DNA of 64,000 nucleotides, taken from positions 12,697 to 76,696 of the forward strand of contig JBDKJD010000003.1 of assembly GCA_039796775.1 (NCBI GenBank). Direction: 5' to 3'. A program made the translations under genes and the position numbers. This stretch comes from Candidatus Parcubacteria bacterium (GTDB taxonomy: Bacteria > Patescibacteriota > Minisyncoccia > Phycocordibacterales > UBA5272). The notes under the pieces were generated by a model, which saw only the letters and a program-made list of their open reading frames with translations, was not told the origin of the DNA and ran no database searches. Below, in pieces: positions 1-64,000 of this stretch. How positions within the stretch are numbered: position 1 is the stretch's first letter; each line of letters begins with the position of its first letter.

Positions 1-473
1 ACAGCCTGAGTAGTAGGGCATTCCAAAAGATTTTTTAATTCCTCAGTTTGTACATATCCTTTTTTATCTAGTAGTAGATCAAGCATTCTCTTCCTTTTCC
101 CATTTTCAGATAGGTCATACGAATAAACTTTTCCATCAATAACTCTGTTGAGGGACACGTCATTTGTATCATACACAACCACAAAATCACATCCTTGTAC
201 TTGTGGTGTTTTTTGTTTTTTCGCATTCAGTTGCCGTAGCTCCTTTAAAATCAAAACATCAGTTGGTTGATAGTTTATAAGGACGTGATGGTTTATTTCA
301 GGGAGAGTAAAAGCATTCTTCATTTCCGCTATGCGTTCAACTGTTGGTCTGAGCGTATCAAGTATTTTTTCTCGTTGTTCAGAAAACTTCTTCATTGTTT
401 CTTGAGCATCATCAAAATAGGTGCTACTGATCAATTCGCCAACTGTTTGTGGTTTTTTAGCATCTTTTGACAT
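1..473 (-). CDS. hypothetical protein, partial (runs off window start); divergent from lexA
   Basis: Uninterrupted minus-strand frame from ATG at 473 (MSKDAKKPQTVGELISS...) to position 1; absent from supplied track because truncated by window edge. Confidence 0.4.
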   Translation of the reverse strand, partial: MSKDAKKPQTVGELISSTYFDDAQETMKKFSEQREKILDTLRPTVERIAEMKNAFTLPEINHHVLINYQPTDVLILKELRQLNAKKQKTPQVQGCDFVVVYDTNDVSLNRVIDGKVYSYDLSENGKRKRMLDLLLDKKGYVQTEELKNLLECPTTQA

Positions 474-502
474 AAGGAAAGTATATCAGGGACTTGCATA
501 AA

Positions 503-522
503 AGTATATAGTTATTTATACT
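503..522. promoter_or_regulatory. palindrome AGTATA-N8-TATACT in lexA upstream/divergent promoter region; candidate operator
   Basis: Perfect 6-bp inverted repeat arms 10 nt upstream of lexA ATG; two AAAGTATAT direct copies nearby. Confidence 0.25.
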
Positions 523-532
523 GAATTATACC

Positions 533-1153
533 ATGATACCAAATAACCTTAGTGACAAAGACAAGAAAGCATTTGCCCTTATCCGCAACAAGATTATCCA
601 TTATGGGAAGAGTCCAACTCTTAGTGAAATAAATGAAGTAACTGGTGGTAAATCTCCTCGATCAGCAAGTCTTGTGGTAGATCGATTGATTGAAGCAAAG
701 ATGATTAAGAAAGAAGGAAGAACATTGAAACTTATAGGCACTCATTCTACACAATCGATAAGTACGATTAACATCCCCTTAGTAGGGTCAGTAGCATGTG
801 GTATGCCTATTTTCGCAGAAGAAAATATTGAAACACTTATACCTGTATCAACTGCTTTAGCAAAAACAGGTTCAAAGTATTTTATTCTTCGTGCAAAAGG
901 AACATCAATGAATGATGTGGGGATTAATGACAATGATTTACTCTTAGTACGACAACAGGACACTGCAGATGATGGGCAAAAAGTAGTTGCTCTTATCAAC
1001 GATGAGGCGACCGTGAAGATTCTAGAGAAAGGTAATGGTGTAGTAATCCTTAGACCAAAATCTAAAGACAAAAGCCATAAGCCGATCATATTAACAAATA
1101 ATTGCACGATCCAAGGGGTAGTGGTTGCGGTACTGCCTGCAGATCTCTATTAA
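533..1153 (+). CDS. lexA: LexA-type transcriptional repressor (winged HTH + S24 peptidase)
   Basis: PLVGSVACGMP cleavage-site region, GTSM Ser nucleophile and VKIL Lys motif all align with the LexA/S24 self-cleaving fold; N-terminal HTH. Confidence 0.85.
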   Translation: MIPNNLSDKDKKAFALIRNKIIHYGKSPTLSEINEVTGGKSPRSASLVVDRLIEAKMIKKEGRTLKLIGTHSTQSISTINIPLVGSVACGMPIFAEENIETLIPVSTALAKTGSKYFILRAKGTSMNDVGINDNDLLLVRQQDTADDGQKVVALINDEATVKILEKGNGVVILRPKSKDKSHKPIILTNNCTIQGVVVAVLPADLY

Positions 1154-1157
1154 TAAA

Positions 1158-1397
1158 ATGACTAAAAGAAATATACATACTGTATACAACAAAGAGCGTG
1201 AGATGTGGGAAACAAAAAAAGAAGGGCAAGAAAAACCTCTTGCATCTTCACACACTAAAGCAACAGCAGAAGAAAAATCTGTAAGAGAAGCAAAGAAAGC
1301 TGGAGTCGAACATGTTATTCATAATAAGGACGGAAAGATCAGTGACAAAGATAGTTACGGCAATGATCCAATTCCTCCAAAAGATAAGATTCACTAA
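1158..1397 (+). CDS. hypothetical highly charged 79-aa protein, translationally coupled between lexA and CD-NTase
   Basis: ATG 4 nt after lexA stop; its TAA at 1395-1397 is followed by CD-NTase ATG at 1399; Lys/Glu-rich, no recognizable domain. Confidence 0.4.
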   Translation: MTKRNIHTVYNKEREMWETKKEGQEKPLASSHTKATAEEKSVREAKKAGVEHVIHNKDGKISDKDSYGNDPIPPKDKIH

Positions 1398-1398
1398 T

Positions 1399-2292
1399 AT
1401 GGCCTGGGAAGATACATTTAAATCATGGGGAGCTGCCCCAGGTAAAACAGAGCAAGAAAAGATGGAAAATGCGGAAACGGCAGTAAGGAAAGCGATTAGT
1501 GCAAACGCTAAACTTTCTTCTATGGATATATCTATTGTTCCACAAGGTTCATATAAATCAAGAACAAATGTTAGAAATGATAGTGATGTTGATATATGTG
1601 TTTGCCTAAACTCAACCTTCTTTCCAAGGTATCCTCAAGGAAAAACAAAGGAGTACTACGGTAATTCGGATGGAAGTATAACTTTTCGGGAGTTCAAAAA
1701 TCTCGTGCAAACTGCTCTTGAAGATTATTTTGGTAAAGAGAATATTACTCGCGGGAATAAAGCTTTTGATATCCACTCAAACAGTTACAGGGTGGATGCC
1801 GATGTTGTTCCAGCATTAGCGTATCGCTATTATTATGATGATGGAAGTCTCTACCATCACGAGCCGACTGGGATTGCTTTTGATACAGACAAAGGTGATC
1901 GTATTATAAATTGGCCACATCATACCTACCAGAATTGCAAAGATAAGCACGATAATACTGGTAAAAGGTATAGAAAAATGACACGAATACTAAAACGCTT
2001 ACGCAATAAAATGCAAGATGAGAATATTTCGGAAGCAAAAGATATACCTTCATTCTTAATTCAAAGTATGGTTTGGAGTGCTCCTAATGATAGCTTCAAT
2101 AGAGCTACCTATACTGATGATGTTCGTGCTGTTCTAGCTCATTGTTTTAATCAGACACTACCTGCGGGTGGTCATGCATCACTTAAAGAAGTAAATGATA
2201 TAAAAACAATATTTGGGCCTCATCAAGTGTGTACAAGAGAGAAAGCTCACGCATTCTTTTCAAGAGCTTGGGATTATATAGGTTTCGAATAA
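1399..2292 (+). CDS. CBASS cGAS/DncV-like nucleotidyltransferase (CD-NTase, SMODS domain)
   Basis: N-terminal WEDTFKSWGAAPGKTEQEKMENAETAVRKAI typical of SMODS. GSYKSRTNVRNDSDVDICV matches the GS...[DE]h[DE]h nucleotidyltransferase motif and YRVDADVV supplies the third catalytic Asp. About 297 aa. Start chosen at ATG 1399 rather than the in-frame extension from 1312. Confidence 0.8.
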   Translation: MAWEDTFKSWGAAPGKTEQEKMENAETAVRKAISANAKLSSMDISIVPQGSYKSRTNVRNDSDVDICVCLNSTFFPRYPQGKTKEYYGNSDGSITFREFKNLVQTALEDYFGKENITRGNKAFDIHSNSYRVDADVVPALAYRYYYDDGSLYHHEPTGIAFDTDKGDRIINWPHHTYQNCKDKHDNTGKRYRKMTRILKRLRNKMQDENISEAKDIPSFLIQSMVWSAPNDSFNRATYTDDVRAVLAHCFNQTLPAGGHASLKEVNDIKTIFGPHQVCTREKAHAFFSRAWDYIGFE

Positions 2293-2297
2293 ATAAT

Positions 2298-2921
2298 ATG
2301 GAAAAAATAAACAATACTGTAAAAGTCTACGCTCAATTTATAACATTCCTTGTTATTTGGGCAGTTATTGCTTTTGTTACGAAAACCTACCAAACAAATG
2401 ATTTGCTAAACATATTGAAACTAATCCCACAAGCAATAACTGGGTATTTATTTGTCGCATTACTTTTTTCAAGATGGATATGGAAACTAAAAATTTTACA
2501 GGGGTGGCTAATTAAAGTTCCAAATCTTCAAGGTACATGGAAAGGAGAAATAAAAAGTGATTGGATAAATCCTGAAACAGGAAAAGGAGTTGATCCTATA
2601 CCTGTTATTTTAGTGATACGTCAAACTTTCTCAACAATCAAATGCACCCTTATGACAAAAGAATCTACTAGTTATAGCACTACAGCTGATATTACATTAG
2701 TGCCAAGTAGTGAAGATTTATCTCTGACCTATAATTATACAAATAGATCAAAAGCAACGATAAGAGATAGAAGCCCTATTCACGACGGTGCTTCAATTCT
2801 AAAAATAATAAAAAGCCCAAAGAGAATTCTAGAAGGAGAGTACTGGACTAGTAGGAAAACACGAGGAGAGATGCATTTAGAGTTTTATTCAAAAGTTTTA
2901 TCCGAAAGTTTTAATAGCTAA
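2298..2921 (+). CDS. CBASS effector, two-TM beta-strand-rich (S-2TMbeta / Cap15-like) membrane protein
   Basis: ATG 5 nt after CD-NTase stop; two N-terminal TM helices (VYAQFITFLVIWAVIAFV, AITGYLFVALLFSRWIW) followed by about 130 aa with alternating beta-like pattern; about 207 aa, matching the known CD-NTase-associated 2TM effector architecture. Confidence 0.6.
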   Translation: MEKINNTVKVYAQFITFLVIWAVIAFVTKTYQTNDLLNILKLIPQAITGYLFVALLFSRWIWKLKILQGWLIKVPNLQGTWKGEIKSDWINPETGKGVDPIPVILVIRQTFSTIKCTLMTKESTSYSTTADITLVPSSEDLSLTYNYTNRSKATIRDRSPIHDGASILKIIKSPKRILEGEYWTSRKTRGEMHLEFYSKVLSESFNS

Positions 2922-2957
2922 CTTTAAACCTTGATTAGGTGAGCATATAATTATTAT

Positions 2958-3614
2958 ATGCGGACTTTTGACCAATATATTGAGATTCTTAATACCTCTC
3001 TTACTGAAAAAAAGCCAAAGATAATTTGTGCTTCGTGGATCTACAAGAATACTCCAAGCGTGTATCGTTATGTATGGAAGAATATTAAGACGGAAACTGG
3101 CCATGTTGATTGGGATAGGGTTACTTGTTGCTTAGATAGGTCGTTTCAAAGACGGTGGGTAAGACACAGACAGAAACAGGTAAAACTTTACAAAGAACAA
3201 TCAGAGGTAGACACTGTTTTGAATAGATATAAAGATAAGCTGTATACCTTCATCTGTGCTCAGTGTAAGGAAGATAAAGATGTTAAGGATAGGATTGTTA
3301 TTCGTCTAGTGCGAGTAAGTCAAAGGGGTAATATTTTAGCTCAAGCAGAACTTGTTAAGTGGATTAACTACACCGTGGACGAGTGGATTGATAGATATCC
3401 TCAAATCTGTAAATGGAAAGGCTACCGAGATGAAGCTGATGAACATATAAAGAGGTGTATTCGTTGCTACAGATATACAGGGTCATTTCTCGGATACCTC
3501 TTCAGGACTCTTGAGTATTCAGCAAGAGGTAAACCTCCACTTGCTTCTTTAGATGATAAATTCTGTGATGGAGAAAGGACACGAATTGACTACATCAGTT
3601 CTGAACCTTTATAA
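2958..3614 (+). CDS. hypothetical Cys/Trp/Arg-rich protein (10 Cys incl. CC, CxxC x2), same operon orientation as CBASS
   Basis: AGGTGA SD-like upstream; no recognizable domain; Cys pairs CAQC and CIRC suggest Zn binding. Confidence 0.5.
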   Translation: MRTFDQYIEILNTSLTEKKPKIICASWIYKNTPSVYRYVWKNIKTETGHVDWDRVTCCLDRSFQRRWVRHRQKQVKLYKEQSEVDTVLNRYKDKLYTFICAQCKEDKDVKDRIVIRLVRVSQRGNILAQAELVKWINYTVDEWIDRYPQICKWKGYRDEADEHIKRCIRCYRYTGSFLGYLFRTLEYSARGKPPLASLDDKFCDGERTRIDYISSEPL

Positions 3615-3622
3615 CTATCTAT

Positions 3623-3784
3623 ATGGAAAAAGATATTCAACCAAGTGAAGATGATCAAATTGATTATTTGGCAGAGATTTTAGTAGAAGTATATTTAGAA
3701 AGTAAGGGATACAAGCAGTATCCATGGCTTAATGGTGAGACAATGTGGAGAAAAGAACCTAAAGACGAGGAGGAAATCGAGTAG
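3623..3784 (+). CDS. hypothetical 53-aa acidic protein
   Basis: ATG 8 nt after previous stop; MEKDIQPSEDDQIDYLAEILVEVYLESKGYKQYPWLNGETMWRKEPKDEEEIE; below track length cutoff. Confidence 0.3.
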   Translation: MEKDIQPSEDDQIDYLAEILVEVYLESKGYKQYPWLNGETMWRKEPKDEEEIE

Positions 3785-3819
3785 TTCATATTTCCTTTTA
3801 TTTTTGTTAGGATTGCAGA

Positions 3820-4197
3820 ATGGGAACTACGACACAACCACTTGGTCCAGAATTTGCTAGTCAAATGGTTACTATGTTTTTAAATACTCTTCAGGAAGCA
3901 ACAGTAAAAGCGTACTTAATGCTTTGGGGTATATTGATTGCTTTCTTGAAAGAACACTGGCTTGGTGTTGCTGAAATTCTCTTAAGTATTCTTGGTATTT
4001 CACTTTTAGTATTTCTACTTACAGGAAGATGGGCAATGCTCGGTAGTGTACTCAATAGGTACTTCTTCTTTGGAATTCTCTTTATTATTGGACTTATCTT
4101 TGGTCCAGCAGTATTTGCTAATGATTATTTTGAAATCGTATGGGCTGTTGTGGGTATAATTGCTTTTGTTATTGTAGGGAAAATCTTTAAAGAATAG
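3820..4197 (+). CDS. hypothetical multi-pass membrane protein (125 aa)
   Basis: 3-4 predicted TM helices; followed by conserved 3' module and terminator. Confidence 0.5.
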   Translation: MGTTTQPLGPEFASQMVTMFLNTLQEATVKAYLMLWGILIAFLKEHWLGVAEILLSILGISLLVFLLTGRWAMLGSVLNRYFFFGILFIIGLIFGPAVFANDYFEIVWAVVGIIAFVIVGKIFKE

Positions 4198-4259
4198 TTA
4201 CACCTGACTGTAACATTATAGGTCTTATTTGTGTCACTTTTGTCACTTTTTCATATAGC

Positions 4260-4396
4260 CACGAGAAGGGTCAAAATGATATACTAAAAACTAACAAATA
4301 ACCTTTGTGGGGTAATGAATCCACTAAGTTCTACCTGTTGAACCCTCACATCGGTAAGAAAAACACCTGAAGCGTTAAGCTTTGGGTGTTTTTCTT
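4260..4396 (+). repeat. conserved 3' UTR module copy A (homologous to 5177..5304) ending in rho-independent terminator hairpin
   Basis: About 75% identity over about 135 nt with copy B, e.g. atactaaaaactaacaaataacc...gtaatgaatccactaagttctacct vs ataccaaaaactaataaatagac...gtaatgaacccgctatgttctacct; terminal hairpin aaaaacacc...ggtgttttt. Confidence 0.6.
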
Positions 4397-4628
4397 AGTG
4401 AGTGAACTGCTTCACTCACGTGCCGATGTGACGGCCACAGTCATGTTTTAGAAAAGTTGTATTCCTGACTTTTCTAAAACGGACGAGGCGGGGTCGCGAG
4501 TACTTATGAGCAACTCACACGAAGTGTGATTAGCGCAATTAGTAACTCGTGACCACATCAATTAGCACTAGTGCACGAAGTTCGAAAAAGTTACTATTAA
4601 ATTTTAATAAGAGTAAAACATAATTATT

Positions 4629-5165
4629 ATGAGTAATATTCCCACTCAAAACCAAAAAGGTAATATAGATATAACTGAGTATATAAAACTAACAATAACT
4701 ATCAGAGAAAAACTTGGTGAGAACTATTCTAAAGAGATGTCGCAACTTTTCCAGTATACCCAATCTTTAATGGGTGTACTTGGTCTAATTGCAGGATTTG
4801 GTTTTACTGCTTTTCAGTTTATAGAAAGCTATATCTTATTTTTCGTTGGGGAATTACTCGTTGTTGGTTCTGTTTTATATTTAGTATATAAAGTTAAAAT
4901 ATATACAGCAGCACAACCGATAAAGACTGAAGAGTATTTAAATAAATACCATGATAAAGCAAGGGAAATAAAAAGTGCTATTTTGTCTGATGATAAAGAT
5001 GCTATTAGTGCGTTGTCGGAAGAAATCAAAAAAGAAGTTAATGATACTTCTGAGATTCCTAAATTAAAAATAGCAAAAATTATAAGTGATTCTCTGAAAA
5101 AATCATTCTGGTTTAGTTCTGTGGGAATTATTTTAATATTTGCTTCTTTTGTTATTTGTTTATAA
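4629..5165 (+). CDS. hypothetical membrane protein (178 aa; 2 central TM + C-terminal TM, charged helical middle)
   Basis: ORF with hydrophobic segments; followed by 3' module copy B. Confidence 0.5.
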   Translation: MSNIPTQNQKGNIDITEYIKLTITIREKLGENYSKEMSQLFQYTQSLMGVLGLIAGFGFTAFQFIESYILFFVGELLVVGSVLYLVYKVKIYTAAQPIKTEEYLNKYHDKAREIKSAILSDDKDAISALSEEIKKEVNDTSEIPKLKIAKIISDSLKKSFWFSSVGIILIFASFVICL

Positions 5166-5176
5166 TCTCATAGACT

Positions 5177-5304
5177 CACGAGAATGCTTAAAATTATATA
5201 CCAAAAACTAATAAATAGACTCTGTAGTGTAATGAACCCGCTATGTTCTACCTACGAAGACTCACAGTAACAAAAATACACAGGCTCCTTCTGTGTATTT
5301 TTGT
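5177..5304 (+). repeat. conserved 3' UTR module copy B with terminator hairpin (aaaatacacag...ctgtgtatttt)
   Basis: See copy A. Confidence 0.6.
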
Positions 5305-5389
5305 GGTGGCAATCAGTAGAAGCAAGGCTTCCACATACCTTACTTCTAGACTTGGATAAATAGTTTTAATCTCACAAAAAATAGGGCAC

Positions 5390-6577
5390 CTAATTACCGA
5401 ACCTACTCTCTACGATAAGTTTTGAATCACTGTAAAAACTTACATCACCTGACGCGGTGTAAAGTTGAAAGTTTTCAAAAGTACCCTTGTCTATAAGAGT
5501 AAACTTCATAACTGAACCATCTTGAGAAATAAAGCTTGGTTTTTGCATGCTGTCAGAATTAGATCCGTTAGCTCGAAGACTTATCTTTTGTCTTATCTCC
5601 CATATAAATTTATCACAAGCGGGGGACGTGTTTCTAAAATTTATTCCTTCAAGAACCAAAACATCTCCTATCTTTGCAGAAATAGTGGGGCCTGTTTTCT
5701 TATCACCGTCTTTCAATTCTGCAGGTATTACATAAATATTATTAATTTTAGGGATTAAAGGACCAGACCAATATTTACACTCTTCAGTTAGTTTTTCATT
5801 TTGATTTAATGAAGTTTGGTTGTTTGTTACGGATTGTTGAGATGTTGTATTTTGAGTAGTCAAACAATTACCATAAGAATCCACAGACATACCTGAAGGC
5901 ACATAACTTTGTATTCCTTCTATATTTTTACAAATATCTACCACCATTTTAGGAGAGTTATCTATATTACGTATCTGATTATTTTTTATTTCAATCTCTT
6001 CGTTAGAAATAAAAAGTTTTTGATTTTTATAGAAGAACCCATTTACAAGTTTACCGTTGGTGTCTACTAAACTAGCGGTTACATAATTAACGACTTTATA
6101 GTTTGGACTTTGTGTAATTATAATTTTTCTACCAAGACTATCATATTTAATATCGGTATCGTAAATAGAATCAGAACTTGATGCTTGTGTGTTATTTGCT
6201 ACAGCTTGTGTAGTTGGAGTTGTGTTTGTATTTTGATTAGTACCAAATCCCGTCTCAGCTTTTTCAGCTTCGTTTGAACTAGCAATTACCGCGTCAATTT
6301 CCTTATTAATTTTTTCTCTAGTTAGGGCACCGACAAACCCGGTTGCAGGTAGCCCAACACTGGTTTGATACGCTTTTACTGCTTTAAAAGTAAGTAGTCC
6401 AAAATAAGTAGAAGGTGTTGTTTTAAGTAGTCCTTTATCAATGAGAAATTCTTGAAGTTCGGTAACCTCTTTATCTCTTTGACCATATTTTAGATTTTTA
6501 TCAATCGAAGCATAAGAAACTGTTGTTGCTCCTAAAGTTAGGAGTGTTACGATACTTATAATTTTTTTCATTTTCAT
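5390..6577 (-). CDS. secreted protein with signal peptide and peptidoglycan-binding (PG_binding_1-like) domain, Thr/Asn/Gln-rich linker
   Basis: MKMKKIISIVTLLTLGATTVSYA signal; DKEVTELQEFLIDKGLL...YFGLLTFKAVKAYQ PG-binding motif. Confidence 0.6.
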   Translation of the reverse strand: MKMKKIISIVTLLTLGATTVSYASIDKNLKYGQRDKEVTELQEFLIDKGLLKTTPSTYFGLLTFKAVKAYQTSVGLPATGFVGALTREKINKEIDAVIASSNEAEKAETGFGTNQNTNTTPTTQAVANNTQASSSDSIYDTDIKYDSLGRKIIITQSPNYKVVNYVTASLVDTNGKLVNGFFYKNQKLFISNEEIEIKNNQIRNIDNSPKMVVDICKNIEGIQSYVPSGMSVDSYGNCLTTQNTTSQQSVTNNQTSLNQNEKLTEECKYWSGPLIPKINNIYVIPAELKDGDKKTGPTISAKIGDVLVLEGINFRNTSPACDKFIWEIRQKISLRANGSNSDSMQKPSFISQDGSVMKFTLIDKGTFENFQLYTASGDVSFYSDSKLIVESRFGN

Positions 6578-6803
6578 ATATTTTTATTAAAATAGGACAC
6601 TTTAACTTCTACTTTATTATAGCAAGATAGGCACCCCAGTGGGTGCGCACAAGCTAACAGTCGGAACCGTTAATCCTGTATTCCCACATAGAGTGCCTAT
6701 GCTGAACACGATTAACGGAAAAAGACCAGTTCGGTCTCGAAACTTATTAACTTGTGCGCACTATAACAATACCACAAATAAAGATAAATGCTACACTATC
6801 ACC

Positions 6804-6959
6804 ATGCTCAAAGCCGATAAAAAATGTATTGTATGTAAAGTGGATCTCAACACTCAAAAGAGTTTCCAGGAACGTGAAGACTGGGAATCAGTGAAGTTCT
6901 GTAGTAGCAAGTGCAGAAAAGCTGCAGCTAGCCGTCCGACATTTAAAAAGAGGCGGTAA
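6804..6959 (+). CDS. DUF2256-type zinc-ribbon protein (51 aa)
   Basis: CIVCKVD...FCSSKCRKAA pattern; only the C-terminal part of track ORF 6639..6959 is considered coding. Confidence 0.5.
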   Translation: MLKADKKCIVCKVDLNTQKSFQEREDWESVKFCSSKCRKAAASRPTFKKRR

Positions 6960-7017
6960 GATGCTGCCGAATGAAAAACCTTCCCCTTTGGGGGAAGGTT
7001 TTTCATTCGGCAGCATC
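6960..7017. terminator. bidirectional terminator, 26-bp perfect stem hairpin
   Basis: gatgctgccgaatgaaaaaccttccc-ctttg-gggaaggtttttcattcggcagcatc between convergent genes. Confidence 0.7.
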
Positions 7018-7056
7018 TCTTCTATCTACACAATACCCCCTGAGAAGATTTCTTGT

Positions 7057-7476
7057 CTAATACTTCTTAAGCCACTCATTCATTATCTTAATCTCACTCT
7101 CTTGAGCAGTAATAATATCTTGGGCGAACTTTCTTAATTCAGAACTTATTGTTTTATCCTCCAACAAAAGCTTCGCCATATCCACCGCCCCTTGATGATG
7201 AGGAATCATATCTGTGATAAATGCTTTCTCTAATTCCTTGCCACTTTTGCCACGCATATTAGCGAGCATATCCATCATCATGCCTTCCACGCTTCCACCG
7301 TGATTCATCATCATAGATTCATCCCCCATGCGATGCATCATCATAGATTTTTTACCTTCTTTGTAATCTCCATCTCTATCAAAACACATATTCCACACAC
7401 AGCAAATGAATAAACCGAGCACAACAATGGAGAGTCCAATAGTTGTATATTTGTAATTAATATTTTTGAAAATCAT
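7057..7476 (-). CDS. DUF305 family protein with N-terminal TM anchor and Met/His-rich segment
   Basis: MIPHHQGAVDMAK DUF305 motif; MMMH/MMMN repeats. Confidence 0.6.
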   Translation of the reverse strand: MIFKNINYKYTTIGLSIVVLGLFICCVWNMCFDRDGDYKEGKKSMMMHRMGDESMMMNHGGSVEGMMMDMLANMRGKSGKELEKAFITDMIPHHQGAVDMAKLLLEDKTISSELRKFAQDIITAQESEIKIMNEWLKKY

Positions 7477-7507
7477 ATAATGAAAATACTTAATGATAAT
7501 AAATCAA

Positions 7508-7975
7508 TCAATGCGTATGTGACGCACCCAAAAGTAACGTATCAATCAAAAACACAGAAGTTATAACTATAACAAAAGCAATAAGACTCACAACAACAAT
7601 ACTCTTACGACTAAGAATATATTTTTCTTTAATAAAGAAAGTAATATACGCCAGAACTAAACCAATACCAAGAAGCATGCCAGCGTATCCTGGATTATCT
7701 AAATAGTGCTGTATACCACCAGATAAAAATCCTGTTCCAAAGGAGAGCCCTGTAACAAGAAGTATATACTTCATATCCACCGCCTGATTTTTCTCCCTTG
7801 CTTCATAGATACTTCCCGTAATCATAAGAATAAGTCCTATACATCCAAGAATTACATAACGAATTGCATCAGCTTCTAGTGTACCAACATGTACTACAGA
7901 CCCAGCAATGAGAGCGACACCAAGATATTTGGCGATATAAATAGAGTAGTCCCTATGTTCTTTTGAAAGTGTCAT
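7508..7975 (-). CDS. hypothetical 4-TM membrane protein
   Basis: Hydrophobic profile only. Confidence 0.4.
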   Translation of the reverse strand: MTLSKEHRDYSIYIAKYLGVALIAGSVVHVGTLEADAIRYVILGCIGLILMITGSIYEAREKNQAVDMKYILLVTGLSFGTGFLSGGIQHYLDNPGYAGMLLGIGLVLAYITFFIKEKYILSRKSIVVVSLIAFVIVITSVFLIDTLLLGASHTH

Positions 7976-8002
7976 ATCGATACTGATAACTCTGTTTGCT
8001 TT

Positions 8003-8221
8003 TTACCTCATTCTAACCGTAATTAACTCACCACTCTTTGTAGTAAATTTACCAAAGAGAATCATAATAAAGTCAATCATCACCCATATACCAAAACCAC
8101 CGAATGTTACAACCATAAGAATACCTGTTCCTATCTTTCTGTTATAGAACCTGTGGACACCCAAGAACCCTAAAAAGAAACATAGCAGGAGCGTTATCAT
8201 CCACTCTATATTTATTTTCAT
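8003..8221 (-). CDS. TM2 domain-containing small membrane protein
   Basis: GVHRFY motif characteristic of TM2 domain. Confidence 0.5.
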   Translation of the reverse strand: MKINIEWMITLLLCFFLGFLGVHRFYNRKIGTGILMVVTFGGFGIWVMIDFIMILFGKFTTKSGELITVRMR

Positions 8222-8369
8222 ATCACTAATAATCGCATCAGTCTTATTAACTTATTCGTTATTTAGTAAAATACTTGTTTGATTTGTTTCCATAGTCTTA
8301 TCTACTATATAACCATATCATTGATAATTAAAGCACAACTCTTCATAGAAAGATTTTTTGATTAAAAAA

Positions 8370-9761
8370 TTATTGAGTAATTCTTATCTCTTCCATACTA
8401 ACCGTTCTACCATTTGAGGTGTCAACAAGAATAACTTTCATTGTTAAACCCTCCTTATATTCATAAGGTTTTGTTATTGTTATCTTACCATTACGCCCTG
8501 AGAATCTATACGCTGCACCTCCTGGAGCCCAAGGATTAACGCGGGCATTGTAATAAGACTCTGCAGCTAAGCCAACAAGTGATATATTGTTACCTGAGTA
8601 ACCGTCGCCGTTTCTTGCGATCTCTGTTGGCTCTAATTGAAGTTCATACTGTTTCGCGTAATTATCAATACTATAGTCAAGAACGGCTTGAGTATAATAG
8701 CCCCCAGCATCATATATCGACTGAACAAGATTAAAAGAAAGTTTTGGCGTTGGTTTAAAAATTATATTTTCAATAATGACTGAAGTTTTATTACCAAGAG
8801 AATCATAAAGCGCTACACTCACATTCCCGTTATACTCGCCCAAAAACTTTCCTGTAAAACTAATCACCCCAGGACTCTTGTATGTCCTACTCTGCGCAAT
8901 AACTTCATCACCATCCACCTTCCAATTAGCGACTATTTTACCTACTGTGTCTAAGTTCTGACCATAAATAGTAATATAGTAAATACCATTATCTTCTTTT
9001 GAAAACGTTCCATAAGAAGCTGATGGTTTAACCTGTACAGAATTTTGACCATTAACTTCTTCAACTAAAAGATTGCCTGTTGTCTCAGAAAAACCATCTT
9101 CAGAAACTACAGTTATTTTAAGAAACTTACCAATATACTTTTGGGGCGTTGTAACGACTATTGTATTCTGAGCTTTTAAGACAAAATTGCTTTGCTGTTG
9201 TTCTTCACTTGTGGCATCTGTCTTAATAACAACTTTTACTACTTTATTCATTCTCTCCCCAAGAAGAATCGTCTTATATACTCCTGTGAGAGGATCGTAT
9301 TCTTGCTTGACAGCTCTAAGTGAAGGGTTGCCCCCTAAAGGAAAGTTAAGGACCGGTACAGATGACGGAGTTACTGTACTTGGATAAGATGGGTTTGTAT
9401 ATTGTGGTGACGATATTTCGTTTGAACATGTCTCTTTTTGTATCACTTTCCTTGTGATTGAACCAACGCTTCCTGTTGGACTAATTCCGTTTGCAGTCTG
9501 GTATTTTCTAACCCCTGCAACAGTTAAGCGACCGTAAAACCCAGTCGCAGATCCCGATATTATTCCTTTCTCTATCAAAAACTCTTGAAGAGCCGAGACT
9601 TCATTATTAGAGTTACTATCTCTTGACCCAAGACGAAGAACTGGGGTTGTTATAATGAGGCAAGAATCTTCATAAACTTCATCTCCTTGATTTTGGGCAT
9701 AGGAATAACCTCCAAAGCTTAATGAGATTAGGGATAGTAGTAAAAGTTTTTTTATTGTCAT
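8370..9761 (-). CDS. secreted peptidoglycan-binding domain protein (paralog of 5390..6577 in N-terminal region)
   Basis: Signal peptide MTIKKLLLLSLISLSFGGYSYA; EVSALQEFLIEKGII...FYGRLTVAGVRKYQ PG-binding motif. Confidence 0.6.
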   Translation of the reverse strand: MTIKKLLLLSLISLSFGGYSYAQNQGDEVYEDSCLIITTPVLRLGSRDSNSNNEVSALQEFLIEKGIISGSATGFYGRLTVAGVRKYQTANGISPTGSVGSITRKVIQKETCSNEISSPQYTNPSYPSTVTPSSVPVLNFPLGGNPSLRAVKQEYDPLTGVYKTILLGERMNKVVKVVIKTDATSEEQQQSNFVLKAQNTIVVTTPQKYIGKFLKITVVSEDGFSETTGNLLVEEVNGQNSVQVKPSASYGTFSKEDNGIYYITIYGQNLDTVGKIVANWKVDGDEVIAQSRTYKSPGVISFTGKFLGEYNGNVSVALYDSLGNKTSVIIENIIFKPTPKLSFNLVQSIYDAGGYYTQAVLDYSIDNYAKQYELQLEPTEIARNGDGYSGNNISLVGLAAESYYNARVNPWAPGGAAYRFSGRNGKITITKPYEYKEGLTMKVILVDTSNGRTVSMEEIRITQ

Positions 9762-9781
9762 ATATTATAATTAATAAAATA

Positions 9782-9812
9782 ATTATACACGCACACCCCC
9801 CCCCATTATCAA
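9782..9812 (-). promoter_or_regulatory. candidate phase-variable sigma70 promoter: -35 TTGATA, 19-nt spacer containing a G9 homopolymer (C9 on plus, 9796..9804), -10 TATAAT
   Basis: Read on minus strand: TTGATAatgGGGGGGGGtgtgcgtgTATAAT about 20 nt upstream of ATG 9761. Confidence 0.5.
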
Positions 9813-9823
9813 AATAAAGATAA

Positions 9824-10309
9824 CTATCTAAATGCAATAACTGTGATATTGTCTTCCTCCTTGGTAACACTCGGATCAGTTTGATAGAAATGATACGCTT
9901 CTTTGATATTCGGATAGTCTTTCATAATCTTCGGCCATATATCCTTAAACTGAGAGTAGCCTCCTTTCATGATATATGAAATAAAATCCCCGCTTACTTT
10001 CATATCGCCATCTTTATGAGCAAGACCGATACGTCCGAATCCGAACATTTTTGGCTCCTCAATCATGCCGATATTCCAGTCTATCGCGTTACCATTCTTA
10101 ACAAAGTCACTCTTAAGAGATTCATATCTCCCTTTTGTCATGGGCATCCAAAAGAAGAAAAGCATCTTCTTAGTAATGAAGCTCGCATCTATATGATGCA
10201 TAGCATAACCATCCTTGATATCTGATTGTGTATACATAAGTATGTGAGAAAAAGTTTTATACTCTACATTATCTAGTCCCCTTAGGTAAGGACTGGCACG
10301 CAACACCAT
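9824..10309 (-). CDS. hypothetical protein
   Basis: ORF only; start uncertain (overlaps next gene by 41 nt). Confidence 0.3.
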   Translation of the reverse strand: MVLRASPYLRGLDNVEYKTFSHILMYTQSDIKDGYAMHHIDASFITKKMLFFFWMPMTKGRYESLKSDFVKNGNAIDWNIGMIEEPKMFGFGRIGLAHKDGDMKVSGDFISYIMKGGYSQFKDIWPKIMKDYPNIKEAYHFYQTDPSVTKEEDNITVIAFR

Positions 10310-10709
10310 CTTTGTTGCCGTCTAATCTATTAGTATCCTCTGATACCCCTCCTGCGTTATCGAAGAATTCTTGCGCGTCACCTTGTGTCTTGAAGTCATC
10401 ACAATTGTACTCGTCTGTATACTTGGCATTAGCTGCTTCTTTGGTTCCTGCTTGTACAATATTCCCTTTATTGTCACGAAGCACACGTGACTCACTGATG
10501 CTCTTAGTCTCCATCATCTTATCAAGATCGTAATCAGTATTAGCAACTTCAAGACCAAGTGCTCCCACAAGAAGGGCTAAGATAACACCGATCACAGCCT
10601 TGGCCCATGTAGTCTTGGCAGTGAAGAATAACACCCCCGCAAGTACAATAAGACCACCGATTACCCATAGTCTCACTTTTTTAGAATTACGCATTTCTTG
10701 TATTTTCAT
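10269..10709 (-). CDS. membrane-anchored Excalibur (Ca-binding) domain protein
   Basis: N-terminal TM; C-terminal DGNKDGVACQ Excalibur-like motif. Confidence 0.5.
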   Translation of the reverse strand: MKIQEMRNSKKVRLWVIGGLIVLAGVLFFTAKTTWAKAVIGVILALLVGALGLEVANTDYDLDKMMETKSISESRVLRDNKGNIVQAGTKEAANAKYTDEYNCDDFKTQGDAQEFFDNAGGVSEDTNRLDGNKDGVACQSLPKGTR

Positions 10710-10755
10710 ATATTTGAAAGTATAACACTAAGAGAATCAATACTTTAATATCTCT

Positions 10756-11313
10756 TTAAAGTTTGGCTGAGTTAAAAAGCACACTAAATGCTTCGCACCA
10801 CACGAGCGCATATTGATACTCTTCGATATTAATATTCTCTGGTATCTTATAGTTAAAATTACCACTTGTTGCCTTAAGTGCCCCAAGATTCACGAAATCT
10901 TTTGCTTCTAAATCCTTAGCCAAATAAACTACCAAATCAGGACCGTTGATAGTGCTAAAGTCTTCATAGCGAAGATACTTCGTATCTCCTTCGCTCACCA
11001 GTCTCACATAACCAGATGCTGGATGTGTCTTGGTTGGTACTATCGCACTTCTGGCTATCTGAGGCGAGACTGCGATATCTTGGGCTGATACAGATTGAGA
11101 CGTAGACGATGCTTTCATCTCTTCTTTGGATTCAGTTGCTTCCACTAATTGAGATGTGGTAGATACTACTTCTTTTTTATTGTCTATATTTACTTCTACA
11201 GGAAGTGCCTCGTCTAAAGATGAGGTTCTTAATTGAGGAAGTATGAATAGATAAAAAGAAACGCCAGCAATAATACATGTGAATAATCCAATGATGTAAT
11301 ATTTTTTGTTCAT
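10756..11313 (-). CDS. DM13 domain protein with N-terminal TM anchor
   Basis: HPASGYVRLV...FSTINGPDLVVYL matches DM13 signature. Confidence 0.5.
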   Translation of the reverse strand: MNKKYYIIGLFTCIIAGVSFYLFILPQLRTSSLDEALPVEVNIDNKKEVVSTTSQLVEATESKEEMKASSTSQSVSAQDIAVSPQIARSAIVPTKTHPASGYVRLVSEGDTKYLRYEDFSTINGPDLVVYLAKDLEAKDFVNLGALKATSGNFNYKIPENINIEEYQYALVWCEAFSVLFNSAKL

Positions 11314-11331
11314 AATATAGCAGTGTTAGAT

Positions 11332-12750
11332 TTAGGAAAATACCCTAAACAAAAAACGAATAATAGCATATGTGCGGCCTGATAACTTGGACCCCATATA
11401 GGTGAGCGCTAGGCGTCTATTGATACGACTCTTAGTTGGATATGGATATACCTTGTTATAGAGAGCCTTAAGCGAAAGATCGTTATAGTGAACGGTGAGC
11501 AAGTCTTGAACAAGCTCGCCTGCGTCTTCTGCTACCATTGTTCCTCCTAAGACATTACCTTCTCCATCGATATATACTTGTAAGAAGCTTCCCTTTTCTC
11601 CATCGGTAACAGATCTATCTTCTTCGTCAAAAGAAAGCATGTGCGCGGTATAAGGAATACTTTGCTCATTAAGTATCATCTCACTCTTACCGAACGTTGC
11701 CACTTCTTTGCTGGTGTAGGTAACCCACGCAAGTGTCGTTGGAGACTTTTTCTTAAAAGGTGAAAGCATATTGTTGATCACTACTTTTGCATGCTCTTCT
11801 GCAACATGGGTGAACATAAACGACCCAGCAATATCTCCTACCGTAACGACATGCGGGTTAGTGGTTTCGAGATATTTATTGATGATAAGCTTACCATTCT
11901 CATCTATCTTGATGCCGGCATTCTCTAAAGCTAAACCTTCACTATTGAGCACTCTTCCGATGCCGACAAAAAGAGCATCTGCTTTCTTAGAAAACTCTTT
12001 ATCGTCCACAGTATAAAAAACATGACCATTCTGTATCTTGATGAGCTTCATGCTATTAACTATCTCTACCCCTTCTTCTTTGAACATACTCTCTACCGCG
12101 TCACTCGCTTCTTGTATCTCTCTCCCGAGCAGCTTCTTATCCGCATTAAGTATTGTCACCTCACTTCCCAAGAATCTAAACGCTTCTGCGAGTTCACATG
12201 ATATCGGCCCACCACCAAGAAAAACGAAATCGTCCGGAAGAGTCTCCAAAGAAAACACTGACTCATTATTAAGAAGCGGCACACTGCCATCATTATCTGC
12301 GAGTGTGAGAGCTCTTGCTCTACTCCCTGTTGCAAGCACACACTTATTAAAGGAATATAACTCATTATTAACGCTAAGCGTTCGTGCGTCAACAAATGAA
12401 GCATCACCGATCACAACATCCATTCCTTTTGATCGTAGATATTCACTATTCTCGTGGAGGCGAATCGCATCTTGCTTGTGACGTATCTCATCTAATACCT
12501 TTTTGAGGTCTGTCTTGCCTGACACTGTATAGCCATAACGACTAGCATCATGCGCTTGTTTAATAGTGCGCGCGGTATGTATGAGAGCCTTACTAGGAAC
12601 ACATCCATAATTAAGACAATCACCGCCGATTGAAGCTTCGCTTTTGTTCACAAGAAGTACAGAGAGTCCGACTCGTGCGAAAAATGAAGAGACATTTAAT
12701 CCGCCTGACCCAGCTCCTATAATGATGATGTCATAATGTTTTTTGTTCAT
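11332..12750 (-). CDS. FAD-dependent pyridine nucleotide-disulfide oxidoreductase (dihydrolipoamide dehydrogenase/mercuric reductase-like)
   Basis: IIIIGAGSGG FAD motif; GGDCLNYGCVPSK redox-active disulfide. Confidence 0.75.
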   Translation of the reverse strand: MNKKHYDIIIIGAGSGGLNVSSFFARVGLSVLLVNKSEASIGGDCLNYGCVPSKALIHTARTIKQAHDASRYGYTVSGKTDLKKVLDEIRHKQDAIRLHENSEYLRSKGMDVVIGDASFVDARTLSVNNELYSFNKCVLATGSRARALTLADNDGSVPLLNNESVFSLETLPDDFVFLGGGPISCELAEAFRFLGSEVTILNADKKLLGREIQEASDAVESMFKEEGVEIVNSMKLIKIQNGHVFYTVDDKEFSKKADALFVGIGRVLNSEGLALENAGIKIDENGKLIINKYLETTNPHVVTVGDIAGSFMFTHVAEEHAKVVINNMLSPFKKKSPTTLAWVTYTSKEVATFGKSEMILNEQSIPYTAHMLSFDEEDRSVTDGEKGSFLQVYIDGEGNVLGGTMVAEDAGELVQDLLTVHYNDLSLKALYNKVYPYPTKSRINRRLALTYMGSKLSGRTYAIIRFLFRVFS

Positions 12751-12760
12751 AGTGATTATT

Positions 12761-13300
12761 TTATATTTTGAATTTCTTGCCGATTAATACTAGTCCTGCT
12801 ATCGCTATTACAGCAAGCGCAATATTGATGGGGCTCAGCATCGCAAGTGATTCTCCAAAATACACAAAAGCGAATGTCCCTGGGATAATCCCTATACTCG
12901 TCCCTATCATATAATCTCGTGTAGACACTCTCGTAACCCCGAGCAAATAGTTAAGAGCATTGAACGGGAAAAGCGGAATAAGTCTTAAGAGGAGAACAGT
13001 CTTCATCCCTTCCTTAAAAAATTTCTCTTCATAGGTTTCGAGCTTTTTGTACTTACTGAGCAAATGCTTGGCCACATACCCCCTCATCACATATCTCGCA
13101 ATCAAAAAAGCAAAGGTCGCGCCTACAATATTCCCCACAAGAGAAATCAGTGTGCCGTACCACACTCCGAATGTCGCTCCAGCCAAAAGTGTGAGCGGAG
13201 TCCCCGGCAAGAACGCGATTGCTCCTATCACTTTTCCTACTATCAAGATAAGGGCTGCGTAGTGCGGATATTCGGCAACTAAAAGTTGTAATGTTTCCAT
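12761..13300 (-). CDS. DedA/SNARE-associated (TVP38) family membrane protein
   Basis: LRLIPLFPFNALNYLLGVT conserved DedA motif. Confidence 0.7.
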   Translation of the reverse strand: METLQLLVAEYPHYAALILIVGKVIGAIAFLPGTPLTLLAGATFGVWYGTLISLVGNIVGATFAFLIARYVMRGYVAKHLLSKYKKLETYEEKFFKEGMKTVLLLRLIPLFPFNALNYLLGVTRVSTRDYMIGTSIGIIPGTFAFVYFGESLAMLSPINIALAVIAIAGLVLIGKKFKI

Positions 13301-13352
13301 GGTGTTATATTTTCTTGTTTTGTTTCATTCTTCTATATAAATACTTTTATTA

Positions 13353-14513
13353 TTATTGAAGCAAGGAAACATACTCGCCGTATCCTTCCTTTTCCATATC
13401 TTTAAGGGGAATAAAAAGGAGTGATGCACTATTCATGCAATATCTCATACCTCCTCTATCCTTCGGTCCATCATTAAAGACATGACCCAAGTGCGAGTCT
13501 GCAATAGCGCTTCTCACTTCCGTTCGAACTGAGAATAATTCTCTATCTTCATGGAGAGTTACACTACTTGGAGTAATAGACGTCGTGAATGATGGCCAGC
13601 CGGTTCCGGAGTCATATTTGTCTTTTGATAAAAATAGCGGTTCTTTGCTTACTATGTCGACATAGATTCCTATCTCTTTATTGTCATGATACTTGTTATC
13701 AAAGGGTCGCTCTGTACCATCTTCTTGAGTTACTTTGTACTCTATAGGTGACAACTCTTTTAATCTCGCTACTTTTTGTTCTTGAGAAAATGTTTTCCAA
13801 GAAGAAGTAGCGCTCGTGTTAGTTGTGTTAGCTGTGTCGCCGAATATTTCTATAATGCTCGGGTCTTTCTTCTCCCAATGAATACGAATGAATTGATTGC
13901 GACCACTCGCTTCTCTATACCCACCATATCTCACGGGATTCTTATCTTTATAATCCTGATGATATTCTTCGGCTGGGTAGAAGTTGGTAAACGGTAGCAC
14001 GACGACTGCTACTTTTTTGTCGAACTTCTTACTGCCGTCAATCTTGGTAATAACGGCTTCGGCTTTTGACTTCTGAGCTTCATCTGTGTAATAAATAGCA
14101 GGAGTGTACTGATACCCACGATCACCGAACTGTCCTTCACCATCTGTTGGATCAATATGCTTAAAATACAGCGAGAGCACCTGTAGCGTAGAAATAATAC
14201 TCTCATCGTAGATAACCTCCACCGCTTCACGTGCTTTCACCTCTCCGCTCCCTACTTCTTGATAACGAGGATTCTCCTTCTCGCTATCAGCATATCCAGA
14301 AATAGCAGAGATAACTCCACGATAATGATTGAACTCGGCTTCTGTGCACCAGAAGCAACCACCTGCTAAAACTATTTTTGAATAATTCTTATTATCGCTG
14401 AGTGTTGTATCGGGTGTATGTAATGGGGAAGTGTTTCTCATATACCAATTATACAGAACAAATGTAATAACAACACTTAGTAAGAAAATAGAGATGCGCA
14501 TTGTTGTGGTCAT
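13353..14513 (-). CDS. msrAB: bifunctional peptide methionine sulfoxide reductase MsrA/MsrB
   Basis: GGCFWC (MsrA) and RYCMNSASL (MsrB) motifs. Confidence 0.8.
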
Positions 14514-14583
14514 AGCTTTAATACCATAGTAACATAACTTCTATGTGGTCATAGCTTTAATACCATAGTAACATAACTTCTAT
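14506..14583. repeat. perfect 39-bp tandem duplication spanning msrAB start codon and 5' UTR
   Basis: gtggtcatagctttaataccatagtaacataacttctat x2. Confidence 0.8.
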
Positions 14584-14700
14584 AATGAAATACCAGCCAT
14601 CAAAACCATACCATGGCTCCTTTATTCCTTATTGCATGTTTAGAAAGCTTTATCTGTTTCGAGAAGATTTTTTCGATACCTTAATTGATAGCTATGACCA

Positions 14701-15984
14701 TTAACGGCTCAGCCACTCTTTTTCTTGTCGTACTAAATACTTTTCTGCCGGATGGGTTTCGGCTAATATCATCTTCACTGCGCGCTCTAACCTCACACTC
14801 TGTGACCCTTTGCAATACACAACGTCTCCCTTTTGTAATATCTTTACCAACTCCTTCCCCGCTTCTATTGCGTTATCACATTCCATAATATCTATCTCAT
14901 TCATCTTGGCGTCGAGCGCCCCTTCTGCAGTAGCTAGAGAACGGATACCTACAGTGAACAACTTGTGAACTGTCTCTCCTGCTATTGTGCCTAGACGATA
15001 GTGTTCATCTCTTGTATGTACGCCAAGCTCCATCATGTCTCCCAGTACAGCAATCTTCCTGCCTTGTATGTCCATAGAAGCAAGCGTCTTAAGACCGTGC
15101 TCTGCCGCCTTAGGAGAAGCATTATACGTATCATCAATAATAAGCGAACCATTCATTCCAGGAAGAAGACGCATACGACCCTTTGGTGTATCTCCATCAC
15201 ATAGCGCCTGTAATGCTTCAGCTATAGGAATCTTAAGCTCTTTCGCAACTGCAAGAGCTGGGAGCGCGCAATACACAGGAGACTTGCCTACCACTTCTGG
15301 GAGTACGAGCTCATGAGATTCTTCTCCGATATGAATCGTTGCTTTTGTTCCAACATACGGATCACCATAGAGACCGACAGCAGTAGCGCGAATGTCGGCA
15401 TCTTCTTCTATACCAATACTCATCTTGCGAGCTTCTGTTTTCCCAATAAGAGTTGTTTTCGAATCATGATCATCCGCATTCCAAATATAGAGACCATTTT
15501 TCTTAAGAGCTTTGACAAGATATCCCTTTTCTTCAACTACTGCGTCTCTATCCTTAAAAAATTCTATATGTACCGGTACCTTACCGAATTGAGTCACAAC
15601 AGTAACATCAGGCTTGATCCATGTAGTAATACTCTTGATGTCTCCTGGACGATCAGCACCTATTTCTAATACGAGATGCGTTGGATAGTCTTTACCAATA
15701 GCTACGAAGAATCCTCGTATGATCACCAGCATCCATTTAACAGGATTATTCCACGCAGACTTCTCTCCCAAAATGGTAAGCGGAACACCGAACTCACTAT
15801 TCATACTCTTCTCACTACGACGCACATGTACATGATCTTTGAGAACTGTATAAATAGCATCTTTGGTTCCTGTTTTACCGAGATTACCTGTTACTCCAAT
15901 GATAAAAGGCTTATGTCGCTTAAGTGTGAGCTTAGCCTCCCAAGTGAGAATGGTGACGATGAGTGGTTTAATGAGGTCTTTCAT
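14701..15984 (-). CDS. murF: UDP-N-acetylmuramoyl-tripeptide--D-alanyl-D-alanine ligase
   Basis: IIGVTGNLGKTGTK P-loop, DDTYNASP motif, Mur ligase architecture. Confidence 0.8.
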   Translation of the reverse strand: MKDLIKPLIVTILTWEAKLTLKRHKPFIIGVTGNLGKTGTKDAIYTVLKDHVHVRRSEKSMNSEFGVPLTILGEKSAWNNPVKWMLVIIRGFFVAIGKDYPTHLVLEIGADRPGDIKSITTWIKPDVTVVTQFGKVPVHIEFFKDRDAVVEEKGYLVKALKKNGLYIWNADDHDSKTTLIGKTEARKMSIGIEEDADIRATAVGLYGDPYVGTKATIHIGEESHELVLPEVVGKSPVYCALPALAVAKELKIPIAEALQALCDGDTPKGRMRLLPGMNGSLIIDDTYNASPKAAEHGLKTLASMDIQGRKIAVLGDMMELGVHTRDEHYRLGTIAGETVHKLFTVGIRSLATAEGALDAKMNEIDIMECDNAIEAGKELVKILQKGDVVYCKGSQSVRLERAVKMILAETHPAEKYLVRQEKEWLSR

Positions 15985-16016
15985 AAGGGCAGTAATTGGT
16001 TATTAGTAATTGGTTA

Positions 16017-16534
16017 TTAGTTTAACACAAGCGAAATAACTTCATCTGTTAGCTCCTCTTTAGTTTTTCCTTCGACCTTGATGGTTGTCCCGATCTCTTT
16101 AAGTACTTCGTCTATGAGCGGCTGGACATTGTTATTAAACTTCTTGAGCCGTTCTTCTTGAGAAGAACCATCATGAATAAACACTTCTCGACCTCGTGCG
16201 TTAAGACGTTCGAGCACCAAATGATCCGGTGCGGAAAAATGAATAACACTAAACGATAATGTGAGTTTTTTCATATCATTAAACGATCTAGAAGTATACG
16301 GGTTACCACTTACTATCACTAACTTTCTACCTGATAGCTCAGCAAGTAACGAATAGACCTTATCTCGTGTCTCTTGGTAGAACCCCTCATCGCCAACCTC
16401 CTTTTGAAACTCTTTAAGAAGCGTGCTAAAAGAATAATATTCTATGTGCTCGTACAAGGATGCCAAGTGCCCCCCCCTACAGTCGTTTTTCCGCTTCCTG
16501 GCTTACCTATTAACCACACTAACCCTGTTTTCAT
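16017..16534 (-). pseudogene. P-loop nucleotide kinase-like gene interrupted by frameshift in G8 homopolymer (16470..16477)
   Basis: Upstream ATG 16534 encodes MKTGLVWLIGKPGSGKTTV (Walker A) then hits G8 tract. Frame stops 11 codons later. Downstream track ORF (TTG start) continues ASLYEHIEYY... to 16017. One extra G would fuse both into about 172 aa. Confidence 0.55.
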
Positions 16535-16644
16535 ATGCTTACATCCTAGCACAAAGCGTGGCCTAAGGTTCCCGATTTCTTAGATTGTAATCAATCTTTT
16601 GAAATCGCAATACTCTCGAGTGCTGCGCTTTGTGTTACCAATAA

Positions 16645-19200
16645 CTAATTACGCAAGTATTTATATTCCTCACAATCACATTTCTTCACTTTCTTTCCAC
16701 TACCACATGGACATGGGTCATTACGTCCTGCTTTCACCTTAGTATCTACGCCTGCTGTATTCTTATCAGCACCCGGGGCGTCAGGAATGACTTGTACGAA
16801 ATCATTCTGCATGCGCGCCTGCTGTGAAGCAAAGAAAGCGTCGATATTATCCAAGAATGAAATAAGTTCATGCTTAAGCGTATTCTCAAGTGATCTAAAT
16901 GCTCGCAATCCCTCTTTCTTGTATTCGACAAGCGGATCTCGCTGGCCATATGCTCTTAAGTTCACTGAACTACGAAGATGTTCCATTTGATCAAGATGTT
17001 CCATCCAAAGCGTATCAATAACCTGAAGCATCATGATACGGAATATGTGATGTACCGCTCCTTTGGTGTACTTCTCTTCTTTGTCTTTAATAAGCGTTTC
17101 TAGCTCAGGCTTAATAGCTATAAGTTCTTCAAAGACTTCATTAACAATACTTTCATCACCAAAAAGAATTCTTCTACGTTTTTTATAAATACTAGTGCGC
17201 TGATGATTGAGGACATCGTCATACTGAAGAGTGTGCTTGCGTGTATCGAAGTGAAATCCTTCTATCTTCTCTTGAGCGCCCTCTAGCGCACGAGATACGA
17301 GACGTGACTCAATAGGCTCATCTTCTGGGATACCAAAGCGGCCCATCATCGCTTTTATGTTATCTGATCCGAATACTCTCATAAGATCATCCTCAAGTGA
17401 GACAAAGAATTGTGTCTCACCTTTATCTCCTTGACGACCCGAACGACCTCTCAACTGATTGTCGATACGACGAGCTTCGTGACGCTCTGTACCTATAACA
17501 AAGAGCCCTCCGAGCGCTATCACTTCTTCTTTCTCGGCATCAGTCGCACTTGGTCCACCTAGCTTAATATCAACTCCACGTCCTGCCATGTTGGTAGCTA
17601 TAGTGACAGCACCACGAAGTCCGGCATTAGCGACTATCTCTCCTTCCTTCTCATGATTCTTGGCATTAAGTACAGAGTGAGGCACGCCTTCTCGTTCTAG
17701 ATACTTAGAAATAGCTTCGTTCTTTTCGATAGAGATGGTACCGATGAGAACTGGCTGCCCTTTCTCATGAAGCTCTTTGACTTTCTTTGCAAGCGCTTTC
17801 CATTTACCTTTCTCAGTCTGGAATATAAGATCTGAATGATCAATTCTATTAATCGGATTATGCGTAGGCACTGGTGTTACCACTAGTCCGTACACTTTAT
17901 AGAACTCTTCCTTAGAGGTCTCAGCTGTTCCTGTCATCCCTGCGAGCTTCTCATAAAAACGGAAGTAGTTTTGAAAGGTAATAGAAGCAAGGGTGCGAGA
18001 CTCTTGTTCAATTTTTACCCCTTCCTTTGCTTCAACTGCTTGATGAAGACCATCTGACCAGCGACGTCCTGGCTGCATACGTCCAGTGAACTCGTCGACT
18101 ATAATTACCTCTCCATCACGTACCACATACTCACGCTCACGTGCAAAAAGCGCCTCTGCTCTCACCGCTGTTTCAAGATGATGAACATACTTCATCCCTT
18201 CTACTGAATAGATATTAGAAATACCGAGCTTCTCTTCTGCTTTGTTGATACCGGATTCTGTGAGAGTGATTGCTCTTTGCTTCTCATCTACTGTGTAGTC
18301 TTCGTCTTTTACTAATGTCCTAGCAATCTTAGCGAACGTAACATACATCTCACTTGATTCTTGTGCGGGAGCAGAGATAATAAGCGGCGTACGAGCTTCG
18401 TCTATTAAGATGGAGTCGATTTCGTCAACGATTGCATAATGATGCTTACGTTGTGAAAGTTGATCTTTGTTATAGCCGATATTGTCTCTCAAATAATCAA
18501 AGCCAAATTCATTGTTAGTCCCATATGTAATATCTGCTAGATACGCCTCTTGGCGAGTGCAGGGCTTCAAGTAGTCGTAGACAATTTTGTATGAACCAAC
18601 ATCGTCACGCTCTTCGTCATCTGCTTTTTTATCTTTGTCTTCTGTTTCAGCGCTGTCATAAAGATATGATGATTGATGATTAATCACAGAAACAGTAAGC
18701 CCGAGAGCATCAAACACTTGCCCCATCCACACAGCATCTCGACGTGAAAGATAATCATTCACTGTAACAACATGCACGCCGCGACCAGAGAGAGCGTTAA
18801 GATACGCAGGAAGTGTAGCAACGAGAGTCTTTCCTTCACCTGTTCTCATTTCAGAAATATTACCCTCATGAAGAAGGATGCCTCCAATTACCTGTACACG
18901 ATAATGCATCATGTGAAGCGTGCGACGTGAGGACTCACGTACTAGAGCAAAAGCAAGAGGAAGTACTTCGTGTAAAACTTTCTTTTCCTCATGTTTTAAC
19001 TCATCTCCTTCTTTACCTTCGAGCTTGCCAATTACTTCTTTCTTAAGAGAAAGCCCTCTTTCCTTTAATTCTTCATCTGAAAGAGCTTTTAGCTCCTCCT
19101 CATATGAAAAAACCTTATCTACTAAAGGAAGAAGTTTCTTGATAGTCTTCTTAGACTCATCGGGGAAAAACTTTTCTAAAAATGGTATTCCAAGTGACAT
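16645..19200 (-). CDS. secA: preprotein translocase ATPase SecA
   Basis: 851 aa; DEAD-like motor motifs, C-terminal CPCGSGKKVKKC zinc-binding tail. Confidence 0.9.
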   Translation of the reverse strand: MSLGIPFLEKFFPDESKKTIKKLLPLVDKVFSYEEELKALSDEELKERGLSLKKEVIGKLEGKEGDELKHEEKKVLHEVLPLAFALVRESSRRTLHMMHYRVQVIGGILLHEGNISEMRTGEGKTLVATLPAYLNALSGRGVHVVTVNDYLSRRDAVWMGQVFDALGLTVSVINHQSSYLYDSAETEDKDKKADDEERDDVGSYKIVYDYLKPCTRQEAYLADITYGTNNEFGFDYLRDNIGYNKDQLSQRKHHYAIVDEIDSILIDEARTPLIISAPAQESSEMYVTFAKIARTLVKDEDYTVDEKQRAITLTESGINKAEEKLGISNIYSVEGMKYVHHLETAVRAEALFAREREYVVRDGEVIIVDEFTGRMQPGRRWSDGLHQAVEAKEGVKIEQESRTLASITFQNYFRFYEKLAGMTGTAETSKEEFYKVYGLVVTPVPTHNPINRIDHSDLIFQTEKGKWKALAKKVKELHEKGQPVLIGTISIEKNEAISKYLEREGVPHSVLNAKNHEKEGEIVANAGLRGAVTIATNMAGRGVDIKLGGPSATDAEKEEVIALGGLFVIGTERHEARRIDNQLRGRSGRQGDKGETQFFVSLEDDLMRVFGSDNIKAMMGRFGIPEDEPIESRLVSRALEGAQEKIEGFHFDTRKHTLQYDDVLNHQRTSIYKKRRRILFGDESIVNEVFEELIAIKPELETLIKDKEEKYTKGAVHHIFRIMMLQVIDTLWMEHLDQMEHLRSSVNLRAYGQRDPLVEYKKEGLRAFRSLENTLKHELISFLDNIDAFFASQQARMQNDFVQVIPDAPGADKNTAGVDTKVKAGRNDPCPCGSGKKVKKCDCEEYKYLRN

Positions 19201-19235
19201 AATCAGGCAATTATACCATAAATAGAGCTTAGTTG

Positions 19236-19565
19236 TTAGATGCTTGATTTTAGATTTTCTTTATATTCTGTAATCTTGTCGACGATATCTGGCCGGAGTT
19301 CTTGATCTGTTATTATTCTATACCCAGTTGATTTCCACCCCCACGCACTACTGTTAGAAATAGTATTTTTGGGAATAGTGCCTGCAGCTATAACTCGCCA
19401 TCCTGTTTTGCCCAGATGGGCACTGACCAGGTCTTTATGATATATAACCGCACCCAAAAGTAGATCATCACTTTCAAGTAGAGGAAACTTTTCCTGTGCA
19501 GATTCATCACATGAAAGCACTCCAAGGTATACGATATTCATTTTCAAATAAATATCCGTACGCAA
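19236..19565 (-). CDS. hypothetical protein
   Basis: ORF only. Confidence 0.3.
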   Translation of the reverse strand: MRTDIYLKMNIVYLGVLSCDESAQEKFPLLESDDLLLGAVIYHKDLVSAHLGKTGWRVIAAGTIPKNTISNSSAWGWKSTGYRIITDQELRPDIVDKITEYKENLKSSI

Positions 19566-19568
19566 AAC

Positions 19569-19598
19569 AAAAACACTCCATGGGAGTGGAGTGTTTTT
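19569..19598 (-). terminator. rho-independent terminator hairpin
   Basis: aaaaacactccat-ggg-agtggagtgttttt. Confidence 0.6.
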
Positions 19599-19610
19599 GC
19601 GACTTGCGTA

Positions 19611-19724
19611 CTATGCACGCTTTGCTGTCTTCTTTGCGGCTTTCTTCTTTGGAGCAGCTTTCTTCACAGCCTTCTTGACTGCTTTCTTAGCTACTTTCTT
19701 TACCGCTTTCTTTTTTGCTGCCAT
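19611..19724 (-). CDS. 37-aa Lys/Ala-rich histone H1-like basic protein
   Basis: MAAKKKAVKKVAKKAVKKAVKKAAPKKKAAKKTAKRA; own terminator downstream; below track cutoff. Confidence 0.45.
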   Translation of the reverse strand: MAAKKKAVKKVAKKAVKKAVKKAAPKKKAAKKTAKRA

Positions 19725-19954
19725 AAAATTTTTATTATGCAAATAAGAGAGTTCTAATAAATTTTGATCACGACCAATGATCAGTACTCTCTATGCATAA
19801 GTATGACATTCATACATAGACACACAAGTATAATTAAAATTATTTCTGTGGATAACTTACTAAAAATATTTTTATTGTCATGTTTCGTTTATGCAAATGC
19901 GAAGAAGTCGCAAAAATAGTTGCTAGTTACTAGTTTGTAGTTAATAGATAATAC

Positions 19955-19986
19955 AAGAACTGGCACCCCAATGGGTGCCAGTTCTT
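19955..19986 (-). terminator. GC-core hairpin (aagaactggcacccca-atgggtgccagttctt) downstream of SET gene
   Basis: Perfect 13-bp stem; core motif also at 6626..6648. Confidence 0.5.
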
Positions 19987-20011
19987 GCTAGTAACCAGTA
20001 ACTAGTAACAA

Positions 20012-20566
20012 TTAACTAGCGGCCATTGCTCCGTAGCTGTGCTTCTTGGCTGTGCATCTACATCCATATGGCGCAATATGTTCCTTTACGAATTCTTCTC
20101 CGTAATCATAAACAATTTCATCGCCCTCTTTGATATTTTTGATAGCACGTATAAAGACACGACCCTTTTTAATTTCACTTTCTGCGTTAGCTGCCTCCTC
20201 ACACGCATGATTACAGTAGCGCGCAATATTCCATCTTGGAGTACCGTCAATTGTTCTATTACGTGTAACTTCGAAGAGATACTGACTTGTTGCTTTTTTG
20301 TCAGCTTGTTCTTTGTTAAGAATCTCTCCGATGTATTCAATGATGAGTTCCCCTTTCTTGATATCTTCACCTGCGAAGAGACCTAAGCCTGCTAAGCCGC
20401 GCTTTGCTTTTACTTTTTTAAAATGATGATCCGGCAACTTTTCTGTTACTTCTTTTGTTGTCCCTTTTTTTGACACAGTCTTTGCAACTTTCTTTGTAAT
20501 CTTTTTCTCTACTTCCTGTGAGAGCTTTCCTCCTTTCTTTAAAATCTTTGATTGTTTATCTAACAT
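20012..20566 (-). CDS. SET-domain protein lysine methyltransferase with Lys-rich N-terminal tail
   Basis: GLGLFAGEDIKKGELIIEYIGEIL, RYCNHACEEAANAE, DEIVYDYGEEF, post-SET CRC. Confidence 0.7.
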   Translation of the reverse strand: MLDKQSKILKKGGKLSQEVEKKITKKVAKTVSKKGTTKEVTEKLPDHHFKKVKAKRGLAGLGLFAGEDIKKGELIIEYIGEILNKEQADKKATSQYLFEVTRNRTIDGTPRWNIARYCNHACEEAANAESEIKKGRVFIRAIKNIKEGDEIVYDYGEEFVKEHIAPYGCRCTAKKHSYGAMAAS

Positions 20567-20637
20567 AATGAAAATAAGGATACTATATATATAGAGACCT
20601 CAGCAATAGAATATAAATATGGTAGTATTCTTTATAT

Positions 20638-22764
20638 ATGAAACAAGTTCCAGAGAAACTATTACAACCATATAATGCACAAGAGATAGAGCCCGGTCTT
20701 TACAAGACGTGGGAAGACTCTGGGTACTTTAACCCGGACAATCTTCCTGGCGAGAGAAAAGAGGCTTTTACTGTTGTCATGCCACCTCCGAACGCTAACG
20801 GCTCTCTTCACGCCGGGCACGCACTCTTTGTGACGATCCAGGATATTTTAATCAGATACCACAGAATGAATGGCAAGAATGCCCTGTGGCTCCCCGGCTC
20901 TGATCATGCAGGTTTTGAGACACAAGTTGTGTATGAGAAGAAGCTAGAGAAAGAAGGGCGTTCACGTTTTGATATGAAGAGAGAGGACCTTTATAAAGAG
21001 ATTCTCGACTTTACCCTCTCCAACAAATCCTTTATGGAAGGGCAACTACGACAACTCGGGGCATCATGTGATTGGTCTCGCTCTCTGTTTACGCTAGATG
21101 AAAGAGTTATTAAGACTGTATATAATACTTTTTCTAAACTAAATGAAGATGGTCTACTTTATAGAGGAAAGCGTATCGTTAACTGGTGTCCGAAACATCA
21201 GACGTCTCTATCTAACCTAGAAACATCTCACGTAACCCGTAAGGACCCGTTCTATTATTTTAAATACGGACCGTTCACGATTGGAACTGTTAGACCTGAA
21301 ACAAAATTTGGTGACAAGTATGTCGTGATGCATCCCGATGATGCGCGTTATAAAGAATTTGCTCATGGGCAAAAGATAACTGTTGAGTGGATTAACGGAC
21401 CAATCGAAGCAACAATCATTAAAGATGAGACGAGTGACCCAGAATTCGGAACGGGTGTTATGACTATCACACCGTGGCACTCTGGTGTCGACTTTGACAT
21501 TGCTAAGCGTCACAACCTTGATATGGAGCAGATTATAGATGAGCGCGGAAAGTTGCTCCCTGTTGCAGGAGAATTCGCTGGGATGAACATAAAAGATGCT
21601 CGTGCGAAGATTGTAGAAAAGCTAGAGAGTAAAGGACTACTTGTTAAGACTGACACCGAATATTCCCATGAAGTTTCTGTTTGTTATAAATGTGAACGCG
21701 AGATAGAACCTCAAGTGAAAGCCCAATGGTTCGTAACTATGAAACCACTTGCTGAGAAGGCGGTGAGCGCACTTGATAAGGGCGAATTCAGAATCCTTAC
21801 CGACCAGCATGAGAAAGTTTTCCGTCACTGGATGGGTAACGTACAGGACTGGAACATCTCACGTCAGATTGTGTGGGGGATTCCAATACCGGCTAAGATA
21901 TGTGACGCCTGTGATAAAGGTTTCGTAGACATCGCGGGCGAGAAGGCTTCCTGTGAATCATGTGGAGGGCAATTACGTCAAGAAGCTGATACCTTTGATA
22001 CATGGTTCTCATCAGGACAATGGCCGTTGACGACGACAGGATTCCCTGATGGCGACGACTTTAAGAAGTTTTATCCAACTGCGGTGATGGAAACCGCAGC
22101 TGATATTCTTTTCTTCTGGGTTGCTCGCATGGTAATGTTTGGCCTCTACCTGACTAATGAAGTGCCATTTAAAGACATCTACCTACACGGACTTGTTCGT
22201 GATGCGCACGGAAAGAAGATGAGTAAGAGTAAAGGTAACGTCATTTCCCCTCTTGAAGTATCTAATGAGTACGGGACAGATGCACTAAGAATGGGACTCA
22301 TTGTGAATAACGCACCAGGTGTCGACATGAACCTCGACCCGAAAAAAGTAGGTGCCTATAAAAAATTTGCCAACAAAATCTGGAATGCCACGCGCTTCGT
22401 ACTCGAAAAGACAACTGACTACGAAGAATCAGATACTGCGTTTACAAAAGAAGACCAAGAACTCTACGATGCTTGGATCGTTGTAAAGAATGATATTACC
22501 TCCGACCTAGAGAACTATCGTCTTCATCTCGCATCAGAAAAGATATATGACTACTTCTGGAAAACATTCTGTGACAGTATTATAGAAACTAGAAAAACAA
22601 GAATTCTTGAGGATAAAGAAAAGACCAGTGCCCAGAAACTTCTTCTTATACTTCTTCGAGAGCAACTCATTGTACTCCACCCGTTCATGCCTTTTATTAC
22701 AGAAGAAATTTGGAAGGATATTAAGAGAGAAGATGATGAGATGCTTCTGGTGACAAGATGGTAG
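20638..22764 (+). CDS. valS: valyl-tRNA synthetase (compact form)
   Basis: PPPNANGSLHAGHAL (HIGH), KMSKSKGN; ValRS-type editing/catalytic layout; 708 aa. Confidence 0.8.
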   Translation: MKQVPEKLLQPYNAQEIEPGLYKTWEDSGYFNPDNLPGERKEAFTVVMPPPNANGSLHAGHALFVTIQDILIRYHRMNGKNALWLPGSDHAGFETQVVYEKKLEKEGRSRFDMKREDLYKEILDFTLSNKSFMEGQLRQLGASCDWSRSLFTLDERVIKTVYNTFSKLNEDGLLYRGKRIVNWCPKHQTSLSNLETSHVTRKDPFYYFKYGPFTIGTVRPETKFGDKYVVMHPDDARYKEFAHGQKITVEWINGPIEATIIKDETSDPEFGTGVMTITPWHSGVDFDIAKRHNLDMEQIIDERGKLLPVAGEFAGMNIKDARAKIVEKLESKGLLVKTDTEYSHEVSVCYKCEREIEPQVKAQWFVTMKPLAEKAVSALDKGEFRILTDQHEKVFRHWMGNVQDWNISRQIVWGIPIPAKICDACDKGFVDIAGEKASCESCGGQLRQEADTFDTWFSSGQWPLTTTGFPDGDDFKKFYPTAVMETAADILFFWVARMVMFGLYLTNEVPFKDIYLHGLVRDAHGKKMSKSKGNVISPLEVSNEYGTDALRMGLIVNNAPGVDMNLDPKKVGAYKKFANKIWNATRFVLEKTTDYEESDTAFTKEDQELYDAWIVVKNDITSDLENYRLHLASEKIYDYFWKTFCDSIIETRKTRILEDKEKTSAQKLLLILLREQLIVLHPFMPFITEEIWKDIKREDDEMLLVTRW

Positions 22765-22955
22765 AATACAACCTTTAGCTCTTAGCTGTTAGTATTTAGC
22801 AAATACAAAACTTCATACTTAGAGTATTCTTCTGTTTTACGCTAAGAGCTCATCGCTAAAAGCTAACAGCTGCACATCTGTGGATTACTTTCGTTTTACT
22901 TAACAAAATACGTATATACTAGATCTATACACACCTAGGTCTTAATTATTTACGT

Positions 22956-23516
22956 ATGCTTAAAGAAAAAAAATCATTTTTTGAACGACTTGCAGGTTCT
23001 ATTTCAGTTGAAGAAGACGAAGATCAAATAGAATTTCAACCAGAGCAAGACGATGAAAAGGAAGAGATGACTCCAGTGCGCCAAGCAGCTCCATCAAGAG
23101 CAGCTTCTCCTGCTATTACACACGCAACTCTCCCAACGAGATCAAAGATTCATCACATCGAAGAAGAGGAAGAAGAGCCTGTAGAAGAAGGTGAGCTTTC
23201 CGTAGATGTTTATCAGACACAGAACGAGATCATCATAGAAGCTATGGTAGCTGGAGTTAAGCCTGAAGACCTTCATATCTCTATTACTCGTGATATGGTG
23301 ACAGTACGTGGAAGACGTGATGGTAACACATCTGTTGGTCATGATGATTATTTTTATAAAGAACTTTATTGGGGAACATTTACTAGAACAATACTTCTTC
23401 CTCATGAAGTAGAGATAGAAGAAGCAGAGGCCGTAGAGAAGCATGGACTTTTAATACTCAGACTTCCAAAAGTCGACAAAGCCCGTCAAACAAAACTAAA
23501 AGTAAAAAGTATCTAA
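22956..23516 (+). CDS. Hsp20/alpha-crystallin small heat-shock protein with acidic N-terminal extension
   Basis: ELSVDVYQTQNEIIIEAMVAGVKPEDLHISI...VTVRG alpha-crystallin domain. Confidence 0.75.
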   Translation: MLKEKKSFFERLAGSISVEEDEDQIEFQPEQDDEKEEMTPVRQAAPSRAASPAITHATLPTRSKIHHIEEEEEEPVEEGELSVDVYQTQNEIIIEAMVAGVKPEDLHISITRDMVTVRGRRDGNTSVGHDDYFYKELYWGTFTRTILLPHEVEIEEAEAVEKHGLLILRLPKVDKARQTKLKVKSI

Positions 23517-23586
23517 ACCACACGTACCGATCAATGATCGGTACTTTGTTATGTAGTGTTTATAAAAAATTTAATACAATCTCATT

Positions 23587-23814
23587 ATGAAAGATACATG
23601 TCACGAAAATCACGGTAGATCTATTGGTAAAGCAATCAGCTATAGAGTGGTGAGTATTATTGCAGACCTCGCTCTTGTATTTATTTTAACCAGAAAGATA
23701 GAACTAACGCTTGGTATAGTATTACTCAGTAATACAGCAAGTGTATTCATTTATTATTTCCATGAGCGTGCTTGGAATAATATTCACTTAGGAAGACGAC
23801 CTAAGTCAGAATAA
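23587..23814 (+). CDS. small membrane protein (DUF2061-like)
   Basis: 75 aa, two TM segments. Confidence 0.35.
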   Translation: MKDTCHENHGRSIGKAISYRVVSIIADLALVFILTRKIELTLGIVLLSNTASVFIYYFHERAWNNIHLGRRPKSE

Positions 23815-23843
23815 CAAAATCCCCTTACGGGGATTTTGTTATT
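23810..23843. terminator. bidirectional terminator hairpin
   Basis: aataacaaaatcccc-ttac-ggggattttgttatt. Confidence 0.65.
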
Positions 23844-23868
23844 CCCAAACTCTCTCTACAGAGTATTA

Positions 23869-24687
23869 TTATGGGATAGTGACACTTGTAGTGTTAGAAT
23901 ACGCGGAGAATCCTCCTGTGTTAAATGCTCTTACTTTGTAATAATAGGTAGTGCCGCTCACTACACCGAAATTATTATTTGAAGTAACTCCAGCTGTTGT
24001 AGAAGCAACAACAGAGAAGGAAATATTATCTAAACTTCTTTCCAATAAAAACCCTGTTTCATTATTTGAATTATCAATCCAAGTAGAGGATACATAGGTT
24101 GAAGTGCCTGTTGTTACAACTGAAGATGATAACCCACTAGGAGCTATAGGTGCAGCAGGAGTATAGGTAATTACAGTTTGTATATTACTAAGACGAGCCC
24201 CTCCTGTGCCTGATGTATAGACAGCCCCTACTTCAAAAGTGGTGGAGGCATCCTTGACGATAGAGAGTCCTGAGAAATTAGTAGCAGTAAGCACTGTTGG
24301 TGTAGTACCTGAAAGTGAGTAACTTCCAGTATCAGCACTATCTGAACCATTTACTCTATAAAAAAGATTCATCGTTGATGCTCCAGAACTTTTATTCTTT
24401 GAAGCGCAAGGAGTTATAGCAACTGCTGTTATCGTTGATCCGTCTGGTATAGAACTGAGCGAAATACCAAAAGAGTCTCTTGATCCTGTAACTGTAGTGC
24501 GTACGTAATCAGTTAATCCATTACATGAAGACTCGTCAACTAATGTGTAATGAGTCGATCCAGTTGATGGGGTCCAAGCGTTATATGTACCAACAGAACT
24601 AGGGAAAAGTGCAGACGTTACTAAAGCAGAAGCAATCATAAGACTACTTAACAAAACCCCTGACGTGATAATTTTATTTTTTAACAT
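23869..24687 (-). CDS. secreted Ser/Thr-rich protein with C-terminal fibronectin type III-like domain
   Basis: Signal peptide; C-terminal ...TYYYKVRAFNTGGFSAYSNTTSVTIP FN3 signature. Confidence 0.5.
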   Translation of the reverse strand: MLKNKIITSGVLLSSLMIASALVTSALFPSSVGTYNAWTPSTGSTHYTLVDESSCNGLTDYVRTTVTGSRDSFGISLSSIPDGSTITAVAITPCASKNKSSGASTMNLFYRVNGSDSADTGSYSLSGTTPTVLTATNFSGLSIVKDASTTFEVGAVYTSGTGGARLSNIQTVITYTPAAPIAPSGLSSSVVTTGTSTYVSSTWIDNSNNETGFLLERSLDNISFSVVASTTAGVTSNNNFGVVSGTTYYYKVRAFNTGGFSAYSNTTSVTIP

Positions 24688-24877
24688 GTACTATATACAA
24701 TTAATTCTTTTAATATTAAAAGTATAGTCTATCTGAGTAATTAAAGAAGTGCATATACCTCATTCAACTATCTTTTGTAAAAGATAGGTGAAATTTATTT
24801 TGTTGGAGTAGATAGATGACTAGTCATTACTTTGATATTTTGTGTATACAAATATGCTTGACCACGGATTACTGATA

Positions 24878-24895
24878 GTGCTTGGACCCAGGCTC
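24878..24895. repeat. 18-nt direct copy of tRNA-Phe 3' end (gtgcttggacccaggctc), copy 3
   Basis: Identical to 25409..25426 and 25212..25229; degenerate 4th copy 24973..24986. Confidence 0.7.
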
Positions 24896-25211
24896 AATCA
24901 ACATTCGCTATCGCTCATGTTGATTTTAAGAACCACTCGGTTCTTAACGCTTCGCTTTATTTGAGAAATCAATGGACCTAGGCTCGGTCATTACTTTGGT
25001 ATTTTATGTCGTAACTTCGTTACTCATAAAACACTCAAAGTTTTGACCTAAAGAAAAACCGACAAGTAAACAAGTCACAAAAATAAGGAGCTCAATTTTT
25101 ATGACTTGTTTACTTGTATACCGGTTTTCCGTTCGAGCCTGTCGGGCAACACTTCGGTGTTGCTCTGTCCAAGCACCATAACAAAATCCCCTTAACGGGG
25201 ATTTTGTTATG

Positions 25212-25229
25212 GTGCTTGGACCCAGGCTC
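25212..25229. repeat. 18-nt direct copy of tRNA-Phe 3' end, copy 2, embedded in 23-bp-stem hairpin 25169..25219
   Basis: gtgcttggacccaggctc; hairpin ccaagcaccataacaaaatcccc-ttaac-ggggattttgttatggtgcttgg. Confidence 0.7.
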
Positions 25230-25410
25230 TCCGACAAGTATTTGTTCGCCGCCGCTCACAAATCTCGCCGGCCACTCCTCGCCATCGCGCGTGCTCGCTC
25301 GATAAGGCTCCGGCTTTCTCGCCTGTCGATTGTGACGCAGGTCACAATCTCTCCTTCGCAGCAAACACTAAAATACCACCTTTATGAAAAGGTGGTATTT
25401 TAGTGTTTGT

Positions 25411-25482
25411 GCTTGGACCCAGGCTCGAACTGGGGACCTATTCCTCTTCAGGGAAGCGCTCTACCAACTGAGCTATCCAAGC
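25411..25482 (-). tRNA. tRNA-Phe (GAA)
   Basis: Revcomp gcttggatagctcagttggtagagcgcttccctgaagaggaataggtccccagttcgagcctgggtccaagc folds as cloverleaf with anticodon GAA; followed by 18-bp-stem terminator hairpin 25363..25408. Confidence 0.85.
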
Positions 25483-25532
25483 TTACTTATTAGGCAATTC
25501 TACCACAAAAAGTATCGACTTTCAAAGCGGTA

Positions 25533-25862
25533 CTACTCTCCGCTTGTCGCTGATTTTTTGAGACCTTCTATCAATGTATTGATAAGTTTTGCTTCTGGAA
25601 GATTACTATTAAGAGCGTTGAGCTGATTGATTGTTGTCTGTAATTTAGTTCCATTTTCTTGTAGATAAGAGACAGCTGGACGAATATAATAATACGCTCC
25701 ACCAATAGCACCAAGAATAACCACCCAATATAGTAAACGGAAAGCACTAGAGACATACTGCTGTCGTCGTAGTGACTGAAGAATGTCATGATTCTCAAGA
25801 GTCATTTCATAGACCAAATCTAACTTTTCTTCATTGGTGAGTTTTTTGTTAAGCATATGCAT
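25533..25862 (-). CDS. hypothetical membrane protein
   Basis: ORF with one TM. Confidence 0.3.
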   Translation of the reverse strand: MHMLNKKLTNEEKLDLVYEMTLENHDILQSLRRQQYVSSAFRLLYWVVILGAIGGAYYYIRPAVSYLQENGTKLQTTINQLNALNSNLPEAKLINTLIEGLKKSATSGE

Positions 25863-25931
25863 AATAGTATATCCTACTTACCCTCTCATCAAAAGAATAA
25901 ATATGTTAGAATCGAAACTACACAAATAAAA

Positions 25932-26003
25932 GCTCTCGTAGTTCAATGGATAGAACAGTCCCGTCCTAAGGGATTAATGTGGGTTCGATTCCTGCCGAGA
26001 GCA
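25932..26003 (+). tRNA. tRNA-Arg (CCU)
   Basis: gctctcgtagttcaatggatagaacagtcccgtcctaagggattaatgtgggttcgattcctgccgagagca; acceptor gctctcg/cgagagc, TTCGATT T-loop, anticodon loop gtCCTaa. Confidence 0.65.
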
Positions 26004-26046
26004 CAACCATGTGAGATAGACTGAAATGTTTATGAAGTAATTGAAT

Positions 26047-26454
26047 CTACTCTTTTGGATTTTCAAACCTTAAAATTCTATTCGCATCATCATCCCTTTT
26101 TCTTTGTTGAGTAAGTGTTTGTAGTTGAGCAAGATAAATGTCTACCCAATCTAACAGTACCCTTTTTTCTGTTTCTGAAGTATTTGCTTCCGTCATTGAA
26201 AAAATAATAAGAGTGATGTCAATCATTTCTCCACGAGAGAAATGCTCTGTTGCGAGAGATGCAGCAGATTCTTTGTTTACCAAACCAAAATTCATCTGTT
26301 TATACAGCTCCAAAATAGCGTTTGCTGTAGCTTCTTTGTTGTTCATCACTTGATCAACGTCGATTAGATCCATTGTTGCTTTTCTTTGATCCTCAGTTCT
26401 ATGTTCTCTTCTTGGTTGACCAGGGTCACTTGGATTCAATTGTATTGGAGGCAT
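26047..26454 (-). CDS. hypothetical protein
   Basis: ORF only. Confidence 0.3.
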   Translation of the reverse strand: MPPIQLNPSDPGQPRREHRTEDQRKATMDLIDVDQVMNNKEATANAILELYKQMNFGLVNKESAASLATEHFSRGEMIDITLIIFSMTEANTSETEKRVLLDWVDIYLAQLQTLTQQRKRDDDANRILRFENPKE

Positions 26455-26590
26455 ATTTTTAAGTATATCAAAAATGTAAGCATATTTTTTAGAAAATACC
26501 CATGACCGGGTGGGGTCAAAATAGATTTTCTAAAATCGCCAGGGAATCCTTACGGGGCTTGATTGTATACATTCCGAGACTTGGCAACAG

Positions 26591-26642
26591 CACATGAATG
26601 GTAAAAGACCGAGAAACCTCTCGGTCTTTTACCATTCATGTG
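26591..26642. repeat. perfect 24-bp-stem hairpin
   Basis: cacatgaatggtaaaagaccgaga-aacc-tctcggtcttttaccattcatgtg. Confidence 0.7.
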
Positions 26643-26915
26643 CTCGAGAAAAAAGTACAAGTACTTTTCGTGCGGAATCGAACGAAAAACCGGTCTACGG
26701 AATTATCCTTGCAAAAGTTTTCTTCCTGACTTTTGTAAGGATAATTTTGTCGGTTTTTCTCGGGGTCGAGACTTTGAGTGTTTTATGAATACCCAAGGTG
26801 TGAAATAAAATACCAAAGTGGTGACCGAAAACGAAGTGGTTTCTGCCGAGAGTATAGAACACTAAAATATAACAAAACCCCTTCACAACTGTGAAGGGGT
26901 TTTTTGTATAAATAA

Positions 26916-27221
26916 TTATTCAGCAATCTGTAATAGCTTCGCCATCATTTCTTGATTGAAACCAACCATCACATCTTCGCCTATCTTGATAACAGGCACA
27001 CCCATTTGACCTGTCATTTCTACCATCTCTTTGCGTTTATCAAGATTCTCAGCAACGTTATAATCTGTGAAAGCAATATTCTTAGAGCCGAGCCAATCTT
27101 TGGCCATATGACAAAAGTGACATGTCGGGGTGCTATAAATTTCCACATTATGTATTTGATTAACTTCTATTGTTTTTGTATCCATATAGAGTAGAGTATA
27201 CAAAATATTCACGGGAATCAA
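26916..27221 (-). CDS. glutaredoxin/NrdH-like thioredoxin-fold protein
   Basis: YSTPTCHFCHMAKDWL CxxC active site; likely real start at internal Met (MDTKT...). Confidence 0.6.
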   Translation of the reverse strand: MIPVNILYTLLYMDTKTIEVNQIHNVEIYSTPTCHFCHMAKDWLGSKNIAFTDYNVAENLDKRKEMVEMTGQMGVPVIKIGEDVMVGFNQEMMAKLLQIAE

Positions 27222-27227
27222 AATCTC

Positions 27228-27656
27228 TTATTTATCACCTCTACGAAACACAGAATTCCACCAAATACTTAGCTTTTCCAAAAAAGAAATCCGCTCTCGT
27301 ACATTACTCACTGGAGATTTTTGATTATCGTATACAATGATTACCCCCTCACCTTCTTTGACTACAGGATGAGTTGTTCGTATATACTCTTCTTCACCGC
27401 GAGGAGTTTTAATGAACGCAAGAGATTCCTCTGCTTTCTCTTTTTTCTGCTTAAGGTCGAGCATTTCCTTTTCTGTATCATCTCTTATCTTACTCATCTC
27501 TATCCTTTTATTGTTAAGCTCAACAACCGATCGCGCCAAAACAATAACTAGAACGAACAAAATAACAATGACTGTTTTTGAGTAAAAAATCGTTCTTATA
27601 ATATGTTTTTGTTGATATTCTTTCACAGATGCTGTAGTATATCTATATTCTAACAC
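27228..27656 (-). CDS. TM + coiled-coil protein (FtsB/DivIC-like septum formation initiator, tentative)
   Basis: N-terminal TM, KQKKEKAEESL coiled-coil; weak. Confidence 0.3.
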   Translation of the reverse strand: MLEYRYTTASVKEYQQKHIIRTIFYSKTVIVILFVLVIVLARSVVELNNKRIEMSKIRDDTEKEMLDLKQKKEKAEESLAFIKTPRGEEEYIRTTHPVVKEGEGVIIVYDNQKSPVSNVRERISFLEKLSIWWNSVFRRGDK

Positions 27657-27673
27657 GTAGCAACGACTATTAT

Positions 27674-27778
27674 ATGTTCAACTCAAAACATCGAAAATTA
27701 GTAGAAAGAATCTGGGCAGGAATTTCTATCTTAGCAATTCTTGGAATGATACTTTTCTCTGTAGCAATAGTTCTCTAA
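27674..27778 (+). CDS. 34-aa small hydrophobic peptide with own terminator
   Basis: MFNSKHRKLVERIWAGISILAILGMILFSVAIVL; terminator aaaaacagcgc-ttact-gcgctgttttt at 27781..27807. Confidence 0.3.
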   Translation: MFNSKHRKLVERIWAGISILAILGMILFSVAIVL

Positions 27779-28223
27779 AGAAAAACAGCGCTTACTGCGC
27801 TGTTTTTTAATTCCCTCAATCTTGGGGGAAAATTTCAAGGTATGGTTTAAACATTTCACCGGAGGCGTACGCTTCAAGCGTGACGCCTCCAAAAACGACA
27901 GGGTAGCTTAGATCTGGTTGTTTAGATTCTTTAAACACCTGTCCTCCATAAAACCATCTATTTCCTTTTTTGAAAAATTTTGCAGCCCCTATAAAAAAGT
28001 TGTAGGATTTTCAGGTTTTGACACGTATACAGAATCATAAGAGTGACCACAATTTGGACCAGAATGATATTTGACAGACTCTAAAACAACACCGTTATCT
28101 ACATTTATTCCAATCGAAAGAACAGGGAAATTGGTGTCACCAATTTTTTTTGAAAATGCTGCAACAATAGTTATAGTACCCCTTTTTGATTAAAAGCAAA
28201 CAGCTAAAGGCTAATAGCTACCC

Positions 28224-30020
28224 TTACTTCTCTGTCGGTTTCATCATGTTTAAGAATGTGTCATGAGAAATATTAACTTTACCTTCGCGCTGCATTCTAT
28301 CCTTTCCTCGCTTCTGCTTTTCTCGTAACTTCATCTTACGAGTAATATCCCCTCCGTAGAGATACCCTGTTACATCTTTCTTCATCGGAGCGATTGATCG
28401 AGAAGCAACAATACGACCATGCACATATGCTTGGATTTTGATTCTAAATAATTCTCTTGGCAAAATCTTCTCTAATTTCTCAACCACTTCTTCACTTTCT
28501 TCACGTGATCTATGTTCAGGAATAACACGAGAAAATGCTGCGACTCTCTCTTCTGCTACATACACATCCAGTCTCGTGACGGAAGCTGGCTTCATCTCTC
28601 CTTTTCTATATGCGATAGAAGCATATCCAGAAGACGCTGACTTCACCTCATCAAAGAAGTTACGCATAAGCTCACGAAGTGGCATATCGATAATCATCTC
28701 AACTCTATCGTGCCCCCAATCAACCATATCCGTGACACTTGCTTCATGTATATGGAGCAATTGCATAAGCGTGCTGACATATTCATGGGGCGTAATGATA
28801 GTAAGCACTATCCAAGGTTCCATCACACTTATGTATTGCCCATGATCTGGGAAGTGTATTGGTGTATAGACCATTTCCTTTTCTCCGTTTTTTAATGTTA
28901 CTTCATATGTAATAGATGGTGTAGTAATAACAAGCTCTTGGTCGAATTCTCGTCGTAATCGTTCAGTTACAATCTCTAAGTGAAGCATACCCAAAAACCC
29001 ACAACGGAATCCTCTTCCTAATGCACCAGACGCTTCTTCTTCAAAGGTAAGTGATGAGTCTGACAATTTCAACTTGGAAAGTGAGCTACGCAAATCATCA
29101 AACTCATCTTGAGTCTCAGGATACAGTGAAGCAAATACGAGTGGAACGGGAAGAGAGTAACCAGGGAATGCTGGGAGTGGACGCGCAAATGTTGTCACTG
29201 TATCTCCAACTCGAGCAATACCTGGCTCTTTGATACCAGTCACTATATACCCTATCTCCCCTTTATGAAGAACTCCTGTTTCTCTTTTTTCTGGAGAAAA
29301 TGTTCCTACTTCTCTTATGATAAAACGATGCTTCGCTTGGAGGAATAGTAAGTCTTCACCATTTTTGACCACACCATCAAGAATACGAACATAAAGAATA
29401 ACCCCTTGATGATTGGAATATTCAAAATCAAAGATAAGCGCCCTTGAGGAAGGTGACGATTCAAATTCTGAAACTGGAGGAGGGATTCTTTTAATTACTG
29501 CTTCCACTAATTCTCTCACCCCTTCTCCTGTTTTGCCTGAGACTGCAAGTATCTCAGACTTGTCGCATCCGAGTAGTTTAACAATTTCGTCTTTTACTTC
29601 ATCTGCATGAGCGAGCGGGCTATCTATCTTGTTCACTACTGGAATAATAGTGATGCCAGCTTCTTTGGCCATCTCGAGCGTAGTTAATGTTTGAGCTTGT
29701 ACCCCCTGAGTAGCATCAACCAGTAGTAACGCACCTTCAACCGCTCGAAGTGAACGTGATACTTCATATGAGAAATCAATATGCCCAGGAGTATCAATTA
29801 AGTTAAGGATATAATCATTACCGTCATCACTTTTATACTCCATACGAACAGGAGTCATCTTGATCGTGATGCCTCGCTCACGTTCAAGTTCCATACTGTC
29901 TAAGACCTGCTCTTTCATTTTGCGAGCATCCACCGTCTTAGTAACTTCAAGAAGTCTATCTGCAAGCGTAGACTTACCGTGGTCAATATGGGCTATGATT
30001 GAGAAGTTGCGTATATTCAT
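28224..30020 (-). CDS. lepA: elongation factor 4 (LepA)
   Basis: [18 protein letters not shown]1 motif, LepA-specific C-terminal domain, 598 aa. Confidence 0.9.
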
Positions 30021-30077
30021 AAGTCCTTCTAATACTACACGAAAATAGACATAATAACAAAAGAAACGGACCTTATC

Positions 30078-31352
30078 TTAGTGAAGTTTTTTCTTGTTAT
30101 AAAAATACAACATCAAAAAGAAGCTCATCAAAAATGTCACTGTGATTCCATAGAGGAGACTTATCACCCCAAGATGAAGCGTAGAATATGCCGTTACTAC
30201 TCCTAAAGCGTTTGAAATCACGCCGACCATGAGGACACTTTTGGTATCTTTCATAGAATAAAAACTAACAACAAGATACCCGGTCATCATATGCACTGGA
30301 AGTATGATCAAAAATCCAATCAAAAAGAATGCAATCAATTCATTTTGACCAGAGTTACCGTAGAGTATATAAATCACCTCTTCTCTTAAGCCGTACAACA
30401 CAATCGATGCCATAACTCCAACCACACCAAGAGCGATAACATATCGCTTAACAGTTTCTTTGTAGAGAGTGACTTTATGTTCTACAACATCTCTTGAAAG
30501 TATAGGGATACTCGCTGCTGTTACACTTTGTTGAACTATTTGAATAACACCATCCATAATACGTTGAGCAAACAAATAGCTCGAAAGAACTCCAGGACCA
30601 AGCATCGTAGCAAAGCTAGTGAAACTAATCACACGAAGTTGTGTAACTATATTAAGACCGGTTCTCGGAATCCCAAGATAAACAAGCTCCTTTATGTGAT
30701 CCCAAGAGAAATGAAATAACACTTCCCCAATCTTAGCCTTACGCAAAGATAGTAACTGAACCAAGAAAGAAATAAACGCTCCAACAAGCACCCCATAAAT
30801 AAGCCCGTCTATTCCAAATGAAGGATATAAATAAATAATTCCAAAAATAATACCAAGTGAATATCCAAGTGGTGCAACCCCGAAGATAATAAAATGATTT
30901 TTTAATTGAGCAAAACAAGAAATCAAAGAAGTGAGCCCGAGCAATACGGGCTGAATAAGAAGTAATCGAGTAACTGAGACAAAAGTATCTATTTGTTCCT
31001 GAGAGAATCCGGGGACAATAAACCTTGCATAAAGATGTACTGTAAGTGCGATAATAGTACCAACAATTGTAAGCATTATCCCCACAAAAAGAAACGTTGA
31101 CGAAAGTTTTTTACGTGGATCTTCTATGTTACCTTTCTTGTCTTCCACTGTTAAAAAAGGCACCACTGTCGCTGATGTCACAAAAGCAAGCGACAACGCA
31201 TAGAGAAGATCAGGCAACCTGAATGCAGCATTATATACGTCGAGAATCTCTCCGACACCAACATTCGTAGCTAGAAGTCTATCTCTCACAACTCCGAGCA
31301 AAACTGAGAGAATGCTAAAAAAAGCTATAATTACTGAGTTTTTGAGAATCAT
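30078..31352 (-). CDS. murJ: lipid II flippase MurJ-like (short, 424 aa)
   Basis: LLGVVRDRLLATNVGVGEILDVYNAAFRLPDLL aligns to MurJ N-terminal signature; 12+ TM. Confidence 0.65.
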   Translation of the reverse strand: MILKNSVIIAFFSILSVLLGVVRDRLLATNVGVGEILDVYNAAFRLPDLLYALSLAFVTSATVVPFLTVEDKKGNIEDPRKKLSSTFLFVGIMLTIVGTIIALTVHLYARFIVPGFSQEQIDTFVSVTRLLLIQPVLLGLTSLISCFAQLKNHFIIFGVAPLGYSLGIIFGIIYLYPSFGIDGLIYGVLVGAFISFLVQLLSLRKAKIGEVLFHFSWDHIKELVYLGIPRTGLNIVTQLRVISFTSFATMLGPGVLSSYLFAQRIMDGVIQIVQQSVTAASIPILSRDVVEHKVTLYKETVKRYVIALGVVGVMASIVLYGLREEVIYILYGNSGQNELIAFFLIGFLIILPVHMMTGYLVVSFYSMKDTKSVLMVGVISNALGVVTAYSTLHLGVISLLYGITVTFLMSFFLMLYFYNKKKLH

Positions 31353-31407
31353 ACAATATATAGGAGTATAACATAAGAGAAAAAACTTCCTTTCGGAAGT
31401 TTTTTCA

Positions 31408-31797
31408 TTGCGTCTCTATCTATAAGCCGAATTCTGTCCCCGTGGGATAACGATATCAGAATATTTTGAAGTTTTGAACTCCTTACGTGATATAACAATC
31501 AACGGAACTCTGCTACCGTTATCCCACGGGGTGTAGACATTTATCTAGGACTTCTCTTGCGATCAGTCTCAAGCGACTCAAAGGATTGCTCCAGTACGGT
31601 CTTGCACACACGTATGTATTTAGCCGTTTCAGCCGAACTTAATCGGATCGTTTCTGTTCGCAACACGTGGATCACTCCAGGTGGGTGTTACCCACTACGC
31701 TTCCAACACTTACCTCTGAGACAAGCTCAGGCGGTTGATATGTGTTCGGACTTTCCTCACGATATTACTATCGCGCGTCTACCCAATAGAGACCAAA
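31408..31797 (-). ncRNA. rnpB: RNase P RNA (bacterial type)
   Basis: On minus strand: P4 5' strand GAGGAAAGTCCGAACAC and P4 3' strand ACAGAATTCGGCTTATAG; P1 GTCTCTAT/ATAGAGAC; followed by terminator hairpin 31383..31408. Confidence 0.8.
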
Positions 31798-31840
31798 CCA
31801 CTATATACTAGTCTTTCAAATAACTCAAGTGGTGAACAGT

Positions 31841-32371
31841 TTAATTCTCAAATTTTATTTTTGAACCGAGGTATATTCCATAATCGTCAGAAAGCCCAGC
31901 ATTTATTTCAAGAACAAAACTAGCATCTATTCCATTAATAAAATGTTTTGGATATGTATCAGGGGTTACATTTCTCTCTATCCAAACTACAGTACCTGTA
32001 TAGTCTATCCAAATAATATCAAGAGGAAAATTCATCGCCTTCATCCAAAAGCCATACTTGCCAGGATGGTCGAACACAAATAACATTCCCTCATTATCTT
32101 TCATCTTCTCTCTTCCGGATAATCCGAGTGATCTTGATTTATCTGTAGATACGACTTCTGCCATAAGCGCACCCTTAGGTAACAGTACAGTTACGTCATG
32201 ACGAACTATTTTATCAAACATTTCATTGTTACAAACTTTCTCAACAAAACATCTATAAAAATATTCTCCAGAGAAAAAGAACCCTGTAACAACAAAAAGA
32301 ATCACAACAAAACGAATCACTTTTTGTTTAAGAGAAAGCGATTGTTTGATTTTGGTTTTTTTGGAACTCAT
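31841..32371 (-). CDS. DUF192 domain protein with N-terminal TM
   Basis: GMLFVFDHPGKYGFWMKAMNFPLDIIWID matches DUF192. Confidence 0.55.
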   Translation of the reverse strand: MSSKKTKIKQSLSLKQKVIRFVVILFVVTGFFFSGEYFYRCFVEKVCNNEMFDKIVRHDVTVLLPKGALMAEVVSTDKSRSLGLSGREKMKDNEGMLFVFDHPGKYGFWMKAMNFPLDIIWIDYTGTVVWIERNVTPDTYPKHFINGIDASFVLEINAGLSDDYGIYLGSKIKFEN

Positions 32372-32389
32372 GTACAGAATACTACAGTA

Positions 32390-34177
32390 TTACCCCTGAC
32401 GACCTGCACGTGAACGTTCAGATTCTGTAAGAAGCTTCTTGCGGAGACGTACTGACTTTGGTGTAACTTCTAAGTATTCATCAGCGTTCATTATTTCAAG
32501 TCCACGCTCAATTGTAATCTCCCATGCAGGCACAAGAACAATAGCTTCATCGGCACCAGATGAGCGCATGTTAGAAAGTTGCTTACCTTTAGTTGGGTTC
32601 ACCATCATCTCTTCACCCTTTGATGTGTTACCGATAACCATACCTTCATATACTTCTGTAGTAGGTAAGATATAAATAACTCCACGATCTTGAAGATTCC
32701 AAAGCGAGAATGCAAGTGACTTACCTGTAGCCATTGATGTCATAGAACCTACGAGACGGCGAGTAATCTCTCCTGCATATGGACCGAACTTGAGGAAACG
32801 CGCTGAGAGAATACCAAGACCTTTAGTATCAATGACGAACTCTCCACGATAACCAAGAAGCCCACGTGTTGGGATTTCTGCTTTGATACGACTAATACCA
32901 TTCTTCTCTGACATATCGGTAATCATAGCTTTGCGGCGACCAAGCTTCTCCATCACTGCACCGGATGATTCTGTTGGCACATCAATAACAAGCTCTTCGT
33001 ATGGCTCCTCCTTAACGCCGTCTTTTTCATGGAAAATAACTTGAGGCTGTGATACCTGTAATTCATACCCTTCACGACGCATTGTCTCAAGAAGTACACC
33101 GATATGAAGCTCTCCACGACCATACACGAGATATTTATCAGTATCAAAATCCACCCTGAGTCCTACGTTGATCTCAAGCTCCTTCTCTAGACGGTCACGA
33201 ATCTGACGACCGGTGACGAACTTACCTTCCTTACCGGCAAATGGAGAATCGTTCACGAGGAAGTTAAGAGCAATCGTTGGCTCATCAATCGCAATAGCAG
33301 GCATCGCCTCTTGTGTCGCCTCTTTAACAAAGGTATCTCCAATATATACATCAGAGAACCCAGCGATCATAGCGATATCTCCAGCCGCTACTTCTTCTAC
33401 ATCAACTCTATTAATACCGTTGAAGGTATATATCTTAGTAATCTTACTCTTAGATGTTGTACCGTCTGCTTTTTTGATTGTATACTCTCCTCCAACTTTA
33501 AGAACTCCATCATACATACGAACAACGGCCATGCGTCCGAGGAAGTTATCATATGCCAAATTAAAAGCTTGAGCACACGGAAGCTTAGCCATATCTCCAG
33601 TTGCCTTTGGAACTTTCTCGAGAATGATATCAAGAAGCGGTGAAAGGTCTTTCTTCTCATCGGTAAGATTCTTCATAGCTACACCCTCACGCCCGATTGC
33701 GTACACAGTGGTGAAATCTAGTTGTTCATCATTAGCTCCGAGCTCCATAAAAAGTTCGAACACCTCGTCATGTACACGAGTCGCATCAGCTGCAGGCTTG
33801 TCTATCTTGTTAATAACTACAATAGGTTTAAGCCCAAGCTCAAGAGACTTCTTGAGTACGAAACGTGTCTGCGGCATTGGACCTTCTTGAGCGTCAACAA
33901 CGAGGAGTACGCAATCAATAGAGCGTAACACACGCTCTACTTCTGATCCGAAGTCAGCGTGACCTGGAGTATCGAGAATATTAATCTTAACTCCTTTGTA
34001 TGGCACAGAAGTATTCTTCGCGGTAATTGTGATACCACGCTCTTTTTCCATTGGATTAGAGTCCATTGTCTGACCCTCTACTCCGACCCCACACTGCTTC
34101 ATGAGCGCGTCAGTAAGAGTTGTCTTTCCATGGTCAACGTGAGCGATGATGGCGATATTACGAATTTCTTGTTGCAT
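32390..34177 (-). CDS. typA: GTP-binding translational regulator TypA/BipA
   Basis: IRNIAIIAHVDHGKTTLTD, 595 aa, EF-G-like domains. Confidence 0.9.
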   Translation of the reverse strand: MQQEIRNIAIIAHVDHGKTTLTDALMKQCGVGVEGQTMDSNPMEKERGITITAKNTSVPYKGVKINILDTPGHADFGSEVERVLRSIDCVLLVVDAQEGPMPQTRFVLKKSLELGLKPIVVINKIDKPAADATRVHDEVFELFMELGANDEQLDFTTVYAIGREGVAMKNLTDEKKDLSPLLDIILEKVPKATGDMAKLPCAQAFNLAYDNFLGRMAVVRMYDGVLKVGGEYTIKKADGTTSKSKITKIYTFNGINRVDVEEVAAGDIAMIAGFSDVYIGDTFVKEATQEAMPAIAIDEPTIALNFLVNDSPFAGKEGKFVTGRQIRDRLEKELEINVGLRVDFDTDKYLVYGRGELHIGVLLETMRREGYELQVSQPQVIFHEKDGVKEEPYEELVIDVPTESSGAVMEKLGRRKAMITDMSEKNGISRIKAEIPTRGLLGYRGEFVIDTKGLGILSARFLKFGPYAGEITRRLVGSMTSMATGKSLAFSLWNLQDRGVIYILPTTEVYEGMVIGNTSKGEEMMVNPTKGKQLSNMRSSGADEAIVLVPAWEITIERGLEIMNADEYLEVTPKSVRLRKKLLTESERSRAGRQG

Positions 34178-34442
34178 ACCGAGATGGTTATTAGGTGTTA
34201 GTTATTAGTGATTAGACAATACAAAATACTAAAATGTTTTTGTAGAAAAATATGAAGCGGTACTGTACCGCTTAGATAGGGAATATTATAACACAATTTC
34301 TCTAAAAAAGCTAGCCCGTTTTCTTTTCTTCATATGCTAGAATTCTTATGTAAGAGCATTCTTGTTGGAATCACGATAAACAACAAGTTCTACCCCACTT
34401 ACCGGTGAGGCTTTAGTTTGCAAACTAAAGAAAAATGTTCGA

Positions 34443-34470
34443 AAAAAGCAGCCGACCTCGCTGCTTTTTC
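34443..34470 (-). terminator. rho-independent terminator
   Basis: aaaaagcagc-cgacctc-gctgcttttt. Confidence 0.6.
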
Positions 34471-34496
34471 TTTTTGCTTATCAAATAACCTGTTTA

Positions 34497-36506
34497 CTAT
34501 TTAATACCCAACTCTTTCAAGAACGCTTTATTACTTGGCTTACGCCCAAGGAAGTTAGTAAGAAGCTTCATCTCATCTTCCGACGATCCCTTTTCAAGTA
34601 CCTCTCTTCGCCACTTCATCCCAACTTCAGCATTAGTCATCACATTCTTATTTCCTTTTGTCTTGAAACTCTCAAATGCGTCACATGCATACACAAGCGC
34701 CCAAAGATATGAATAATATCCTGCATCATACCCAACAAGATGACCAAACCCAGCCACGAAAAGCGGAGACACCTTTGGCATGTCTATATTAAAGAATTGT
34801 TTATTCATCTTACTGTACACGCTCTCTACATCTTTTATTTTTCCAAGATGCAGATCCATGTCGAGCTTGCCCTGAATAAGTTGACGCGTATAAAAATAAG
34901 CATTCATGTGAACCTTACCTTTGACGATCCGATCGATCATTGCGTCATCCATTTTTTCTTGTGTCTTATAATTATGAGAAAGTTGCTTCATCACCTTTTT
35001 GTCCCATACCCAGTTCTCCATAATCTGAGACGGTGTCTCGACGAAGTCCCACGCAACATTGGCTCCAGCCTGTGACTCAAGACGTGCACGAGAAAGTGTC
35101 ATATGGAGGAGATGCCCGAATTCATGGAACAATGTCTCTACGTCTGAAATAGATAAGAGTGACGGGACTTTTTTAGTTGGTGTAGGGAAGTTACAAAGCA
35201 TCACAGAGTACGCAGGCAGATATTCTTCCCCTTTCCAAGTCTTCTCTTTTGAAACAACAACATCTACCATACACGCATGACCATACTTCCCTTCACGTGG
35301 ATAAAGATCTAATGAGAAATACCCGATAAGAGCACCTTTGTTATCTTTGGACTCATCTCTAATTTCATAACTCTCTACATCTTTGTGCCAGAGTGTGAGC
35401 GGTGTCTTGTGAAATGAAATAGAAAATAATTCTCCAAATATTCTAAACATCTCTTTCTGTACATGAGTTGTTGGGAAATATGCTTTTACTGTTTCCGGGT
35501 CAATATCATATAACTTCTTTTTAAGTGATGTTCCAACAAAAGAAATATCAAAGTAATCAAGCTTTTTGATTCCTAATTGCTTTGCTTCTCTGCCTAATTC
35601 TTGTAATTCTGCTTTTGCTTGTGGCGCTATTTTTTTGAGAAGATCTTCTTGGAACTGTGATGCCACCTCCCCGCTACGGGCCATACGATTCTCGGTTTTA
35701 AAATCAGCGTGATGCTTATATCCAAGAATAGTTGCAATCTTGTGACGAATCGTTACTAACTCATTTAAAATAGTTAGATTCTTTTTGCCTCCTTTTTTGA
35801 GATTCTTAAGAGCAAGCTCTTCGCGCTTCTTGCGATTCTTGGCTTCTGACATAAAAGGAAGCACATGCGGATACTGAAGCGAAACAATATATCTACCATC
35901 AGTATGACGAGGGAGTGCTGTTATATAATTCTCACTCATTCCATCAAGTTCATCTTTGGTACAAAGGATATAATCTTGATAGTCATTGATATTCTTACGG
36001 AAAGCGATTGAAAGCTTGGAGGATTTTTTAAAAAGAACTTTTAATTCTTTTTGTTTTTTAGTATCTAAATCAAAACCAATTCGCTTATACTCGCGAAGTG
36101 TTTCTTCAATGAGCTTGATATCTTCTTTTCTCAAAGACTTTTTTTCATCACGAAAATTCCCTTCATAGTATTCAAGTACAGCGATGTAGAGATCTCTATC
36201 GTACTCTATGTCTACCGCCTTTTCAGAGACAGAAGAGAGGACTGCTGTAGCACCATCTCGGACCTCTTTCTTGGTTGATGTCTCTGCGAGTAGCCCCATC
36301 TTTGAAAGCGCGCTTTCGAACATATCATCTGCGCGTTCGAGTGCATACACAGTATTCAAGAATGTTCTTTCTTCAGGGAGAATAGACTTTATTTCTTGAT
36401 AGACTTTTTTCTTATTTTCAAGATAACTCTTTGCAATCTTTTCCATCTGCTTTGGTGTCCATTTCACCCAAGCGAAATCTTTTTGTGTAAGCGGTAGTGT
36501 TTTCAT
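34497..36506 (-). CDS. M3 family oligoendopeptidase (PepF-like)
   Basis: HEFGHLLHMTL HExxH zinc site in M3 context, 669 aa. Confidence 0.7.
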   Translation of the reverse strand: MKTLPLTQKDFAWVKWTPKQMEKIAKSYLENKKKVYQEIKSILPEERTFLNTVYALERADDMFESALSKMGLLAETSTKKEVRDGATAVLSSVSEKAVDIEYDRDLYIAVLEYYEGNFRDEKKSLRKEDIKLIEETLREYKRIGFDLDTKKQKELKVLFKKSSKLSIAFRKNINDYQDYILCTKDELDGMSENYITALPRHTDGRYIVSLQYPHVLPFMSEAKNRKKREELALKNLKKGGKKNLTILNELVTIRHKIATILGYKHHADFKTENRMARSGEVASQFQEDLLKKIAPQAKAELQELGREAKQLGIKKLDYFDISFVGTSLKKKLYDIDPETVKAYFPTTHVQKEMFRIFGELFSISFHKTPLTLWHKDVESYEIRDESKDNKGALIGYFSLDLYPREGKYGHACMVDVVVSKEKTWKGEEYLPAYSVMLCNFPTPTKKVPSLLSISDVETLFHEFGHLLHMTLSRARLESQAGANVAWDFVETPSQIMENWVWDKKVMKQLSHNYKTQEKMDDAMIDRIVKGKVHMNAYFYTRQLIQGKLDMDLHLGKIKDVESVYSKMNKQFFNIDMPKVSPLFVAGFGHLVGYDAGYYSYLWALVYACDAFESFKTKGNKNVMTNAEVGMKWRREVLEKGSSEDEMKLLTNFLGRKPSNKAFLKELGIK

Positions 36507-36531
36507 ATGTAAGCTATTTTAGCATAAACCT

Positions 36532-37086
36532 CTAACGCTTGTTAGGTGCTCGATAGTATCTACATTCTTCTCCGTGTGCACCTGGAAGCATATTGATGCT
36601 CATCAAGAATTCCCCCACTATTTCACCTCCTACAAATTTAAATTGCTTCTTGAAAATCTTAACCCATTCTTTTTTTGCACTGCTTTCGGCTTTTAGCTTT
36701 TCGCTTTTAGCTTGAACATTCAGCCACTTCCTAAAGCTACCAAACTCCTTCTGTATCTCTACCAACTTTTGTGCGTTATAAATGGCTGCACCGATCTTTA
36801 AGCGATTACGAATAATCCCTGCGTCATTCATAAGACGAGTGAAGTCTTTCTCATCATACTTCGCTACCTTTTTAATATCAAAATTGTCATACGCTTTTCT
36901 GAAATTATTTTCTTTTACTAAAATAGTGTGCCATGATAGCCCTGCCTGATTAATCTCCATAACAAGTCTTCCAAAAAGCTCGTCATCATCATCTATCGGT
37001 ACTCCGTAATGAAGGTCGTGATAGATCTTATCGACATCATTCTTGTCAGTTATTTTTGCTACATAATCACAATACGAGTGGGACAT
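36532..37086 (-). CDS. tag: DNA-3-methyladenine glycosylase I
   Basis: EINQAGLSWHTIL...AGIIRNRLKIGAAIYNA aligns to Tag. Confidence 0.8.
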   Translation of the reverse strand: MSHSYCDYVAKITDKNDVDKIYHDLHYGVPIDDDDELFGRLVMEINQAGLSWHTILVKENNFRKAYDNFDIKKVAKYDEKDFTRLMNDAGIIRNRLKIGAAIYNAQKLVEIQKEFGSFRKWLNVQAKSEKLKAESSAKKEWVKIFKKQFKFVGGEIVGEFLMSINMLPGAHGEECRYYRAPNKR

Positions 37087-37091
37087 ATTAC

Positions 37092-37319
37092 TTATTTAGC
37101 GTGTTTCAAAAAATCTTTCTTCTCTATCTCTGCTAATTTTAAAATACCGTGAAGTGTGCCTTCTGCTATTTCTTTATGCAGTGACACAATACTTGTTATA
37201 ACTTTATTCTTAACCTCTTTGATTACCTTAACGTGACTTCCTTTTTGAAAAACAACCTTGAAACCAAAATATTTTTCTAAAACTTTTACTATTTGTTTGC
37301 CAGAGAATGTCTTAGACAT
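37092..37319 (-). CDS. hicA: HicA-family toxin (mRNA interferase)
   Basis: FQKGSHVKV...HKEIAEGTLHGILKLAEI HicA/YcfA motifs. Confidence 0.55.
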   Translation of the reverse strand: MSKTFSGKQIVKVLEKYFGFKVVFQKGSHVKVIKEVKNKVITSIVSLHKEIAEGTLHGILKLAEIEKKDFLKHAK

Positions 37320-37322
37320 ACA

Positions 37323-37535
37323 CTACTCAACAACCTCAAAGGAAGAGATGAATACTGGGCTCTTGAAAGACGATTTTTTGATTGGAGAATTTTCAAGATA
37401 AAGACTTACCGCCTCTTGGAGATTATCCATTGCTTCATCTAGCGCTTTGCCTTGACTCACAACACCAAGCTCTATGCATCGTGCGACAAAAATATTTTTT
37501 TCTTTAACTATACTTGCTGTGAATCTAAGGCTCAT
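37323..37535 (-). CDS. hicB: HicB-family antitoxin (UPF0150)
   Basis: FVARCIELGVVSQGKALDEAMDNLQEAVSLYLE typical HicB N-domain; 3 nt from hicA. Confidence 0.5.
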   Translation of the reverse strand: MSLRFTASIVKEKNIFVARCIELGVVSQGKALDEAMDNLQEAVSLYLENSPIKKSSFKSPVFISSFEVVE

Positions 37536-37581
37536 ATGTTTCGATTATATACCCAAACATTACTAAGGGCAATTCTATATA

Positions 37582-37929
37582 CTACCTCCCTCTTGTTATC
37601 ACAACTCCAGGTACACAGTCATTCCAAATATCAGGCTTAGAGATATCAATAGTTACTGATTCTGCTTTTGAATGAGTAAGTACTGACTTTGCAATCTCCT
37701 CTGCTAAAGATTCGATGAGATTGTGTGGGCTCTTCATGAGAATGTCGTGCACAGATGAGCGTAAGAATTCATAATTAAGAGTTTCCTTTAGATCATCACT
37801 ATTGCCTGCATTTGCTGTAGAGCAAACAACAGAAACACTCACCACGAAACGCTGCGCTTTGTAATGCTCTTCTTTGTAATAGCCGTGTTTGGCGACGACC
37901 GTATAATTTTTAAGATAAATTGTATCCAT
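37582..37929 (-). CDS. folB: dihydroneopterin aldolase
   Basis: MDTIYLKNYTVVAKHGYYKEEHYKAQRFVVSV...DLKETLNYEF aligns along FolB length. Confidence 0.8.
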   Translation of the reverse strand: MDTIYLKNYTVVAKHGYYKEEHYKAQRFVVSVSVVCSTANAGNSDDLKETLNYEFLRSSVHDILMKSPHNLIESLAEEIAKSVLTHSKAESVTIDISKPDIWNDCVPGVVITRGR

Positions 37930-37949
37930 GTTGTTGTATGTGAAGTCTA

Positions 37950-38423
37950 TTATATTCCCAATATTCTATAAAGAGCAATTCCTGTTGCTATTGTCACATT
38001 AAGTGACTCTTTGGTTCCGAGCATCGGAATCTCTGCTATTACATCACACATAGCTAAAACCTCTTCTGACATACCGGTAACTTCAGGACCAATAATGAAC
38101 GCAACATTTTCTTTATCTTTTATACTCACCTCTTTGTAATCTATTGATTTCTCGTCTTGTTCGACTGCGATGATATATGTATTCTTCTCCCTGAGTTTAA
38201 GGAGCGCTCTGGTTGTCTCTTCTTCATATTCCCAACTAATGATCTCCTCGGCACCGAGTGCTACTTTTGCAAAGTCTTTTCTTTTGTTCCCCCATTTATC
38301 AAGCGGAGTTGGCGTTGTGCCACACAGGATAATATGAGTCACGCCACACGCATTCGCGGTACGAAAAATAGACCCAACATTATATACCGAGCGGAGATTA
38401 TCTAAGACAAGAGTGACTTTCAT
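37950..38423 (-). CDS. SpoU/TrmH-family RNA 2'-O-methyltransferase (TrmL-like)
   Basis: LDNLRSVYNVGSIFRTANACG motif 1, 157 aa. Confidence 0.7.
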   Translation of the reverse strand: MKVTLVLDNLRSVYNVGSIFRTANACGVTHIILCGTTPTPLDKWGNKRKDFAKVALGAEEIISWEYEEETTRALLKLREKNTYIIAVEQDEKSIDYKEVSIKDKENVAFIIGPEVTGMSEEVLAMCDVIAEIPMLGTKESLNVTIATGIALYRILGI

Positions 38424-38504
38424 TCACACAATACTACCACACAAAAGCCTTTAGCTATTAGCGCTTGGCTTTTGGCTAACGGCTAAAAGCTAATGGCTGT
38501 TTAA

Positions 38505-39284
38505 TTACGCTCTCAACTTCCACCCTGTCTTGAAGATGTACACACATGCAGTTAACGAGAGCGCTGTTAATGTGCCGAGCACAGTCACTCCAAGAAGTAG
38601 CGAGGCTTCGTGATATCCAGTGAGTGCGTATCTGATACCGTCCACGACATAAAATATCGGGTTAAGATAAACAATTGCTTGCCACTTCTCTGGAAGCATG
38701 TGTACAGAGTAGAATGCACCTCCCAAGAATGTAAGCGGGGTTAAGATAAAGTTAGTCACAATGCCGAACTTCTCAAAACTATTATCTGCCCAAATGCCTG
38801 CAATAATACCCAAGAAACCAAAGAGGAATGAAGCAAGGAGCACATATCCGAGCAAGAGGAACGGATGCTCTACTGTGTTCACTCCAAACAAAAGCGCCAC
38901 AACAGAAAGTGCGACCATGATGGCAAGCGCTCGCACCACACCTCCTATAATCAGAGAGAGCACTAGTTCTACATACGAGATAGGAAGTGTGAGCATATCT
39001 TCAATAGTCTTCTGGAACTTCATAAAATAAATAGAGAAGCTCGTGGCAGAAAACACAGCCATTATGAGATTCATGGCGAATACCCCAGGGAATACGAATG
39101 TAAGGTATGGTAATCCTTCTATCAGATCAATCTTACTCCCAAGTACAAAACCGAAAACAAAAATATACAATACCGCAGTGAAGAAAGGTGCGATAAGCGC
39201 CTGCCCTATTACACGCCTCGTCCTCCCGACCTCTCTTCGAATAAGTGTGTAGAGTCCTATCCAGTTATTAAGATATGATTTCAT
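38505..39284 (-). CDS. ABC-2 type transporter permease
   Basis: 6 TM, ABC-2 layout adjacent to ATPase. Confidence 0.7.
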   Translation of the reverse strand: MKSYLNNWIGLYTLIRREVGRTRRVIGQALIAPFFTAVLYIFVFGFVLGSKIDLIEGLPYLTFVFPGVFAMNLIMAVFSATSFSIYFMKFQKTIEDMLTLPISYVELVLSLIIGGVVRALAIMVALSVVALLFGVNTVEHPFLLLGYVLLASFLFGFLGIIAGIWADNSFEKFGIVTNFILTPLTFLGGAFYSVHMLPEKWQAIVYLNPIFYVVDGIRYALTGYHEASLLLGVTVLGTLTALSLTACVYIFKTGWKLRA

Positions 39285-39288
39285 ATAA

Positions 39289-40017
39289 TTATGCAGTATG
39301 TCCGATAAGCTCTAGATATGCTTCTTCTAATTTGCGACCTTTTGTTACTTCTTCTATTGTTCCGTCTTGTATAATCTCGCCGTTTTTTATAATCGCCACA
39401 CGTTCACACAATGCTTCTATTTCTTCTAAATAGTGAGACGTTAGAAGTATTGTCTTACCCTCTTTGTGTAAGATTCTCAAATATTTCCACAATGACTGAC
39501 GTGTCTCGACGTCCACTCCGGCGGTTGGTTCATCCAAGATAAGAATATCTGGGCTGTGCATCATCGCTTTAGCGAGCATAGTGCGACGCTTTAGACCCCC
39601 TGATAAAAATTGAAACTTCTTGTCTCTGTGTGACACAAGCTCAAAGAGCTCAAGAAGCTCTTGTCTTCTCTTCTCCATTTTTTCTCCTATGATACCGAAG
39701 AACCCAGCCTGATAATCAAGCATCTCATCTATCGTTTGGAAAATATCAACAGTGAACTCCTGAGGAGAAACACCAATACATGCTCGAGCATGACGATACT
39801 CTTCTACAACGTTATGACCATGTACTTCTATGACGCCTTCTGTCGGAGATGTTACCCCTGTGATACAGCTAATGGTCGTCGTTTTGCCGGCTCCATTTGG
39901 ACCAAGTATTCCTATGAACTGGCCTTTAGGAATGGAGAGGTCGATGCCATGCAATGTTTCAGCCTTTGCATCGCGATATGTCTTCCTGAGACCTTGTATG
40001 CTTATCGCTTCTTTCAT
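39289..40017 (-). CDS. ABC transporter ATP-binding protein
   Basis: GILGPNGAGKTTT Walker A, LSGGLKRR signature, ILILDEPTAGVD Walker B. Confidence 0.85.
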   Translation of the reverse strand: MKEAISIQGLRKTYRDAKAETLHGIDLSIPKGQFIGILGPNGAGKTTTISCITGVTSPTEGVIEVHGHNVVEEYRHARACIGVSPQEFTVDIFQTIDEMLDYQAGFFGIIGEKMEKRRQELLELFELVSHRDKKFQFLSGGLKRRTMLAKAMMHSPDILILDEPTAGVDVETRQSLWKYLRILHKEGKTILLTSHYLEEIEALCERVAIIKNGEIIQDGTIEEVTKGRKLEEAYLELIGHTA

Positions 40018-40023
40018 AAATAA

Positions 40024-40536
40024 TTACGCAGTGTGCATAGGAAGCGCACCAAGATAATCCATCTTCCCTATCTGAGCACCCAAGTGTCGTACGATATCAT
40101 ACGCAGTCACTATATGAAAGAAGGTATTTTGAACAGGATACTTTTCTACGAAGTCTTTACCGAGTACATATGCTCCACCCATCCAGTAAAGACTGATATG
40201 TCGCTCGTCTGCTCCCACAAAATCCTCTTCTTGAAGTGTGAGCAGGAGCTCTTTTGTTTTGTTCACTCGAACTTTTAATTCTTGGAAGGTTGTTTCTGTG
40301 TCATCCATCTTCACATGCTCTTTGCCAGCTAAGAGAAAGAGGTTACGTCTTGCGTCATCTGTTGCGATACGAATCTGAGAAACAAAAGGGAACATGTCAG
40401 GCGCTAATCTGGTCTCGAGTATCTCTTTTTCTGTGATGGCTTTTTCTACAGAAAGAGCCTCTGCTTTAGCGATGATAGCTAAAAGAGAGTCCATACCTCC
40501 TAGTAATGTCTTGTGTATATAGCTGTAGTGATTCAT
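40024..40536 (-). CDS. DUF1993 family protein
   Basis: Length and TAYDIVRHLG motif. Confidence 0.45.
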   Translation of the reverse strand: MNHYSYIHKTLLGGMDSLLAIIAKAEALSVEKAITEKEILETRLAPDMFPFVSQIRIATDDARRNLFLLAGKEHVKMDDTETTFQELKVRVNKTKELLLTLQEEDFVGADERHISLYWMGGAYVLGKDFVEKYPVQNTFFHIVTAYDIVRHLGAQIGKMDYLGALPMHTA

Positions 40537-40597
40537 AGATGTTATTATATAAAATAGTTAGTATGCTAAGTATACGCTTGATTGTGAGCGTTGTCTA

Positions 40598-40750
40598 TCA
40601 CTTCTCTTTGTTCTTATTTTTTCTACACACGTCACTACAGTAGATAACACTGTCCCATATACCTCGCTTAGCATATGATGCGCGATTGCTAAACGATCGC
40701 TTACACACAGGACACATCTTAGTATCATCTGAATACTTATTCGTTGCCAT
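40598..40750 (-). CDS. DUF2256-type zinc-ribbon protein (50 aa), start overlaps upstream gene stop by 14 nt
   Basis: MATNKYSDDTKMCPVCKRSF...VIYCSDVCRKNKNKEK; below track cutoff. Confidence 0.45.
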   Translation of the reverse strand: MATNKYSDDTKMCPVCKRSFSNRASYAKRGIWDSVIYCSDVCRKNKNKEK

Positions 40751-42164
40751 GTTTTGTGATCAGCATTCTCATACGAGGATTATTAATAAAAAGCTCTTGA
40801 TGCTTTTTGATGAAGTCCCAATAAAGTTTAGTCCACCCATCTCCCCACTCCCCTTTTTTATAATCACTCATTTTCAAAATATAATTAGCTCCTGATATAT
40901 AGGGCTTAGTCATCATCATACCGCCATCAGAATACGTGATCATGCTGTATACATTCGGAACCATAACCCAATCATAGGCATCGATGAACAATTCCATGAA
41001 CCACTTGTATATCTCATCTGGCGAATATTCATTGAGGAGCATATAATTCCCAACTATCATAAGCCGCTCAATATGATGAAGGTATGCCGTCTTAAGAACT
41101 TTTTGAATAGATACATCAACTGGAGTAGACCCGGTAGTACCATCCCAAAAAGATGCAGGCAACTTCTTGGTATATCCAAAATAATTCTTCTTCCTTTGTG
41201 TGACACCTGCTACTACATAGACACCACGCACGAACTCTCTCCAGCCGATGATTTGTCTAATGAATCCTTCTATTGATTCTATTCCTACATCATGCACTTC
41301 TCCGTACTCTATCGCTCTTCGCACTACATACTCTGGATCAAGAAGGCCGTTATTGAGATATGGACTAATCATGCTATGGAAAAGAACGTGAGCGTTTGAG
41401 ATGATTGCATCTTCGTACGGACCAAAGTCTTTGAACCTCTCTTTCAAAAATAATTCGAACACCTCCTTTGCTTCTTGTCGCGTGGTTGCATAATAATATA
41501 TATCTCCTTGTCCGTAGGAAGCTTGTATCGTGTCTCTCACATACGATCTCGCTTCTTGTATATAGTGATTATCATATTCCTTGAGCGCTTCTTTGACTTC
41601 CATTCCCTTTGGAATCTTTTTTCTATTGTCGACATCATATGTCCACTTGCCACCACGCGGCATATCTTGATCCATCAAAATCTGATACTTCTTCCTCACA
41701 TGAATATAAAAAGGCGTGAGTCGGTATGGGGCTTTAGGCAAAAGAGAAGTAACCTCATCCTTTGAGAGAAGAAACATTGGTGATTCATATCTGGTAAACA
41801 CGATTCCTGACGCTTTCTCACATGCGCGCAATCTCTTTTCTAAAATATAATCAACAGTATCGTAATACACACACGTTGCTGAATGGGTAAGATGTGGAAG
41901 TAAATAAGCCAAACCCTTACTTTTATCTTTAGTTACTTCGTAGGGCACATACCTCACTTCGTAAGAAGCGTCGAGTAATTCTTGCTCATACGCCTTCATG
42001 GTCGCACGATGAAACATAAGCTTTTGAATATGAAACGTAAGAGCATGATACTCATCCTTAAAAAAGAGAGGGTCTTCTATAAGAAAAATCTTTTTTATAT
42101 CCTTATCAAAAAGCTTGGGATTAAAGAGTTGATGAGGGAATAAAAGAAGTATTCTTTCGTGCAT
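40737..42164 (-). CDS. cryptochrome/photolyase-related protein (COG3046-like)
   Basis: IIGWREFVRGVY and GGMMMTKPYISGANYILKMSDY conserved blocks. Confidence 0.65.
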   Translation of the reverse strand: MHERILLLFPHQLFNPKLFDKDIKKIFLIEDPLFFKDEYHALTFHIQKLMFHRATMKAYEQELLDASYEVRYVPYEVTKDKSKGLAYLLPHLTHSATCVYYDTVDYILEKRLRACEKASGIVFTRYESPMFLLSKDEVTSLLPKAPYRLTPFYIHVRKKYQILMDQDMPRGGKWTYDVDNRKKIPKGMEVKEALKEYDNHYIQEARSYVRDTIQASYGQGDIYYYATTRQEAKEVFELFLKERFKDFGPYEDAIISNAHVLFHSMISPYLNNGLLDPEYVVRRAIEYGEVHDVGIESIEGFIRQIIGWREFVRGVYVVAGVTQRKKNYFGYTKKLPASFWDGTTGSTPVDVSIQKVLKTAYLHHIERLMIVGNYMLLNEYSPDEIYKWFMELFIDAYDWVMVPNVYSMITYSDGGMMMTKPYISGANYILKMSDYKKGEWGDGWTKLYWDFIKKHQELFINNPRMRMLITKHGNE

Positions 42165-42186
42165 AGTAACGACTTAGTAACATGAG

Positions 42187-42801
42187 TTACTTCTTCATCT
42201 CGTGATAAAGCTCCATACGCATACCGAGCGGACTTGAGCCTTCGTTTCTATACTTACGAGAGAGAGTAAGTTGATAGATGCCAAACACCGCAGTCAAAAT
42301 AGTAGACCAAAACTTATACTGTACCCACACGTCATTATCATAGAATCTCCAAGCTATTTCATTGGTTATAGTCAGGAGCAAAAAGAATATCCCCCATCTA
42401 AGTGAAAGGATATACCACCCCTTCTCCTGTATATCAAAGAGCGTAATAAAAAGTGGCTTGAGCATCGCTTTGCCTATTAAAGCTCCTCCTAGCAAAAAGA
42501 CAGCAAAGAACCCATTATAAAATGTATCCTTTATCATGAAGAGTTCTGGATTCTTAAAAAAGAGCGTGATCACACCAAAAAGAATAACAGATATTCCAGC
42601 AATAAGTGGGAACCATGCAATTCTTTTTTCTAAAACATATGATGCAAGTAGTGCAAGCGCAGTACAAAGAGTAAAGATAGCGGTAGAAATAAGGAACGCC
42701 TTATCTTCACTTCCTAAAATAGACAAGGTGAGGAAAAAAAGTGCAATAGGTCCAAATTCAATAGACCAAGCAATGATAACTCCTTTGTACTTATTAGACA
42801 T
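42187..42801 (-). CDS. YciB/IspA-like intracellular septation membrane protein
   Basis: 5 TM, similar block order to YciB. Confidence 0.45.
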   Translation of the reverse strand: MSNKYKGVIIAWSIEFGPIALFFLTLSILGSEDKAFLISTAIFTLCTALALLASYVLEKRIAWFPLIAGISVILFGVITLFFKNPELFMIKDTFYNGFFAVFLLGGALIGKAMLKPLFITLFDIQEKGWYILSLRWGIFFLLLTITNEIAWRFYDNDVWVQYKFWSTILTAVFGIYQLTLSRKYRNEGSSPLGMRMELYHEMKK

Positions 42802-42837
42802 TATTAGATAATAGCACGTATTAAAAAATAACCATCT

Positions 42838-43551
42838 CTATTTTGTACTGATACTATATAGCGAACCTATTTCTGTTATTGAACTTACCACGGAAGCGAT
42901 TACTTCTCTGTCAAAAACGATTTTGTGATGCCCGTGCACTGGGACGTGTATATTTTTAGCTCCTTCCAGATAACTTCCTTCTTCACTCCAGACATGATTA
43001 TCGTACTCTGGAATTATAGAAATAATTTTTTTATTTACATCTACATGTAACTGCAAATCTTTAATTATTTGACTTGTCGTATGTAATTCTTTTAGCGGCG
43101 CAATTGGGAGAACTTTTGTCATCTCTGACCCAGAGTAAGGCGTAGCAATAGAGATCATGCCGATTACTTTTCCTTTAGTAGTATTATGACAAAGAATATA
43201 TTTTCCTATGAGACCACCCTTACTGTGTCCTATGAGAATAACGTTTTTTAAATTATTCTCTTCAATAACTTCTGTCACCAAATTTGCAGAATGAGGAATG
43301 GTGTGAAGATTATACCCAAGCTTAGGAACTACATAGACTGGATGCCCCAATCTATGTAGTTCATTTACCATCTTTTTCATGAATCCCCATTTATTAAATA
43401 CCCCAGGAAGAATCACTACTGGATTCTTAGACAAATGACTAGCGTAACTGTGTGGTCGGTGAGGAGTAATATAAACAATACCCGCCATTACACCATAAAG
43501 CATGTACAGATAATCATGTGCCCATGCTTTTATTTTGGTAGAAAGTTTCAT
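42838..43551 (-). CDS. alpha/beta hydrolase (esterase/lipase-like)
   Basis: VILIGHSKGGL GxSxG nucleophile elbow. Confidence 0.6.
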   Translation of the reverse strand: MKLSTKIKAWAHDYLYMLYGVMAGIVYITPHRPHSYASHLSKNPVVILPGVFNKWGFMKKMVNELHRLGHPVYVVPKLGYNLHTIPHSANLVTEVIEENNLKNVILIGHSKGGLIGKYILCHNTTKGKVIGMISIATPYSGSEMTKVLPIAPLKELHTTSQIIKDLQLHVDVNKKIISIIPEYDNHVWSEEGSYLEGAKNIHVPVHGHHKIVFDREVIASVVSSITEIGSLYSISTK

Positions 43552-43565
43552 CTTCTTTTCTTTAA

Positions 43566-43850
43566 TTATACCAACACTTTCCCTGACGATGAAAACTTCA
43601 CACCTTCTTTTTTAAGAAGAGCTTCTTTACTCTTCCCTCTAAGTCCGTTATACCTACCTATCGCTCCATCTGACGTAACTACTCTGTGACATGGAATATT
43701 TTTGTCTTGATTGGCGGCCATGATATTCCCAACTGCACGAGACGCTTTAGGATTCCCAGCTTGTGCTGCTACTTGCTTATAAGTCATAACAGATCCCTCT
43801 GGAATCGCTTTCACCACATCACATACTTTTTGTTTAAAGGATAAGTGCAT
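43566..43850 (-). CDS. methylated-DNA-protein-cysteine methyltransferase DNA-binding/active-site domain protein
   Basis: IPCHRVV active-site Cys motif; start taken at internal Met 5 nt after upstream stop. Confidence 0.65.
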   Translation of the reverse strand: MHLSFKQKVCDVVKAIPEGSVMTYKQVAAQAGNPKASRAVGNIMAANQDKNIPCHRVVTSDGAIGRYNGLRGKSKEALLKKEGVKFSSSGKVLV

Positions 43851-43854
43851 ATAT

Positions 43855-44820
43855 TTATCCTCGGGCGACGAGATAAAAAACATACGCCACATAGATAATA
43901 ATAAACACAGCCCCCTTCCATGCGACAAGGGTATGCTTCTTACCCATAAACATAAAGATAAACAAAAGAAGCGCAGCCAAGAGACCAACTAAAATATCAA
44001 CAATAGATGAAGTTGACACAGTAACTGGTGTGATTATTGATGTGAGCCCGAGTATCCAAAACACATTAAATATATTAGAGCCGACTATATTTCCAACAGC
44101 CAGATCTGTCTCTCCTTTTTTAGCTGCAATGATAGATGTGACAAGCTCAGGCAAAGACGTACCTATGGCGACAATAGTGAGGCCAATGAAGAGTTCTGAA
44201 AGTCCTGCAACTTTTGCTAATACCACCGCTTGCTCGACGAATACTTTTCCTCCAAAGAAGAGCATGACAAGTCCTAGGACGACCAGAATGATAGCGTGTG
44301 GTTTTTTGTAAAGAACTATTTCATCCTCACCTTGAGAGGTTGGGCTTTCCTTCCTTGCAAGCTCTAAAATGTAGTACATAAAAATAGCAAAGAAAGAGAT
44401 GAGGAGTAATCCTTCCCCTCTTGTAATAAGATTCTGAGCGTCACCATTTAAAAGTACATCTTGGGTAACAAACAACACCGCAACCATCGCAAGGAGCGCG
44501 AATGGTATCTCTTTCCACACAGTAGAAGACGCGGCAGTAAGAGGAATAATAAGAGAGCACACTCCGAGTATTATTAATATATTAACAATGTTGGACCCAA
44601 CGATATTACCAAGAGCAATATCAGTGTTACCACCTACCGCAGATACCATATTAACCACAAGCTCAGGTGCTGATGTCCCAAAAGCAACAACTGTTAGCCC
44701 AATAACAAGAGATGACACTCCATATGACTTGGACAAAGAAGACGCTCCACGAACCAATATCTCTCCTCCTGCCACCAAAATACCTAAACCGATGAATAAT
44801 AATAAAAATGTAATAAACAT
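43855..44820 (-). CDS. CaCA family Na+/Ca2+ exchanger (YrbG-like)
   Basis: Two alpha-repeats GTSAPELVV / GTSLPELVT. Confidence 0.8.
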
Positions 44821-44980
44821 AATCCTAGAAGCATACTAAAAAAATAACATGAAACAAAGTGATATATCTATTTCTGGTTCGCAACGACGAGACTCCCATA
44901 GCGAGGGGGGGTATTACCTGTATCTTGTTTAATACTCTCTCGGAAAATATGATATAATCTTCCGATCAGAAAAGATATCT

Positions 44981-45065
44981 AGAGGGTTCGCATAGCGGTC
45001 TAGTGCACTGCCTTGGAAAGGCAGCAAGGTGAAAGCCTTCGGGGGTTCGAATCCCCCACCCTCTG
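44981..45065 (+). tRNA. tRNA-Ser (GGA), class II with long variable arm
   Basis: agagggt...ctgccttGGAaaggcag...caaggtgaaagccttcg ggggttcgaatccccc accctct; preceded by TGaTATAAT extended -10 at 44951..44959. Confidence 0.8.
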
Positions 45066-45107
45066 CAAAATAATGAACACAAAGTGAAACTTTGTGTGAT
45101 TATATTT

Positions 45108-45132
45108 TGCATGAGAGGTGGGGGATTCGAAC
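45108..45132. repeat. inverted partial copy of tRNA-Ser 3' end (T-arm + acceptor)
   Basis: tgcatgagaggtgggggattcgaac vs revcomp of tRNA 3' end tgcagagggtgggggattcgaac. Confidence 0.65.
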
Positions 45133-45267
45133 TGAGTCCGACACGAAGTCAACTTTGTACTCAAAATTGTGAGGACGAAGCGGGGTCGCGAAATAATCTT
45201 TTTATGAATTGTAACCAATGAAAGAAAAAGATATGTTTGGCGACCGAATCCCTACTCTTAAAAAACA

Positions 45268-45296
45268 AAAAACGAAACTGAAAGTTTCGCTTTTTG
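45268..45296 (-). terminator. rho-independent terminator of 45331..45621
   Basis: aacgaaact-gaa-agtttcgc followed by T-run on minus strand. Confidence 0.55.
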
Positions 45297-45330
45297 TTGC
45301 ATCTAACTACTAACTACAGTCTAGTGACTA

Positions 45331-45621
45331 CTAACTATTAGAAGCCTTCTCGTGGTACTCTTCTTCCTCCCCCTCCTTCTTCTCAGCGAATAACTTAGGC
45401 ACCCTCTTATACTCTTTTTTCTTCTCAACAAAAAAGTACACAACAGGCCCAATGACAGGCACACCAACAATGAGTACAACCCAAAGGAATCTATCCATCT
45501 TCGCAGCGTCAACTACCATCCAAAGAGTGAACGCAATTGCGAGCACGTAACATGCATACACAACAAAGGAAAGTAGCGCCCACACCAGAAGTCCCACAAA
45601 CATCATTGTTCCTGTAATCAT
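45331..45621 (-). CDS. PLDc_N-like small membrane protein with acidic C-terminal tail
   Basis: WMVVDAAKMDRFLWVVLIVGVPVIGPVVYFFV pattern. Confidence 0.45.
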   Translation of the reverse strand: MITGTMMFVGLLVWALLSFVVYACYVLAIAFTLWMVVDAAKMDRFLWVVLIVGVPVIGPVVYFFVEKKKEYKRVPKLFAEKKEGEEEEYHEKASNS

Positions 45622-45627
45622 ATACTG

Positions 45628-46539
45628 TTACTTGATTCCTCGTAATCTAGCTGTTCTCTCTGCAACTGGAGGATGTGTCATGAAGAGTTTTTGGAACCAA
45701 CTTATCTGTTCATGCTCACGAATCTCACTTTCATCATTCACTCCACTAGGATCAGAAATAAAGAGGTGCGCAATTGCTGCATGTTGTACCCGCATCGGCT
45801 GATGGAAGTTACTAATCTTCTCTAAAGCAGATGCAAGACCCTCTGGATAGCGAGTAATGAGCGCTCCTGTCGCGTCTGCCAGAAACTCACGCTCGCGTGA
45901 GATAGCAAGCTTGATAATCATCGCAGCTAAAGGCGCGAGAATTATCGCTACTATTCCTAATACTAAGGAGATCGGACTCTTGTTCTCATTGTCGCGGCCT
46001 CCAAACATAGAAGCATGAAGCACCATATCTGCCACGAAAGAAATCATTCCCGCGAATACCACAATAACTGTCTGCAGTAACATATCACGATTGCCGATAT
46101 GAGCTAGCTCATGAGCGAGCACTCCTTCTAATTCACTTTTATTAAGAAGTGGGAGGAGTCCTGTGGTGACAGCAACAACAGCGTTATCTTGATTGCGTCC
46201 TGTAGCAAATGCATTAGGCGCTGGATCATCAATCACATAGAGCTTGGGCATAGGAAGCCCTGCTGTGATACAGAGATTCTCAAGCGTGTTGTAGAGATCT
46301 TGGAATTCTTCTTTGGACTCTATACGACGAGCATTCGCCATAGAAAGTACGAGCTTATCTGAGAACCAGTATGCTCCAACATTCATGACGAGACTTATCG
46401 CTATCGCTCCATAAAGAAGCGAAGGGTTGCCATACATAAACGAAAGCGTAAAACCAATCACGATAACCAAAAGGAGGAACCCGGTCATCATGAACCATGT
46501 CTTTCGTATGTTAGCTGATTGATTGGAATATAAATTCAT
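45628..46539 (-). CDS. htpX: zinc metalloprotease HtpX (M48)
   Basis: HELAHIGNRD HExxH, 4 TM layout. Confidence 0.85.
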   Translation of the reverse strand: MNLYSNQSANIRKTWFMMTGFLLLVIVIGFTLSFMYGNPSLLYGAIAISLVMNVGAYWFSDKLVLSMANARRIESKEEFQDLYNTLENLCITAGLPMPKLYVIDDPAPNAFATGRNQDNAVVAVTTGLLPLLNKSELEGVLAHELAHIGNRDMLLQTVIVVFAGMISFVADMVLHASMFGGRDNENKSPISLVLGIVAIILAPLAAMIIKLAISREREFLADATGALITRYPEGLASALEKISNFHQPMRVQHAAIAHLFISDPSGVNDESEIREHEQISWFQKLFMTHPPVAERTARLRGIK

Positions 46540-46579
46540 AGGTTGGTAAGTTAGTTTGTTAGTGATTAGCGGTTAGCGG

Positions 46580-46939
46580 TCATTCTTTATTTATTAGTGT
46601 AGCAATAAGTTTATTTAGCATTTTAGCAATTTCTTCAATAAGCAATTCGTGTTGAAGTAAATTTTCTTCTTTAACAAACCCTAATCTTTTAGTAATAACT
46701 ACTTGAGTCTCGAGTTCAGAAAGAGACGCATAAGCTATTCTCAGGAACTGAACATACTCTTTTGTGTGTTTTCTTGAGAACCCTTCTGCGATATTTGAGG
46801 GGATTGATATCACAGACCTTCTCATCTGACTTGTTAAACCAAATAATTCTGTTTGAGGAAAAGAACTAGTGACTAAATAAATCTTTTCTACAAGGTCTAT
46901 ACTTTTTTGCCACACAATAAGTTCTTTATATGACTTCAT
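46580..46939 (-). CDS. four-helix-bundle protein (23S rRNA intervening-sequence protein family)
   Basis: KSYKELIVWQKSIDL...GLTSQMRRSVISIPSNIAEGFSR...ASLSELETQ signature. Confidence 0.7.
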   Translation of the reverse strand: MKSYKELIVWQKSIDLVEKIYLVTSSFPQTELFGLTSQMRRSVISIPSNIAEGFSRKHTKEYVQFLRIAYASLSELETQVVITKRLGFVKEENLLQHELLIEEIAKMLNKLIATLINKE

Positions 46940-46981
46940 AATACGACCAGTGACTAAACGCTAACGACTAGTGACTAATCA

Positions 46982-47566
46982 TTAGAAGCTAACATTGACT
47001 GGGTTCTTGGCAGCTTGATCAGCTTCATCTAATTCGAAGAATACTTCTTCTGTGAATGAGAACATCTTGGCAATGAGATTACTAGGCACTGTCTGAATCT
47101 TAGTGTTATATGCCATAACGTTTGAATTATAGAATCTGCGAGCTGCCTGAATCTTATTCTCTGTGTCTGATAACTCATTTTGAAGCTGTAAGAAGTTCTG
47201 ATTTGATTTAAGATCAGGATAGCTTTCTGCTAATGCAAAGATGCTCTTGAGAGTCCCTGAGAGCATATTCTCAGCTTCTGCATGTTCCTTCCCTGTCCCT
47301 GTTGTCGCCATAGCCGCGTTGCGCGCTGCGACAACTTTCTCAAGAGTCGAAGTCTCGAAATTAGCTGAACCCTTAACAGTGCTCACAAGATTAGGGATAA
47401 GGTCATAACGACGCTTGAACTGCACTTCGATATCTGACCATGCTTCCTTCACTCTCATACGAAGAGTGACCAAGCTGTTGTACATCGCAATAACGATAAC
47501 AATGAGAACCGCCAAAACAATTAAACCGATAATAAGTGGTGACATAAATATACGTTTCTTTTTCAA
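46982..47566 (-). CDS. lemA: LemA family protein
   Basis: N-terminal TM, EAWSDIEVQFKRRYDLIPNLV motif. Confidence 0.8.
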   Translation of the reverse strand: MKKKRIFMSPLIIGLIVLAVLIVIVIAMYNSLVTLRMRVKEAWSDIEVQFKRRYDLIPNLVSTVKGSANFETSTLEKVVAARNAAMATTGTGKEHAEAENMLSGTLKSIFALAESYPDLKSNQNFLQLQNELSDTENKIQAARRFYNSNVMAYNTKIQTVPSNLIAKMFSFTEEVFFELDEADQAAKNPVNVSF

Positions 47567-47769
47567 TTAGCCTCCCCTGAATTCAGTCATAACTGTCTTC
47601 ATAATCAAGGTAAGGTACATCTAATAGTACAAAAAGGAGCCTCAAAGTCAAGAAAAAAATAGCTTCAAAAAAAGATTCTCTGTGAATAGACAAGATGGGA
47701 TTCTGTTGTCTTATTTATCTCTTATTTTACTTGTCTTTTTTGACACTTTTGTTACTATGAGAAGTATCT

Positions 47770-49527
47770 ATGAAAAACGAGTCTCAATCATCACTTCTTA
47801 ATAAAAAGCGTCACTCTCTCGCCCATATCCTTTTAATGGCAATCAAAGATGTTTACCCGTCTGCGCTTCCAACTATTGGTCCAGTGACCGAAAACGGCTT
47901 TTATTATGATATAGATTTCGGCACACAGAAGGTTGGTGTAGACGAACTCCCTCTTCTCCAGTCAAAAATGATCGAAATCCTCAAACAGAATCTCGACTTC
48001 CGTGTAGAAGAGGTCTCACAAATAAAAGCCAAAGAACTTTTCTCATCTAATAAATATAAACTTGAGATTATTGATGGTATTGTAGAAGAAAACGTTCCTG
48101 TGACACTCTATCATACAGGAGACACTTTTTTTGATCTATGCGAAGGCCCACATGTTGAGAACACATCTCTCATCGCTATTGATTCATTTAAGTTAGAGAA
48201 AGTGGCAGGAGCGTATTGGAGAGGAGATGAAAAGCGAGAGATGCTCACCCGTATCTATGGTATTGCATTTGATACAAAAGAAGAACTAGGTGCGTATGAA
48301 ACTCAATTAGAGGAAGCTAAGAAAAGAGATCACAGAATCGTTGGTCAACAATTGAAATTATTCACCTTCTCACCTTTGGTGGGTCCTGGTCTACCACTGT
48401 GGACACCACGCGGCACAATACTTCGTCAGAAGATTGACTCGTATGTTCAGGAGTTACGATCACAATACAATTATCAACCAGTAGCGATTCCTCATATCAC
48501 CAAAAAAGATTTATATCTTAAAAGTGGTCACTGGGAGAAATATGCTGAGGATCTTTTCAAAATAGACACACGCGACGGGCATACCTATTGTATGAAGCCG
48601 ATGAACTGTCCTCATCATACACAAATATATGCGAGTGAGTTACGATCATACAAAGAACTTCCTGTACGTTACTCTGAGACAACAATGGTATATCGTGATG
48701 AACAGTCAGGAGAACTCTCTGGACTTAATCGTGTCCTCTCTATCACTCAAGATGACGCGCATGTCTTTTGTCGTGAATCACAATTAGAAGCGGAAGTTGA
48801 AGGTATTTGGGATTTGATCGAGCGATTCTATTCTACTTTTGGCTACAAGGAATTAATTCCTCGCTTTTCAAGACGAAACAATGAACCAAAGTACAAAGGC
48901 TCAGACGAAATATGGCAGAAAGCGGAAGGCGCTATCAAGAATTTGATTGAAAAGAAATCAAACAACAATTGGATAGACGGCGAAGGGGAAGCTGCATTTT
49001 ACGGACCAAAAGTTGACTTCATGGCCAAGGACTCTCTCGGCCGCACATGGCAAGTGGGAACTATTCAAATAGACTTCTTGCAACCGACCAACTTCGGACT
49101 AGAGTATGTATCAGAAGAAGGTAAACGTGAGATGCCTGTCATGATACATTGCGCAATCGCTGGCTCTCTCGAAAGATTCTTGTCTATTTATATAGAACAC
49201 GTTGGCGGCAACTTCCCTCTTTGGTTGTCACCTGTGCAAGTTGCTGTGCTTCCGATCAATGAAAAGCATCATAGCTACACACAAGGTATAGTTGAAACTC
49301 TAAGAAAAAATGGGTTACGTGTAGAATTAGATACTTCAAAAGATGGGCTCGGTAAAAAAGTGCGTTATCAAAAAGAAATGAAGACACCATACTGGCTTGT
49401 AATCGGCGATAAAGACATGGAGGCGAATAAGGTGACACTAGAATCTCGTGATAATGGTAATCTTGGACAAATGAGCATTGAAGAATTGATAGTTAAATTA
49501 GGAGAAGAGGTTACAAAAAAGATTTAA
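47770..49527 (+). CDS. thrS: threonyl-tRNA synthetase (lacking N-terminal TGS extension)
   Basis: RHSLAHILLMAIKDVYP, CPHHTQIY, ITQDDAHVFC class II motifs; anticodon-binding C-terminus. Confidence 0.9.
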   Translation: MKNESQSSLLNKKRHSLAHILLMAIKDVYPSALPTIGPVTENGFYYDIDFGTQKVGVDELPLLQSKMIEILKQNLDFRVEEVSQIKAKELFSSNKYKLEIIDGIVEENVPVTLYHTGDTFFDLCEGPHVENTSLIAIDSFKLEKVAGAYWRGDEKREMLTRIYGIAFDTKEELGAYETQLEEAKKRDHRIVGQQLKLFTFSPLVGPGLPLWTPRGTILRQKIDSYVQELRSQYNYQPVAIPHITKKDLYLKSGHWEKYAEDLFKIDTRDGHTYCMKPMNCPHHTQIYASELRSYKELPVRYSETTMVYRDEQSGELSGLNRVLSITQDDAHVFCRESQLEAEVEGIWDLIERFYSTFGYKELIPRFSRRNNEPKYKGSDEIWQKAEGAIKNLIEKKSNNNWIDGEGEAAFYGPKVDFMAKDSLGRTWQVGTIQIDFLQPTNFGLEYVSEEGKREMPVMIHCAIAGSLERFLSIYIEHVGGNFPLWLSPVQVAVLPINEKHHSYTQGIVETLRKNGLRVELDTSKDGLGKKVRYQKEMKTPYWLVIGDKDMEANKVTLESRDNGNLGQMSIEELIVKLGEEVTKKI

Positions 49528-49542
49528 GCTGACTATAAAAAT

Positions 49543-49574
49543 AATGCCCTCAAACCTTTAGGTTTGAGGGCATT
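49543..49574 (+). terminator. thrS terminator
   Basis: aatgccctcaaacc-ttta-ggtttgagggcatt. Confidence 0.65.
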
Positions 49575-49598
49575 TGTGATGTGCTTACACTGAGCACA

Positions 49599-49829
49599 TC
49601 ACTCATCTAAGTGGAGCTCTCCTTGTTTTGGTTGCCAACCACCACATGTGCCAGCAGATAGCGGTGACGCAAGTTGTTGTGTCTGACAAGGGGCAGGAGT
49701 ACCATTCCCATTCCAAGCTGTGACACACTCACCTAGGGCACGCCAAGCATCAAAGCAGTCTTGGGCTGGTGATGGATTAACAAGGCCACCACCCTGTTCA
49801 GTTACCACCCCACTGTTTGGTGTTTCCAT
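49599..49829 (-). CDS. 76-aa Cys-containing small peptide (candidate bacteriocin/RiPP-like precursor or abundant small protein)
   Basis: Perfect TTGACA-17nt-TATAAT promoter (49862..49890, minus) and AAGGAG SD 5 nt before ATG; local GC about 50%. Confidence 0.4.
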   Translation of the reverse strand: METPNSGVVTEQGGGLVNPSPAQDCFDAWRALGECVTAWNGNGTPAPCQTQQLASPLSAGTCGGWQPKQGELHLDE

Positions 49830-50372
49830 GATTGCTCCTTATAAAAAATAACAACACACATATTATACTATGTAAATAGTTTTTTGTCAAAGAAAAAACC
49901 TTGCGTTTAAACGTAAAGGTTTGTAATCAACGAGTGAGAGCGGAGAGAATTATTGTTAGCTACACGTCTGCTGTTGTGTTTGAGGAGTTGAACCTCCTTG
50001 TTGCTTTGGAGGGTAATAAGCTCCCTGTTGAGCAACACGAGGGCGGCCTCCTTGGTCAGTGCTTGAATGGGGACTCCCCGACCCATGTTGTTTTTGGAGG
50101 CTTTGTTCAAACTAGGGATATCGACTCATCTAAATCTCCTTCATCATTGGCTGCAAAAAATCTTTGTTGACGGGTTTCAATATAGACACACCCATCATAA
50201 AAGAGCTGATCATTAGACGCTTCAGCATGATTACTCATACGCATCTACTCCTAAAAGAAGACTATTATCATGTCACAGATATGTTCCCTTATCAATATAC
50301 TTTAAACCAGTCTAGTAACGCGAAGACTTTAATAATGAGGATGTTAAATCTAAATTAAAGTCTGTATGTGGT

Positions 50373-50891
50373 TTATTCTAAAATAGAATATTCTTTGTGA
50401 AGAGTAATAGAGAGCTCTGCGGCTTTTGCTTTAGTGATTGTATCTCCTGTACCTGTAGAATTGTTCACCTGGAACGCGAATACCTCATCAGAGAATGTCA
50501 CCTCTTCATTGTGGCGTAGATCGTACTCTTCTTGAGTGATATCGCCTTCTATCTTTTTCACTTCGAGAATCGCAGCTGGATTATGTTTTTGTATATAACG
50601 AAGCACTCGTTCTACGTCATTGATAGCTTCATCTGTAACTGGTGAGTGCTTCCAATTCTTGTGATAGTCAGAAATAAAATGATCAAGTTTTGCGGGGATA
50701 AAAATACGAATTCGTGAACACATTGGATCATGTTTAATCCATTCATCCATAGCATAATAATCAACTCCTGTAGCTCCACCTGTTACCATTCCATCACCAC
50801 GAGAAAAGACTTCGCGCGCAGCCGCACGAACATCGCATTCAACTTCTGTATTAGTGAGACGCCATGTCCCTGTGAAAATAATCCAACGCAT
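50373..50891 (-). CDS. SLOG-superfamily (DprA/Smf-like Rossmann) protein
   Basis: IIFTGTW...VTGGATGVDYYAMDEW and EVFAFQVNNSTGTGDTI resemble DprA GxARGID and C-terminal motifs. Confidence 0.4.
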   Translation of the reverse strand: MRWIIFTGTWRLTNTEVECDVRAAAREVFSRGDGMVTGGATGVDYYAMDEWIKHDPMCSRIRIFIPAKLDHFISDYHKNWKHSPVTDEAINDVERVLRYIQKHNPAAILEVKKIEGDITQEEYDLRHNEEVTFSDEVFAFQVNNSTGTGDTITKAKAAELSITLHKEYSILE

Positions 50892-50946
50892 ATAAGAGAT
50901 GCTATTCTACCACAAAAAACATTAGTATAGTTTGACCTACACCTTC

Positions 50947-53025
<2,079 letters not shown>

Positions 53026-53111
53026 TTAAATTAATACACTTAATTATAGCATTTAAAGCACTAGAAAGCGAGTGGAAAATTGACAATATTATCCTTATTT
53101 TTCAAGGTTTT

Positions 53112-54437
53112 TTATATGTATTTTTTGAGCTCTTTTATAAAAAGGTCGTTACGTTCATATTCATTATTAAAATACTTTGAAAAAGAAGCAAATCCAGGGC
53201 TAAATAAAATAATATCCCCCTCTTTCGCGAGAGTGAAAGCTTTTTCTATACACTCTTCTAAAGTTTCAAAAAGATACTTTTTTGGAAGTGATATGGTGTC
53301 AGTCCCAGTTCCAGAAAGATAAATGACTTCTTGTGTATGACTCTCTAGGTATATCTCGTATTCTTCCTTCGGTAGACCCTTATCAGCTCCTCCTGTTATA
53401 ACCAAAGGGCTTTTATCGAATGCTTCTTCTATTGCCTTGATACCAGCAACAACAGCGTCACCTGTAGTTGCGTTATTATCATTAAACACACGAACACCTC
53501 GGAAAAGACCAAGATCTTCTAAGCGTCCATCTACTGGCTTAAACGTAGCGATAGCAGTATCAATTTCTTCGTCAGTTAATCCACACTGAAGGGCAGCTTC
53601 GTATGCGAGTCCTGCGGACATCTGATTATGCTCACCTATCATATTCATTGGCACCACTCTTTTTGAAGCAACGATCATAGCCTGTCGCTTATCCCTCTTT
53701 AGGATTTCGTCTTGAGCCTGCGGACTTACGATGAGAACATCATGCTTCTCCTGATTTCGGTAAATAGCAGCCTTGTCATTAAAGTACGCCTCTTTATCGT
53801 TCTTATAATAATTCATATGATCATCCATGAAGCTAGTGAAGACTGAAATGTGGGGTGAAATATTCATATCCCTAAACCCTTGGAGCTGCCAACTGTCAAG
53901 TTCTAGCACTAGATAATCACCATCTTCTACCTCGTCTAACAAAGGAAGGTTAGCAACTCCGCGAATATTTCCTCCAAGCTTAACACTTATACCGTTTTCT
54001 TTAAGGATGTGTGAGATAAGTTGTGTCACTGTGCTCTTGCCTCTTGTGCCAGTGACCCCAATAACAGTAACATCAGGAAGCCTCCCCATACATATGGAAA
54101 CCACTTTTGCTGCAGTCATATACACTGGCACTCCGTGTTTTTTGGCATGAAGAAGGTATTCGCTGTCAAACGGCACACCAGCCGCTTTTATAATAAAATC
54201 TCTATTTTCAAAGTCTTCCATCTTGTGTTCACCAAGATGGTAGATAATATTGTCAAACTCTTCTAATTCTTTAACAGAACTACTAAGCTGCTCTCTCGTC
54301 TTTTTATCTGTAACTATTACCTCTCCGCAATGTAATGCTAGAAAACGAGAATCCCCTACACCACGACCAAGCAACCCAAGCCCCATAACAGTTACTTTCT
54401 TTCCTTTAAAAAAATCTTCGTATAGTTCTTTCTTCAT
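53112..54437 (-). CDS. murD: UDP-N-acetylmuramoylalanine--D-glutamate ligase
   Basis: VMGLGLLGRG Rossmann start, VIGVTGTRGKSTV P-loop. Confidence 0.85.
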   Translation of the reverse strand: MKKELYEDFFKGKKVTVMGLGLLGRGVGDSRFLALHCGEVIVTDKKTREQLSSSVKELEEFDNIIYHLGEHKMEDFENRDFIIKAAGVPFDSEYLLHAKKHGVPVYMTAAKVVSICMGRLPDVTVIGVTGTRGKSTVTQLISHILKENGISVKLGGNIRGVANLPLLDEVEDGDYLVLELDSWQLQGFRDMNISPHISVFTSFMDDHMNYYKNDKEAYFNDKAAIYRNQEKHDVLIVSPQAQDEILKRDKRQAMIVASKRVVPMNMIGEHNQMSAGLAYEAALQCGLTDEEIDTAIATFKPVDGRLEDLGLFRGVRVFNDNNATTGDAVVAGIKAIEEAFDKSPLVITGGADKGLPKEEYEIYLESHTQEVIYLSGTGTDTISLPKKYLFETLEECIEKAFTLAKEGDIILFSPGFASFSKYFNNEYERNDLFIKELKKYI

Positions 54438-54444
54438 ACTCTAT

Positions 54445-55707
54445 TTACACAAAATCAATTTTATTAATCTCTTCGAATGCATTTCCTGCACCCATATTCA
54501 CAATCACAGTCTTCTCTCTTGTATAAGAATTGACGAAAGACGCAATAAGAGAAAGTGAATCTAGTTTTTTAGCGTTACCTCCTTTTGTGTTAATGGCTTC
54601 AACGACAATATCCTGATTAATCACCGTGTCGTCTTCTAATCGCGCCTTATAAATGGGAAGAATATACACCTCGTCAACTTCACTCAACACTTCAACAAAA
54701 TCTGACAGCAGTACCTTAGTACGAGAATACAGGTGAGGCTGAAATAGCATAACAATATACCACTCTCCTTTAGGAAACTTTTCTCTTAGGGCTTTGTGTG
54801 TAGCAAGAATCTCTGCAGGGTGATGACCATAATCATCATAAACTGCTATGCCTGCTTTTGTTGTGCCTTTATATTCCATTCTTCTCCATGTCCCTGGAAA
54901 TGATAAGAGTCCCTTTCGTATCTTCTCTTCATCAAGCCCAAGAGACTTGAGTAAGGTTAGAACAAGACTCGCGTTTTCTCTATTATGTGTGCCAGGCACT
55001 GAGAGGCTAATCGTTGTCCCAACCTCAGCATCCACAGCAATATGTTTAGCTGATGTTGAGAGAGTTACATTTGGATGTGTCACAAGAACCCCTTCACTGT
55101 CTAGTTTTTCTACGAATGACTGAAAAGCGCTTCGTATATCATCGATATCTTTATAATAGTCCAAGTGGTCGGCGTCGATATTTGTGACAATGACATGAGT
55201 TGGGTGAAGGTTTAAAAATGATCGCTTATATTCACACGCTTCAACAATTAAATAGTCACTATCTCCTGCAATAAAGTTAGTACCACCTTCTGCCAACAAG
55301 CTTCCCACAATAACCGTTGGACGGATACCGCATGCCTTCATAGCATAATAAGTCATCGCAGTAGTTGTAGTCTTACCGTGGGTACCACATATTGCTATTG
55401 TGGTTTTCTCTTTCGTTACTTCACCTAATGCTTCTGGATATGTCCTTAGCTCTAAACCTCGCTTCTTAGCTTCTTCGTATTCTGGATTAGTGTCGAGTAC
55501 GGCAATAGAGTAAACAACTTTTGCAACATCCTCAGTAACATGAGAAGCATCATGACCTTGGTAAAAAATAACTCCTTCTTTCTCGAGTGCTTTGGTTAAG
55601 TCTGATGCCGCACTATCTGACCCAGAAACTTCATGGCCTTGTGACTTGTAGTACCTAGCTAACGCAGAAAGTCCTATTCCTCCTATTCCAATGCAGTGAA
55701 TCTTCAT
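54445..55707 (-). CDS. murC: UDP-N-acetylmuramate--L-alanine ligase
   Basis: IHCIGIGGIGLSALA, IAICGTHGKTTTTAM. Confidence 0.85.
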   Translation of the reverse strand: MKIHCIGIGGIGLSALARYYKSQGHEVSGSDSAASDLTKALEKEGVIFYQGHDASHVTEDVAKVVYSIAVLDTNPEYEEAKKRGLELRTYPEALGEVTKEKTTIAICGTHGKTTTTAMTYYAMKACGIRPTVIVGSLLAEGGTNFIAGDSDYLIVEACEYKRSFLNLHPTHVIVTNIDADHLDYYKDIDDIRSAFQSFVEKLDSEGVLVTHPNVTLSTSAKHIAVDAEVGTTISLSVPGTHNRENASLVLTLLKSLGLDEEKIRKGLLSFPGTWRRMEYKGTTKAGIAVYDDYGHHPAEILATHKALREKFPKGEWYIVMLFQPHLYSRTKVLLSDFVEVLSEVDEVYILPIYKARLEDDTVINQDIVVEAINTKGGNAKKLDSLSLIASFVNSYTREKTVIVNMGAGNAFEEINKIDFV

Positions 55708-55753
55708 ATATAAAGTTGTACCAAAAAATGCTATTAAATGCTAGTATTAGGAG

Positions 55754-56440
55754 ATGAAAGCAATTATTCTATGCGGCGGTCGTGGCGCGCGTATGGCACC
55801 CCTGACTGACGCACTCCCTAAACCAATGCTTACCGTGCTTGATAAAAATCTTATCGAATGGAAATTGGAAGCTCTTCCAAACAACGTAGAAGAAATTATT
55901 CTTGTGGTTGGGTATTTAAAGAAGAAGATCAGCGACTACTTCGGCGACACATGGAATAGTATCCCTATACGTTATATAGAACAACATGTACTCGATGGCA
56001 CAGGTGGAGCTATTGCATTATGTGAACCATATATAAACGATAGAGCTCTCATCATGATGGGAGATGATATCTATGATAAAAAAGACTTAGAACAACTATC
56101 TAAGCATCCTTTCTCAATGCTTGTTGTAGACGGCGGAGAAGAAGCAAAAAATATAAAAGCAGGCAAAGTTGTAGAACGTGACGGACTATTCATTGGATTA
56201 AATGAAGGCCTTGCAGACACTGGGGTTGAGACGACGCTCATTAATGCAGCGGCGTACACTATATCAAAAAAATATTTTAACTATGAAAAAGTAAAAGTGA
56301 GCGAGAATGAGTACGGGCTCCCTCACACCCTTGTATCAGTTGCCAAAGATCACCCTGTACATATCATAAAAACAGATGCTTGGATACAGATCACAACACC
56401 AAATTGCTTACAGAAAGCCGCCGAAAGAATAAGTAAATAG
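55754..56440 (+). CDS. sugar-phosphate nucleotidyltransferase (NTP_transferase domain)
   Basis: MKAIILCGGRGARMAPLT G-G-x-G-x-R motif. Confidence 0.7.
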   Translation: MKAIILCGGRGARMAPLTDALPKPMLTVLDKNLIEWKLEALPNNVEEIILVVGYLKKKISDYFGDTWNSIPIRYIEQHVLDGTGGAIALCEPYINDRALIMMGDDIYDKKDLEQLSKHPFSMLVVDGGEEAKNIKAGKVVERDGLFIGLNEGLADTGVETTLINAAAYTISKKYFNYEKVKVSENEYGLPHTLVSVAKDHPVHIIKTDAWIQITTPNCLQKAAERISK

Positions 56441-56538
56441 AATACAAAAGAGCTACTACGTACCGCTTATCAGCTTAGCAATCACGAACCTAAATACCAT
56501 TCACTCTACACACTATAAGCTAGTAACTATCGACTGTT

Positions 56539-58455
56539 TTATCTCACCTCGAAGCCTTTTTCTTTTAGGGCTGCATACACTTTATCAGCTACAGCATTAG
56601 CCTCTTCGTCTGTGAGCGTTCTGTCACTTGACTGAAGAACCATACGAAAGGCGTAGGATGTCTTTTGTGTTCCATCTTCAAATGTCTTCTGAAATGTATC
56701 GAACATATCACATGAAATAACAAGAGATGGAAGTGCTCCCTTAATCGCATTCATAATATCAGGAAACGTAATACCTGTTGGTACAAACACCGCCACATCT
56801 CTCACAATAAAAGGATATGGTGACACAGGTTGATATGACGAAGTTAATGTATGTGAGGTAAGTGGAATATATTCAGTCTTTTCTTCAAGACTGCTTATAA
56901 GTGCATCAAAATCAATCACAACACAATACGGTTTAGTTGATGCAACAACAAATGGTATCGAGTCTACCTGAAGCGCATCTTTGATATTAGAAACAATAGC
57001 TACAATATCTGCTTCATATGATGATTTCTTCTTGCCGTCGTCTATCAATAGTGCGAGCTCACGTCTCTCACCTTCTTTAGTGAAAACATTACCGAACTCA
57101 TAGAGTTTGATGAGGTTTGTTTTAAGAAGTGGAGCGTTCTGCATATTGAGTGAAAATGCATGCATCACCCCACCTGAGAGACTAGAACGCAATACCTCTT
57201 TATCACTCGCAAGACCTTTTTTGATTCTGACTTCTCCTTGATTACCAAATGAATACGTCATAATATCAGAAAAGTCATGAGCAAAAAGAATATTCCTCAC
57301 AATATTCTCATATGCGAGCCGTTTATGTGGGATGCCTTTTCGTTTTAGATCAGGTAACACACTTGGTACAGAATTGAGACCGTTGATGCGTACTATTTCT
57401 TCAATAATATCTTCCTTGGCAACAATATCGAGACGGTTGAGCGGTGGTGCGATAACAAACACTCCATTATCTTCTGTATACAAAAAATTAAGCGCCTCAA
57501 ATACACTAACAACTTTTTCTCTTTGATATGACGTTCCTAAATAACGATTGACTTCTGCCAAAGTAATTCTTATAGTTCTCTGTTGTTCTTCTCTTCCTTT
57601 CACATCAACAATATTACTAATCACCGCTCCTTCATTTTGTTTTTTGATAAGAGCGATCGTCATACGAAGCCCTTCTTCAACCAAAGAATCACTCAATTCG
57701 TTTTCAAAACGCTTTGAAGCATCTGTTCTTATGCCATAGGCTTGAGATGTTTTCCTTATAAGAACAGGATTAAAGTTAGCAGATTCCAAAATAACACTTG
57801 TCGTAGTGCTGCTTATCCCTGAATACTTGCCTCCTTTTATACCAGCCAAACCAAGAGGTTTTTTGGTATCTGCGATGACAAGTGTTTTTTCATTAAGAGA
57901 TAATTCTTTGTCATCTAATGTGACAAGAGATTCTCCACTACGTGCGAAACGGGCAATAAGCGTAGCGTCTTCTACAAGACTTGCATCATAGGCATGCATC
58001 GGTTTGTTGATAGCGAATTGCACATAATTAGTAATATCAACGATTGAGTTAATACTCTTTTGTCCTATAGCAAGAAGTTGCTTCTTGAGCCATTCTGGAG
58101 ATTCGGTGACAGTAACTCCATCAATACGAACTGACATGAATCTGGTACACGCATCTCTATCTTCTATTACAATGTGAGGTGGGGTGACAGCAGTGTCCCC
58201 TTCTCCTTCATAATACATCTCAGGGTCGACGAATGTCGTCTTACATAATGCTGTGACATCACGTGCAATACCACGATGAGAGAGAGCATCATGTGCACGA
58301 TTAGGTAATACTTTGATATCAAAAACATCATCACCCTCATACTGTGTCACTTCTTCAATTTCAAAAGCATTGAGCGTAATAAGCTCTTTAAGCGTCTCTG
58401 TATCGTTAAGTGTTTCTTTGCTATATGTTTGTAGCCATTGTTTGCTGAATTTCAT
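56539..58455 (-). CDS. pheT: phenylalanyl-tRNA synthetase beta subunit (short form)
   Basis: B3/B4 and B5 domain order, C-terminal FDX-ACB; 638 aa. Confidence 0.85.
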   Translation of the reverse strand: MKFSKQWLQTYSKETLNDTETLKELITLNAFEIEEVTQYEGDDVFDIKVLPNRAHDALSHRGIARDVTALCKTTFVDPEMYYEGEGDTAVTPPHIVIEDRDACTRFMSVRIDGVTVTESPEWLKKQLLAIGQKSINSIVDITNYVQFAINKPMHAYDASLVEDATLIARFARSGESLVTLDDKELSLNEKTLVIADTKKPLGLAGIKGGKYSGISSTTTSVILESANFNPVLIRKTSQAYGIRTDASKRFENELSDSLVEEGLRMTIALIKKQNEGAVISNIVDVKGREEQQRTIRITLAEVNRYLGTSYQREKVVSVFEALNFLYTEDNGVFVIAPPLNRLDIVAKEDIIEEIVRINGLNSVPSVLPDLKRKGIPHKRLAYENIVRNILFAHDFSDIMTYSFGNQGEVRIKKGLASDKEVLRSSLSGGVMHAFSLNMQNAPLLKTNLIKLYEFGNVFTKEGERRELALLIDDGKKKSSYEADIVAIVSNIKDALQVDSIPFVVASTKPYCVVIDFDALISSLEEKTEYIPLTSHTLTSSYQPVSPYPFIVRDVAVFVPTGITFPDIMNAIKGALPSLVISCDMFDTFQKTFEDGTQKTSYAFRMVLQSSDRTLTDEEANAVADKVYAALKEKGFEVR

Positions 58456-58599
58456 ATGTATAAGATATCGGTTAAAAGGATGTCTGACATTATACTACAA
58501 CAATACTATAATTTACTCATCTTCGCCATCTAGGCGTCCGAGAAACCCCGAACCCTGTTCGGGGTTTCGATTGTCCCTAAGATAAAGACTTGCTACTCT

Positions 58600-58940
58600 T
58601 CTTTTTATTTCTTCAAATTTTTTATTTGACAGTTTCCCAAGTTTTCTCAAAAGCCTTTTATTACTCAAGTGGCGCATTTGATGCAAAATGATGCAACTTT
58701 CCTGTTCATTGTGAGTGTAGGCATAAAAGTAAGAACCTTGTTTCTTTTTTGTTGTAATAGGTAATCACAAAAAAGCATTTGAGTTCAATTTTTTAAAAAC
58801 AAGAACGGGTCTTTCTCAAGACTCATTTTTGCCATCTATTTCTTCGCCAAGATTCTTCCCAAGACTGCACCACCAAATATCTCTTTCGCTAAATATAGGC
58901 CCTTCTTTTTCTGATAAATTACTTTTTACAGAAATCCATT
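58600..58940 (-). pseudogene. possible decayed PemK/MazF-like toxin gene remnant in pheS-pheT spacer
   Basis: Minus-strand translation gives ...SERDIWWCSLGKNLGEEIDGKNESLERPVLVFKKLNSNAFFVITYY... (MazF-like GxxIWxxxLxPxxGxEQxGxRPxLV) interrupted by stops. Confidence 0.3.
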
Positions 58941-58961
58941 TTGAGAATTCTTCTTTCGTTT

Positions 58962-59780
58962 TTAAAATTGATTAACTAAACGAAGATCGCCGTTATAGAG
59001 CATACGAATATCATCAATGCCAGTCTTGAGCATGATAAGACGATCAAGTCCGCCACCAAAAGCAAATCCTTGATACAGAAGTGGATCAAGTCCTGCATTC
59101 TTGAGTACTTGTGGATGCACCATGCCAGCTCCCATTATCTCTATCCAGCCAGATGCTGAACATACATTACATCGCGAACTATCTTGAAGTATCCCTGTTC
59201 CATTACATTTAAAGCACTGCATATCAACTTCTACTGAAGGTTCTGTAAAAGGAAAGAATGATGAGCGGAGGCGTACTTCTGTTTTCTTCTCAAGAAATTC
59301 TGTGAAGTAATGTTCAAGCACTCCTTTTAAGTGAGCAAGCGTAATATCTTTGCCTATCATGAGACCCTCCACCTGAAAGAACTGCGCCTCATGACGAGCG
59401 TCGGTGGCTTCATTTCTAAACACTTTACCAGGCACAACTACAGCTATCGGAAATTCTCTCTCCTCCTTAATCCATCTCTCAATAGTGCGGACTTGTACAC
59501 CGGAGGTATGTGTACGGAGAACATAACCAAGTGAACCAAAAGTTGTCTCAGCTTCCTGTTCTTTTGTGGTCTTCGTGCGAGTGTGCGAGATAGTGTTTTG
59601 ATCTATCCAAAAGGTATCTTGCATATCACGAGACGGGTGATCGCGAGGGACATTCAAAGCGTCAAAATTATACCATTCACTCTCGAGTTCTGGACCGTCA
59701 ACAATATCAAAACCTATTCCGGTAAATATCTGAGACACCTTGTCTATCGCTTGAGTTATAGGGTGGAAATGAGAAGACAT
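58962..59780 (-). CDS. pheS: phenylalanyl-tRNA synthetase alpha subunit (short form)
   Basis: Class II motifs incl. FRNE..., GAGMVHPQVL, GFAFGGGLDRLIML. Confidence 0.85.
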   Translation of the reverse strand: MSSHFHPITQAIDKVSQIFTGIGFDIVDGPELESEWYNFDALNVPRDHPSRDMQDTFWIDQNTISHTRTKTTKEQEAETTFGSLGYVLRTHTSGVQVRTIERWIKEEREFPIAVVVPGKVFRNEATDARHEAQFFQVEGLMIGKDITLAHLKGVLEHYFTEFLEKKTEVRLRSSFFPFTEPSVEVDMQCFKCNGTGILQDSSRCNVCSASGWIEIMGAGMVHPQVLKNAGLDPLLYQGFAFGGGLDRLIMLKTGIDDIRMLYNGDLRLVNQF

Positions 59781-59802
59781 GACTGTAATTATACCATAGT
59801 TT

Positions 59803-59851
59803 AAAGCTTAAAGCTTATAGCTTATAGCTTATAGCTTATAGCTTATAGCTT
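59803..59851. repeat. 7-bp tandem repeat (aaagctt x2 + atagctt x5)
   Basis: Seen directly; lies 23 nt upstream of pheS start codon. Confidence 0.9.
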
Positions 59852-59953
59852 AGAAAAAGTGTAAGCCTGATTCGCGAATAAATTAAATGTGTATAAATGT
59901 ATCTGTATTACCATATTCTACGTTCTATACTCTACATTCTGTACCCCTCCTCT

Positions 59954-61216
59954 CTATCTCTTCGTATCCTGAAGGACCCAATCATTTCTTTTCTTTGTAA
60001 ACGTATCGAATATCGCCTTTCCAATAAAAAATGGTACAAAGATCGGATACAGCAAGAAGAAGAAAGGAAAGTTCTTGTATAACTCTTGCTTATCGTCCGA
60101 TAGAACATTACCGATATACAGAACCACTAAAAACATCGTGAGCATTATCATCGCAATAAATGTCATCACTGCTGTATTAAAATAAAAGAAATCAAATTGT
60201 GGAAGTGACGGATTAACTCCAACAGTCATCCATTCTTCTAATCTAAGCACAATCATTTTTATTAAACCATACATCACAAAGAGTGCCGCATATAGCCCAT
60301 AAAACATAAAGAGAAAAGCCATAGGTAACGTAAACATTCCAAAATTACCATACTCTTTCTTGAAAAATAATTCTCGATAATCAAGAGCATTCTCCAAAAA
60401 TCCTCTCGCCCATCTAAGCCGCTGATGGAAGAAACCTTTAGCTGTTGACGGCCCCACTGTGTAGACAAGCGCCTTGTGAGAATTCATAATCTTAAGATGA
60501 TTCTTGTGCATGCGGAGAGTGATTTCAAAATCTTCTGTGTTGTGTGCTTTTTTGTAGCCACCTAATGTCTCGAAAACTTCTCGTTTAAAAATAGAAAATG
60601 GTCCGGGAGTAACCTGAATTGCATCTAGCTGTCCAAAAGCTTTCCTCAAAAAAACTCCCATTAAATATTCTACAGCCTGCATCCTTTGGATAAATGTCCT
60701 CGGGTTACGAATATGGATACAAGGAGTTATTGCCATCGCAGTTGGTGTAGCTTCGAAGTAACCAACAATAACACGTAGAGCATTCGGTGCTACGAATGAG
60801 TCAGCATCTAGGCAACCAAAAAGTTCACTCTTTGACATTGAAAGAGCGCGATTAACAGCGTTATGCTTGCCTTGTTTTTCTTCAATACACACGTCAATAT
60901 TCTCTGGATAAATAGTCTTAAATTCTGTCGCTACTTGATACGTCGCATCAGTGCTGTTGTTATCTACAACAATAATATGGAGCTTGTCTTTAGGGTAATC
61001 CAGCTCCATAAGTGAAGTGAGGGTTGCACCAAGTGTACCGGCCTCATTCCAACACGGAACAGCTATAGTGACATGCGGGTACTTTGTAATGACGAAGGCT
61101 TCTTCGTTTTTGATTTTCTTTTTATTTTCAAAAAGGGATACGAAAAGAAGTATCTGAAAATACATCGACAGAAATAGGAACGGGTACATGAGGGCATTTA
61201 AAACGCTTTCTATCAT
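59954..61216 (-). CDS. processive family-2 glycosyltransferase (cellulose/PNAG synthase-like) with flanking TM helices
   Basis: VTIAVPCWNE, VVDNNSTD, LDADSF, FHQRLRWARG (QxxRW). Confidence 0.75.
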   Translation of the reverse strand: MIESVLNALMYPFLFLSMYFQILLFVSLFENKKKIKNEEAFVITKYPHVTIAVPCWNEAGTLGATLTSLMELDYPKDKLHIIVVDNNSTDATYQVATEFKTIYPENIDVCIEEKQGKHNAVNRALSMSKSELFGCLDADSFVAPNALRVIVGYFEATPTAMAITPCIHIRNPRTFIQRMQAVEYLMGVFLRKAFGQLDAIQVTPGPFSIFKREVFETLGGYKKAHNTEDFEITLRMHKNHLKIMNSHKALVYTVGPSTAKGFFHQRLRWARGFLENALDYRELFFKKEYGNFGMFTLPMAFLFMFYGLYAALFVMYGLIKMIVLRLEEWMTVGVNPSLPQFDFFYFNTAVMTFIAMIMLTMFLVVLYIGNVLSDDKQELYKNFPFFFLLYPIFVPFFIGKAIFDTFTKKRNDWVLQDTKR

Positions 61217-61218
61217 GT

Positions 61219-61980
61219 TTATTTTTTCTTAGTGGTGGTAGCTGCCGTAGAGGAAGCATTCGATTCTACTTTAAATGACTCAGGGAGTAGCGCTTCTACT
61301 TCTTCAACTGTTTTAAAACCAGAGAAAACCTTATCATCAATAATTATTGTAGGAAGTGCAGCAGTCACCTTATATATGGCCTTAAGAGAGTCGACCACTG
61401 AAAGATCTAAATCATAATCAAAGGAGTACACGCGCAAATTAGGATAGAGTTCTTTAAGTCGAGTTAGGACATACCCCTGCTTCGCGCAGTCCTTACAGTC
61501 ACTTCTGTTAGTGTAAAAATAAATAACTGAGACTGTTTTTTTGGCTTGTCCACATTTTTCAGTTAACTTCTTTGACAGAAGATAATCTTTTACTTGTAAG
61601 AGGGAGTAATATTTTTTTAGATATTGTACGGTTGCATCATCGCCTCCTCTTTCGTTTTCTGTAAACGAAAGCTTCTCCCCTACGAGAGATAACTGCTCCG
61701 AAAGGACAGTATCATTAACGTGCGAGCATGGGATTTCTTTTAAAAGATCGAATTGTGTTTCGCTTGCGAGAATATCTATTGCTATTGTGTCTTGTATTTC
61801 TTTTACGTTTTCTGTACGTAGTGATGAAAAATAGGTTGAAGCAAAAAAGGCGGTTACAAAGATAGAACTTGTAATAAGGAGTGTGAGGAGATATTTTTTG
61901 ATATCAATCATGGAGGGGCAGATATTAGAGAGTAGACAATAGATTATAAGTGATACGTAATCTAAATAAATATGCTCCAC
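61219..61980 (-). CDS. membrane-anchored thioredoxin-fold protein (CKDC motif)
   Basis: VIYFYTNRSDCKDCAKQ CxxC in thioredoxin-like context. Confidence 0.4.
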   Translation of the reverse strand: MEHIYLDYVSLIIYCLLSNICPSMIDIKKYLLTLLITSSIFVTAFFASTYFSSLRTENVKEIQDTIAIDILASETQFDLLKEIPCSHVNDTVLSEQLSLVGEKLSFTENERGGDDATVQYLKKYYSLLQVKDYLLSKKLTEKCGQAKKTVSVIYFYTNRSDCKDCAKQGYVLTRLKELYPNLRVYSFDYDLDLSVVDSLKAIYKVTAALPTIIIDDKVFSGFKTVEEVEALLPESFKVESNASSTAATTTKKK

Positions 61981-61987
61981 ATATTTA

Positions 61988-62063
61988 TGGAGCCAGAACT
62001 CGGGCTCGAACCGAGGACCTACGGTTTACAAAACCGTTGCTCTACCAACTGAGCTATTCTGGC
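61988..62063 (-). tRNA. tRNA-Thr (UGU) with encoded CCA
   Basis: Revcomp gccagaatagctcagttggtagagcaacggttTTGTAaaccgtaggtcctcggttcgagcccgagttctggctcca. Confidence 0.85.
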
Positions 62064-62574
62064 TTTTAATATTGTTTATATGTTGCATAATACTCTCTAG
62101 AAGAGAGGCATCATAATAACGTAGGGAGATTGTACCAAATTCTAGCTTTTTTGTCGAATCACTTTTTCCTTTTTTGTGAATAGTTGTTTTATAGAAAGAA
62201 GATACAGGGATTGACAATTTTTTTACCAAAAAATCTTTTAATTTCTTATCTTTTTGACCTTCGTGAATATGAAGCAAACATTTAATTCTTTGTTCATCAA
62301 TTTTACAAATAACTCTTAAAAAAGTTACAAATAAGAGCATCATATCTGGATCACTATTAGTAAAAACGAGTGTAGTTCCTGATTTTGTACCCTCCCCCCA
62401 ATATAAAGCGAGACCGATATAGTAGAGCGGTAATAGTCTTTTTTGAACACTCGTTGGAAGCACGCTCGAAAAACTGTTATTGTCTCTATTATATTTTGTT
62501 TTAAGTGATTGAGATATACTCCGTGATGAAATATTACTTTTTTTGATTATATATCTAACACCAGTAACAGACAT
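62026..62574 (-). CDS. LAGLIDADG-like homing endonuclease (single-motif type), 3' end overlaps tRNA-Thr by 38 nt
   Basis: KTKYNRD...LLPLYYIGLALYWGEGTKSG resembles I-CreI NTKYNKEFLLYLAGFVDGDGS block; weak elsewhere. Confidence 0.35.
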   Translation of the reverse strand: MSVTGVRYIIKKSNISSRSISQSLKTKYNRDNNSFSSVLPTSVQKRLLPLYYIGLALYWGEGTKSGTTLVFTNSDPDMMLLFVTFLRVICKIDEQRIKCLLHIHEGQKDKKLKDFLVKKLSIPVSSFYKTTIHKKGKSDSTKKLEFGTISLRYYDASLLESIMQHINNIKSQNSSVGRATVL

Positions 62575-62938
62575 ATTGAGGTGAGTAGCAACTTCTTAAA
62601 AGATAGCCCTGAAATATATAATTCCTGTGCTTTTACATTGCGTATCTCCTTTTCAAGGTGACCGTCTTTATTTTTTATAAATTTCATATAATGAATAGGT
62701 TATTTTTTACACTGAAGTAAATAAAACAATTTTAGCATAGTAAAGATTAGTTAATCTTTAAAAGACTAAAATGTTGTGTTCGTAGGGAAGTCTGCGAGGG
62801 TTTAGATGAATCAAGGAGTGAAGGCTACGCCTTCACTCCTTGGAAGCTGTATTCTTAATGTTTGGCACTCCATATTCCATCTTTAACACTCTACGCTCTA
62901 TGTTCTAAGTCCTATACTCTACAATCTACGTTCTGTAT

Positions 62939-63463
62939 CTACGGCCTCCCCTCCTCTATTCCAGAAATATCTCCAAACCCGATCAGAATATCAAGCGTCG
63001 GCCGATACAGATAAATCAAACTGTCATACACTACTACCACATCTCCGTTTTGAGCGTCTTTAAAGAATGCTTGAGTTTGTTTAAGTTTGGACACATCTTG
63101 TACGACTGCTATTTGAGGATTCCCTTCTGGAACCTTCACGTGAGTCTTTAGTGCTGCTACAATTTCTTCGCCTGTTTGTGGAACTTTTTTGACTACCTTT
63201 TCTCCGTTAATACTAGTCACTGTACCTAATGATTCTTCTTGTTCTAATCTGTGTAGTTGATATTGAGAATAAATTCCAAAACAAAGAAAAATAAAAGCGA
63301 GAATACTAAGAGAGACAACAATACGTGTGATGCGTTTTTGTTTTTTCTTGCGACGTTCTATCTTATCCCTTAGAAGGGACGCCTCATCATAAGAAACATT
63401 CTCTTCATGAGTAATATCTTTATTCTTCTTTTCAAAAAAGGAAGTAATAGAGTTAAGTTTCAT
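62939..63463 (-). CDS. hypothetical membrane-anchored protein
   Basis: ORF, one TM. Confidence 0.35.
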   Translation of the reverse strand: MKLNSITSFFEKKNKDITHEENVSYDEASLLRDKIERRKKKQKRITRIVVSLSILAFIFLCFGIYSQYQLHRLEQEESLGTVTSINGEKVVKKVPQTGEEIVAALKTHVKVPEGNPQIAVVQDVSKLKQTQAFFKDAQNGDVVVVYDSLIYLYRPTLDILIGFGDISGIEEGRP

Positions 63464-63472
63464 ACGTTTATA

Positions 63473-64000
63473 TTAACGAAGTATATCACAACCAATTGTT
63501 TCGTTGGCTTTGATTCTGGTGGTTGTATACCAATTTCCAGTCGCAATAGAAATAGGAATAAACGTAGAAACATACACTCTGTTAGATCGCTGGAAGCGCC
63601 TAACCGCATCCCTGGTAAGAGGACCAAATACCCCACTTAATGGCAATCGTTCGCCTTGAACAATATTCAAAAACTGCTGAACCTTACGCACGTCCTCTCC
63701 TCTATCCCCAAAGCGGAGATTAGTTCTAAAAAATGGACAAGCGTTCACAACTATTTTCTCTCCACATGGTGCTGTGGTCTGTCTTTCTATGTGACGCTGA
63801 CTGAGTGTATACACCGTTCCTGTTGGTTCTTTTAGTCGCATTGGATCTAGGATGAGATTTTTATACTTCTTCTGCCATCGTTTAACTGCCTCTACATCTC
63901 TTGATTCATAGATACCATTAATTGGAAGCTTTTCATTTTCATATTCATTCAAGAATCGCTCCAATTTCTCGACATCGCTTTTGTTGTTACTGAGTGTGAT
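63473..64000 (-). CDS. peptidoglycan-binding domain protein, partial (N-terminus beyond window end)
   Basis: Two PG_binding_1-like repeats (DVRKVQQFLN...GVFGPLTRDAVRRFQ); frame remains open to 64000. Confidence 0.5.
   Translation of the reverse strand: MTLSNNKSDVEKLERFLNEYENEKLPINGIYESRDVEAVKRWQKKYKNLILDPMRLKEPTGTVYTLSQRHIERQTTAPCGEKIVVNACPFFRTNLRFGDRGEDVRKVQQFLNIVQGERLPLSGVFGPLTRDAVRRFQRSNRVYVSTFIPISIATGNWYTTTRIKANETIGCDILR

Follow-up and report, generated by a model that had tools for sequence, protein, structure and literature searches.

The four co-oriented genes at positions 533-2921 of the window (the whole stretch of 64,000 nucleotides that we analysed) encode what is, by its gene content, a minimal type I CBASS consisting of a CD-NTase and a Cap15 effector, fused behind a genuine LexA-type S24 repressor with which it is predicted to be co-transcribed. 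We consider it somewhat better than an even chance, with a probability of roughly 0.55, that lexA, a DUF2188 gene, cdnE and cap15 form a promoter-sharing and RecA-responsive operon, which occupies a LexA-anchored cassette slot of the Paceibacteria. All four ORFs were found at the coordinates given in the initial annotation of this DNA, and the gaps between them, read from the sequence, are 4, 1 and 5 nt:

533-1153, plus strand: lexA, 206 aa, with a winged-helix N-terminal domain and an S24 autopeptidase domain
1158-1397, plus strand: DUF2188 small protein (PADLOC candidate PDC-S16), 79 aa, an optional 'leader' gene placed after lexA and before the cargo
1399-2292, plus strand: CD-NTase, most similar to clade E (CdnE), 297 aa, the predicted cyclic-nucleotide synthase of the CBASS
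2298-2921, plus strand: Cap15-type effector, 207 aa, with two N-terminal TM helices and a cyclic-dinucleotide receptor β-barrel domain

The identity of the two CBASS genes was assessed by profile and similarity searches. The CD-NTase matches the PADLOC cyclase profile at 2.6e-118, its best match among solved structures is CdnE, a cyclic dipyrimidine synthase (7x4f, 1.3e-69), and its three best PDB relatives are all CdnE proteins; the GS/DxD/D site is intact, with G50, S51, D63, D65 and D135 invariant among six relatives. No close relatives of this enzyme were found in IMG/VR with single-protein patterns. The effector matches Pfam PF18153 Cap15_CD_rec (2.6e-22; 79.9 bits, cutoff 31.2), the PADLOC 2TM effector (9e-74) and, at 1e-3, the Cap15 barrel 7n34; hydropathy places its TM segments at residues 10-28 and 39-57, and one of its relatives carries PF23471 Cap15_TM. 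Among the other ORFs of 533-5165, profile and PADLOC searches gave no matches to Cap2, Cap3, HORMA or TRIP13. These data bear out the earlier proposal of a minimal type I system with a Cap15-like effector. The two-gene core, catalytic residues and effector architecture are those of the type I CBASS proteins CdnE (7x4f) and Cap15 (7n34), from which the present system differs in its regulatory context and in its DUF2188 leader gene.

The head gene was likewise correctly recognized. Its product scores above the cutoff of the NCBIfam lexA equivalog TIGR00498 (136.8 bits, cutoff 110.95, residues 5-201 of 206), matches Pfam Peptidase_S24 at 3.9e-27 with the S24 domain covered over the full length of the profile, and can be aligned with E. 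coli LexA over its full length, C89-G90 corresponding to the A84-G85 cleavage site and S125 and K162 to S119 and K156. Across 10 homologues (72-100% identity), S125, K162 and the cleavage-site region are invariant, which implies selection for cleavage and leads us to predict that the protein cleaves itself. The VAC-G sequence of this site, which the initial annotation had singled out as unusual, is real and equally invariant in the LexA lineage, and is therefore a lineage trait and no local oddity. Were the repressor non-cleavable or RecA-independent, owing to its Cys-Gly site or to other changes particular to the lineage, it would act as a plain autoregulator or answer to some other signal, and the cassette would be unlinked to DNA damage. 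This we hold to be the least probable of the readings considered here: the site does depart from Ala-Gly and tblastn located no recA in the window or in the related loci, but Cys-Gly is also the natural cleavage site of UmuD, and both the invariance of the dyad and cleavage region and the full-length S24 match speak against it. No uvr or dinB was found in the sequence of the window and loci, and the large ORFs of the window are, by Pfam, housekeeping genes or without an SOS-repair domain.

The fusion of lexA to a defence system, which had been presented as a feature of CBASS, proved to be recurrent but not CBASS-specific. We surveyed the cargo behind lexA at 48 distinct Paceibacteria loci, and found CBASS in 20, Thoeris in seven, MBL plus TM in six and TIR-like/caspase in six; the rest were Pycsar and PDC-M36A (two each), Shedu and Ymh/HEPN-like (one each) and three unidentified cargos. 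The 20 CBASS cargos include type I systems, in which the CD-NTases belong to at least three clades and are 24-80% identical, as well as HORMA-containing systems and an HNH-SAVED system. Among the cassettes not assigned to an established system are unk303, a PDC-M36A-like one and a Cas2-like + C135 + EEP nuclease set. Complete Paceibacteria genomes with the module include CP011215.1 and CP175956.1. Whatever the cargo, the next ATG lies 3-9 nt past the lexA stop in 41 of the 47 loci in which this distance was measured, a gap that leaves no room for a separate promoter. As dozens of independent loci repeat it, the tight linkage of lexA and cargo is far beyond chance. In Magasanikbacteria we found a related arrangement, in which lexA is divergent from a methylase-ResIII-CdnE-Cap15 operon. 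On this comparative evidence, lexA is followed throughout the lineage by a slot in which defence cassettes are interchangeable, and DNA-damage signalling probably controls these swappable immune cassettes. In the window, the slot comprises the following:

1154-4195, plus strand: variable (cassette) region between two conserved boundaries
1161-2955, plus strand: block swapped relative to the closest relatives, from blastn against locus L004
2958-3614, plus strand: orf218, Cys-rich, preceded by a promoter-like TTTAAA-17-TATAAT, the end of which lies 6 nt upstream of its ATG
3623-3784, plus strand: orf53, in the variable region
3820-4197, plus strand: orf125, a membrane protein in the variable region
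4196-4251, plus strand: conserved right-boundary element of ~60 bp, made up of a GTTACA-N6-TGTAAC hairpin, TATA-rich bases and then TGTGTCACTTTTGTCACTTTTT

The exchange of one cassette for another can be seen directly by comparison with L004, the flanks of which are 91-95% identical to the window (blastn homology at 471-1160 and 2956-4025) and which, where the window has DUF2188-CdnE-Cap15, carries an MBL (PDC-M48B-like) plus TM pair. The replacement is precise between the conserved flanks, with the breakpoints falling exactly at the first cargo ATG, and may have come about by homologous recombination in these flanks. At one further locus (L096) CdnE-Cap15 occupies the same position although lexA is missing; retention of the cassette therefore does not require LexA. 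On the far side, the right-boundary element occurs once per locus, 1.36-5.1 kb past the lexA stop, in 40 of the 48 loci. Its hairpin is terminator- or promoter-like by appearance; the folding energy is -11 to -14 kcal/mol at the other loci (z ~ -4) and only -5 kcal/mol in the window. The ~100-nt conserved stretch beyond it gave no consensus RNA structure and no Rfam family, on which grounds a known ncRNA was rejected. Of the remaining genes of the variable region, orf218 recurs at the cargo end in 11 loci; it gave no match in Pfam, NCBIfam, PHROG, PADLOC or PDB, no terminator-like hairpin separates it from Cap15, and it may have a promoter of its own.

The DNA upstream of lexA is shared with a divergent operon, and contains the putative regulatory signals listed here:

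1-473, minus strand: 'C3', 5' portion of the gene for a ~200-aa protein, which opens the operon running divergently from lexA
474-532, no strand assigned: bidirectional control region of 59 bp between C3 and lexA, read from the sequence
494-499 and 517-522, plus strand: putative lexA promoter, TTGCAT and TATACT with a 17-nt spacer, the -10 box ending 10 nt before the lexA ATG
488-480, minus strand: putative divergent promoter, extended -10 TGaTATACT ending 6 nt before the C3 ATG
504-521, no strand assigned: candidate LexA operator, palindrome GTATA-N8-TATAC, overlapping the lexA -10 box and the -35 region of the divergent promoter

Because TATACT ends so close to the ATG, the lexA mRNA is predicted to be essentially leaderless. 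The layout TTGC-N-TATACT-N9-ATG is kept in 37 distinct upstream regions. A generic promoter/terminator scan did not call the promoter at 474-532 and showed no enrichment over shuffles, and we therefore base the promoter assignments, which are inferences, on conservation across loci. For the palindrome, 61 perfect copies of GTATA-N8-TATAC were found in 926 kb of examined sequence, where ~3 are expected by composition, and all 61 lie at lexA promoters. The copy at 504-521 is the only perfect one in the window, in which three 1-mismatch palindromes represent chance level. Such a conserved palindrome over the lexA -10 box fits autorepression, and we designate it a candidate operator by its conservation and position, with a half-site spacing (GTAT-N10-ATAC) that differs from that of the E. 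coli box.

Promoter evidence of this kind also bears on the possibility that lexA is simply a core gene beside a recombination hotspot, and that internal promoters, on which LexA has no influence, express the cassettes. It is common for hotspots to have conserved genes at their edges, AT-rich DNA yields many promoter-like hexamers, the scan showed no enrichment, and the lexA-less locus retains its cassette. Nevertheless, we think this reading very unlikely, since independently expressed insertions would not be expected to show short gaps at the great majority of measured loci, strict co-orientation and breakpoints placed at the first cargo ATG, and no terminator-like hairpin follows lexA.

The divergent operon introduces a more serious rival. 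The full C3 gene and its upstream neighbours are present on an identical contig (L002), where the operon continues beyond the window with a ParB-N6/N4 methylase, TerS and TerL (PHROGs matches of 7e-74, 1e-8 and 6.6e-78 respectively), and this C3/methylase/TerS/TerL synteny is found in ~35 of 41 loci. C3 itself matched nothing in Pfam, NCBIfam, PHROG, PADLOC or PDB, and neither it nor TerL or TerS was matched by PADLOC as a defence gene. In the lambda cI-rexAB locus, exclusion genes are linked to a prophage repressor, CI, an HTH_3-domain protein that acts as an activator of its own promoter, PRM. By analogy with such 'moron' genes, the LexA-like protein might be the maintenance repressor of a phage-derived element, whether satellite-like or a degraded prophage. 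The cassette would then ride on the repressor transcript and be expressed constitutively as long as the element stays dormant. Cleavage under SOS conditions would chiefly activate the packaging operon, and the CBASS would be induced incidentally or not at all. We regard this as possible, if doubtful. Besides the phage-type operon, it draws on the large serine recombinases that flank several loci, on whole modules in tandem on one contig (L027/L042, 87-93% identical) or present twice in one MAG (L037/L039), on a module instance on an IMG/VR contig and on a viral contig (L052) with a related C3-methylase-TerL block followed by large ORFs and including a Cap15 homologue. Prophage and satellite defence hotspots are, moreover, established (Rousset et al. 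2022, PMC9122126). Against it, the chromosomal loci lack portal, capsid or tail genes behind TerL, and downstream of ~5.3 kb the ORFs of the window are housekeeping genes with no prophage structural genes among them. The protein is a full canonical LexA by its NCBIfam equivalog and not of the HTH_3 CI type, and synteny of the adjacent genes (DGR, type III-like RM) is kept from one species to another, which fits long vertical residence. Negative autoregulation would, in any case, raise cargo expression on cleavage. The present locus resembles cI-rexAB in having, beside phage genes, an S24 repressor that is predicted here too to be self-cleaving, RecA-sensitive and co-transcribed with an abortive-infection module, and differs from it in its canonical LexA, its exchangeable cargo and the lack of a complete prophage.

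Because it is paired with the divergent ParB-methylase/TerS/TerL operon and occurs in tandem copies, LexA may be an element-borne repressor instead of the housekeeping SOS regulator. A still more tentative extension is that the whole is a phage-derived, possibly satellite-like module with LexA as an SOS-gated platform, in which cassettes are swapped at the junction, the same operator gates TerS/TerL, and damage triggers immunity and mobilisation together. If true, the arrangement would be integron-like in function without the integron machinery. Promoterless cassettes, a single upstream promoter and an SOS link (predicted in our case) recall integrons with a LexA-controlled integrase; unlike these, the loci contain no IntI tyrosine recombinase and no repeated attC sites, the right-boundary element being single, and they hold one cassette at a time. 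The slot also resembles the P2/P4 and other phage and satellite hotspots (Rousset et al. 2022, PMC9122126), which are fixed positions between conserved phage-related genes with many alternative defence systems. It differs in host phylum, in its flanks (lexA and a 60-bp element) and in the predicted operonic coupling to a repressor.

The initial annotation had placed LexA in the position of CapH/CapP, the known DNA-damage-responsive regulators of CBASS. Half of this claim stands: there is no HTH repressor plus M78-type metallopeptidase pair at the locus, where the divergent gene is C3. The positional half does not, since the two-protein CapH/CapP module is encoded on the other strand, upstream of its operon (Lau et al. 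2022 preprint, bioRxiv 10.1101/2022.04.27.489752), whereas a single LexA, predicted to be self-cleaving, is the first cistron here. What the two have in common is a proteolysis-controlled, DNA-damage-sensitive repressor (a property predicted for LexA) attached to CBASS and other defence operons. A further parallel is offered by the leader gene. The 79-aa ORF matches DUF2188 (2.1e-12) and, over its full length, PADLOC PDC-S16 (5.3e-23), which is a candidate defence system only; its AF2 model (pLDDT 80) gave no convincing fold match. DUF2188 is the first cargo gene in 14 of the 48 loci, preceding differing systems, and in Nitrosomonas and Saprospiraceae its homologues, 70-90% identical, stand first in other defence-like operons. 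Both DUF2188 and DUF3892 take the leader position at the lexA slot, and both are also found with defence operons that CapH/CapP regulate in response to DNA damage (Lau et al. 2022). Given that a response of LexA to damage is predicted, this would be a second, independent association of the two families with such regulation.

In the promoter-sharing, RecA-responsive operon that we favour, one near-leaderless promoter would drive lexA together with any promoterless defence cassette plugged in immediately past its stop codon. LexA would bind the palindrome and keep its own operon at a buffered basal level, and would probably also repress the adjoining divergent promoter, from which the C3/ParB-methylase/TerS/TerL operon would be read. 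RecA would be activated by DNA damage or by ssDNA arising from phages, upon which LexA would cleave itself at Cys89-Gly90 via Ser125/Lys162, repression would lift and the levels of CdnE and Cap15 would rise. On infection, CdnE would make a cyclic dinucleotide, probably dipyrimidine-containing, which would bind the Cap15 β-barrel, and the two TM helices would then disrupt the membrane, resulting in abortive infection. A transcriptome preprint on E. coli reports that expression of defence systems correlates negatively with that of recA, and SOS induction of defence is therefore no general rule.

Among the papers that our literature search covered, none joins CBASS, LexA and S24, and a broader search on defence regulation returned only WYL, CapH/CapP and activator-type regulation. 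The WYL regulators CapW and BrxR, of CBASS and BREX (PMC9122601, PMC9122589), are similar in being dedicated transcription factors beside varied defence systems or islands; they differ in having an unrelated, ligand-sensing fold without autoproteolysis, and are not known to be the first cistron of the operon. The locus is a variant of known regulated CBASS and of known defence hotspots. Control of the expression of toxic abortive-infection systems is largely open, with CapH/CapP and WYL proteins as the known dedicated regulators, and the locus suggests that a classical SOS repressor has been coupled directly to numerous unrelated defence systems by first-cistron fusion at an exchangeable slot. 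This offers a connection, open to testing, of RecA/LexA signalling to CBASS, Thoeris and Pycsar in a phylum whose members are tiny, uncultured and episymbiotic and whose immunity other than CRISPR has been little described, and lexA together with the right-boundary motif TGTCACTTTTGTCAC provides a simple genomic 'bait' for new defence systems in CPR metagenomes.

The four genes of the operon proposed by the initial annotation were recovered as co-oriented ORFs separated by only 4, 1 and 5 nt:

533-1153, + strand: lexA (LexA)
1158-1397, + strand: DUF2188 protein (Pfam, PADLOC PDC-S16)
1399-2292, + strand: CD-NTase (PADLOC cyclase, CdnE structures)
2298-2921, + strand: Cap15 effector (Cap15_CD_rec, PADLOC 2TM effector, 7n34)

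The CD-NTase, which had been recognized by its GS...DxD...third Asp motifs, matched the PADLOC cyclase profile (2.6e-118) and had CdnE enzymes as its closest solved structures (7x4f, 1.3e-69), and residues G50, S51, D63, D65 and D135 were unchanged across six relatives with identity down to 23%. The assignment of the last gene as a 2TM β-rich Cap15-like effector was likewise borne out by matches to Cap15_CD_rec (2.6e-22), the PADLOC 2TM effector profile (9e-74) and the 7n34 barrel, and by two hydrophobic helices at residues 10-28 and 39-57. The 79-aa ORF was present as annotated, and its family, left unnamed at that stage, is DUF2188 (Pfam, 2.1e-12; PADLOC candidate PDC-S16, 5e-23). As these matches were accompanied by no Cap2/Cap3, HORMA/TRIP13 or CapH/CapP genes at the locus, lexA is followed by a type I CBASS in minimal form, the core of which is ordinary.

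The first gene is, as previously proposed, a LexA-type S24 repressor, matching Peptidase_S24 (3.9e-27) and NCBIfam TIGR00498 ‘transcriptional repressor LexA’ (136.8 bits, cutoff 110.95, residues 5-201). Its alignment with E. coli LexA covers the full length and places Cys89-Gly90 on the scissile Ala84-Gly85 and Ser125 and Lys162 on the catalytic dyad. Approximately 3,000 proteins matched at E≤1e-10; the best 120 of these were 72-100% identical and nearly all 204-225 aa long, and the sources named were Parcubacteria, Nomurabacteria, Paceibacterota and ‘Patescibacteria group’. The VAC-G site noted initially was present and, together with Ser125 and Lys162, invariant in a 10-sequence alignment of the lineage; judged by this alignment, the predicted Cys-Gly cleavage site is a character of the LexA lineage. 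Since UmuD is naturally cleaved at Cys-Gly, the site is no argument against LexA self-cleavage.

The window was compared with 40 loci from species-representative genomes, 26 from metagenomes and several exact-match contigs. Past the lexA stop codon, the next co-oriented ORF began within 3-9 nt in 41 of 47 distinct loci, in a slot whose defence cassettes (cargo) vary between related Paceibacteria loci; junctions this short make a simple adjacency of lexA and cassettes unlikely. The cargo was CBASS in 20 of 48 distinct loci, including type I systems, with CD-NTases only 24-80% identical with that of the window, CD-NTase+HORMA+2TM systems and an HNH-SAVED system with an AGS-C cyclase.

Other cargos in the slot
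Thoeris ThsB+macro-ThsA: 7/48 loci
Metallo-β-lactamase (MBL; PDC-M48B/LmuA-like) + membrane protein: 6/48 loci
TIR-like, with or without caspase: 6/48 loci
Pycsar PycC+PycTM: 2/48 loci
PDC-M36A: 2/48 loci
Shedu with Cas2-like gene: 1/48 loci
Hypoth_Ymh/HEPN-like pair: 1/48 loci
Assigned to none of the named systems: 3/48 loci

With other systems in most loci, the fusion to lexA is not specific to CBASS. The closest relatives of the window, with 96% identical LexA and 91-95% identical flanking DNA, carry an MBL+TM pair in place of DUF2188-CdnE-Cap15, and in one of the loci compared (L004) homology with the window spans 471-1160, stopping on the first cargo ATG, and picks up again at 2956, two bases 5′ of the ATG of orf218 (2958-3614). 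What the window carries is thus one of several alleles of a cassette that can be exchanged, and not a one-off fusion of genes. The variable region of the window (1154-4195) further includes orf218, orf53 and orf125, a membrane protein, and no family match was obtained for any of the three; no hairpin was found between cap15 and orf218, and a TTTAAA-17-TATAAT match lies directly 5′ of the orf218 ATG. In some loci (L011 6616-7527, L020 and L069) lexA and CdnE-Cap15 are separated by a gene for a 303-aa protein that matched nothing in Pfam or PADLOC, followed in L069 by a 752-aa protein without an assigned family; we regard the 303-aa protein as a candidate for a new accessory of CBASS or a new defence gene.

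In 14 of 48 loci the cargo begins with DUF2188, which precedes CBASS, TIR, MBL, Shedu or HEPN cargos, and elsewhere a 69-aa DUF3892 protein (22.4 bits, cutoff 22.3) or another 69-aa protein occupies this leader position. Both DUFs were reported from CapH/CapP-associated operons by Lau et al. (2022, bioRxiv 10.1101/2022.04.27.489752), who credit their defence link to Burroughs & Aravind 2020. DUF2188 also adjoins the P. aeruginosa Pa011 CBASS and a Thoeris island. Homologues of the window protein share 70-90% identity, and in the two inspected DUF2188 heads an operon, with an 8xMP membrane protein in a Nitrosomonas MAG (L091 6001-7161; 88% identical) and with Multi_ubiq/ThiF/BubE in a Saprospiraceae MAG (L093 6001-9041; 73%). 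These operons are defence-like, unrelated and from distant phyla, and such cross-phylum conservation is unusually high for a 79-aa protein. An AF2 model (pLDDT 80, β3-α-β2) had no convincing structural neighbour; our guess is that DUF2188 is a regulatory or sensing accessory.

At the left edge, the layout cTTGC(a/t)-N-GTATAg-N8-TATACt-N9-ATG is kept in 37 distinct lexA upstream regions. In the window, the predicted lexA promoter comprises TTGCAT (494-499) and TATACT (517-522), 17 nt apart, and as the -10 ends 10 nt 5′ of the ATG, a near-leaderless lexA mRNA is predicted. The palindrome GTATA-N8-TATAC (504-521) overlaps this -10; a search of 926 kb gave 61 perfect matches, every one of them at a lexA promoter and a single one in the window, and we infer that it is a putative LexA operator. 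On the opposite strand, an extended -10, TGnTATACT (488-480), lies 6 nt 5′ of the ATG of the divergent gene, with the left half of the palindrome in the expected -35 position, so that one bound LexA dimer could shut both promoters. At 474-532 and 2923-2960 of the window and in 37 upstream regions, a -10-like hexamer ending 6-10 nt 5′ of the ATG, without a Shine-Dalgarno sequence, was observed for lexA, orf218 and C3 (an approx. 200-aa protein encoded first in the divergent operon), which suggests leaderless transcripts; the internal cistrons are separated by only 1-5 nt.

The right edge is marked in 40 of 48 loci by a single-copy element of approx. 60 bp (4196-4251 in the window), 1.36-5.1 kb (median 2.07 kb) past the lexA stop, in which a AAGTTACA-N6-TGTAACTTT hairpin is followed by TATA-rich bases and by TGTGTCACTTTTGTCACTTTTT. 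In other loci this hairpin, taken together with its A and T tracts, looks terminator-like (-11 to -14 kcal/mol, z about -4); that of the window is weak (-5 kcal/mol). Directly 3′, about 30 loci share a conserved stretch of approx. 100 nt (window 4252-4360; L079 2186-2285; L016 7082-7181), preceded in some by a 56-83-aa ORF (C8), in which a pair of direct repeats (GCaCGAGAC...) with a spacing of about 75 nt, covarying between loci, surrounds a CCTTACAGGGCTTGaCCGA core. RNAalifold gave no consensus structure and Rfam no family for this stretch, which may be a site for protein binding, recombination or packaging. The non-coding region 4320-4580, parts of which are conserved in L003, folds into a multi-stem junction far better than shuffles (MFE -127.5 kcal/mol, z = -7.9, for 4250-4600). 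No Rfam family matched it, the best hit, Thr_leader, having 23.7 bits where the gathering score is 55; the region may encode a structured RNA that has not been described. TGTCACTTTTGTCAC-like sequences (up to 3 mismatches) occur 10 times in the window against 2.5 expected, and no shuffle had as many as 10; the sites include 27108-27122 (-), 47741-47755 (+) and 7239-7253 (+), and one site is 15 nt 5′ of the start codon of ThrRS. Instead of being slot-specific, the motif may serve this organism generally, in promoters, in UTRs or as a regulator site.

The divergent operon, found in about 35 of 41 loci, encodes in order C3 or an alternative small protein, a ParB_N+N6_N4 methylase (phrog_498, 7e-74), TerS (phrog_4044, 1e-8) and TerL (phrog_38, 6.6e-78; Terminase_6C above the Pfam cutoff), with no portal or capsid genes 3′ of TerL in chromosomal loci. 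Farther from lexA, a diversity-generating retroelement (RT+bAvd) and a type III-like methylase/helicase pair are encoded, and some loci have a large serine recombinase in addition. Beyond TerL (L002 1-9941; L044 1-9942; upstream of the left end of the window) we observed the retroelement as RVT_1 + bAvd, and in L002 the recombinase as well. The pair, which has opposite orientations in the two species, consists there of an N6/N4 methylase of 568 aa and a ResIII/SNF2 helicase of 767 aa. Viral contigs with TerL 38-41% identical have several more large ORFs downstream, which are absent from the chromosomal modules. One 55.9 kb IMG/VR contig (L052) keeps the C3-methylase-TerL order (53% identical), followed by ORFs of 813, 445, 1008 and 456 aa, and on the opposite strand it encodes a homologue of Cap15 (68%); this contig may represent a phage related to the chromosomal module. 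The window itself is chromosomal Patescibacteria DNA, its remainder encoding SecA, Mur ligases, MsrAB, aminoacyl-tRNA synthetases, GyrB and four tRNAs, and proteins identical to its own occur in Candidatus Parcubacteria MAG GCA_039796455.1 and one Logan contig. Whole modules (TerL-TerS-methylase/lexA-cargo) lie in tandem 12.7 kb apart on one contig (L027/L042; LexA 87%, TerL 93% identical) and twice in one MAG (L037/L039), with core proteins 87-93% identical, the same operator and different cargos (Shedu vs Pycsar; TIR/caspase vs CBASS). On this evidence, the module resembles a unit of phage origin that may be mobile or duplicating.

S24-DUF2188-CdnE-Cap15-orf218 recurs in L097 (CD-NTase 60% identical), and in a Magasanikbacteria genome lexA is divergent from a methylase-ResIII-CdnE-Cap15 operon, a second architecture of the LexA-defence link. 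In L096 (5530-7523), CdnE-Cap15 lies directly opposite C11-methylase-TerS-TerL with neither lexA nor the GTATA-N8-TATAC palindrome, and the cassette is thus retainable without LexA. The regulation proposed for the locus is similar in function to that by CapH/CapP or WYL regulators, but the locus has neither the HTH/metallopeptidase pair nor a WYL domain and belongs to neither group. The slot is comparable to the P2/P4 hotspots, and its logic recalls an integron; it has neither IntI nor attC. Neither defence operons headed by LexA nor this Patescibacteria hotspot had been described in the literature searched.

The analysis establishes the gene identities, the intactness of the active sites, the spacing of the junctions, the exchange of cassettes, the conserved boundaries and the exclusivity of the palindrome to lexA promoters. 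The main rival to control of the cassette by LexA is a cI-rexAB-like arrangement, in which the repressor would be that of the element and the cassette mainly a passenger with constitutive expression; these readings overlap, the distinction being whether this LexA controls repair genes. In the LexA-controlled mechanism that we propose, a single transcript would run from near 530 through lexA and the cassette, with LexA on 504-521 buffering basal expression, and RecA*-stimulated cleavage of LexA at C89-G90 would induce both divergent operons. Upon infection, CdnE would make a cyclic dinucleotide and Cap15 would permeabilise the membrane.

Follow-up and report, generated by a model that had tools for sequence, protein, structure and literature searches.

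Two open reading frames (ORFs), encoding proteins of 218 and 53 aa, directly follow a CBASS effector gene in the genome of a Candidatus Parcubacteria bacterium. The question raised by this locus is whether the two ORFs belong to the CBASS system or to something else. The window analyzed here is a stretch of 64,000 nucleotides (contig JBDKJD010000003.1, positions 12,697 to 76,696). An earlier note on this DNA had proposed two possibilities: additional parts of CBASS (for example, a second effector, sensor, or Zn-ribbon nuclease) or an independent defense or abortive-infection gene pair in the same island.

Genes of the Locus

The arrangement described in the earlier note was largely confirmed. 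Both ORFs are present and co-oriented (Table 1), with a gap of 36 nt between the stop codon of the effector gene (position 2921) and the 218-aa ORF and a gap of 8 nt between the two ORFs. The upstream genes were identified by PADLOC and Pfam as encoding a CD-NTase and a Cap15-type 2TM effector. The computed pI is 4.2 for the 53-aa protein, which is acidic as stated, and 9.2 for the 218-aa protein, which is basic. The strings VTCC, CAQC, CIRC, and RRWVRH all occur in the 218-aa protein, and its Cys residues number 9 rather than the 10 reported. Neither protein matches Pfam, PADLOC, PHROG, or NCBIfam, in agreement with the claim that no domain can be recognized. The 218-aa protein, its gene, and its family are herein referred to as FAM.

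Both ORFs are real genes and not chance ORFs, because homologs exist for each of them and their codon differences are biased toward synonymous ones. A homolog search with the 218-aa protein returned 291 full-length homologs, while only 8 homolog clusters were found for the 53-aa protein among 5.8 billion proteins. In comparison with the related locus L016, the 218-aa gene shows 61 synonymous-only and 7 non-synonymous codon differences, and the 53-aa ORF shows 9 and 2, respectively. Both genes are under purifying selection, which for the 53-aa ORF was found relative to both L016 and L015.

Table 1. Features of the analyzed locus, with coordinates in the window.
Feature	Coordinates	Strand	Basis
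S24 (LexA/CI-like) repressor gene, conserved left flank of slot 1	533..1153	+	Pfam Peptidase_S24 4e-27
DUF2188 gene, usual companion of the S24 gene	1158..1397	+	Pfam DUF2188 3e-12
CD-NTase (CBASS cyclase) gene, slot 1 cargo	1399..2292	+	PADLOC cyclase PDLC00801 2e-118
Cap15-type 2TM beta-barrel CBASS effector gene, slot 1 cargo	2298..2921	+	Pfam Cap15_CD_rec 3e-22; PADLOC 2TM 1e-73
Promoter-like site of FAM (TTTAAA, 17 nt, TATAAT)	2923..2951	+	Consensus scan
FAM (218-aa protein gene)	2958..3614	+	ORF list, homologs, AlphaFold2 model
53-aa acidic protein gene, lineage-restricted slot 2 cargo	3623..3784	+	ORF list, purifying selection
125-aa small membrane protein gene (predicted), slot 2 cargo	3820..4197	+	Visibly hydrophobic sequence
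Conserved island end motif	4193..4290	+	Recurrence across loci
Candidate small transcript or leader	4292..4400	+	Predicted fold

Backbone of the Island Family

The locus belongs to a family of phage-derived, putatively integrative islands of Patescibacteria (Parcubacteria/Paceibacteria). One arm of these islands carries, in this order, genes for a large serine recombinase, TerL, TerS, and a ParB-domain DNA methyltransferase (MTase). The second arm is divergent; it starts with the S24 repressor and DUF2188 genes, continues with a first cargo slot (slot 1), FAM, and a second cargo slot (slot 2), and closes with an end motif of ~100 nt that is conserved. The backbone proteins were identified by matches to Pfam and PHROG, namely Resolvase, Recombinase, and Zn_ribbon_recom for the recombinase, phrog_38 (6e-78) for TerL, and further matches for TerS (1.5e-10) and ParB/MTase (1e-73). 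Context statistics were collected over 92 FAM loci by home-made ORF calling and clustering. Among the clustered neighbors, the MTase was found in 24 of these loci, S24 in 19, TerS in 18, and TerL and the serine recombinase in 15 each.

The S24 protein additionally has a weak LexA_DNA_bind match in Pfam and corresponds in PHROG to a CI-like, UmuD-like transcriptional repressor. At 65–97% identity, its gene is also present in 14 further loci, whose cargo differs. Homologs of the DUF2188 gene were found by tblastn after the S24 gene in L007–L010, L013, L032, L034, and L042.

With a serine recombinase, an S24 repressor, TerS, and TerL, and with no portal or capsid gene in the ±8 kb loci, the islands have the gene content of satellite or PICI-like elements. 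Replication genes were likewise absent from the ~8 kb flanks examined in the Patescibacteria islands, where no primase or Rep gene was recognized. Base composition gave no island signal.

FAM was also considered as an obligatory gene of the island backbone. This was ruled out by a sample of 54 loci that were anchored on the end motif and extended upstream for 3 kb or more, in which FAM was found in approximately 5 loci (~10%). The minimal islands contain neither S24 nor FAM. FAM is not an essential regulator of the island, because it is absent from ~90% of the motif-bearing islands.

Cargo Slots and End Motif

In the window, slot 1 holds a complete two-gene type I CBASS, formed by the CD-NTase and Cap15 (Table 1). 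In other loci, the interval between S24 and FAM is occupied by genes for CD-NTase and HORMA, TIR-AGS-C and ThsB, ThsB and ThsA, a caspase-like protein, PDC-M36A, a CD-NTase beside a 311-aa ORF, or ThsB_TIR. The replacement can be followed most closely in L014 and L015, where the flanking DNA is 91–95% identical to that of the window (FAM 95–97%, S24 96%). These two loci have an MBL-fold PDC-M48B-like gene and a TM gene instead of CBASS, with breakpoints 20 nt past the S24 stop codon and at the ATG of FAM. Between conserved landmarks, this compact island family of Patescibacteria exchanges CBASS, Thoeris, TIR, caspase-like, and candidate systems. The exchange of cargo would probably proceed by recombination within the conserved flanks. 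By analogy with rexAB behind cI in phage lambda, the slot 1 cargo would probably ride on the repressor transcript.

In slot 2, the 53-aa gene travels with the gene for a small membrane protein of 125 aa, and the two are frequent companions. Homologs of the latter adjoin the 53-aa gene in L014, L016, and L098 and follow FAM in L024. Homologs of the 53-aa gene outside this lineage (L096–L098) are always located just upstream of the end motif and have no CD-NTase nearby. The suggestion of an independent defense gene pair in an island thus stands in part: both genes are located in the variable, defense-rich arm of a mobile element and either may have a role in defense, but they do not form a fixed pair, as the 53-aa gene occurs without FAM in L096–L098 and both genes occur together in only 3 of the 92 FAM loci (L014–L016).

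The end motif comprises the palindrome GTTACA-N6-TGTAAC, the invariant GTGTCACTTTTGTCACTTTTT, a CACGAGAAGGGTC block, and a TG-extended −10-like TATACT; four TGT(A/C)AC half-sites are present in it. It was found in 30 of the 98 loci with FAM or the 53-aa gene (L001–L098), always in the orientation of FAM. In 7 loci, the motif directly adjoins the stop codon of FAM, and in others it is found at a distance of 170–3000 nt. It is contained, in addition, in over 120 metagenome contigs and 3 IMG/VR contigs; of the latter, two are islands of this type and one is unrelated. The palindrome is absent from the promoters of S24 and FAM, and no tRNA genes were found beside the motif.

Immediately downstream of the end motif in the window, a candidate small transcript or leader was predicted, with a fold of −40.2 kcal/mol (z = −5.55). 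The candidate closes with an 18-bp hairpin and a T-run behind it (4355–4397), and the hairpin was also detected as an inverted repeat. No Rfam family matches the end-motif region or the candidate transcript, and RNAalifold found no consensus pairs in 42 copies of the end-motif region.

Distribution of FAM

FAM is a widespread family of at least 300 members across phyla, unnamed and unannotated. A profile search returned 307 matches, some of them with 2–12 copies of the N-terminal module. The homologs belong to Patescibacteria and also to Nitrospirota, Acidobacteriota, Bacteroidota, and Desulfobacterota-type MAGs. Identity is 55–68% within Patescibacteria (Paceibacterota and Nomurabacteria MAGs) and 42–50% across phyla, and some MAGs have two copies of FAM. 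The family was absent from the IMG/VR scan and from a tblastn search of GenBank phages. Other elements carrying FAM include a T4SS conjugative element and islands in which the neighbor is an AEP-TOTE primase-helicase (9 loci). None of the other ORFs of ~218 aa in these loci, examined as potential FAM paralogs, was related. Literature searches on the "TOTE conflict system" and on prophage, terminase, or serine recombinase elements of Patescibacteria found nothing.

Predicted Structure and Conserved Residues of FAM

The AlphaFold2 model of FAM is all-helical (pLDDT 85). It is composed of a Trp-rich N-terminal module (approximately aa 1–80) and a C-terminal four-helix domain (approximately aa 104–195); in relatives, 1 to ~12 N-terminal modules precede one C-terminal domain. 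In a Foldseek search against PDB, region 2 of E. coli sigmaE occupied ranks 1, 3, 4, 6, 8, and 13, with probabilities of up to 0.89 but E-values of at least 1.1. TM-scores were 0.55–0.64 for region-2-only sigmaE entries and 0.40 for full-length sigmaE, with an rmsd of ~3.2 Å over 74–84 columns. All named low-rmsd matches in BFVD were phage sigma factors, with E-values of at least 1. When a C-domain profile of 80 sequences was compared with RpoE by hhalign, residues 28–103 were aligned (P = 0.006); the search with E. coli RpoE for a diverse ECF profile had returned near-identical orthologs only and added little power to this comparison. Pfam Sigma70_r2 matched 2 of 72 FAM members at E ~0.07, which is at noise level, and PDB sequence searches with two profiles found no sigma factor. 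Sigma70_r4 had no match in FAM, which ends ~25 residues past the sigma2-like domain. Taken together, the model comparisons weakly suggest that the C-terminal half of FAM resembles sigma-factor region 2.

The stretch RRWVRH (aa 65–70) had been read earlier as a HEPN-like Rx4H motif, and the Cys residues had been taken as a possible Zn ribbon. In 32 of 34 FAM homologs, H70 is replaced by Tyr, so that the motif is lineage-specific. Only C167 is invariant in the same homologs, and C170 is retained in 26 of the 34. Every other Cys, including C57, C58, C100, and C103, is lineage-specific and retained in at most 9. The poor conservation of H70 and of the Cys residues speaks against FAM having a HEPN domain or a Zn ribbon. 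A HEPN nuclease was also rejected on the lack of an Rx4-6H catalytic motif conserved in the alignment columns and of any HEPN match in Pfam. A Zn-ribbon or treble-clef fold was rejected on the absence of two conserved CxxC pairs and on the all-helical model.

Predicted Promoter of FAM

The promoter-like site of FAM lies in the 36-nt gap behind the effector gene. Its −10 hexamer ends 6 nt upstream of the ATG, a spacing that suggests a leaderless FAM mRNA. The pattern TA[TAC]AAT at −12 or −13 was found in 17 of 65 unique upstream regions of the family, across phyla, vs. 41 of 659 control genes (Fisher p = 2e-6). FAM is probably self-promoted, with a predicted promoter within the gap and a leaderless mRNA.

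Function of the Two Genes

The 218-aa and 53-aa genes are not parts of CBASS; both are accessory genes in their own right and lie in the part of a mobile island where cargo is swapped. A reading of both as accessory CBASS components, be it as a Cap-like regulator, as another effector, or as a nuclease, that share a transcript with the cyclase and Cap15 genes would fit the shared orientation, the short gaps, and a five-gene arrangement preserved in L007–L010 at 86% DNA identity. It is largely refuted, and we consider it very improbable, since near-identical flanks hold unrelated cargo in place of the CBASS cassette, the 53-aa gene is missing from L007–L010 despite the same CBASS, and the proposed HEPN and Cys motifs are unconserved. 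FAM also has its own promoter-like site. Conservation of the gene neighborhood with CD-NTases, the check proposed in the earlier note, gave a CD-NTase-like ORF in only 11 of the 92 FAM loci, leaving more than 85% without one. The first three homolog contexts had no CD-NTase, and among those looked up later, only the 93%-identical lineage L007–L010 has one. Neither protein matches any of the 5027 PADLOC models at E-values up to 1, whereas the two upstream genes match strongly. Moreover, a cyclase and an effector are sufficient for type I CBASS, so that the upstream pair would already be complete. A false lead is thereby removed: the two genes are no new CBASS accessory genes. Still less credible is the reading of FAM as a conserved housekeeping gene of Paceibacteria beside which a CBASS operon was inserted. 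It drew on the uniform 55–68% identity among Paceibacterota and Nomurabacteria MAGs in the initial homolog list and on L003, where a FAM homolog occurs in a seemingly ordinary chromosomal context (tRNA-Lys, RsmE, NUDIX, and glycosyltransferases). A core housekeeping role was already ruled out by the cross-phylum, multi-copy distribution of FAM seen in a scan of genome contigs and by its recurrent linkage to terminase, recombinase, MTase, or T4SS genes; in addition, FAM is optional among otherwise similar islands. FAM homologs are thus found in mobile elements and not solely in housekeeping contexts, and neither protein was assigned confidently to a non-defense family.

As an explanation of the whole, we moderately favor the reading in which both ORFs are accessory genes of the variable arm and FAM is, tentatively, a regulator of the element that binds RNA polymerase or nucleic acid. 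The sigma2-like domain would bind RNA polymerase and/or nucleic acid, the N-terminal module would serve as a DNA- or partner-binding unit, and FAM would regulate transcription of the element, e.g., of the divergent MTase-TerS-TerL module. The sigma2 relationship, the binding of RNA polymerase, and the regulatory role are tentatively proposed from the structural model; no conserved partner gene or target site for FAM was found. A smaller probability is given to FAM as a stand-alone defense or abortive-infection gene, in which the Trp-rich repeats would sense and the sigma2-like domain would seize or block RNA polymerase. FAM would then be one more cargo item, consistent with its position in the variable region, its optional presence, and its occupation of the S24-plus-cargo position in islands lacking S24 (L011, L017, L024, L046, L058, L062, and L162). 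Its neighbors are frequently defense genes, e.g., CBASS, Thoeris, TIR, caspase-like, PDC-M48, PDC-M36, AEP-TOTE, and Fic, as well as a set resembling type I restriction-modification (from Methylase_S and reading of the sequences). FAM also forms a self-contained transcription unit, has two copies in some MAGs, and places a variable number of repeats ahead of a constant C-terminal domain, which is typical of immune sensors. These points are countered by the lack of a PADLOC match for FAM, by a conservation within Patescibacteria and across phyla that is unusually high for a defense gene, and by the absence of any visible enzymatic or pore-forming effector domain. A role in DNA transactions of the island, as a directionality factor of the serine recombinase or as an origin-, pac-, or att-binding protein for the TGTnAC sites of the end motif, is more improbable than the defense role. 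FAM is basic and Trp/Tyr-rich, it abuts the end motif with its four half-sites in 7 loci, a serine recombinase gene is next to it in several loci (L045, L046, and L088), and repeats in varying number could correspond to arrayed sites in the DNA. The directionality factors known for serine integrases are likewise varied proteins of about this size. Nevertheless, ~90% of the motif-bearing islands, including ones with the recombinase, manage without FAM. Elements and phyla that lack the recombinase or the motif can carry FAM as well, and Foldseek searches of PDB and BFVD showed no fold likeness to known DNA-binding or directionality proteins.

Returning to FAM as a tentative RNA polymerase-binding regulator, a bolder version may be put forward, which we consider rather unlikely. 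FAM would found a new class of mobile-element proteins, combining a sigma2-like RNA polymerase-binding domain without sigma4 with 1 to ~12 copies of the Trp-rich module. It would be either a sigma2-only factor that reprograms RNA polymerase across phyla in the manner of T4 gp55 or a single-gene immune sensor-effector that stops transcription on infection; together with S24 and the end motif, it would be a marker for mining CPR defense systems. FAM is of interest as a conserved cross-phylum family with an unusual predicted repeat-plus-sigma2-like architecture and a leaderless-type promoter. If it truly binds RNA polymerase, it would represent a new route by which mobile elements control transcription. 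For CPR bacteria, both defense biology and mobile elements have been charted only poorly; landmarks such as S24-DUF2188, FAM, and the invariant 20-nt part of the end motif allow new systems to be discovered there through "guilt by embedding".

Comparison With Known Systems

In comparison with type I CBASS with Cap15, the two genes directly upstream of FAM form a clear CD-NTase and Cap15 pair. The 218-aa and 53-aa genes differ from such components in matching no component model and in not tracking CD-NTases across genomes.

The predicted C-terminal four-helix domain of FAM superposes on region 2 of sigmaE (TM ~0.6, rmsd ~3.2 Å). The patterns QKGN..A..L, ..F..YLF..L, and ..GKPP..SLDD in FAM can be set beside QKGD..AF..L, ..F.TWLYRIA, and ..GRRPPSSDVD in ECF sigma factors. 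FAM differs from the sigma-70 family by the lack of a significant Sigma70_r2 sequence match, the lack of region 4, and the extra N-terminal Trp-rich module in 1–12 copies. A sigma2-only factor is known from phage T4, namely gp55.

The late activators RinA, ArpU, and Ltr of phages and satellites, encoded beside terS, are similar to FAM in being small, regulator-sized, and adjacent to the terS-terL packaging module of a temperate element. In islands without cargo, FAM and terS-terL have only the MTase gene between them. No significant PHROG or Pfam match relates FAM to these activators. FAM is divergently transcribed, whereas the activator genes are located upstream in the same operon, and FAM is optional in the island family.

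As a whole, the island is comparable with the P2/P4 hotspots, the accessory regions of PICIs, and cI-rexAB of phage lambda. It differs from them by its CPR host, its large serine recombinase, TerL, TerS, and ParB/MTase, its second slot and conserved end motif, and the absence of capsid, portal, and replication genes in the ~8 kb flanks. It shares with them the presence of alternative anti-phage systems in one slot between the conserved flanks of a phage-derived integrative element. As in these systems, the slot is located directly 3′ of the maintenance-repressor gene and co-oriented with it, and the cassettes differ between near-identical flanks.

The Two ORFs and the Adjacent CBASS

The CD-NTase and the Cap15-type effector in the window form a complete type I CBASS. 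Both ORFs reported downstream of it in the earlier note, encoding a 218-aa protein (FAM, a name used here also for its unnamed family) and an acidic 53-aa protein, are present, with the described gaps of 36 nt from the upstream stop (2921) to FAM and 8 nt from FAM to the 53-aa ORF. Searches of Pfam, PADLOC, PHROGs, and NCBIfam gave no match for either protein, in agreement with the absence of a recognizable domain. Full-length homologs of the 218-aa protein number 291 (54-93% identity). The window was also compared with L016, one of the homologous loci collected from other genomes and contigs (L-numbers), at DNA identity of ~86%. The FAM codons contain 61 synonymous-only and 7 non-synonymous differences, and those of the 53-aa ORF 9 and 2, respectively. 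Both ORFs are real genes.

Features of the window around FAM
Feature	Position	Strand	Evidence
CD-NTase	1399-2292	+	PADLOC cyclase, 2e-118
Cap15-type 2TM effector	2298-2921	+	Pfam Cap15_CD_rec, 3e-22; PADLOC 2TM, 1e-73
FAM ORF, ATG start, 218 aa	2958-3614	+	ORF reading
53-aa ORF, ATG start	3623-3784	+	ORF reading
End motif, noncoding, including downstream hairpin	4193-4400	+	Conserved across loci

The VTCC, CAQC, CIRC, and RRWVRH motifs were all found in FAM, although the protein has 9 Cys residues rather than the 10 counted previously. Residue conservation was counted per column in an alignment of 34 homologs. The only invariant Cys is C167; C170 is kept in 26 homologs, and C24, C57, C58, C100, C103, C151, and C203 in at most 9 each. 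The His position of RRWVRH is occupied by Tyr in 32 of the 34. The AlphaFold2 model is helical throughout (pLDDT 85, pTM 0.71). Since the Cys pairs and the His are not conserved and the model is all-helical, a Zn ribbon and a HEPN active site are both unsupported; membership tests of FAM for Zn ribbons and HEPN failed.

FAM as the Flank of a Defense Hotspot

Neighbors were counted at 92 FAM loci using our own ORF calling and BLAST clustering. A ParB-domain N6/N4 DNA methyltransferase (MTase; phrog_498, 1e-73) was found near FAM in 24 loci, an S24 LexA/CI-like repressor in 19, a terminase small subunit (TerS; phrog_4044, 1.5e-10) in 18, a terminase large subunit (TerL; phrog_38, 6e-78) in 15, and a large serine recombinase (Resolvase, Recombinase, and Zn_ribbon_recom) also in 15. 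On one strand, the common order is recombinase, TerL, TerS, and MTase. The other strand is read divergently and has S24 and DUF2188, then between two and five genes that vary, with FAM after them; in seven loci FAM faces the MTase with no gene between. The recombinase is located either past TerL or immediately 3' of FAM, and we infer that the two placements reflect a single circular order of genes, opened at different positions.

By PADLOC and Pfam, the S24-FAM interval contains CD-NTase and HORMA (L020, L021, L041), a TIR-AGS-C fusion with ThsB (L022), a small TIR-like gene with a caspase-like gene (L029, L034), ThsB with ThsA (L032), CD-NTase beside a 311-aa ORF (L039; match for CD-NTase), PDC-M36A (L052), or ThsB_TIR (L013). 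The closest comparison is with L014 and L015, having FAM 97 and 95% identical to that of the window, S24 96% identical in both, and DNA flanks 91-95% identical. In these loci, window positions 1175-2957 (DUF2188, CD-NTase, and Cap15) are replaced by an MBL-fold PDC-M48B-like gene and a membrane-protein gene; homology stops 20 nt past the S24 stop and restarts at the FAM ATG. Any CD-NTase-like ORF was found in only 11 of the 92 FAM loci. With the CBASS replaced between near-identical flanks and CD-NTase so infrequent, FAM is therefore a conserved flank of a cargo slot and not a CBASS gene, and the slot holding CBASS in the window is a defense hotspot of a mobile island. The observations of the earlier note were essentially correct, but its reading of the ORFs as extra CBASS components was not upheld. 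The ends of the island and the mobility of the element are themselves what we infer.

Two IMG/VR contigs classed as viral (L099, L101) have the same TerL, TerS, and MTase backbone and no FAM; their other arm contains S24, cargo, and the end motif, with the recombinase in L101 only and a tRNA-Ser gene 200 nt past the end motif in L099. Outside the window, intergenic DNA at the 5' end of the MTase operon shares a conserved element resembling a hairpin (L020:1911-2029, L021:4792-4908, L022:4341-4510, L029:5406-5583, L032:4510-4663, L052:4502-4661), the arms of which seem to covary (GCCTACTTCC...GGAGTAGGC vs. GCCCACTTCG...CGAAGTGGGC). The element may be a structured leader or a site for protein binding. 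The peptide MLPNEKPSP.GEGFSFGS begins two short ORFs that lie on opposite strands at window positions 6888-7137, pointing to a long inverted repeat, almost perfect and centered at ~6988 between convergent genes; Rfam gave just weak spurious matches there (SNORA69, MIR4376).

The 53-aa Gene, the Second Slot, and the End Motif

Homologs of the 53-aa gene form only eight clusters among 5.8 billion proteins. The gene lies 3' of FAM in the window and L014-L016, 3' of a C-terminal FAM remnant between two serine-recombinase genes in L094 and L095, 3' of a 752-aa membrane protein with the TerL-TerS-MTase backbone and no FAM in L096 and L097, and 3' of a homolog of the 125-aa membrane protein in L098. 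It is often paired with the gene of this small membrane protein, and the end motif directly follows it in every context examined. No CD-NTase was found at its loci outside the lineage of the window. The 53-aa gene has a narrow distribution and is linked with the island, not with CBASS or FAM. The remnants (L094:4846-4980, L095:938-1072) comprise the last 45 codons of FAM, 82% identical, which suggests that insertions or deletions can fall within the conserved coding sequence of FAM itself.

A second slot lies between FAM and the end motif. Between the window and a 93%-identical lineage (L007-L010), homology is lost at 3595, shortly before the FAM stop, and regained at 4188-4350; the interval is occupied in the window by the 53-aa gene and the gene of a 125-aa membrane protein, and in L007-L010 by a 197-aa membrane protein. 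The block of regained homology is the strongly conserved, noncoding end motif, made up of the palindrome GTTACA-N6-TGTAAC, GTGTCACTTTTGTCACTTTTT as its invariant part, a block CACGAGAAGGGTC, and TATACT as a TG-extended −10-like hexamer. The unit has a further conserved block of ~70 nt, which in relatives reads CCTTaC.GGG...GGTTCtA.CtCGAG..GGCC.GC, and a strong hairpin resembling a terminator (4355-4397, fold z = −5.55) closes it. No Rfam family matched the unit; it may encode a novel small RNA under a regulated promoter, or it may be an att/host-flank site of the island. An 86-nt piece of it is repeated at 5168-5253 (80% identity), beyond a 178-aa membrane ORF. A separate noncoding stretch at 4434-4553, also without an Rfam match, is 84-94% identical to DNA 2-6 kb downstream of FAM in L011, L049, and L015, despite FAM identity of just ~50-67% in L011 and L049.

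The end motif was found in 30 of the 98 loci with FAM or the 53-aa gene (L001-L098), always in the orientation of FAM. It directly abuts the FAM stop in seven loci, and in others small cargo genes separate the two by 170-630 nt; in L042 and L052 the distance is 2-3 kb, occupied in L042 by an S24-plus-cargo block. An exact 20-mer scan detected the motif in at least 120 metagenome contigs and 3 IMG/VR contigs. In a motif-anchored sample independent of FAM (54 loci having 3 kb or more of sequence upstream), an MTase, Ter, recombinase, or S24 backbone was present in ~20 loci and FAM in only ~5; S24 and FAM are both absent from minimal islands. Thus, the variable arm frequently contains FAM but does not require it.

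Distribution of the FAM Family

The earliest homolog list contained exclusively Candidatus Paceibacterota and Nomurabacteria MAGs. The first three contexts examined (prophage-like, ordinary chromosome beside tRNA-Lys, and Fic with HTH genes) contained no CD-NTase. A scan with one genome per species yielded 80 FAM loci. The Patescibacteria homologs have 50-97% identity, and those from MAGs of Nitrospirota, Thermodesulfovibrionia, Acidobacteriota, Syntrophaceae, and Bacteroidota 42-50%; two copies are present in some MAGs. The cross-phylum spread and the two-copy MAGs oppose a lineage-specific housekeeping gene and point to a probable horizontally mobile one.

The most common neighbor outside Patescibacteria is an AEP-TOTE primase-helicase fusion (9 loci; PF22548, 8e-99). 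This 800-aa protein with a ResIII/helicase part is located zero to three genes from FAM in varying orientation (L064, L067-L069, L072, L073, L076, L087, L031), in Nitrospirota, Acidobacteriota, and one Patescibacteria locus. No account of a "TOTE conflict system" was found in the literature searched. A 181-aa ECF-sigma-like ORF adjoins FAM divergently at L050:7434-7979 (minus strand; RpoE-profile hmmsearch, 1.9e-08), the sole sigma factor detected among ~1600 ORFs of L001-L093 and the window.

Promoter, Architecture, and Proposed Role of FAM

The 36-nt gap contains a promoter-like site for FAM, TTTAAA and TATAAT spaced by 17 nt (2923-2951), ending 6 nt before the FAM ATG, an arrangement not significant alone in AT-rich DNA. 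Among 65 unique FAM upstream regions, 17, including Nitrospirota and Acidobacteriota members, have TA[TAC]AAT at −12/−13 from the start codon, vs. 41 of 659 for other genes of these loci, used as controls (odds ratio 5.3, p = 2e-6). From this geometry, FAM would form a transcription unit of its own, with a leaderless or nearly leaderless mRNA. In the control genes (L001-L093, mostly Patescibacteria), the hexamer likewise peaks sharply at −12 (35 of 659, vs. 1-13 elsewhere), and many mRNAs of these genomes may be leaderless.

An exhaustive profile search yielded 307 FAM relatives. Many have 400-1110 aa, with an N-terminal module of ~70 residues (P..F.P.WI..N..LY....R...G..DW......L...W..RW) repeated 2-12 times before one C-terminal domain; no Pfam domain was found in any of these long relatives. 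One of them, with four repeats and 509 aa (L222:4845-6374), lies at the border between host genes (RNase III, sigma-70) and a T4SS conjugative element (VirB4/TraC-like, PrgI, coupling protein, relaxase, M23 peptidase).

In Foldseek searches of the PDB, region 2 of E. coli sigmaE ranked first and recurred among the matches (4lup, 2map, 2mao, 5or5, 1or7), with rmsd ~3.2 Å over 74-84 columns, 23-24% identity, probability of at most 0.89, and E of at least 1.1; target-normalized TM was 0.55-0.64 for region-2-only entries and 0.40 for full-length sigmaE (1or7). Every named low-rmsd match in BFVD was a phage sigma factor (E 4-9). With hhalign, an 80-sequence C-domain profile aligned to residues 28-103 of RpoE orthologs in the expected register (P = 0.006). 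Sigma70_r2 was detected in only 2 of 72 members scanned with Pfam (E ~0.07), and PDB profile searches with FAM found no sigma factor. The modeled C-terminal domain likely has a sigma2-like fold. FAM is basic (pI 9.2). It has no sigma4 domain and fails as a full sigma-70 factor; membership tests for a CBASS Cap protein and a RinA/ArpU activator also failed.

We tentatively propose that FAM would be a mobile-element transcription regulator contacting RNA polymerase and/or nucleic acid, because it is conserved across phyla, appears to be a self-contained leaderless-type unit, occurs in several kinds of mobile elements, and faces MTase-TerS-TerL; confidence in this mechanism is low. The main rival, which we consider rather unlikely, is a defense or abortive-infection gene in which the repeats would act as a sensor and the C-terminal domain as an RNA-polymerase-directed effector. 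A lesser and improbable rival is that FAM would act at the end motif, in recombination or packaging.

Comparison with Known Systems

Prophages and satellites have defense hotspots, and the locus resembles them in carrying alternative defense cargo in one slot. In lambda cI-rexAB, immunity genes ride behind the repressor gene, a further likeness to the present arrangement. Unlike these systems, it belongs to a compact serine-recombinase/terminase/MTase island of CPR bacteria, a description of which was not found in the literature searched. The locus is a hotspot for the cargo of a mobile island, and the protein family at its flank is uncharacterized and architecturally unusual.

Follow-up and report, generated by a model that had tools for sequence, protein, structure and literature searches.

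The window analysed here, a 64,000-nt stretch of a Parcubacteria contig with 39.05% GC, carries on its minus strand a gene for a predicted secreted protein. The gene is preceded by a 62-nt intergenic gap, from the stop codon of a co-oriented 161-aa ORF to the 463-aa ORF itself, and this gap contains a candidate promoter with a run of nine guanines (G9). Read directly on the minus strand from 9812 to 9782, the promoter consists of TTGATA, AT (9806-9805), G9, TGTGCGTG and TATAAT (Table 1), with G9 making up 9 of the 19 bases between the two hexamers. An earlier note on this DNA had placed the G run inside a -35/-10 spacer, and its account of the tract and the flanking sequence is accurate: the spacer (9806-9788) is indeed 19 nt long, and the distance from TATAAT to the ATG, given as about 20 nt, is exactly that. 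The string printed in the note has its elements in the right order and the wrong number of guanines: 'atg-GGGGGGGGG' contains ten, the true sequence being AT followed by exactly nine.

Table 1. Features of the G9 locus and of a second G tract in the window.
Feature	Position	Strand	Remarks
G9 homopolymer (C9 on the plus strand)	9796..9804	-	about -29 to -21 of the candidate promoter
-35-like hexamer TTGATA	9807..9812	-	5/6 match to TTGACA
Perfect -10 hexamer TATAAT, no TG extension	9782..9787	-	19 nt from TTGATA; 20 nt (9781-9762) before the ATG at 9761
Remainder of spacer, TGTGCGTG	9788..9795	-	direct reading
Alternative -10-like GATAAT	9805..9810	-	16-nt spacer to TTTAGA 9832-9827; promoter scan
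Second TATAAT	9764..9769	-	2 nt before the ATG; direct reading
Downstream gene, 463 aa: signal peptide, PG_binding_1, orphan beta-rich C-terminal ~310 aa	8370..9761	-	MEN9551973.1
Upstream co-oriented gene, 161 aa, weak sub-threshold Bact_hydrolase match	9824..10309	-	profile match
Variable island carrying the gene, ~6.3 kb	6968..13309	.	comparison with relatives' loci
G8 (C8 on the plus strand) in a P-loop kinase-like gene	16470..16477	-	ATG at 16534, gene end 16017

TTGATA/TATAAT is the only good sigma-70-type hexamer pair in the intergenic region. Its 19-nt spacer lies outside the canonical sigma-70 range of 16-18 nt, and a standard scan, restricted to such spacers, omits it. TATAAT is directly preceded by GTG rather than TGn and is hence not an extended -10 element. 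With nine bases, the tract falls in the range (G/C of about 8 or more) in which a homopolymer counts as a candidate phase-variable repeat. The second TATAAT cannot serve the ATG at 9761, because only 2 nt lie between them, against a clade peak of 6-9 nt.

Other roles for the run itself were considered and rejected. A Shine-Dalgarno function of GGGGGTG fails because the downstream GTG codons reach stop codons within 4-11 codons, and a G-quadruplex because one G9 cannot furnish four G runs. Nor is the tract explained by a terminator, a structured RNA or an Rfam family: the terminator scan of the region found no hairpin terminator between the upstream gene and G9, the intergenic RNA folds no better than its shuffles (fold z-score -0.28), and tRNAs were the only matches in an Rfam search of the window, none covering the G9 region. 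As a separate observation, TGTGCGTG and the TATA that follows it form 12 nt of strictly alternating pyrimidines and purines (TGTGCGTGTATA, within 9782-9795), a type of sequence prone to adopt the Z-DNA form.

The gene product is, as the earlier note had it, a signal-peptide protein with a PG-binding domain. By inspection, it starts with a typical Sec signal peptide (MTIKKLLLLSLISLSFGGYSYA, the boundary falling before QN), and PG_binding_1 (PF01471) is found at residues 52-106 (E=1.8e-11); together they predict an envelope or surface protein. NCBI annotates it as 'MAG: putative peptidoglycan binding domain [Candidatus Parcubacteria bacterium]'; the contig is 81 kb long. For its C-terminal part, a search of 1.84 billion representatives gave no homologue: the 6,262 matches are all confined to residues ~4-150, and a homologue search returned nothing above 49% identity over 23% of the protein. 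An AlphaFold model built from the single sequence was unusable (pLDDT 33.5). Many of the matches have a common N-terminal signal and PG-binding module followed by unrelated C-termini, at very different lengths; this joining of a shared module to unrelated ends suggests a wall-anchored family with variable exposed parts. Five homologous PG_binding genes on other CPR contigs have ordinary promoters, with no G/C tract in their upstream regions. In two further loci (L084 534-3910 and L086 1351-5620), genes with the same N-terminal module flank secY within the ribosomal-protein cluster, which hints at a conserved envelope role of the family in other CPR genomes.

The gene resides in a variable island of envelope and redox genes that also encodes DedA-like, pyridine nucleotide-disulphide oxidoreductase, DM13, Excalibur, TM2 and DUF305 proteins besides the 161-aa ORF and the PG_binding protein; a second PG_binding gene lies nearby. 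In the closest genome, L003 (SecA 92% identical), about 380 nt stand in place of the island, and in L087 (kinase 96.5% identical) its place is taken by unrelated genes, such as those for TrmB, FolB and MsrAB. Neither the gene nor its neighbours are present in any of the relatives compared (160 SecA-anchored loci from genomes and metagenomes), and a comparison of orthologous promoters is therefore impossible. An exact look-up of the 161-aa protein found no record either. Gene content is particularly variable at the site between murF and a DUF2256-like ORF. A perfect inverted repeat of 28 nt, with a loop of 4 nt, marks one edge of the variable block; it is located between convergent genes (6959-7018) and probably acts as a bidirectional terminator. 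Altogether, a secreted PG-binding protein with a fast-evolving, orphan C-terminus, encoded in a strain-variable island, belongs to the class of genes that are usually phase-variable.

Since no terminator separates the 161-aa gene from G9, read-through transcription from the upstream genes into 8370..9761 is possible. The extended -10 promoter of the Excalibur gene (exc146), in particular, could give rise to read-through transcripts independent of tract length.

The earlier note was justified in calling a 9-nt G/C run an outlier in this AT-rich genome. For a window of 39% GC, the expected number of runs of at least 9 is 0.05 (iid) or 0.03 (first-order Markov); those of at least 7 nt are only three, C9 at 9796, C8 at 16470 and G7 at 44905. 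We extended the census to 160 SecA-anchored loci of related genomes and metagenomes, some 2.5 Mb including the window, and counted 1259 runs of length 5, 179 of 6, 27 of 7, 3 of 8, 4 of 9 and 1 of 10. Between lengths 5 and 8 the counts drop about 7-fold per extra base; extrapolation of this decay yields ~0.7 runs of at least 9, and 5 are seen (roughly p=1e-3, Poisson). Runs of 6-8 are depleted relative to composition, and those of 9-10 stand above the trend. Four of the five longest lie outside genes, compared with 15% of the sequence being non-coding. Because their counts exceed the decay and most are intergenic, long G runs are a distinct, rare class in the clade. Their excess is consistent with runs being expanded by slippage once a threshold is passed, whether or not selection takes part. 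The hexamers are a different matter: TTGATA-N15-21-TATAAT occurs once in the window (0.20 expected), and at least once in 18 of 100 shuffles. With 18% of shuffles containing one, the pair by itself is weak evidence.

The other long G runs follow no common logic. In L008, G9 stands 23 nt upstream of the secA -10 box, a context without any sense for phase variation. The G10 of L018 (6955-8317) occupies a 31-nt gap between a divergent bAvd-like gene and a reverse transcriptase gene, an arrangement as in a diversity-generating retroelement; directly after it comes a TAGACT box, 7 nt from the reverse transcriptase start codon. L003 has G9 at 2754, an ambiguous position 72 nt upstream of a gene for a weak-fn3 protein and adjoining tRNA-fragment repeats. 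Finally, in L048 an in-frame, coding-strand G9 (2768-2776) is part of a gene for a Wzt-like ABC transporter ATPase of polysaccharide export, potentially a further frameshift switch in a surface-related gene. The repeats of L003 (2480-2730) are three copies of a tRNA 3'-end fragment (GGTCCAAGC...) downstream of a tRNA gene, which suggests remnants of repeated integration at this tRNA.

The second-longest tract of the window, G8, is inside a P-loop kinase-like gene (motif GKPGSGKTT) that adjoins secA directly downstream. The reading frame breaks at G8 and resumes in ORF 16017..16466; either G6 or G9 would restore it. The resulting 172-aa product matches AAA_33 and an SKI-type kinase domain across the junction, and aligns end to end with intact orthologues. 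The orthologue of L087 reads GTG-GGG-GGG-CAT, a G7 in frame, L088 has GTA-GGA-GAG in its place, and L006 has no run. From this comparison, the kinase tract has grown from a GGAGAG-like sequence and has slipped two bases away from the in-frame state. With G8 out of frame here and G7 in frame in L087, G tracts evidently slip in this lineage and do so with a functional consequence, the breaking of the kinase frame; the length change is one between species, not switching within a population. The gene would be one of three things: a pseudogene, a gene in its off phase, or a gene rescued by slippage.

Both tracts recur in a Logan assembly of SRR35185531, which probably derives from the same sample as the window: its contig (L001) has the same G9 in 8.5 kb of 100% identical sequence, and the same G8. 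It is the single further assembly that contains the locus; it corroborates the tract length and is not informative about other populations. No other strain carrying the locus was found in protein, genome or metagenome searches: the exact-protein look-up returned only this identical contig, a protein scan of genome contigs gave no match to the 8370..9761 product, and a metagenome scan with both flanks and a 3-20 nt gap between them gave 0 matches.

How much the spacing would matter depends on the way promoters are built in this organism. Upstream regions in the window typically have TGnTAnAAT elements 6-13 nt before the start codon and no Shine-Dalgarno sequence, and in related loci the -10 box most often lies 6-9 nt from the ATG. 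The secA promoter is kept as TGnTATAAT-N9-ATG in 27 genomes (among L003-L039), with no conserved -35. Both facts indicate that extended -10, near-leaderless promoters predominate in the clade and that their -35 signal is weak or missing; this layout, with TGnTAnAAT only 6-9 nt from the ATG and no Shine-Dalgarno sequence, also implies that most mRNAs are leaderless or nearly so. By sequence, our G9 lies between TTGATA and TATAAT, in a clade that mostly uses extended -10 elements without -35 boxes. Since most promoters are of this kind, control by -35/-10 spacing is doubtful in this organism.

A minority of clade promoters do have a -35 signal: where the TG extension is missing, T is enriched at -35 and -34. 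Among 132 such non-TG promoters, TTGnnn boxes are found in 10 at a 16-nt spacer, in 8 at 17 nt, and in 1 each at 19 and 20 nt. Similarly, 1,255 TATAAT sites have 44 good TTG-type boxes at spacers of 15-21 nt, with 27 at 16-17 nt and 4 at 19, making 19 nt a background frequency in the clade. The earlier note's argument that a spacing shorter than 19 nt would be better agrees with the clade's own promoters. Since TTG-type boxes, where present, lie 16-17 nt from the -10 element, the promoter would be weak with G9 and stronger with G7-G8. Lacking the TG extension, which makes a -35 dispensable, the candidate would belong to the type that needs a -35 box, but at a spacing that the clade does not use. 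Its 20-nt gap between -10 and ATG is atypical as well.

On these grounds, we propose a mechanism by which the tract could act. G9 would be a slippage-prone homopolymer between TTGATA and TATAAT, the only plausible dedicated promoter of 8370..9761; replication slippage would add or remove one or two guanines, so that the unfavourable 19-nt spacer would shrink to 18 or 17 nt or lengthen to 20 nt. The gene would then be transcribed more or less strongly, in a heritable and reversible manner, and the assembled G9 sequence would represent a weak or off state. A phase-variable promoter is plausible here, a reasonable candidate of a known kind, and that tract length tunes or switches this promoter by slippage we regard as a serious possibility, a little short of even. 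The proposal builds on what is observed: the anatomy of the site, the rarity of the tract, the class of the gene, the 16-17 nt spacing in the clade and the length change at the second locus. From these we infer the use of TATAAT, the contribution of the -35 box, the variation of the tract in the population and the action of selection.

A neutral homopolymer is about as likely. In this case the run would be a by-product of slippage in weakly constrained intergenic DNA, and the gene would be transcribed from a -10-only promoter insensitive to spacing or by read-through, a reading we find quite possible although, taken alone, not the probable one. It agrees with the lack of a -35 signal in most clade promoters, with the unterminated upstream genes, with the absence of such tracts from homologous PG_binding genes, and with the long G runs that relatives carry upstream of the essential secA and in other contexts foreign to phase variation; the purging of frameshift-prone runs from genes would also be expected to enrich them between genes. 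It accounts less easily for the depletion of runs of 6-8 next to the surplus of 9-10, and for the position of G9, one of the few in which length could matter, in a promoter devoid of the TG extension typical of -35-independent clade promoters.

Two other explanations are improbable, to different degrees. Transcription could start inside the G run, from TTTAGA-N16-GATAAT, and stuttering on the guanines (reiterative transcription) could lower productive initiation or tune it to nucleotide levels; G addition at the transcription start is known from Bacillus subtilis pyrG. The promoter scan does give this pair (9832-9805, minus strand, 9/12 positions matched), and a start expected ~7 nt downstream of GATAAT would fall within G9. 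Yet GATAAT has neither a T at -12 nor a TG extension, the downstream TATAAT, a perfect match, makes a much better -10 element, and the leader of ~37 nt contrasts with the very short ones preferred in the clade. As the region has fewer promoter-like sites than its shuffles (7 against 12.0 +/- 4.1), matches of the scan are not informative. We judge such a start very unlikely. Even less credible is an artefact of assembly or sequencing in the tract or its length. Homopolymers are error-prone, and the other G tract of the contig breaks a gene; against this, two different assemblies agree base for base on G9 and G8, and widespread frame breaks are not seen in genes that contain A/T runs of 7-8. With the assemblies in agreement and the kinase two bases, not one, from its in-frame state, a consensus error at the kinase tract is unlikely.

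The likeness to Neisseria, Haemophilus and Bordetella, invoked in the earlier note, is an analogy and not evidence. The closest parallel is the poly-G promoter of porA, a finding that reportedly goes back to van der Ende in 1995. There, too, much of the -35/-10 spacer is a G homopolymer, and the gene codes for a secreted or surface protein; here, by contrast, the gene is an orphan without orthologues, the spacing is 2 nt off the optimum, and in this CPR bacterium most promoters do not depend on a -35. In Neisseria meningitidis, gain or loss of one G in the porA spacer alters the transcript level (PMC3899988); variation and expression were both measured in that case, while the present locus is known from sequence only. 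Simple repeats also change the spacing of promoter elements in surface-structure genes of Bordetella pertussis (fim2/fim3, poly-C) and Haemophilus influenzae (hifA/hifB, TA repeats) (PMC3899988), and of Mycoplasma hyorhinis (vlp) (PMC3899988; PMC1891110). These tracts are longer or have other repeat units, and Bordetella employs an activator-binding site; they are experimentally established and recur across strains, whereas we have one tract in one genome. Finally, the poly-G/C contingency loci or 'phasome' of Campylobacter and Helicobacter (PMC8355987) resemble our case in an AT-rich small genome with few long G/C tracts, intergenic and in genes, one of them out of frame. They differ in comprising dozens of tracts with measured switching, as opposed to 2 tracts of at least 8 in 64 kb here and ~2 tracts per Mb in close relatives.

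A full-text literature search returned no report of phase variation for the Candidate Phyla Radiation, a co-mention with Patescibacteria being unrelated; a confirmed case would thus be new for the group, not a new mechanism. CPR bacteria have minimal, regulator-poor genomes, and a life attached to other cells is assumed for many of them. The boldest reading would make this their first contingency locus, with the poly-G tract switching a PG-binding protein stochastically and the second tract toggling a P-loop kinase in a small 'phasome'; we consider it unlikely, though worth stating. Were it true, a tiny, probably host-attached Parcubacteria cell would switch a protein possibly used for attachment to host or self cell wall, and contingency loci would extend beyond animal-associated pathogens. 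If CPR bacteria vary envelope proteins through hypermutable repeats, their clonal, regulator-poor populations could hedge in this way against pressure from hosts and phages. An invariant tract would be no more than an ordinary, rare homopolymer without consequence.

Other repeats were noticed near promoters of the window. Gene 13353..14513 has an exact tandem duplication of 39 nt (14505-14583) that takes in its first codons (ATGACCACA) as well as its extended -10 promoter. Directly upstream of many start codons or promoters, there are arrays with a period of 7 nt (or 14 nt), of the type CTAAnnn or (C)AGTAAC and with 3-8 units: 59796-59852, 45303-45337, 46558-46580, 34187-34215, 19917-20019, 28191-28220 and 15991-16021. 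We know of no described element to which they would correspond. The array before murF keeps its position in five relatives (L087, L088, L094, L003 and L004), even where the upstream gene differs.

Follow-up and report, generated by a model that had tools for sequence, protein, structure and literature searches.

A poly-G frameshift in a small Paceibacteria P-loop kinase gene: a probable recent pseudogene on an exchanged DNA patch

Does a run of eight G residues that splits a P-loop kinase gene mark a reversible switch, a recently lost gene, or an error in the assembly? This question is raised by a locus between secA and a Mur ligase family gene in a Candidatus Parcubacteria bacterium (assembly GCA_039796775.1, contig JBDKJD010000003.1), within a stretch of 64,000 nucleotides that was analysed at its full length and is called the window here. 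The initial annotation offered phase variation, recent pseudogene, and assembly error as alternatives. Our analysis favors the second, with a probability of about 0.77 that the locus is an inherited, recently formed pseudogene of a small, clade-restricted P-loop kinase; an assembly error is contradicted by further sequence data, and phase variation finds no positive support at the consensus level. The parts of the locus are as follows.

16017 to 16534, minus strand: disrupted kinase gene, a probable pseudogene; 171 aa if the run were G6, and intact 171-aa orthologues align with it end to end
16470 to 16477, minus strand: G8 homopolymer, site of the +2 frameshift, 3' of the Val19 codon GTA and spanning Gly20-Gly21, just past Walker A
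16442 to 16534, minus strand: N-terminal fragment ORF of 30 aa plus stop, with the P-loop GKPGSGKTT and then 8 out-of-frame codons
16017 to 16466, minus strand: downstream frame of 149 codons from TTG, with the remaining kinase fold
16645 to 19200, minus strand: secA, intact upstream neighbour, 851 aa, with Pfam SecA domains
14701 to 15984, minus strand: Mur ligase family gene, intact downstream neighbour, 427 aa, with Mur_ligase_M and Mur_ligase_C domains

The outline of the disrupted frame given in the initial annotation was confirmed on the minus strand: the ATG at 16534 opens the Walker A sequence MKTGLVWLIGKPGSGKTTV, the frame enters G8, and it stops 11 codons on. The full product from this ATG (16534-16532) is MKTGLVWLIGKPGSGKTTVGGGTWHPCTST, followed by a stop codon that ends at 16442. 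The tract occupies codons 20-22, in the 5' coding region, and the ribosome-binding site of the gene is TAGGAT. The second frame starts at the TTG at 16466, three bases past G8, ends at 16017, and holds D104, R110, R114, R116, H121-D122-G123, and R129 (numbering of alignment A1), all invariant in the family. That this frame continues the kinase had been proposed from the letters alone and is borne out by the repaired protein, which matches P-loop kinase models across the junction; in Pfam, the AAA_33 match covers residues 5-137 (E = 5.8e-6). When the tract was changed in silico, G9 gave a single ORF of 172 aa and G6 a single ORF of 171 aa; the G7, G8, and G10 tracts were all out of frame. A promoter-like site inside the gene (16466-16439) was considered and set aside as chance level (1 found compared to 2.1 expected). 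The order secA, kinase, Mur ligase recurs in all seven comparison loci that we numbered L001 to L007, and the Mur ligase of the window is as long as its orthologues. In the NCBI record, only the last 85 codons (16017-16271) are annotated, as a "hypothetical protein" (MEN9551981.1, RI935_358), and the JGI record presents the 149-codon frame as a 149-aa hypothetical protein; neither marks a disrupted kinase. The main practical value of the present work is one of annotation: what these records list as a "hypothetical protein" of 85 aa or 149 aa is what is left of a disrupted 171-aa kinase.

To which family does the kinase belong? Searched against solved structures, the family profile gave full-length matches to 3umf (E = 2.3e-11) and to 1tev, 1qf9, 1uky, and 2bwj (E = 6e-9 to 6e-8). 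The AlphaFold model of the closest homologue (P0001; pLDDT 92, pTM 0.87) was matched by Foldseek to UMP/CMP kinase, AK1/AK5, shikimate kinase, and gluconate kinase at TM scores of about 0.6-0.75, with 0.62-0.75 for UMPK, AK1, and AK5. Model and profile alignment agree on a P-loop NMP-kinase fold with Walker A and with Arg and Asp residues in the LID region: a LID-like R-x3-R-x-R...HDG...R motif aligns to the adenylate kinase LID, and its R110, R114, R116, H121-D122-G123, and R129 are invariant. At the NMP site, the G-F/Y-P-R motif with its Arg is replaced by a nearly invariant GNPY, the kinase-family "sGnpyt" standing opposite "DGYPRE" and "DGFPRT" in the profile alignment. Scores against curated models stay below the cut-offs for adenylate kinase (ADK, PF00406, 19.6 bits compared to 26.8; best NCBIfam adk equivalog, 25.5 compared to 262) and for UMP/CMP kinase (UMP_CMP_kin_fam, 23.2 compared to 207.6); AAA_33 (PF13671) is passed marginally, with 27.1 bits over residues 5-137 against a gathering cut-off of 27.0. 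The proposal of a nucleotide kinase thus holds for fold and remote profile matches and fails at the curated ADK and UMPK cut-offs, and shikimate kinase, also named for comparison, falls short in both Pfam (PF01202, 19.8 bits compared to 22.1) and NCBIfam (20.4 compared to 180). The suggestion of a zeta-like toxin has to be given up: no Zeta_toxin (PF06414) match was found at E<=1 in Pfam or among the top 50 fold matches, there is no antitoxin-like partner, and the secA-kinase-Mur ligase setting is a conserved housekeeping context. As a defence system the gene was also rejected, since PADLOC gives a weak generic match only (kinase VakA, 27 bits). Judged by its profile matches and predicted structure, the protein is a distant relative of the short adenylate/UMP-CMP kinases, outside the characterised families, and is predicted to work like an NMP-type kinase. 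A tblastn search of the 64-kb window for a canonical adk, with an approximate E. coli Adk query, gave no match.

The family is small: a search of 1.84 billion representatives gave 14 clusters at E<=1e-30, a single GTDB species representative carries it, and its named sources are all Parcubacteria, Pacebacteria, or Paceibacterota metagenome-assembled genomes (MAGs). The work thereby defines a tiny, Paceibacteria-specific kinase family resembling adenylate kinases and, as described below, apparently lost repeatedly.

Which tract length preceded G8? The initial annotation held that inserting one G restores a single protein of about 172 aa. This is formally possible, as the G9 product shows, and it is not the ancestral state: comparison with orthologues, which the annotation had recommended, found intact copies in frame and at full length, with the window two bases longer. 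A search of 5.8 billion protein clusters yielded 18 homologues, 17 of them full length and one a fragment (P0009, 98 aa). Nine of the 17 are 171 aa long and the others 172-208 aa, and in the alignment the G9 repair exceeds all 17 by one residue at the junction. There the closest homologue, P0001 (97% identical), has TTV-GG-HLA, which is the G6 translation, and most of the others have V-G-E/D/K and not V-G-G. At the DNA level, two Logan assemblies (L001 and L002) read ACC GTG GGG GGG CAT, a G7 run in frame, and L006 likewise reads GTG GGG GGG in frame; G7 is in frame in these three because their Val codon ends in G. The window reads ACT GTA, G8, CAC, two bases longer than the in-frame orthologues. 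Since the closest orthologues are in frame at 171 aa, the lesion is a +2 expansion and not a -1 loss, and the comparison indicates GTA plus G6 as the probable ancestral in-frame state of the window allele; the obvious +1 repair is wrong for this kinase. Orthologues at <=80% identity lack the tract. L004 (GTA GGA GAG) and L003 (GTA GGC GAA) are both without a run, from which we conclude that the tract is young. Wider scans added little: a pattern scan of metagenomes returned L006 only, which is of the same lineage as L001 and thus gives no new tract length; a search of GTDB genome contigs for the exact tract pattern, allowing a gap of variable length, gave 0 matches; and a GTDB scan with the family profile gave one distant Paceibacterota locus only (L009). 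As the GTDB scans gave no close match, the window's own species is not among the representatives. An exact look-up of the window's SecA returned L005 only.

Homopolymers are a classic site of indel errors, and MAG consensus sequences can carry such errors, so that the true genome might have an in-frame tract and G8 might be a miscall of assembly or sequencing. Several observations speak against this. The same G8 was recovered by a second assembler, in a Logan contig (L005, SRR35185531) that agrees with the window at every position of 5,156 bp (100% identity), the tract included; because this contig possibly derives from the same reads as the window, it excludes an assembler artefact only. The identical GTA plus G8 is also present in a JGI contig from a different metagenome (L007, sample 3300079105), which represents a lineage with distinct single-nucleotide differences, with secA and Mur ligase flanks 81-92% identical to the window, and with an extra 36-nt repeat in the upstream spacer. 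Moreover, the lesion is +2, whereas the usual miscall is a single base, and long ORFs of the window are intact across about 100 A/T runs of 6-8 bases, which argues that the assembly is not prone to homopolymer errors. We regard a miscall as extremely improbable, and assembly error, one of the three explanations first put forward, appears effectively excluded by these comparisons.

Could the split frame still yield a kinase? Relative to the ATG frame, the downstream ORF is in the -1 frame, and the zero-frame sequence G GGG GGC formally fits the slippery heptamer pattern X XXY YYZ, so that programmed -1 ribosomal frameshifting on G_GGG_GGC, or transcriptional slippage on G8, might produce a 172-aa protein with the junction peptide TTVGGGHLASLYEHIEYYSFSTLLK (VGGGHLAS..., the same product as the G9 repair). 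A slippery heptamer followed by a -1 ORF is indeed present, but the features that would accompany a working site are absent: the next 90 nt fold no more stably than shuffled sequence (minimum free energy, -15.2 kcal/mol compared to a shuffle mean of -16.7; z = +0.49), the orthologues are all in frame unshifted, with one Gly fewer, and show no conservation of such a site, and the downstream frame of L007 is interrupted by a stop. Ribosomal frameshifting was rejected for want of a structure downstream of the tract. Transcriptional slippage is, to our knowledge, established for long A/T runs and not for G8. Recoding in either form is thus unlikely, and we would give it very little weight.

The preferred reading, a pseudogene, draws on the disruption of a frame that is intact in the orthologues, on the recurrence of the lesion in further sequence data (L005 and L007), and on signs of subsequent decay. 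Within the gene, L007 differs from the window at 10 positions, all transitions, of which 6 are synonymous, 3 are non-synonymous, and 1 creates a stop (CGA>TGA, codon 115) in the downstream frame, at an Arg that is invariant in the family. The pattern does not depart significantly from neutrality (P = 0.085 for 6 or more synonymous changes among the 10 transitions); the test is marginal, the 6 of 10 leaning slightly toward residual constraint. Compared to the intact L001, the window shows a synonymous excess (10/15, P about 0.01), and its copy has no second lesion besides the frameshift; together, these two observations argue that the inactivation is recent. The recent pseudogene envisaged in the initial annotation is accordingly the alternative that stands, with G8 in L005 and in the diverged L007 and a further nonsense mutation in the latter.

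Loss of this gene is not confined to the G8 allele. In a "Candidatus Pacebacteria" MAG (NCBI GCA_017991855.1, JAGOPS010000024.1; L003, 3845-4363), the orthologue has two in-frame stops, Q53 TAA and E66 TAG, and no homopolymer, and is annotated as ORFs of 52 aa and 98 aa; by these stops it is an independent pseudogene, and its state argues that the gene is dispensable in the clade. In the same MAG, secA and the kinase are separated by an additional gene of 177 aa on the opposite strand. Two other copies also look degraded, with lower confidence given their low-coverage or very short contigs: in L011 (185-705) the P-loop N-terminus and the body lie in different frames, the break (CTT|CAG) falling right after GKSTVGNLL, and in L012 (264-900) similarity is lost after residue 88 and the 3' half is missing. 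Because the L011 break coincides with a short T run and coverage of its contig is about 1.4x, we do not rely on it as a parallel frameshift case.

A reversible poly-G switch, with the kinase ON at G6 or G9 and OFF at G7 or G8 and the assemblies having caught the OFF state, would account for the same split frame. An 8-G run is long enough for hypermutability in organisms where this has been studied, and the tract has the expected form and place, a G/C homopolymer of at least 7 bases (8 G here) in the 5' coding region, in a codon pair, GGG-GGG, that is otherwise absent from 63 Gly-Gly pairs; it is not conserved across orthologues, being absent from those at <=80% identity. Mutability of the tract might also be read from the allele that is 97% identical and in frame with a G7 run, and from the +2 state, which requires at least two slippage steps or a double one. 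Yet the length variation among close genomes that marks a contingency locus is not seen at the consensus level in six assemblies, where the length is constant per lineage, with G8 in the window, L005, and L007 and G7 in L001, L002, and L006. Nor is there an ON form of the allele on record: neither the G6- nor the G9-repaired protein of the window allele was found among about 15 billion proteins. An OFF ORF that is otherwise preserved is seen in the window but not in L007, where the nonsense mutation at the invariant Arg argues against a gene kept for reversible switching, the OFF state not having been kept revertible, and the family was degraded independently elsewhere without any tract (L003). 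Switching by G/C homopolymers is well documented in Campylobacter, Neisseria, and Mycobacterium, and the window itself is rich in long G tracts: runs of at least 7 G are enriched about 6-fold, with 6 overlapping matches for G/C runs >=7 compared to 0.96 expected, a count reached by 0/100 dinucleotide-preserving shuffles, although this enrichment rests on three tracts only in a window of 39% G+C; for runs >=8, two were observed compared to 0.25 expected under an independent-base model. All three tracts of at least 7 bases lie outside intact ORFs, and the other two are promoter-proximal, a layout expected of contingency loci. Taken together, constant length in each lineage, the missing ON form, and the further decay of L007 make phase variation at this gene doubtful.

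The two other G tracts have surroundings of their own. The G9 run at 9804-9796 (minus strand) sits inside a 19-nt spacer between TTGATA (9812-9807) and TATAAT (9787-9782), and this promoter-like site lies about 20 nt upstream of the ATG of the ORF 8370-9761, which encodes a signal-peptide protein of 463 aa with a PG_binding_1 domain; in the Logan assembly L008 this tract (9796-9804) is likewise G9. A promoter spacing of 17 nt is optimal and would be reached here at G7, and a tract in the spacer is the classic promoter-spacer layout of phase variation. The G7 run at 44905-44911 (plus strand) is intergenic; a TATAAT located 42 nt downstream of it, at 44953, precedes tRNA-Ser(gga) (44981-45066), and the divergent ORF 43855-44820 has the run 85 nt upstream. 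Three long G tracts outside intact coding sequence would justify a read-level survey of phase variation in CPR bacteria, and there is a slight chance that the tracts of this genome are genuine contingency loci.

How did two diverged lineages come to carry the same broken allele? The distribution of sequence identity along the locus delimits a patch.

16000 to 16660, no strand assigned: patch of about 0.65 kb comprising the kinase gene and its upstream spacer, with identity far above that of the flanks

Compared to L007, the window is 96-100% identical over 16000-16660, exactly from the secA stop to the Mur ligase start, and 81-92% identical in the flanks. Compared to L001, it is 95-99% identical over 16050-16500, and secA and the Mur ligase gene are 72-85% identical. 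In L004 the kinase gene is at background level (75-81% identical), which argues that no general constraint on the DNA is at work. This contrast in identity indicates that the poly-G allele is on a short patch recently exchanged by recombination between diverged lineages; in the window and in L007, the patch carries the broken G8 allele. Such a sub-kilobase recombination patch with a dead allele, in CPR lineages whose flanking genes are 10-25% diverged, would be a clean example of its kind.

The edges of the patch coincide with a 13-nt motif, and the spacer within it can form a long hairpin.

16640 to 16652, minus strand: 13-nt motif GTAATTAGTTATT, overlapping the secA stop codon
15992 to 16018, plus strand: two tandem copies of the 13-nt motif GTAATTGGTTATT (15992-16004 and 16006-16018), inverted, overlapping the kinase stop and filling the spacer before the Mur ligase gene
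16547 to 16637, minus strand: long hairpin, imperfect and of about 90 nt, in the spacer between secA and the kinase, its end immediately ahead of the TAGGAT ribosome-binding site

The motif GTAATTRGTTATT occurs 3 times in the 64 kb, compared to 0.43 expected, and all copies bracket the kinase gene. This inverted bracketing is kept in L004 and L007, the latter with extra upstream copies within its 36-nt insertion; in L001 and L003, the exact copies are confined to the downstream side of the gene. The tandem copies recur in L001, L003, L004, and L007 and are conserved even in lineages at about 75% DNA identity, and the arrangement suggests a possible role of the motif in Mur ligase expression. 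The Mur ligase ATG (15984) has no recognisable Shine-Dalgarno sequence, and the 32-nt spacer before it (15985-16016) consists almost entirely of the two tandem motifs. The hairpin has a minimum free energy of -34.2 kcal/mol (z = -4.63), and 0/200 shuffles were as stable; it is kept in L004 with one compensatory pair, and in L001 the same basal stem of 9-12 bp encloses only 13 nt. The upstream spacer gave no Rfam match to a riboswitch or other RNA family at E<=1.

From these data we infer the following history. In a recent ancestor of the allele, two codons past Walker A would have become GGG GGG, the change from Gly-Glu to Gly-Gly giving rise to the tract as a run of 6-7 G. Slipped-strand mispairing, the likely mechanism, would then have added two G, turning GTA plus G6 into GTA plus G8. 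Translation from the ATG at 16534 now stops after 30 residues; the other 149 codons, among them those of every conserved catalytic and LID-like residue, are out of frame and without the P-loop, and a functional kinase is probably no longer made. The G8 allele was presumably inherited or transferred once rather than having arisen twice; the lesion is stable enough to occur in both lineages, one of which has since gained a stop codon in the dead gene. A more adventurous interpretation is that the kinase gene, with the inverted 13-nt motifs on either side and the conserved hairpin ahead of it, is a small exchangeable unit moving by recombination among diverged Paceibacteria, with the poly-G either a true switch or an OFF allele that spreads because it is advantageous. 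We consider this improbable; if true, it would be the first case of simple-sequence contingency, or of adaptive pseudogene spread, in CPR bacteria.

Set beside known systems, the protein shares with the short-type adenylate/UMP-CMP kinases (3umf, 1tev, 1uky, 1qf9, and 2bwj) the P-loop NMP-kinase fold, Walker A, and a LID-like motif; unlike them, it scores far under the curated Adk and UMPK cut-offs and has GNPY without the NMP-site Arg. Zeta toxin, or UNAG kinase, is a P-loop kinase of similar general fold class, from which the protein described here differs in lacking any Zeta_toxin profile or fold match.

Poly-G/C contingency loci (PMC8355987 and PMC5084427), known from Campylobacter jejuni, Neisseria meningitidis, and Haemophilus, likewise have a G tract of at least 7 bases near the 5' end of an ORF and are turned ON and OFF by tract length modulo 3, and the same frame arithmetic applies here. 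In those loci, length varies between close isolates while the ORF remains intact, and the products usually act at the surface or in modification; here, each lineage has a single tract length, an additional stop codon is present in one of them, orthologues do not conserve the tract, and the product would be a cytoplasmic kinase. The closer parallel lies with homopolymer-slippage pseudogenes, so that the kind of event is already known and the gene is, in this respect, an ordinary pseudogene. In Bordetella pertussis (PMC1891110) and the M. tuberculosis complex (PMC10334774), an indel in a 5' G/C run likewise truncates the protein and the lesion is passed to descendant lineages, as it appears to be here. 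Unlike in the Bordetella and Mycobacterium cases, the host is an uncultured CPR bacterium, the lesion is +2, and the broken allele is on a short recombination patch that is common to diverged lineages.
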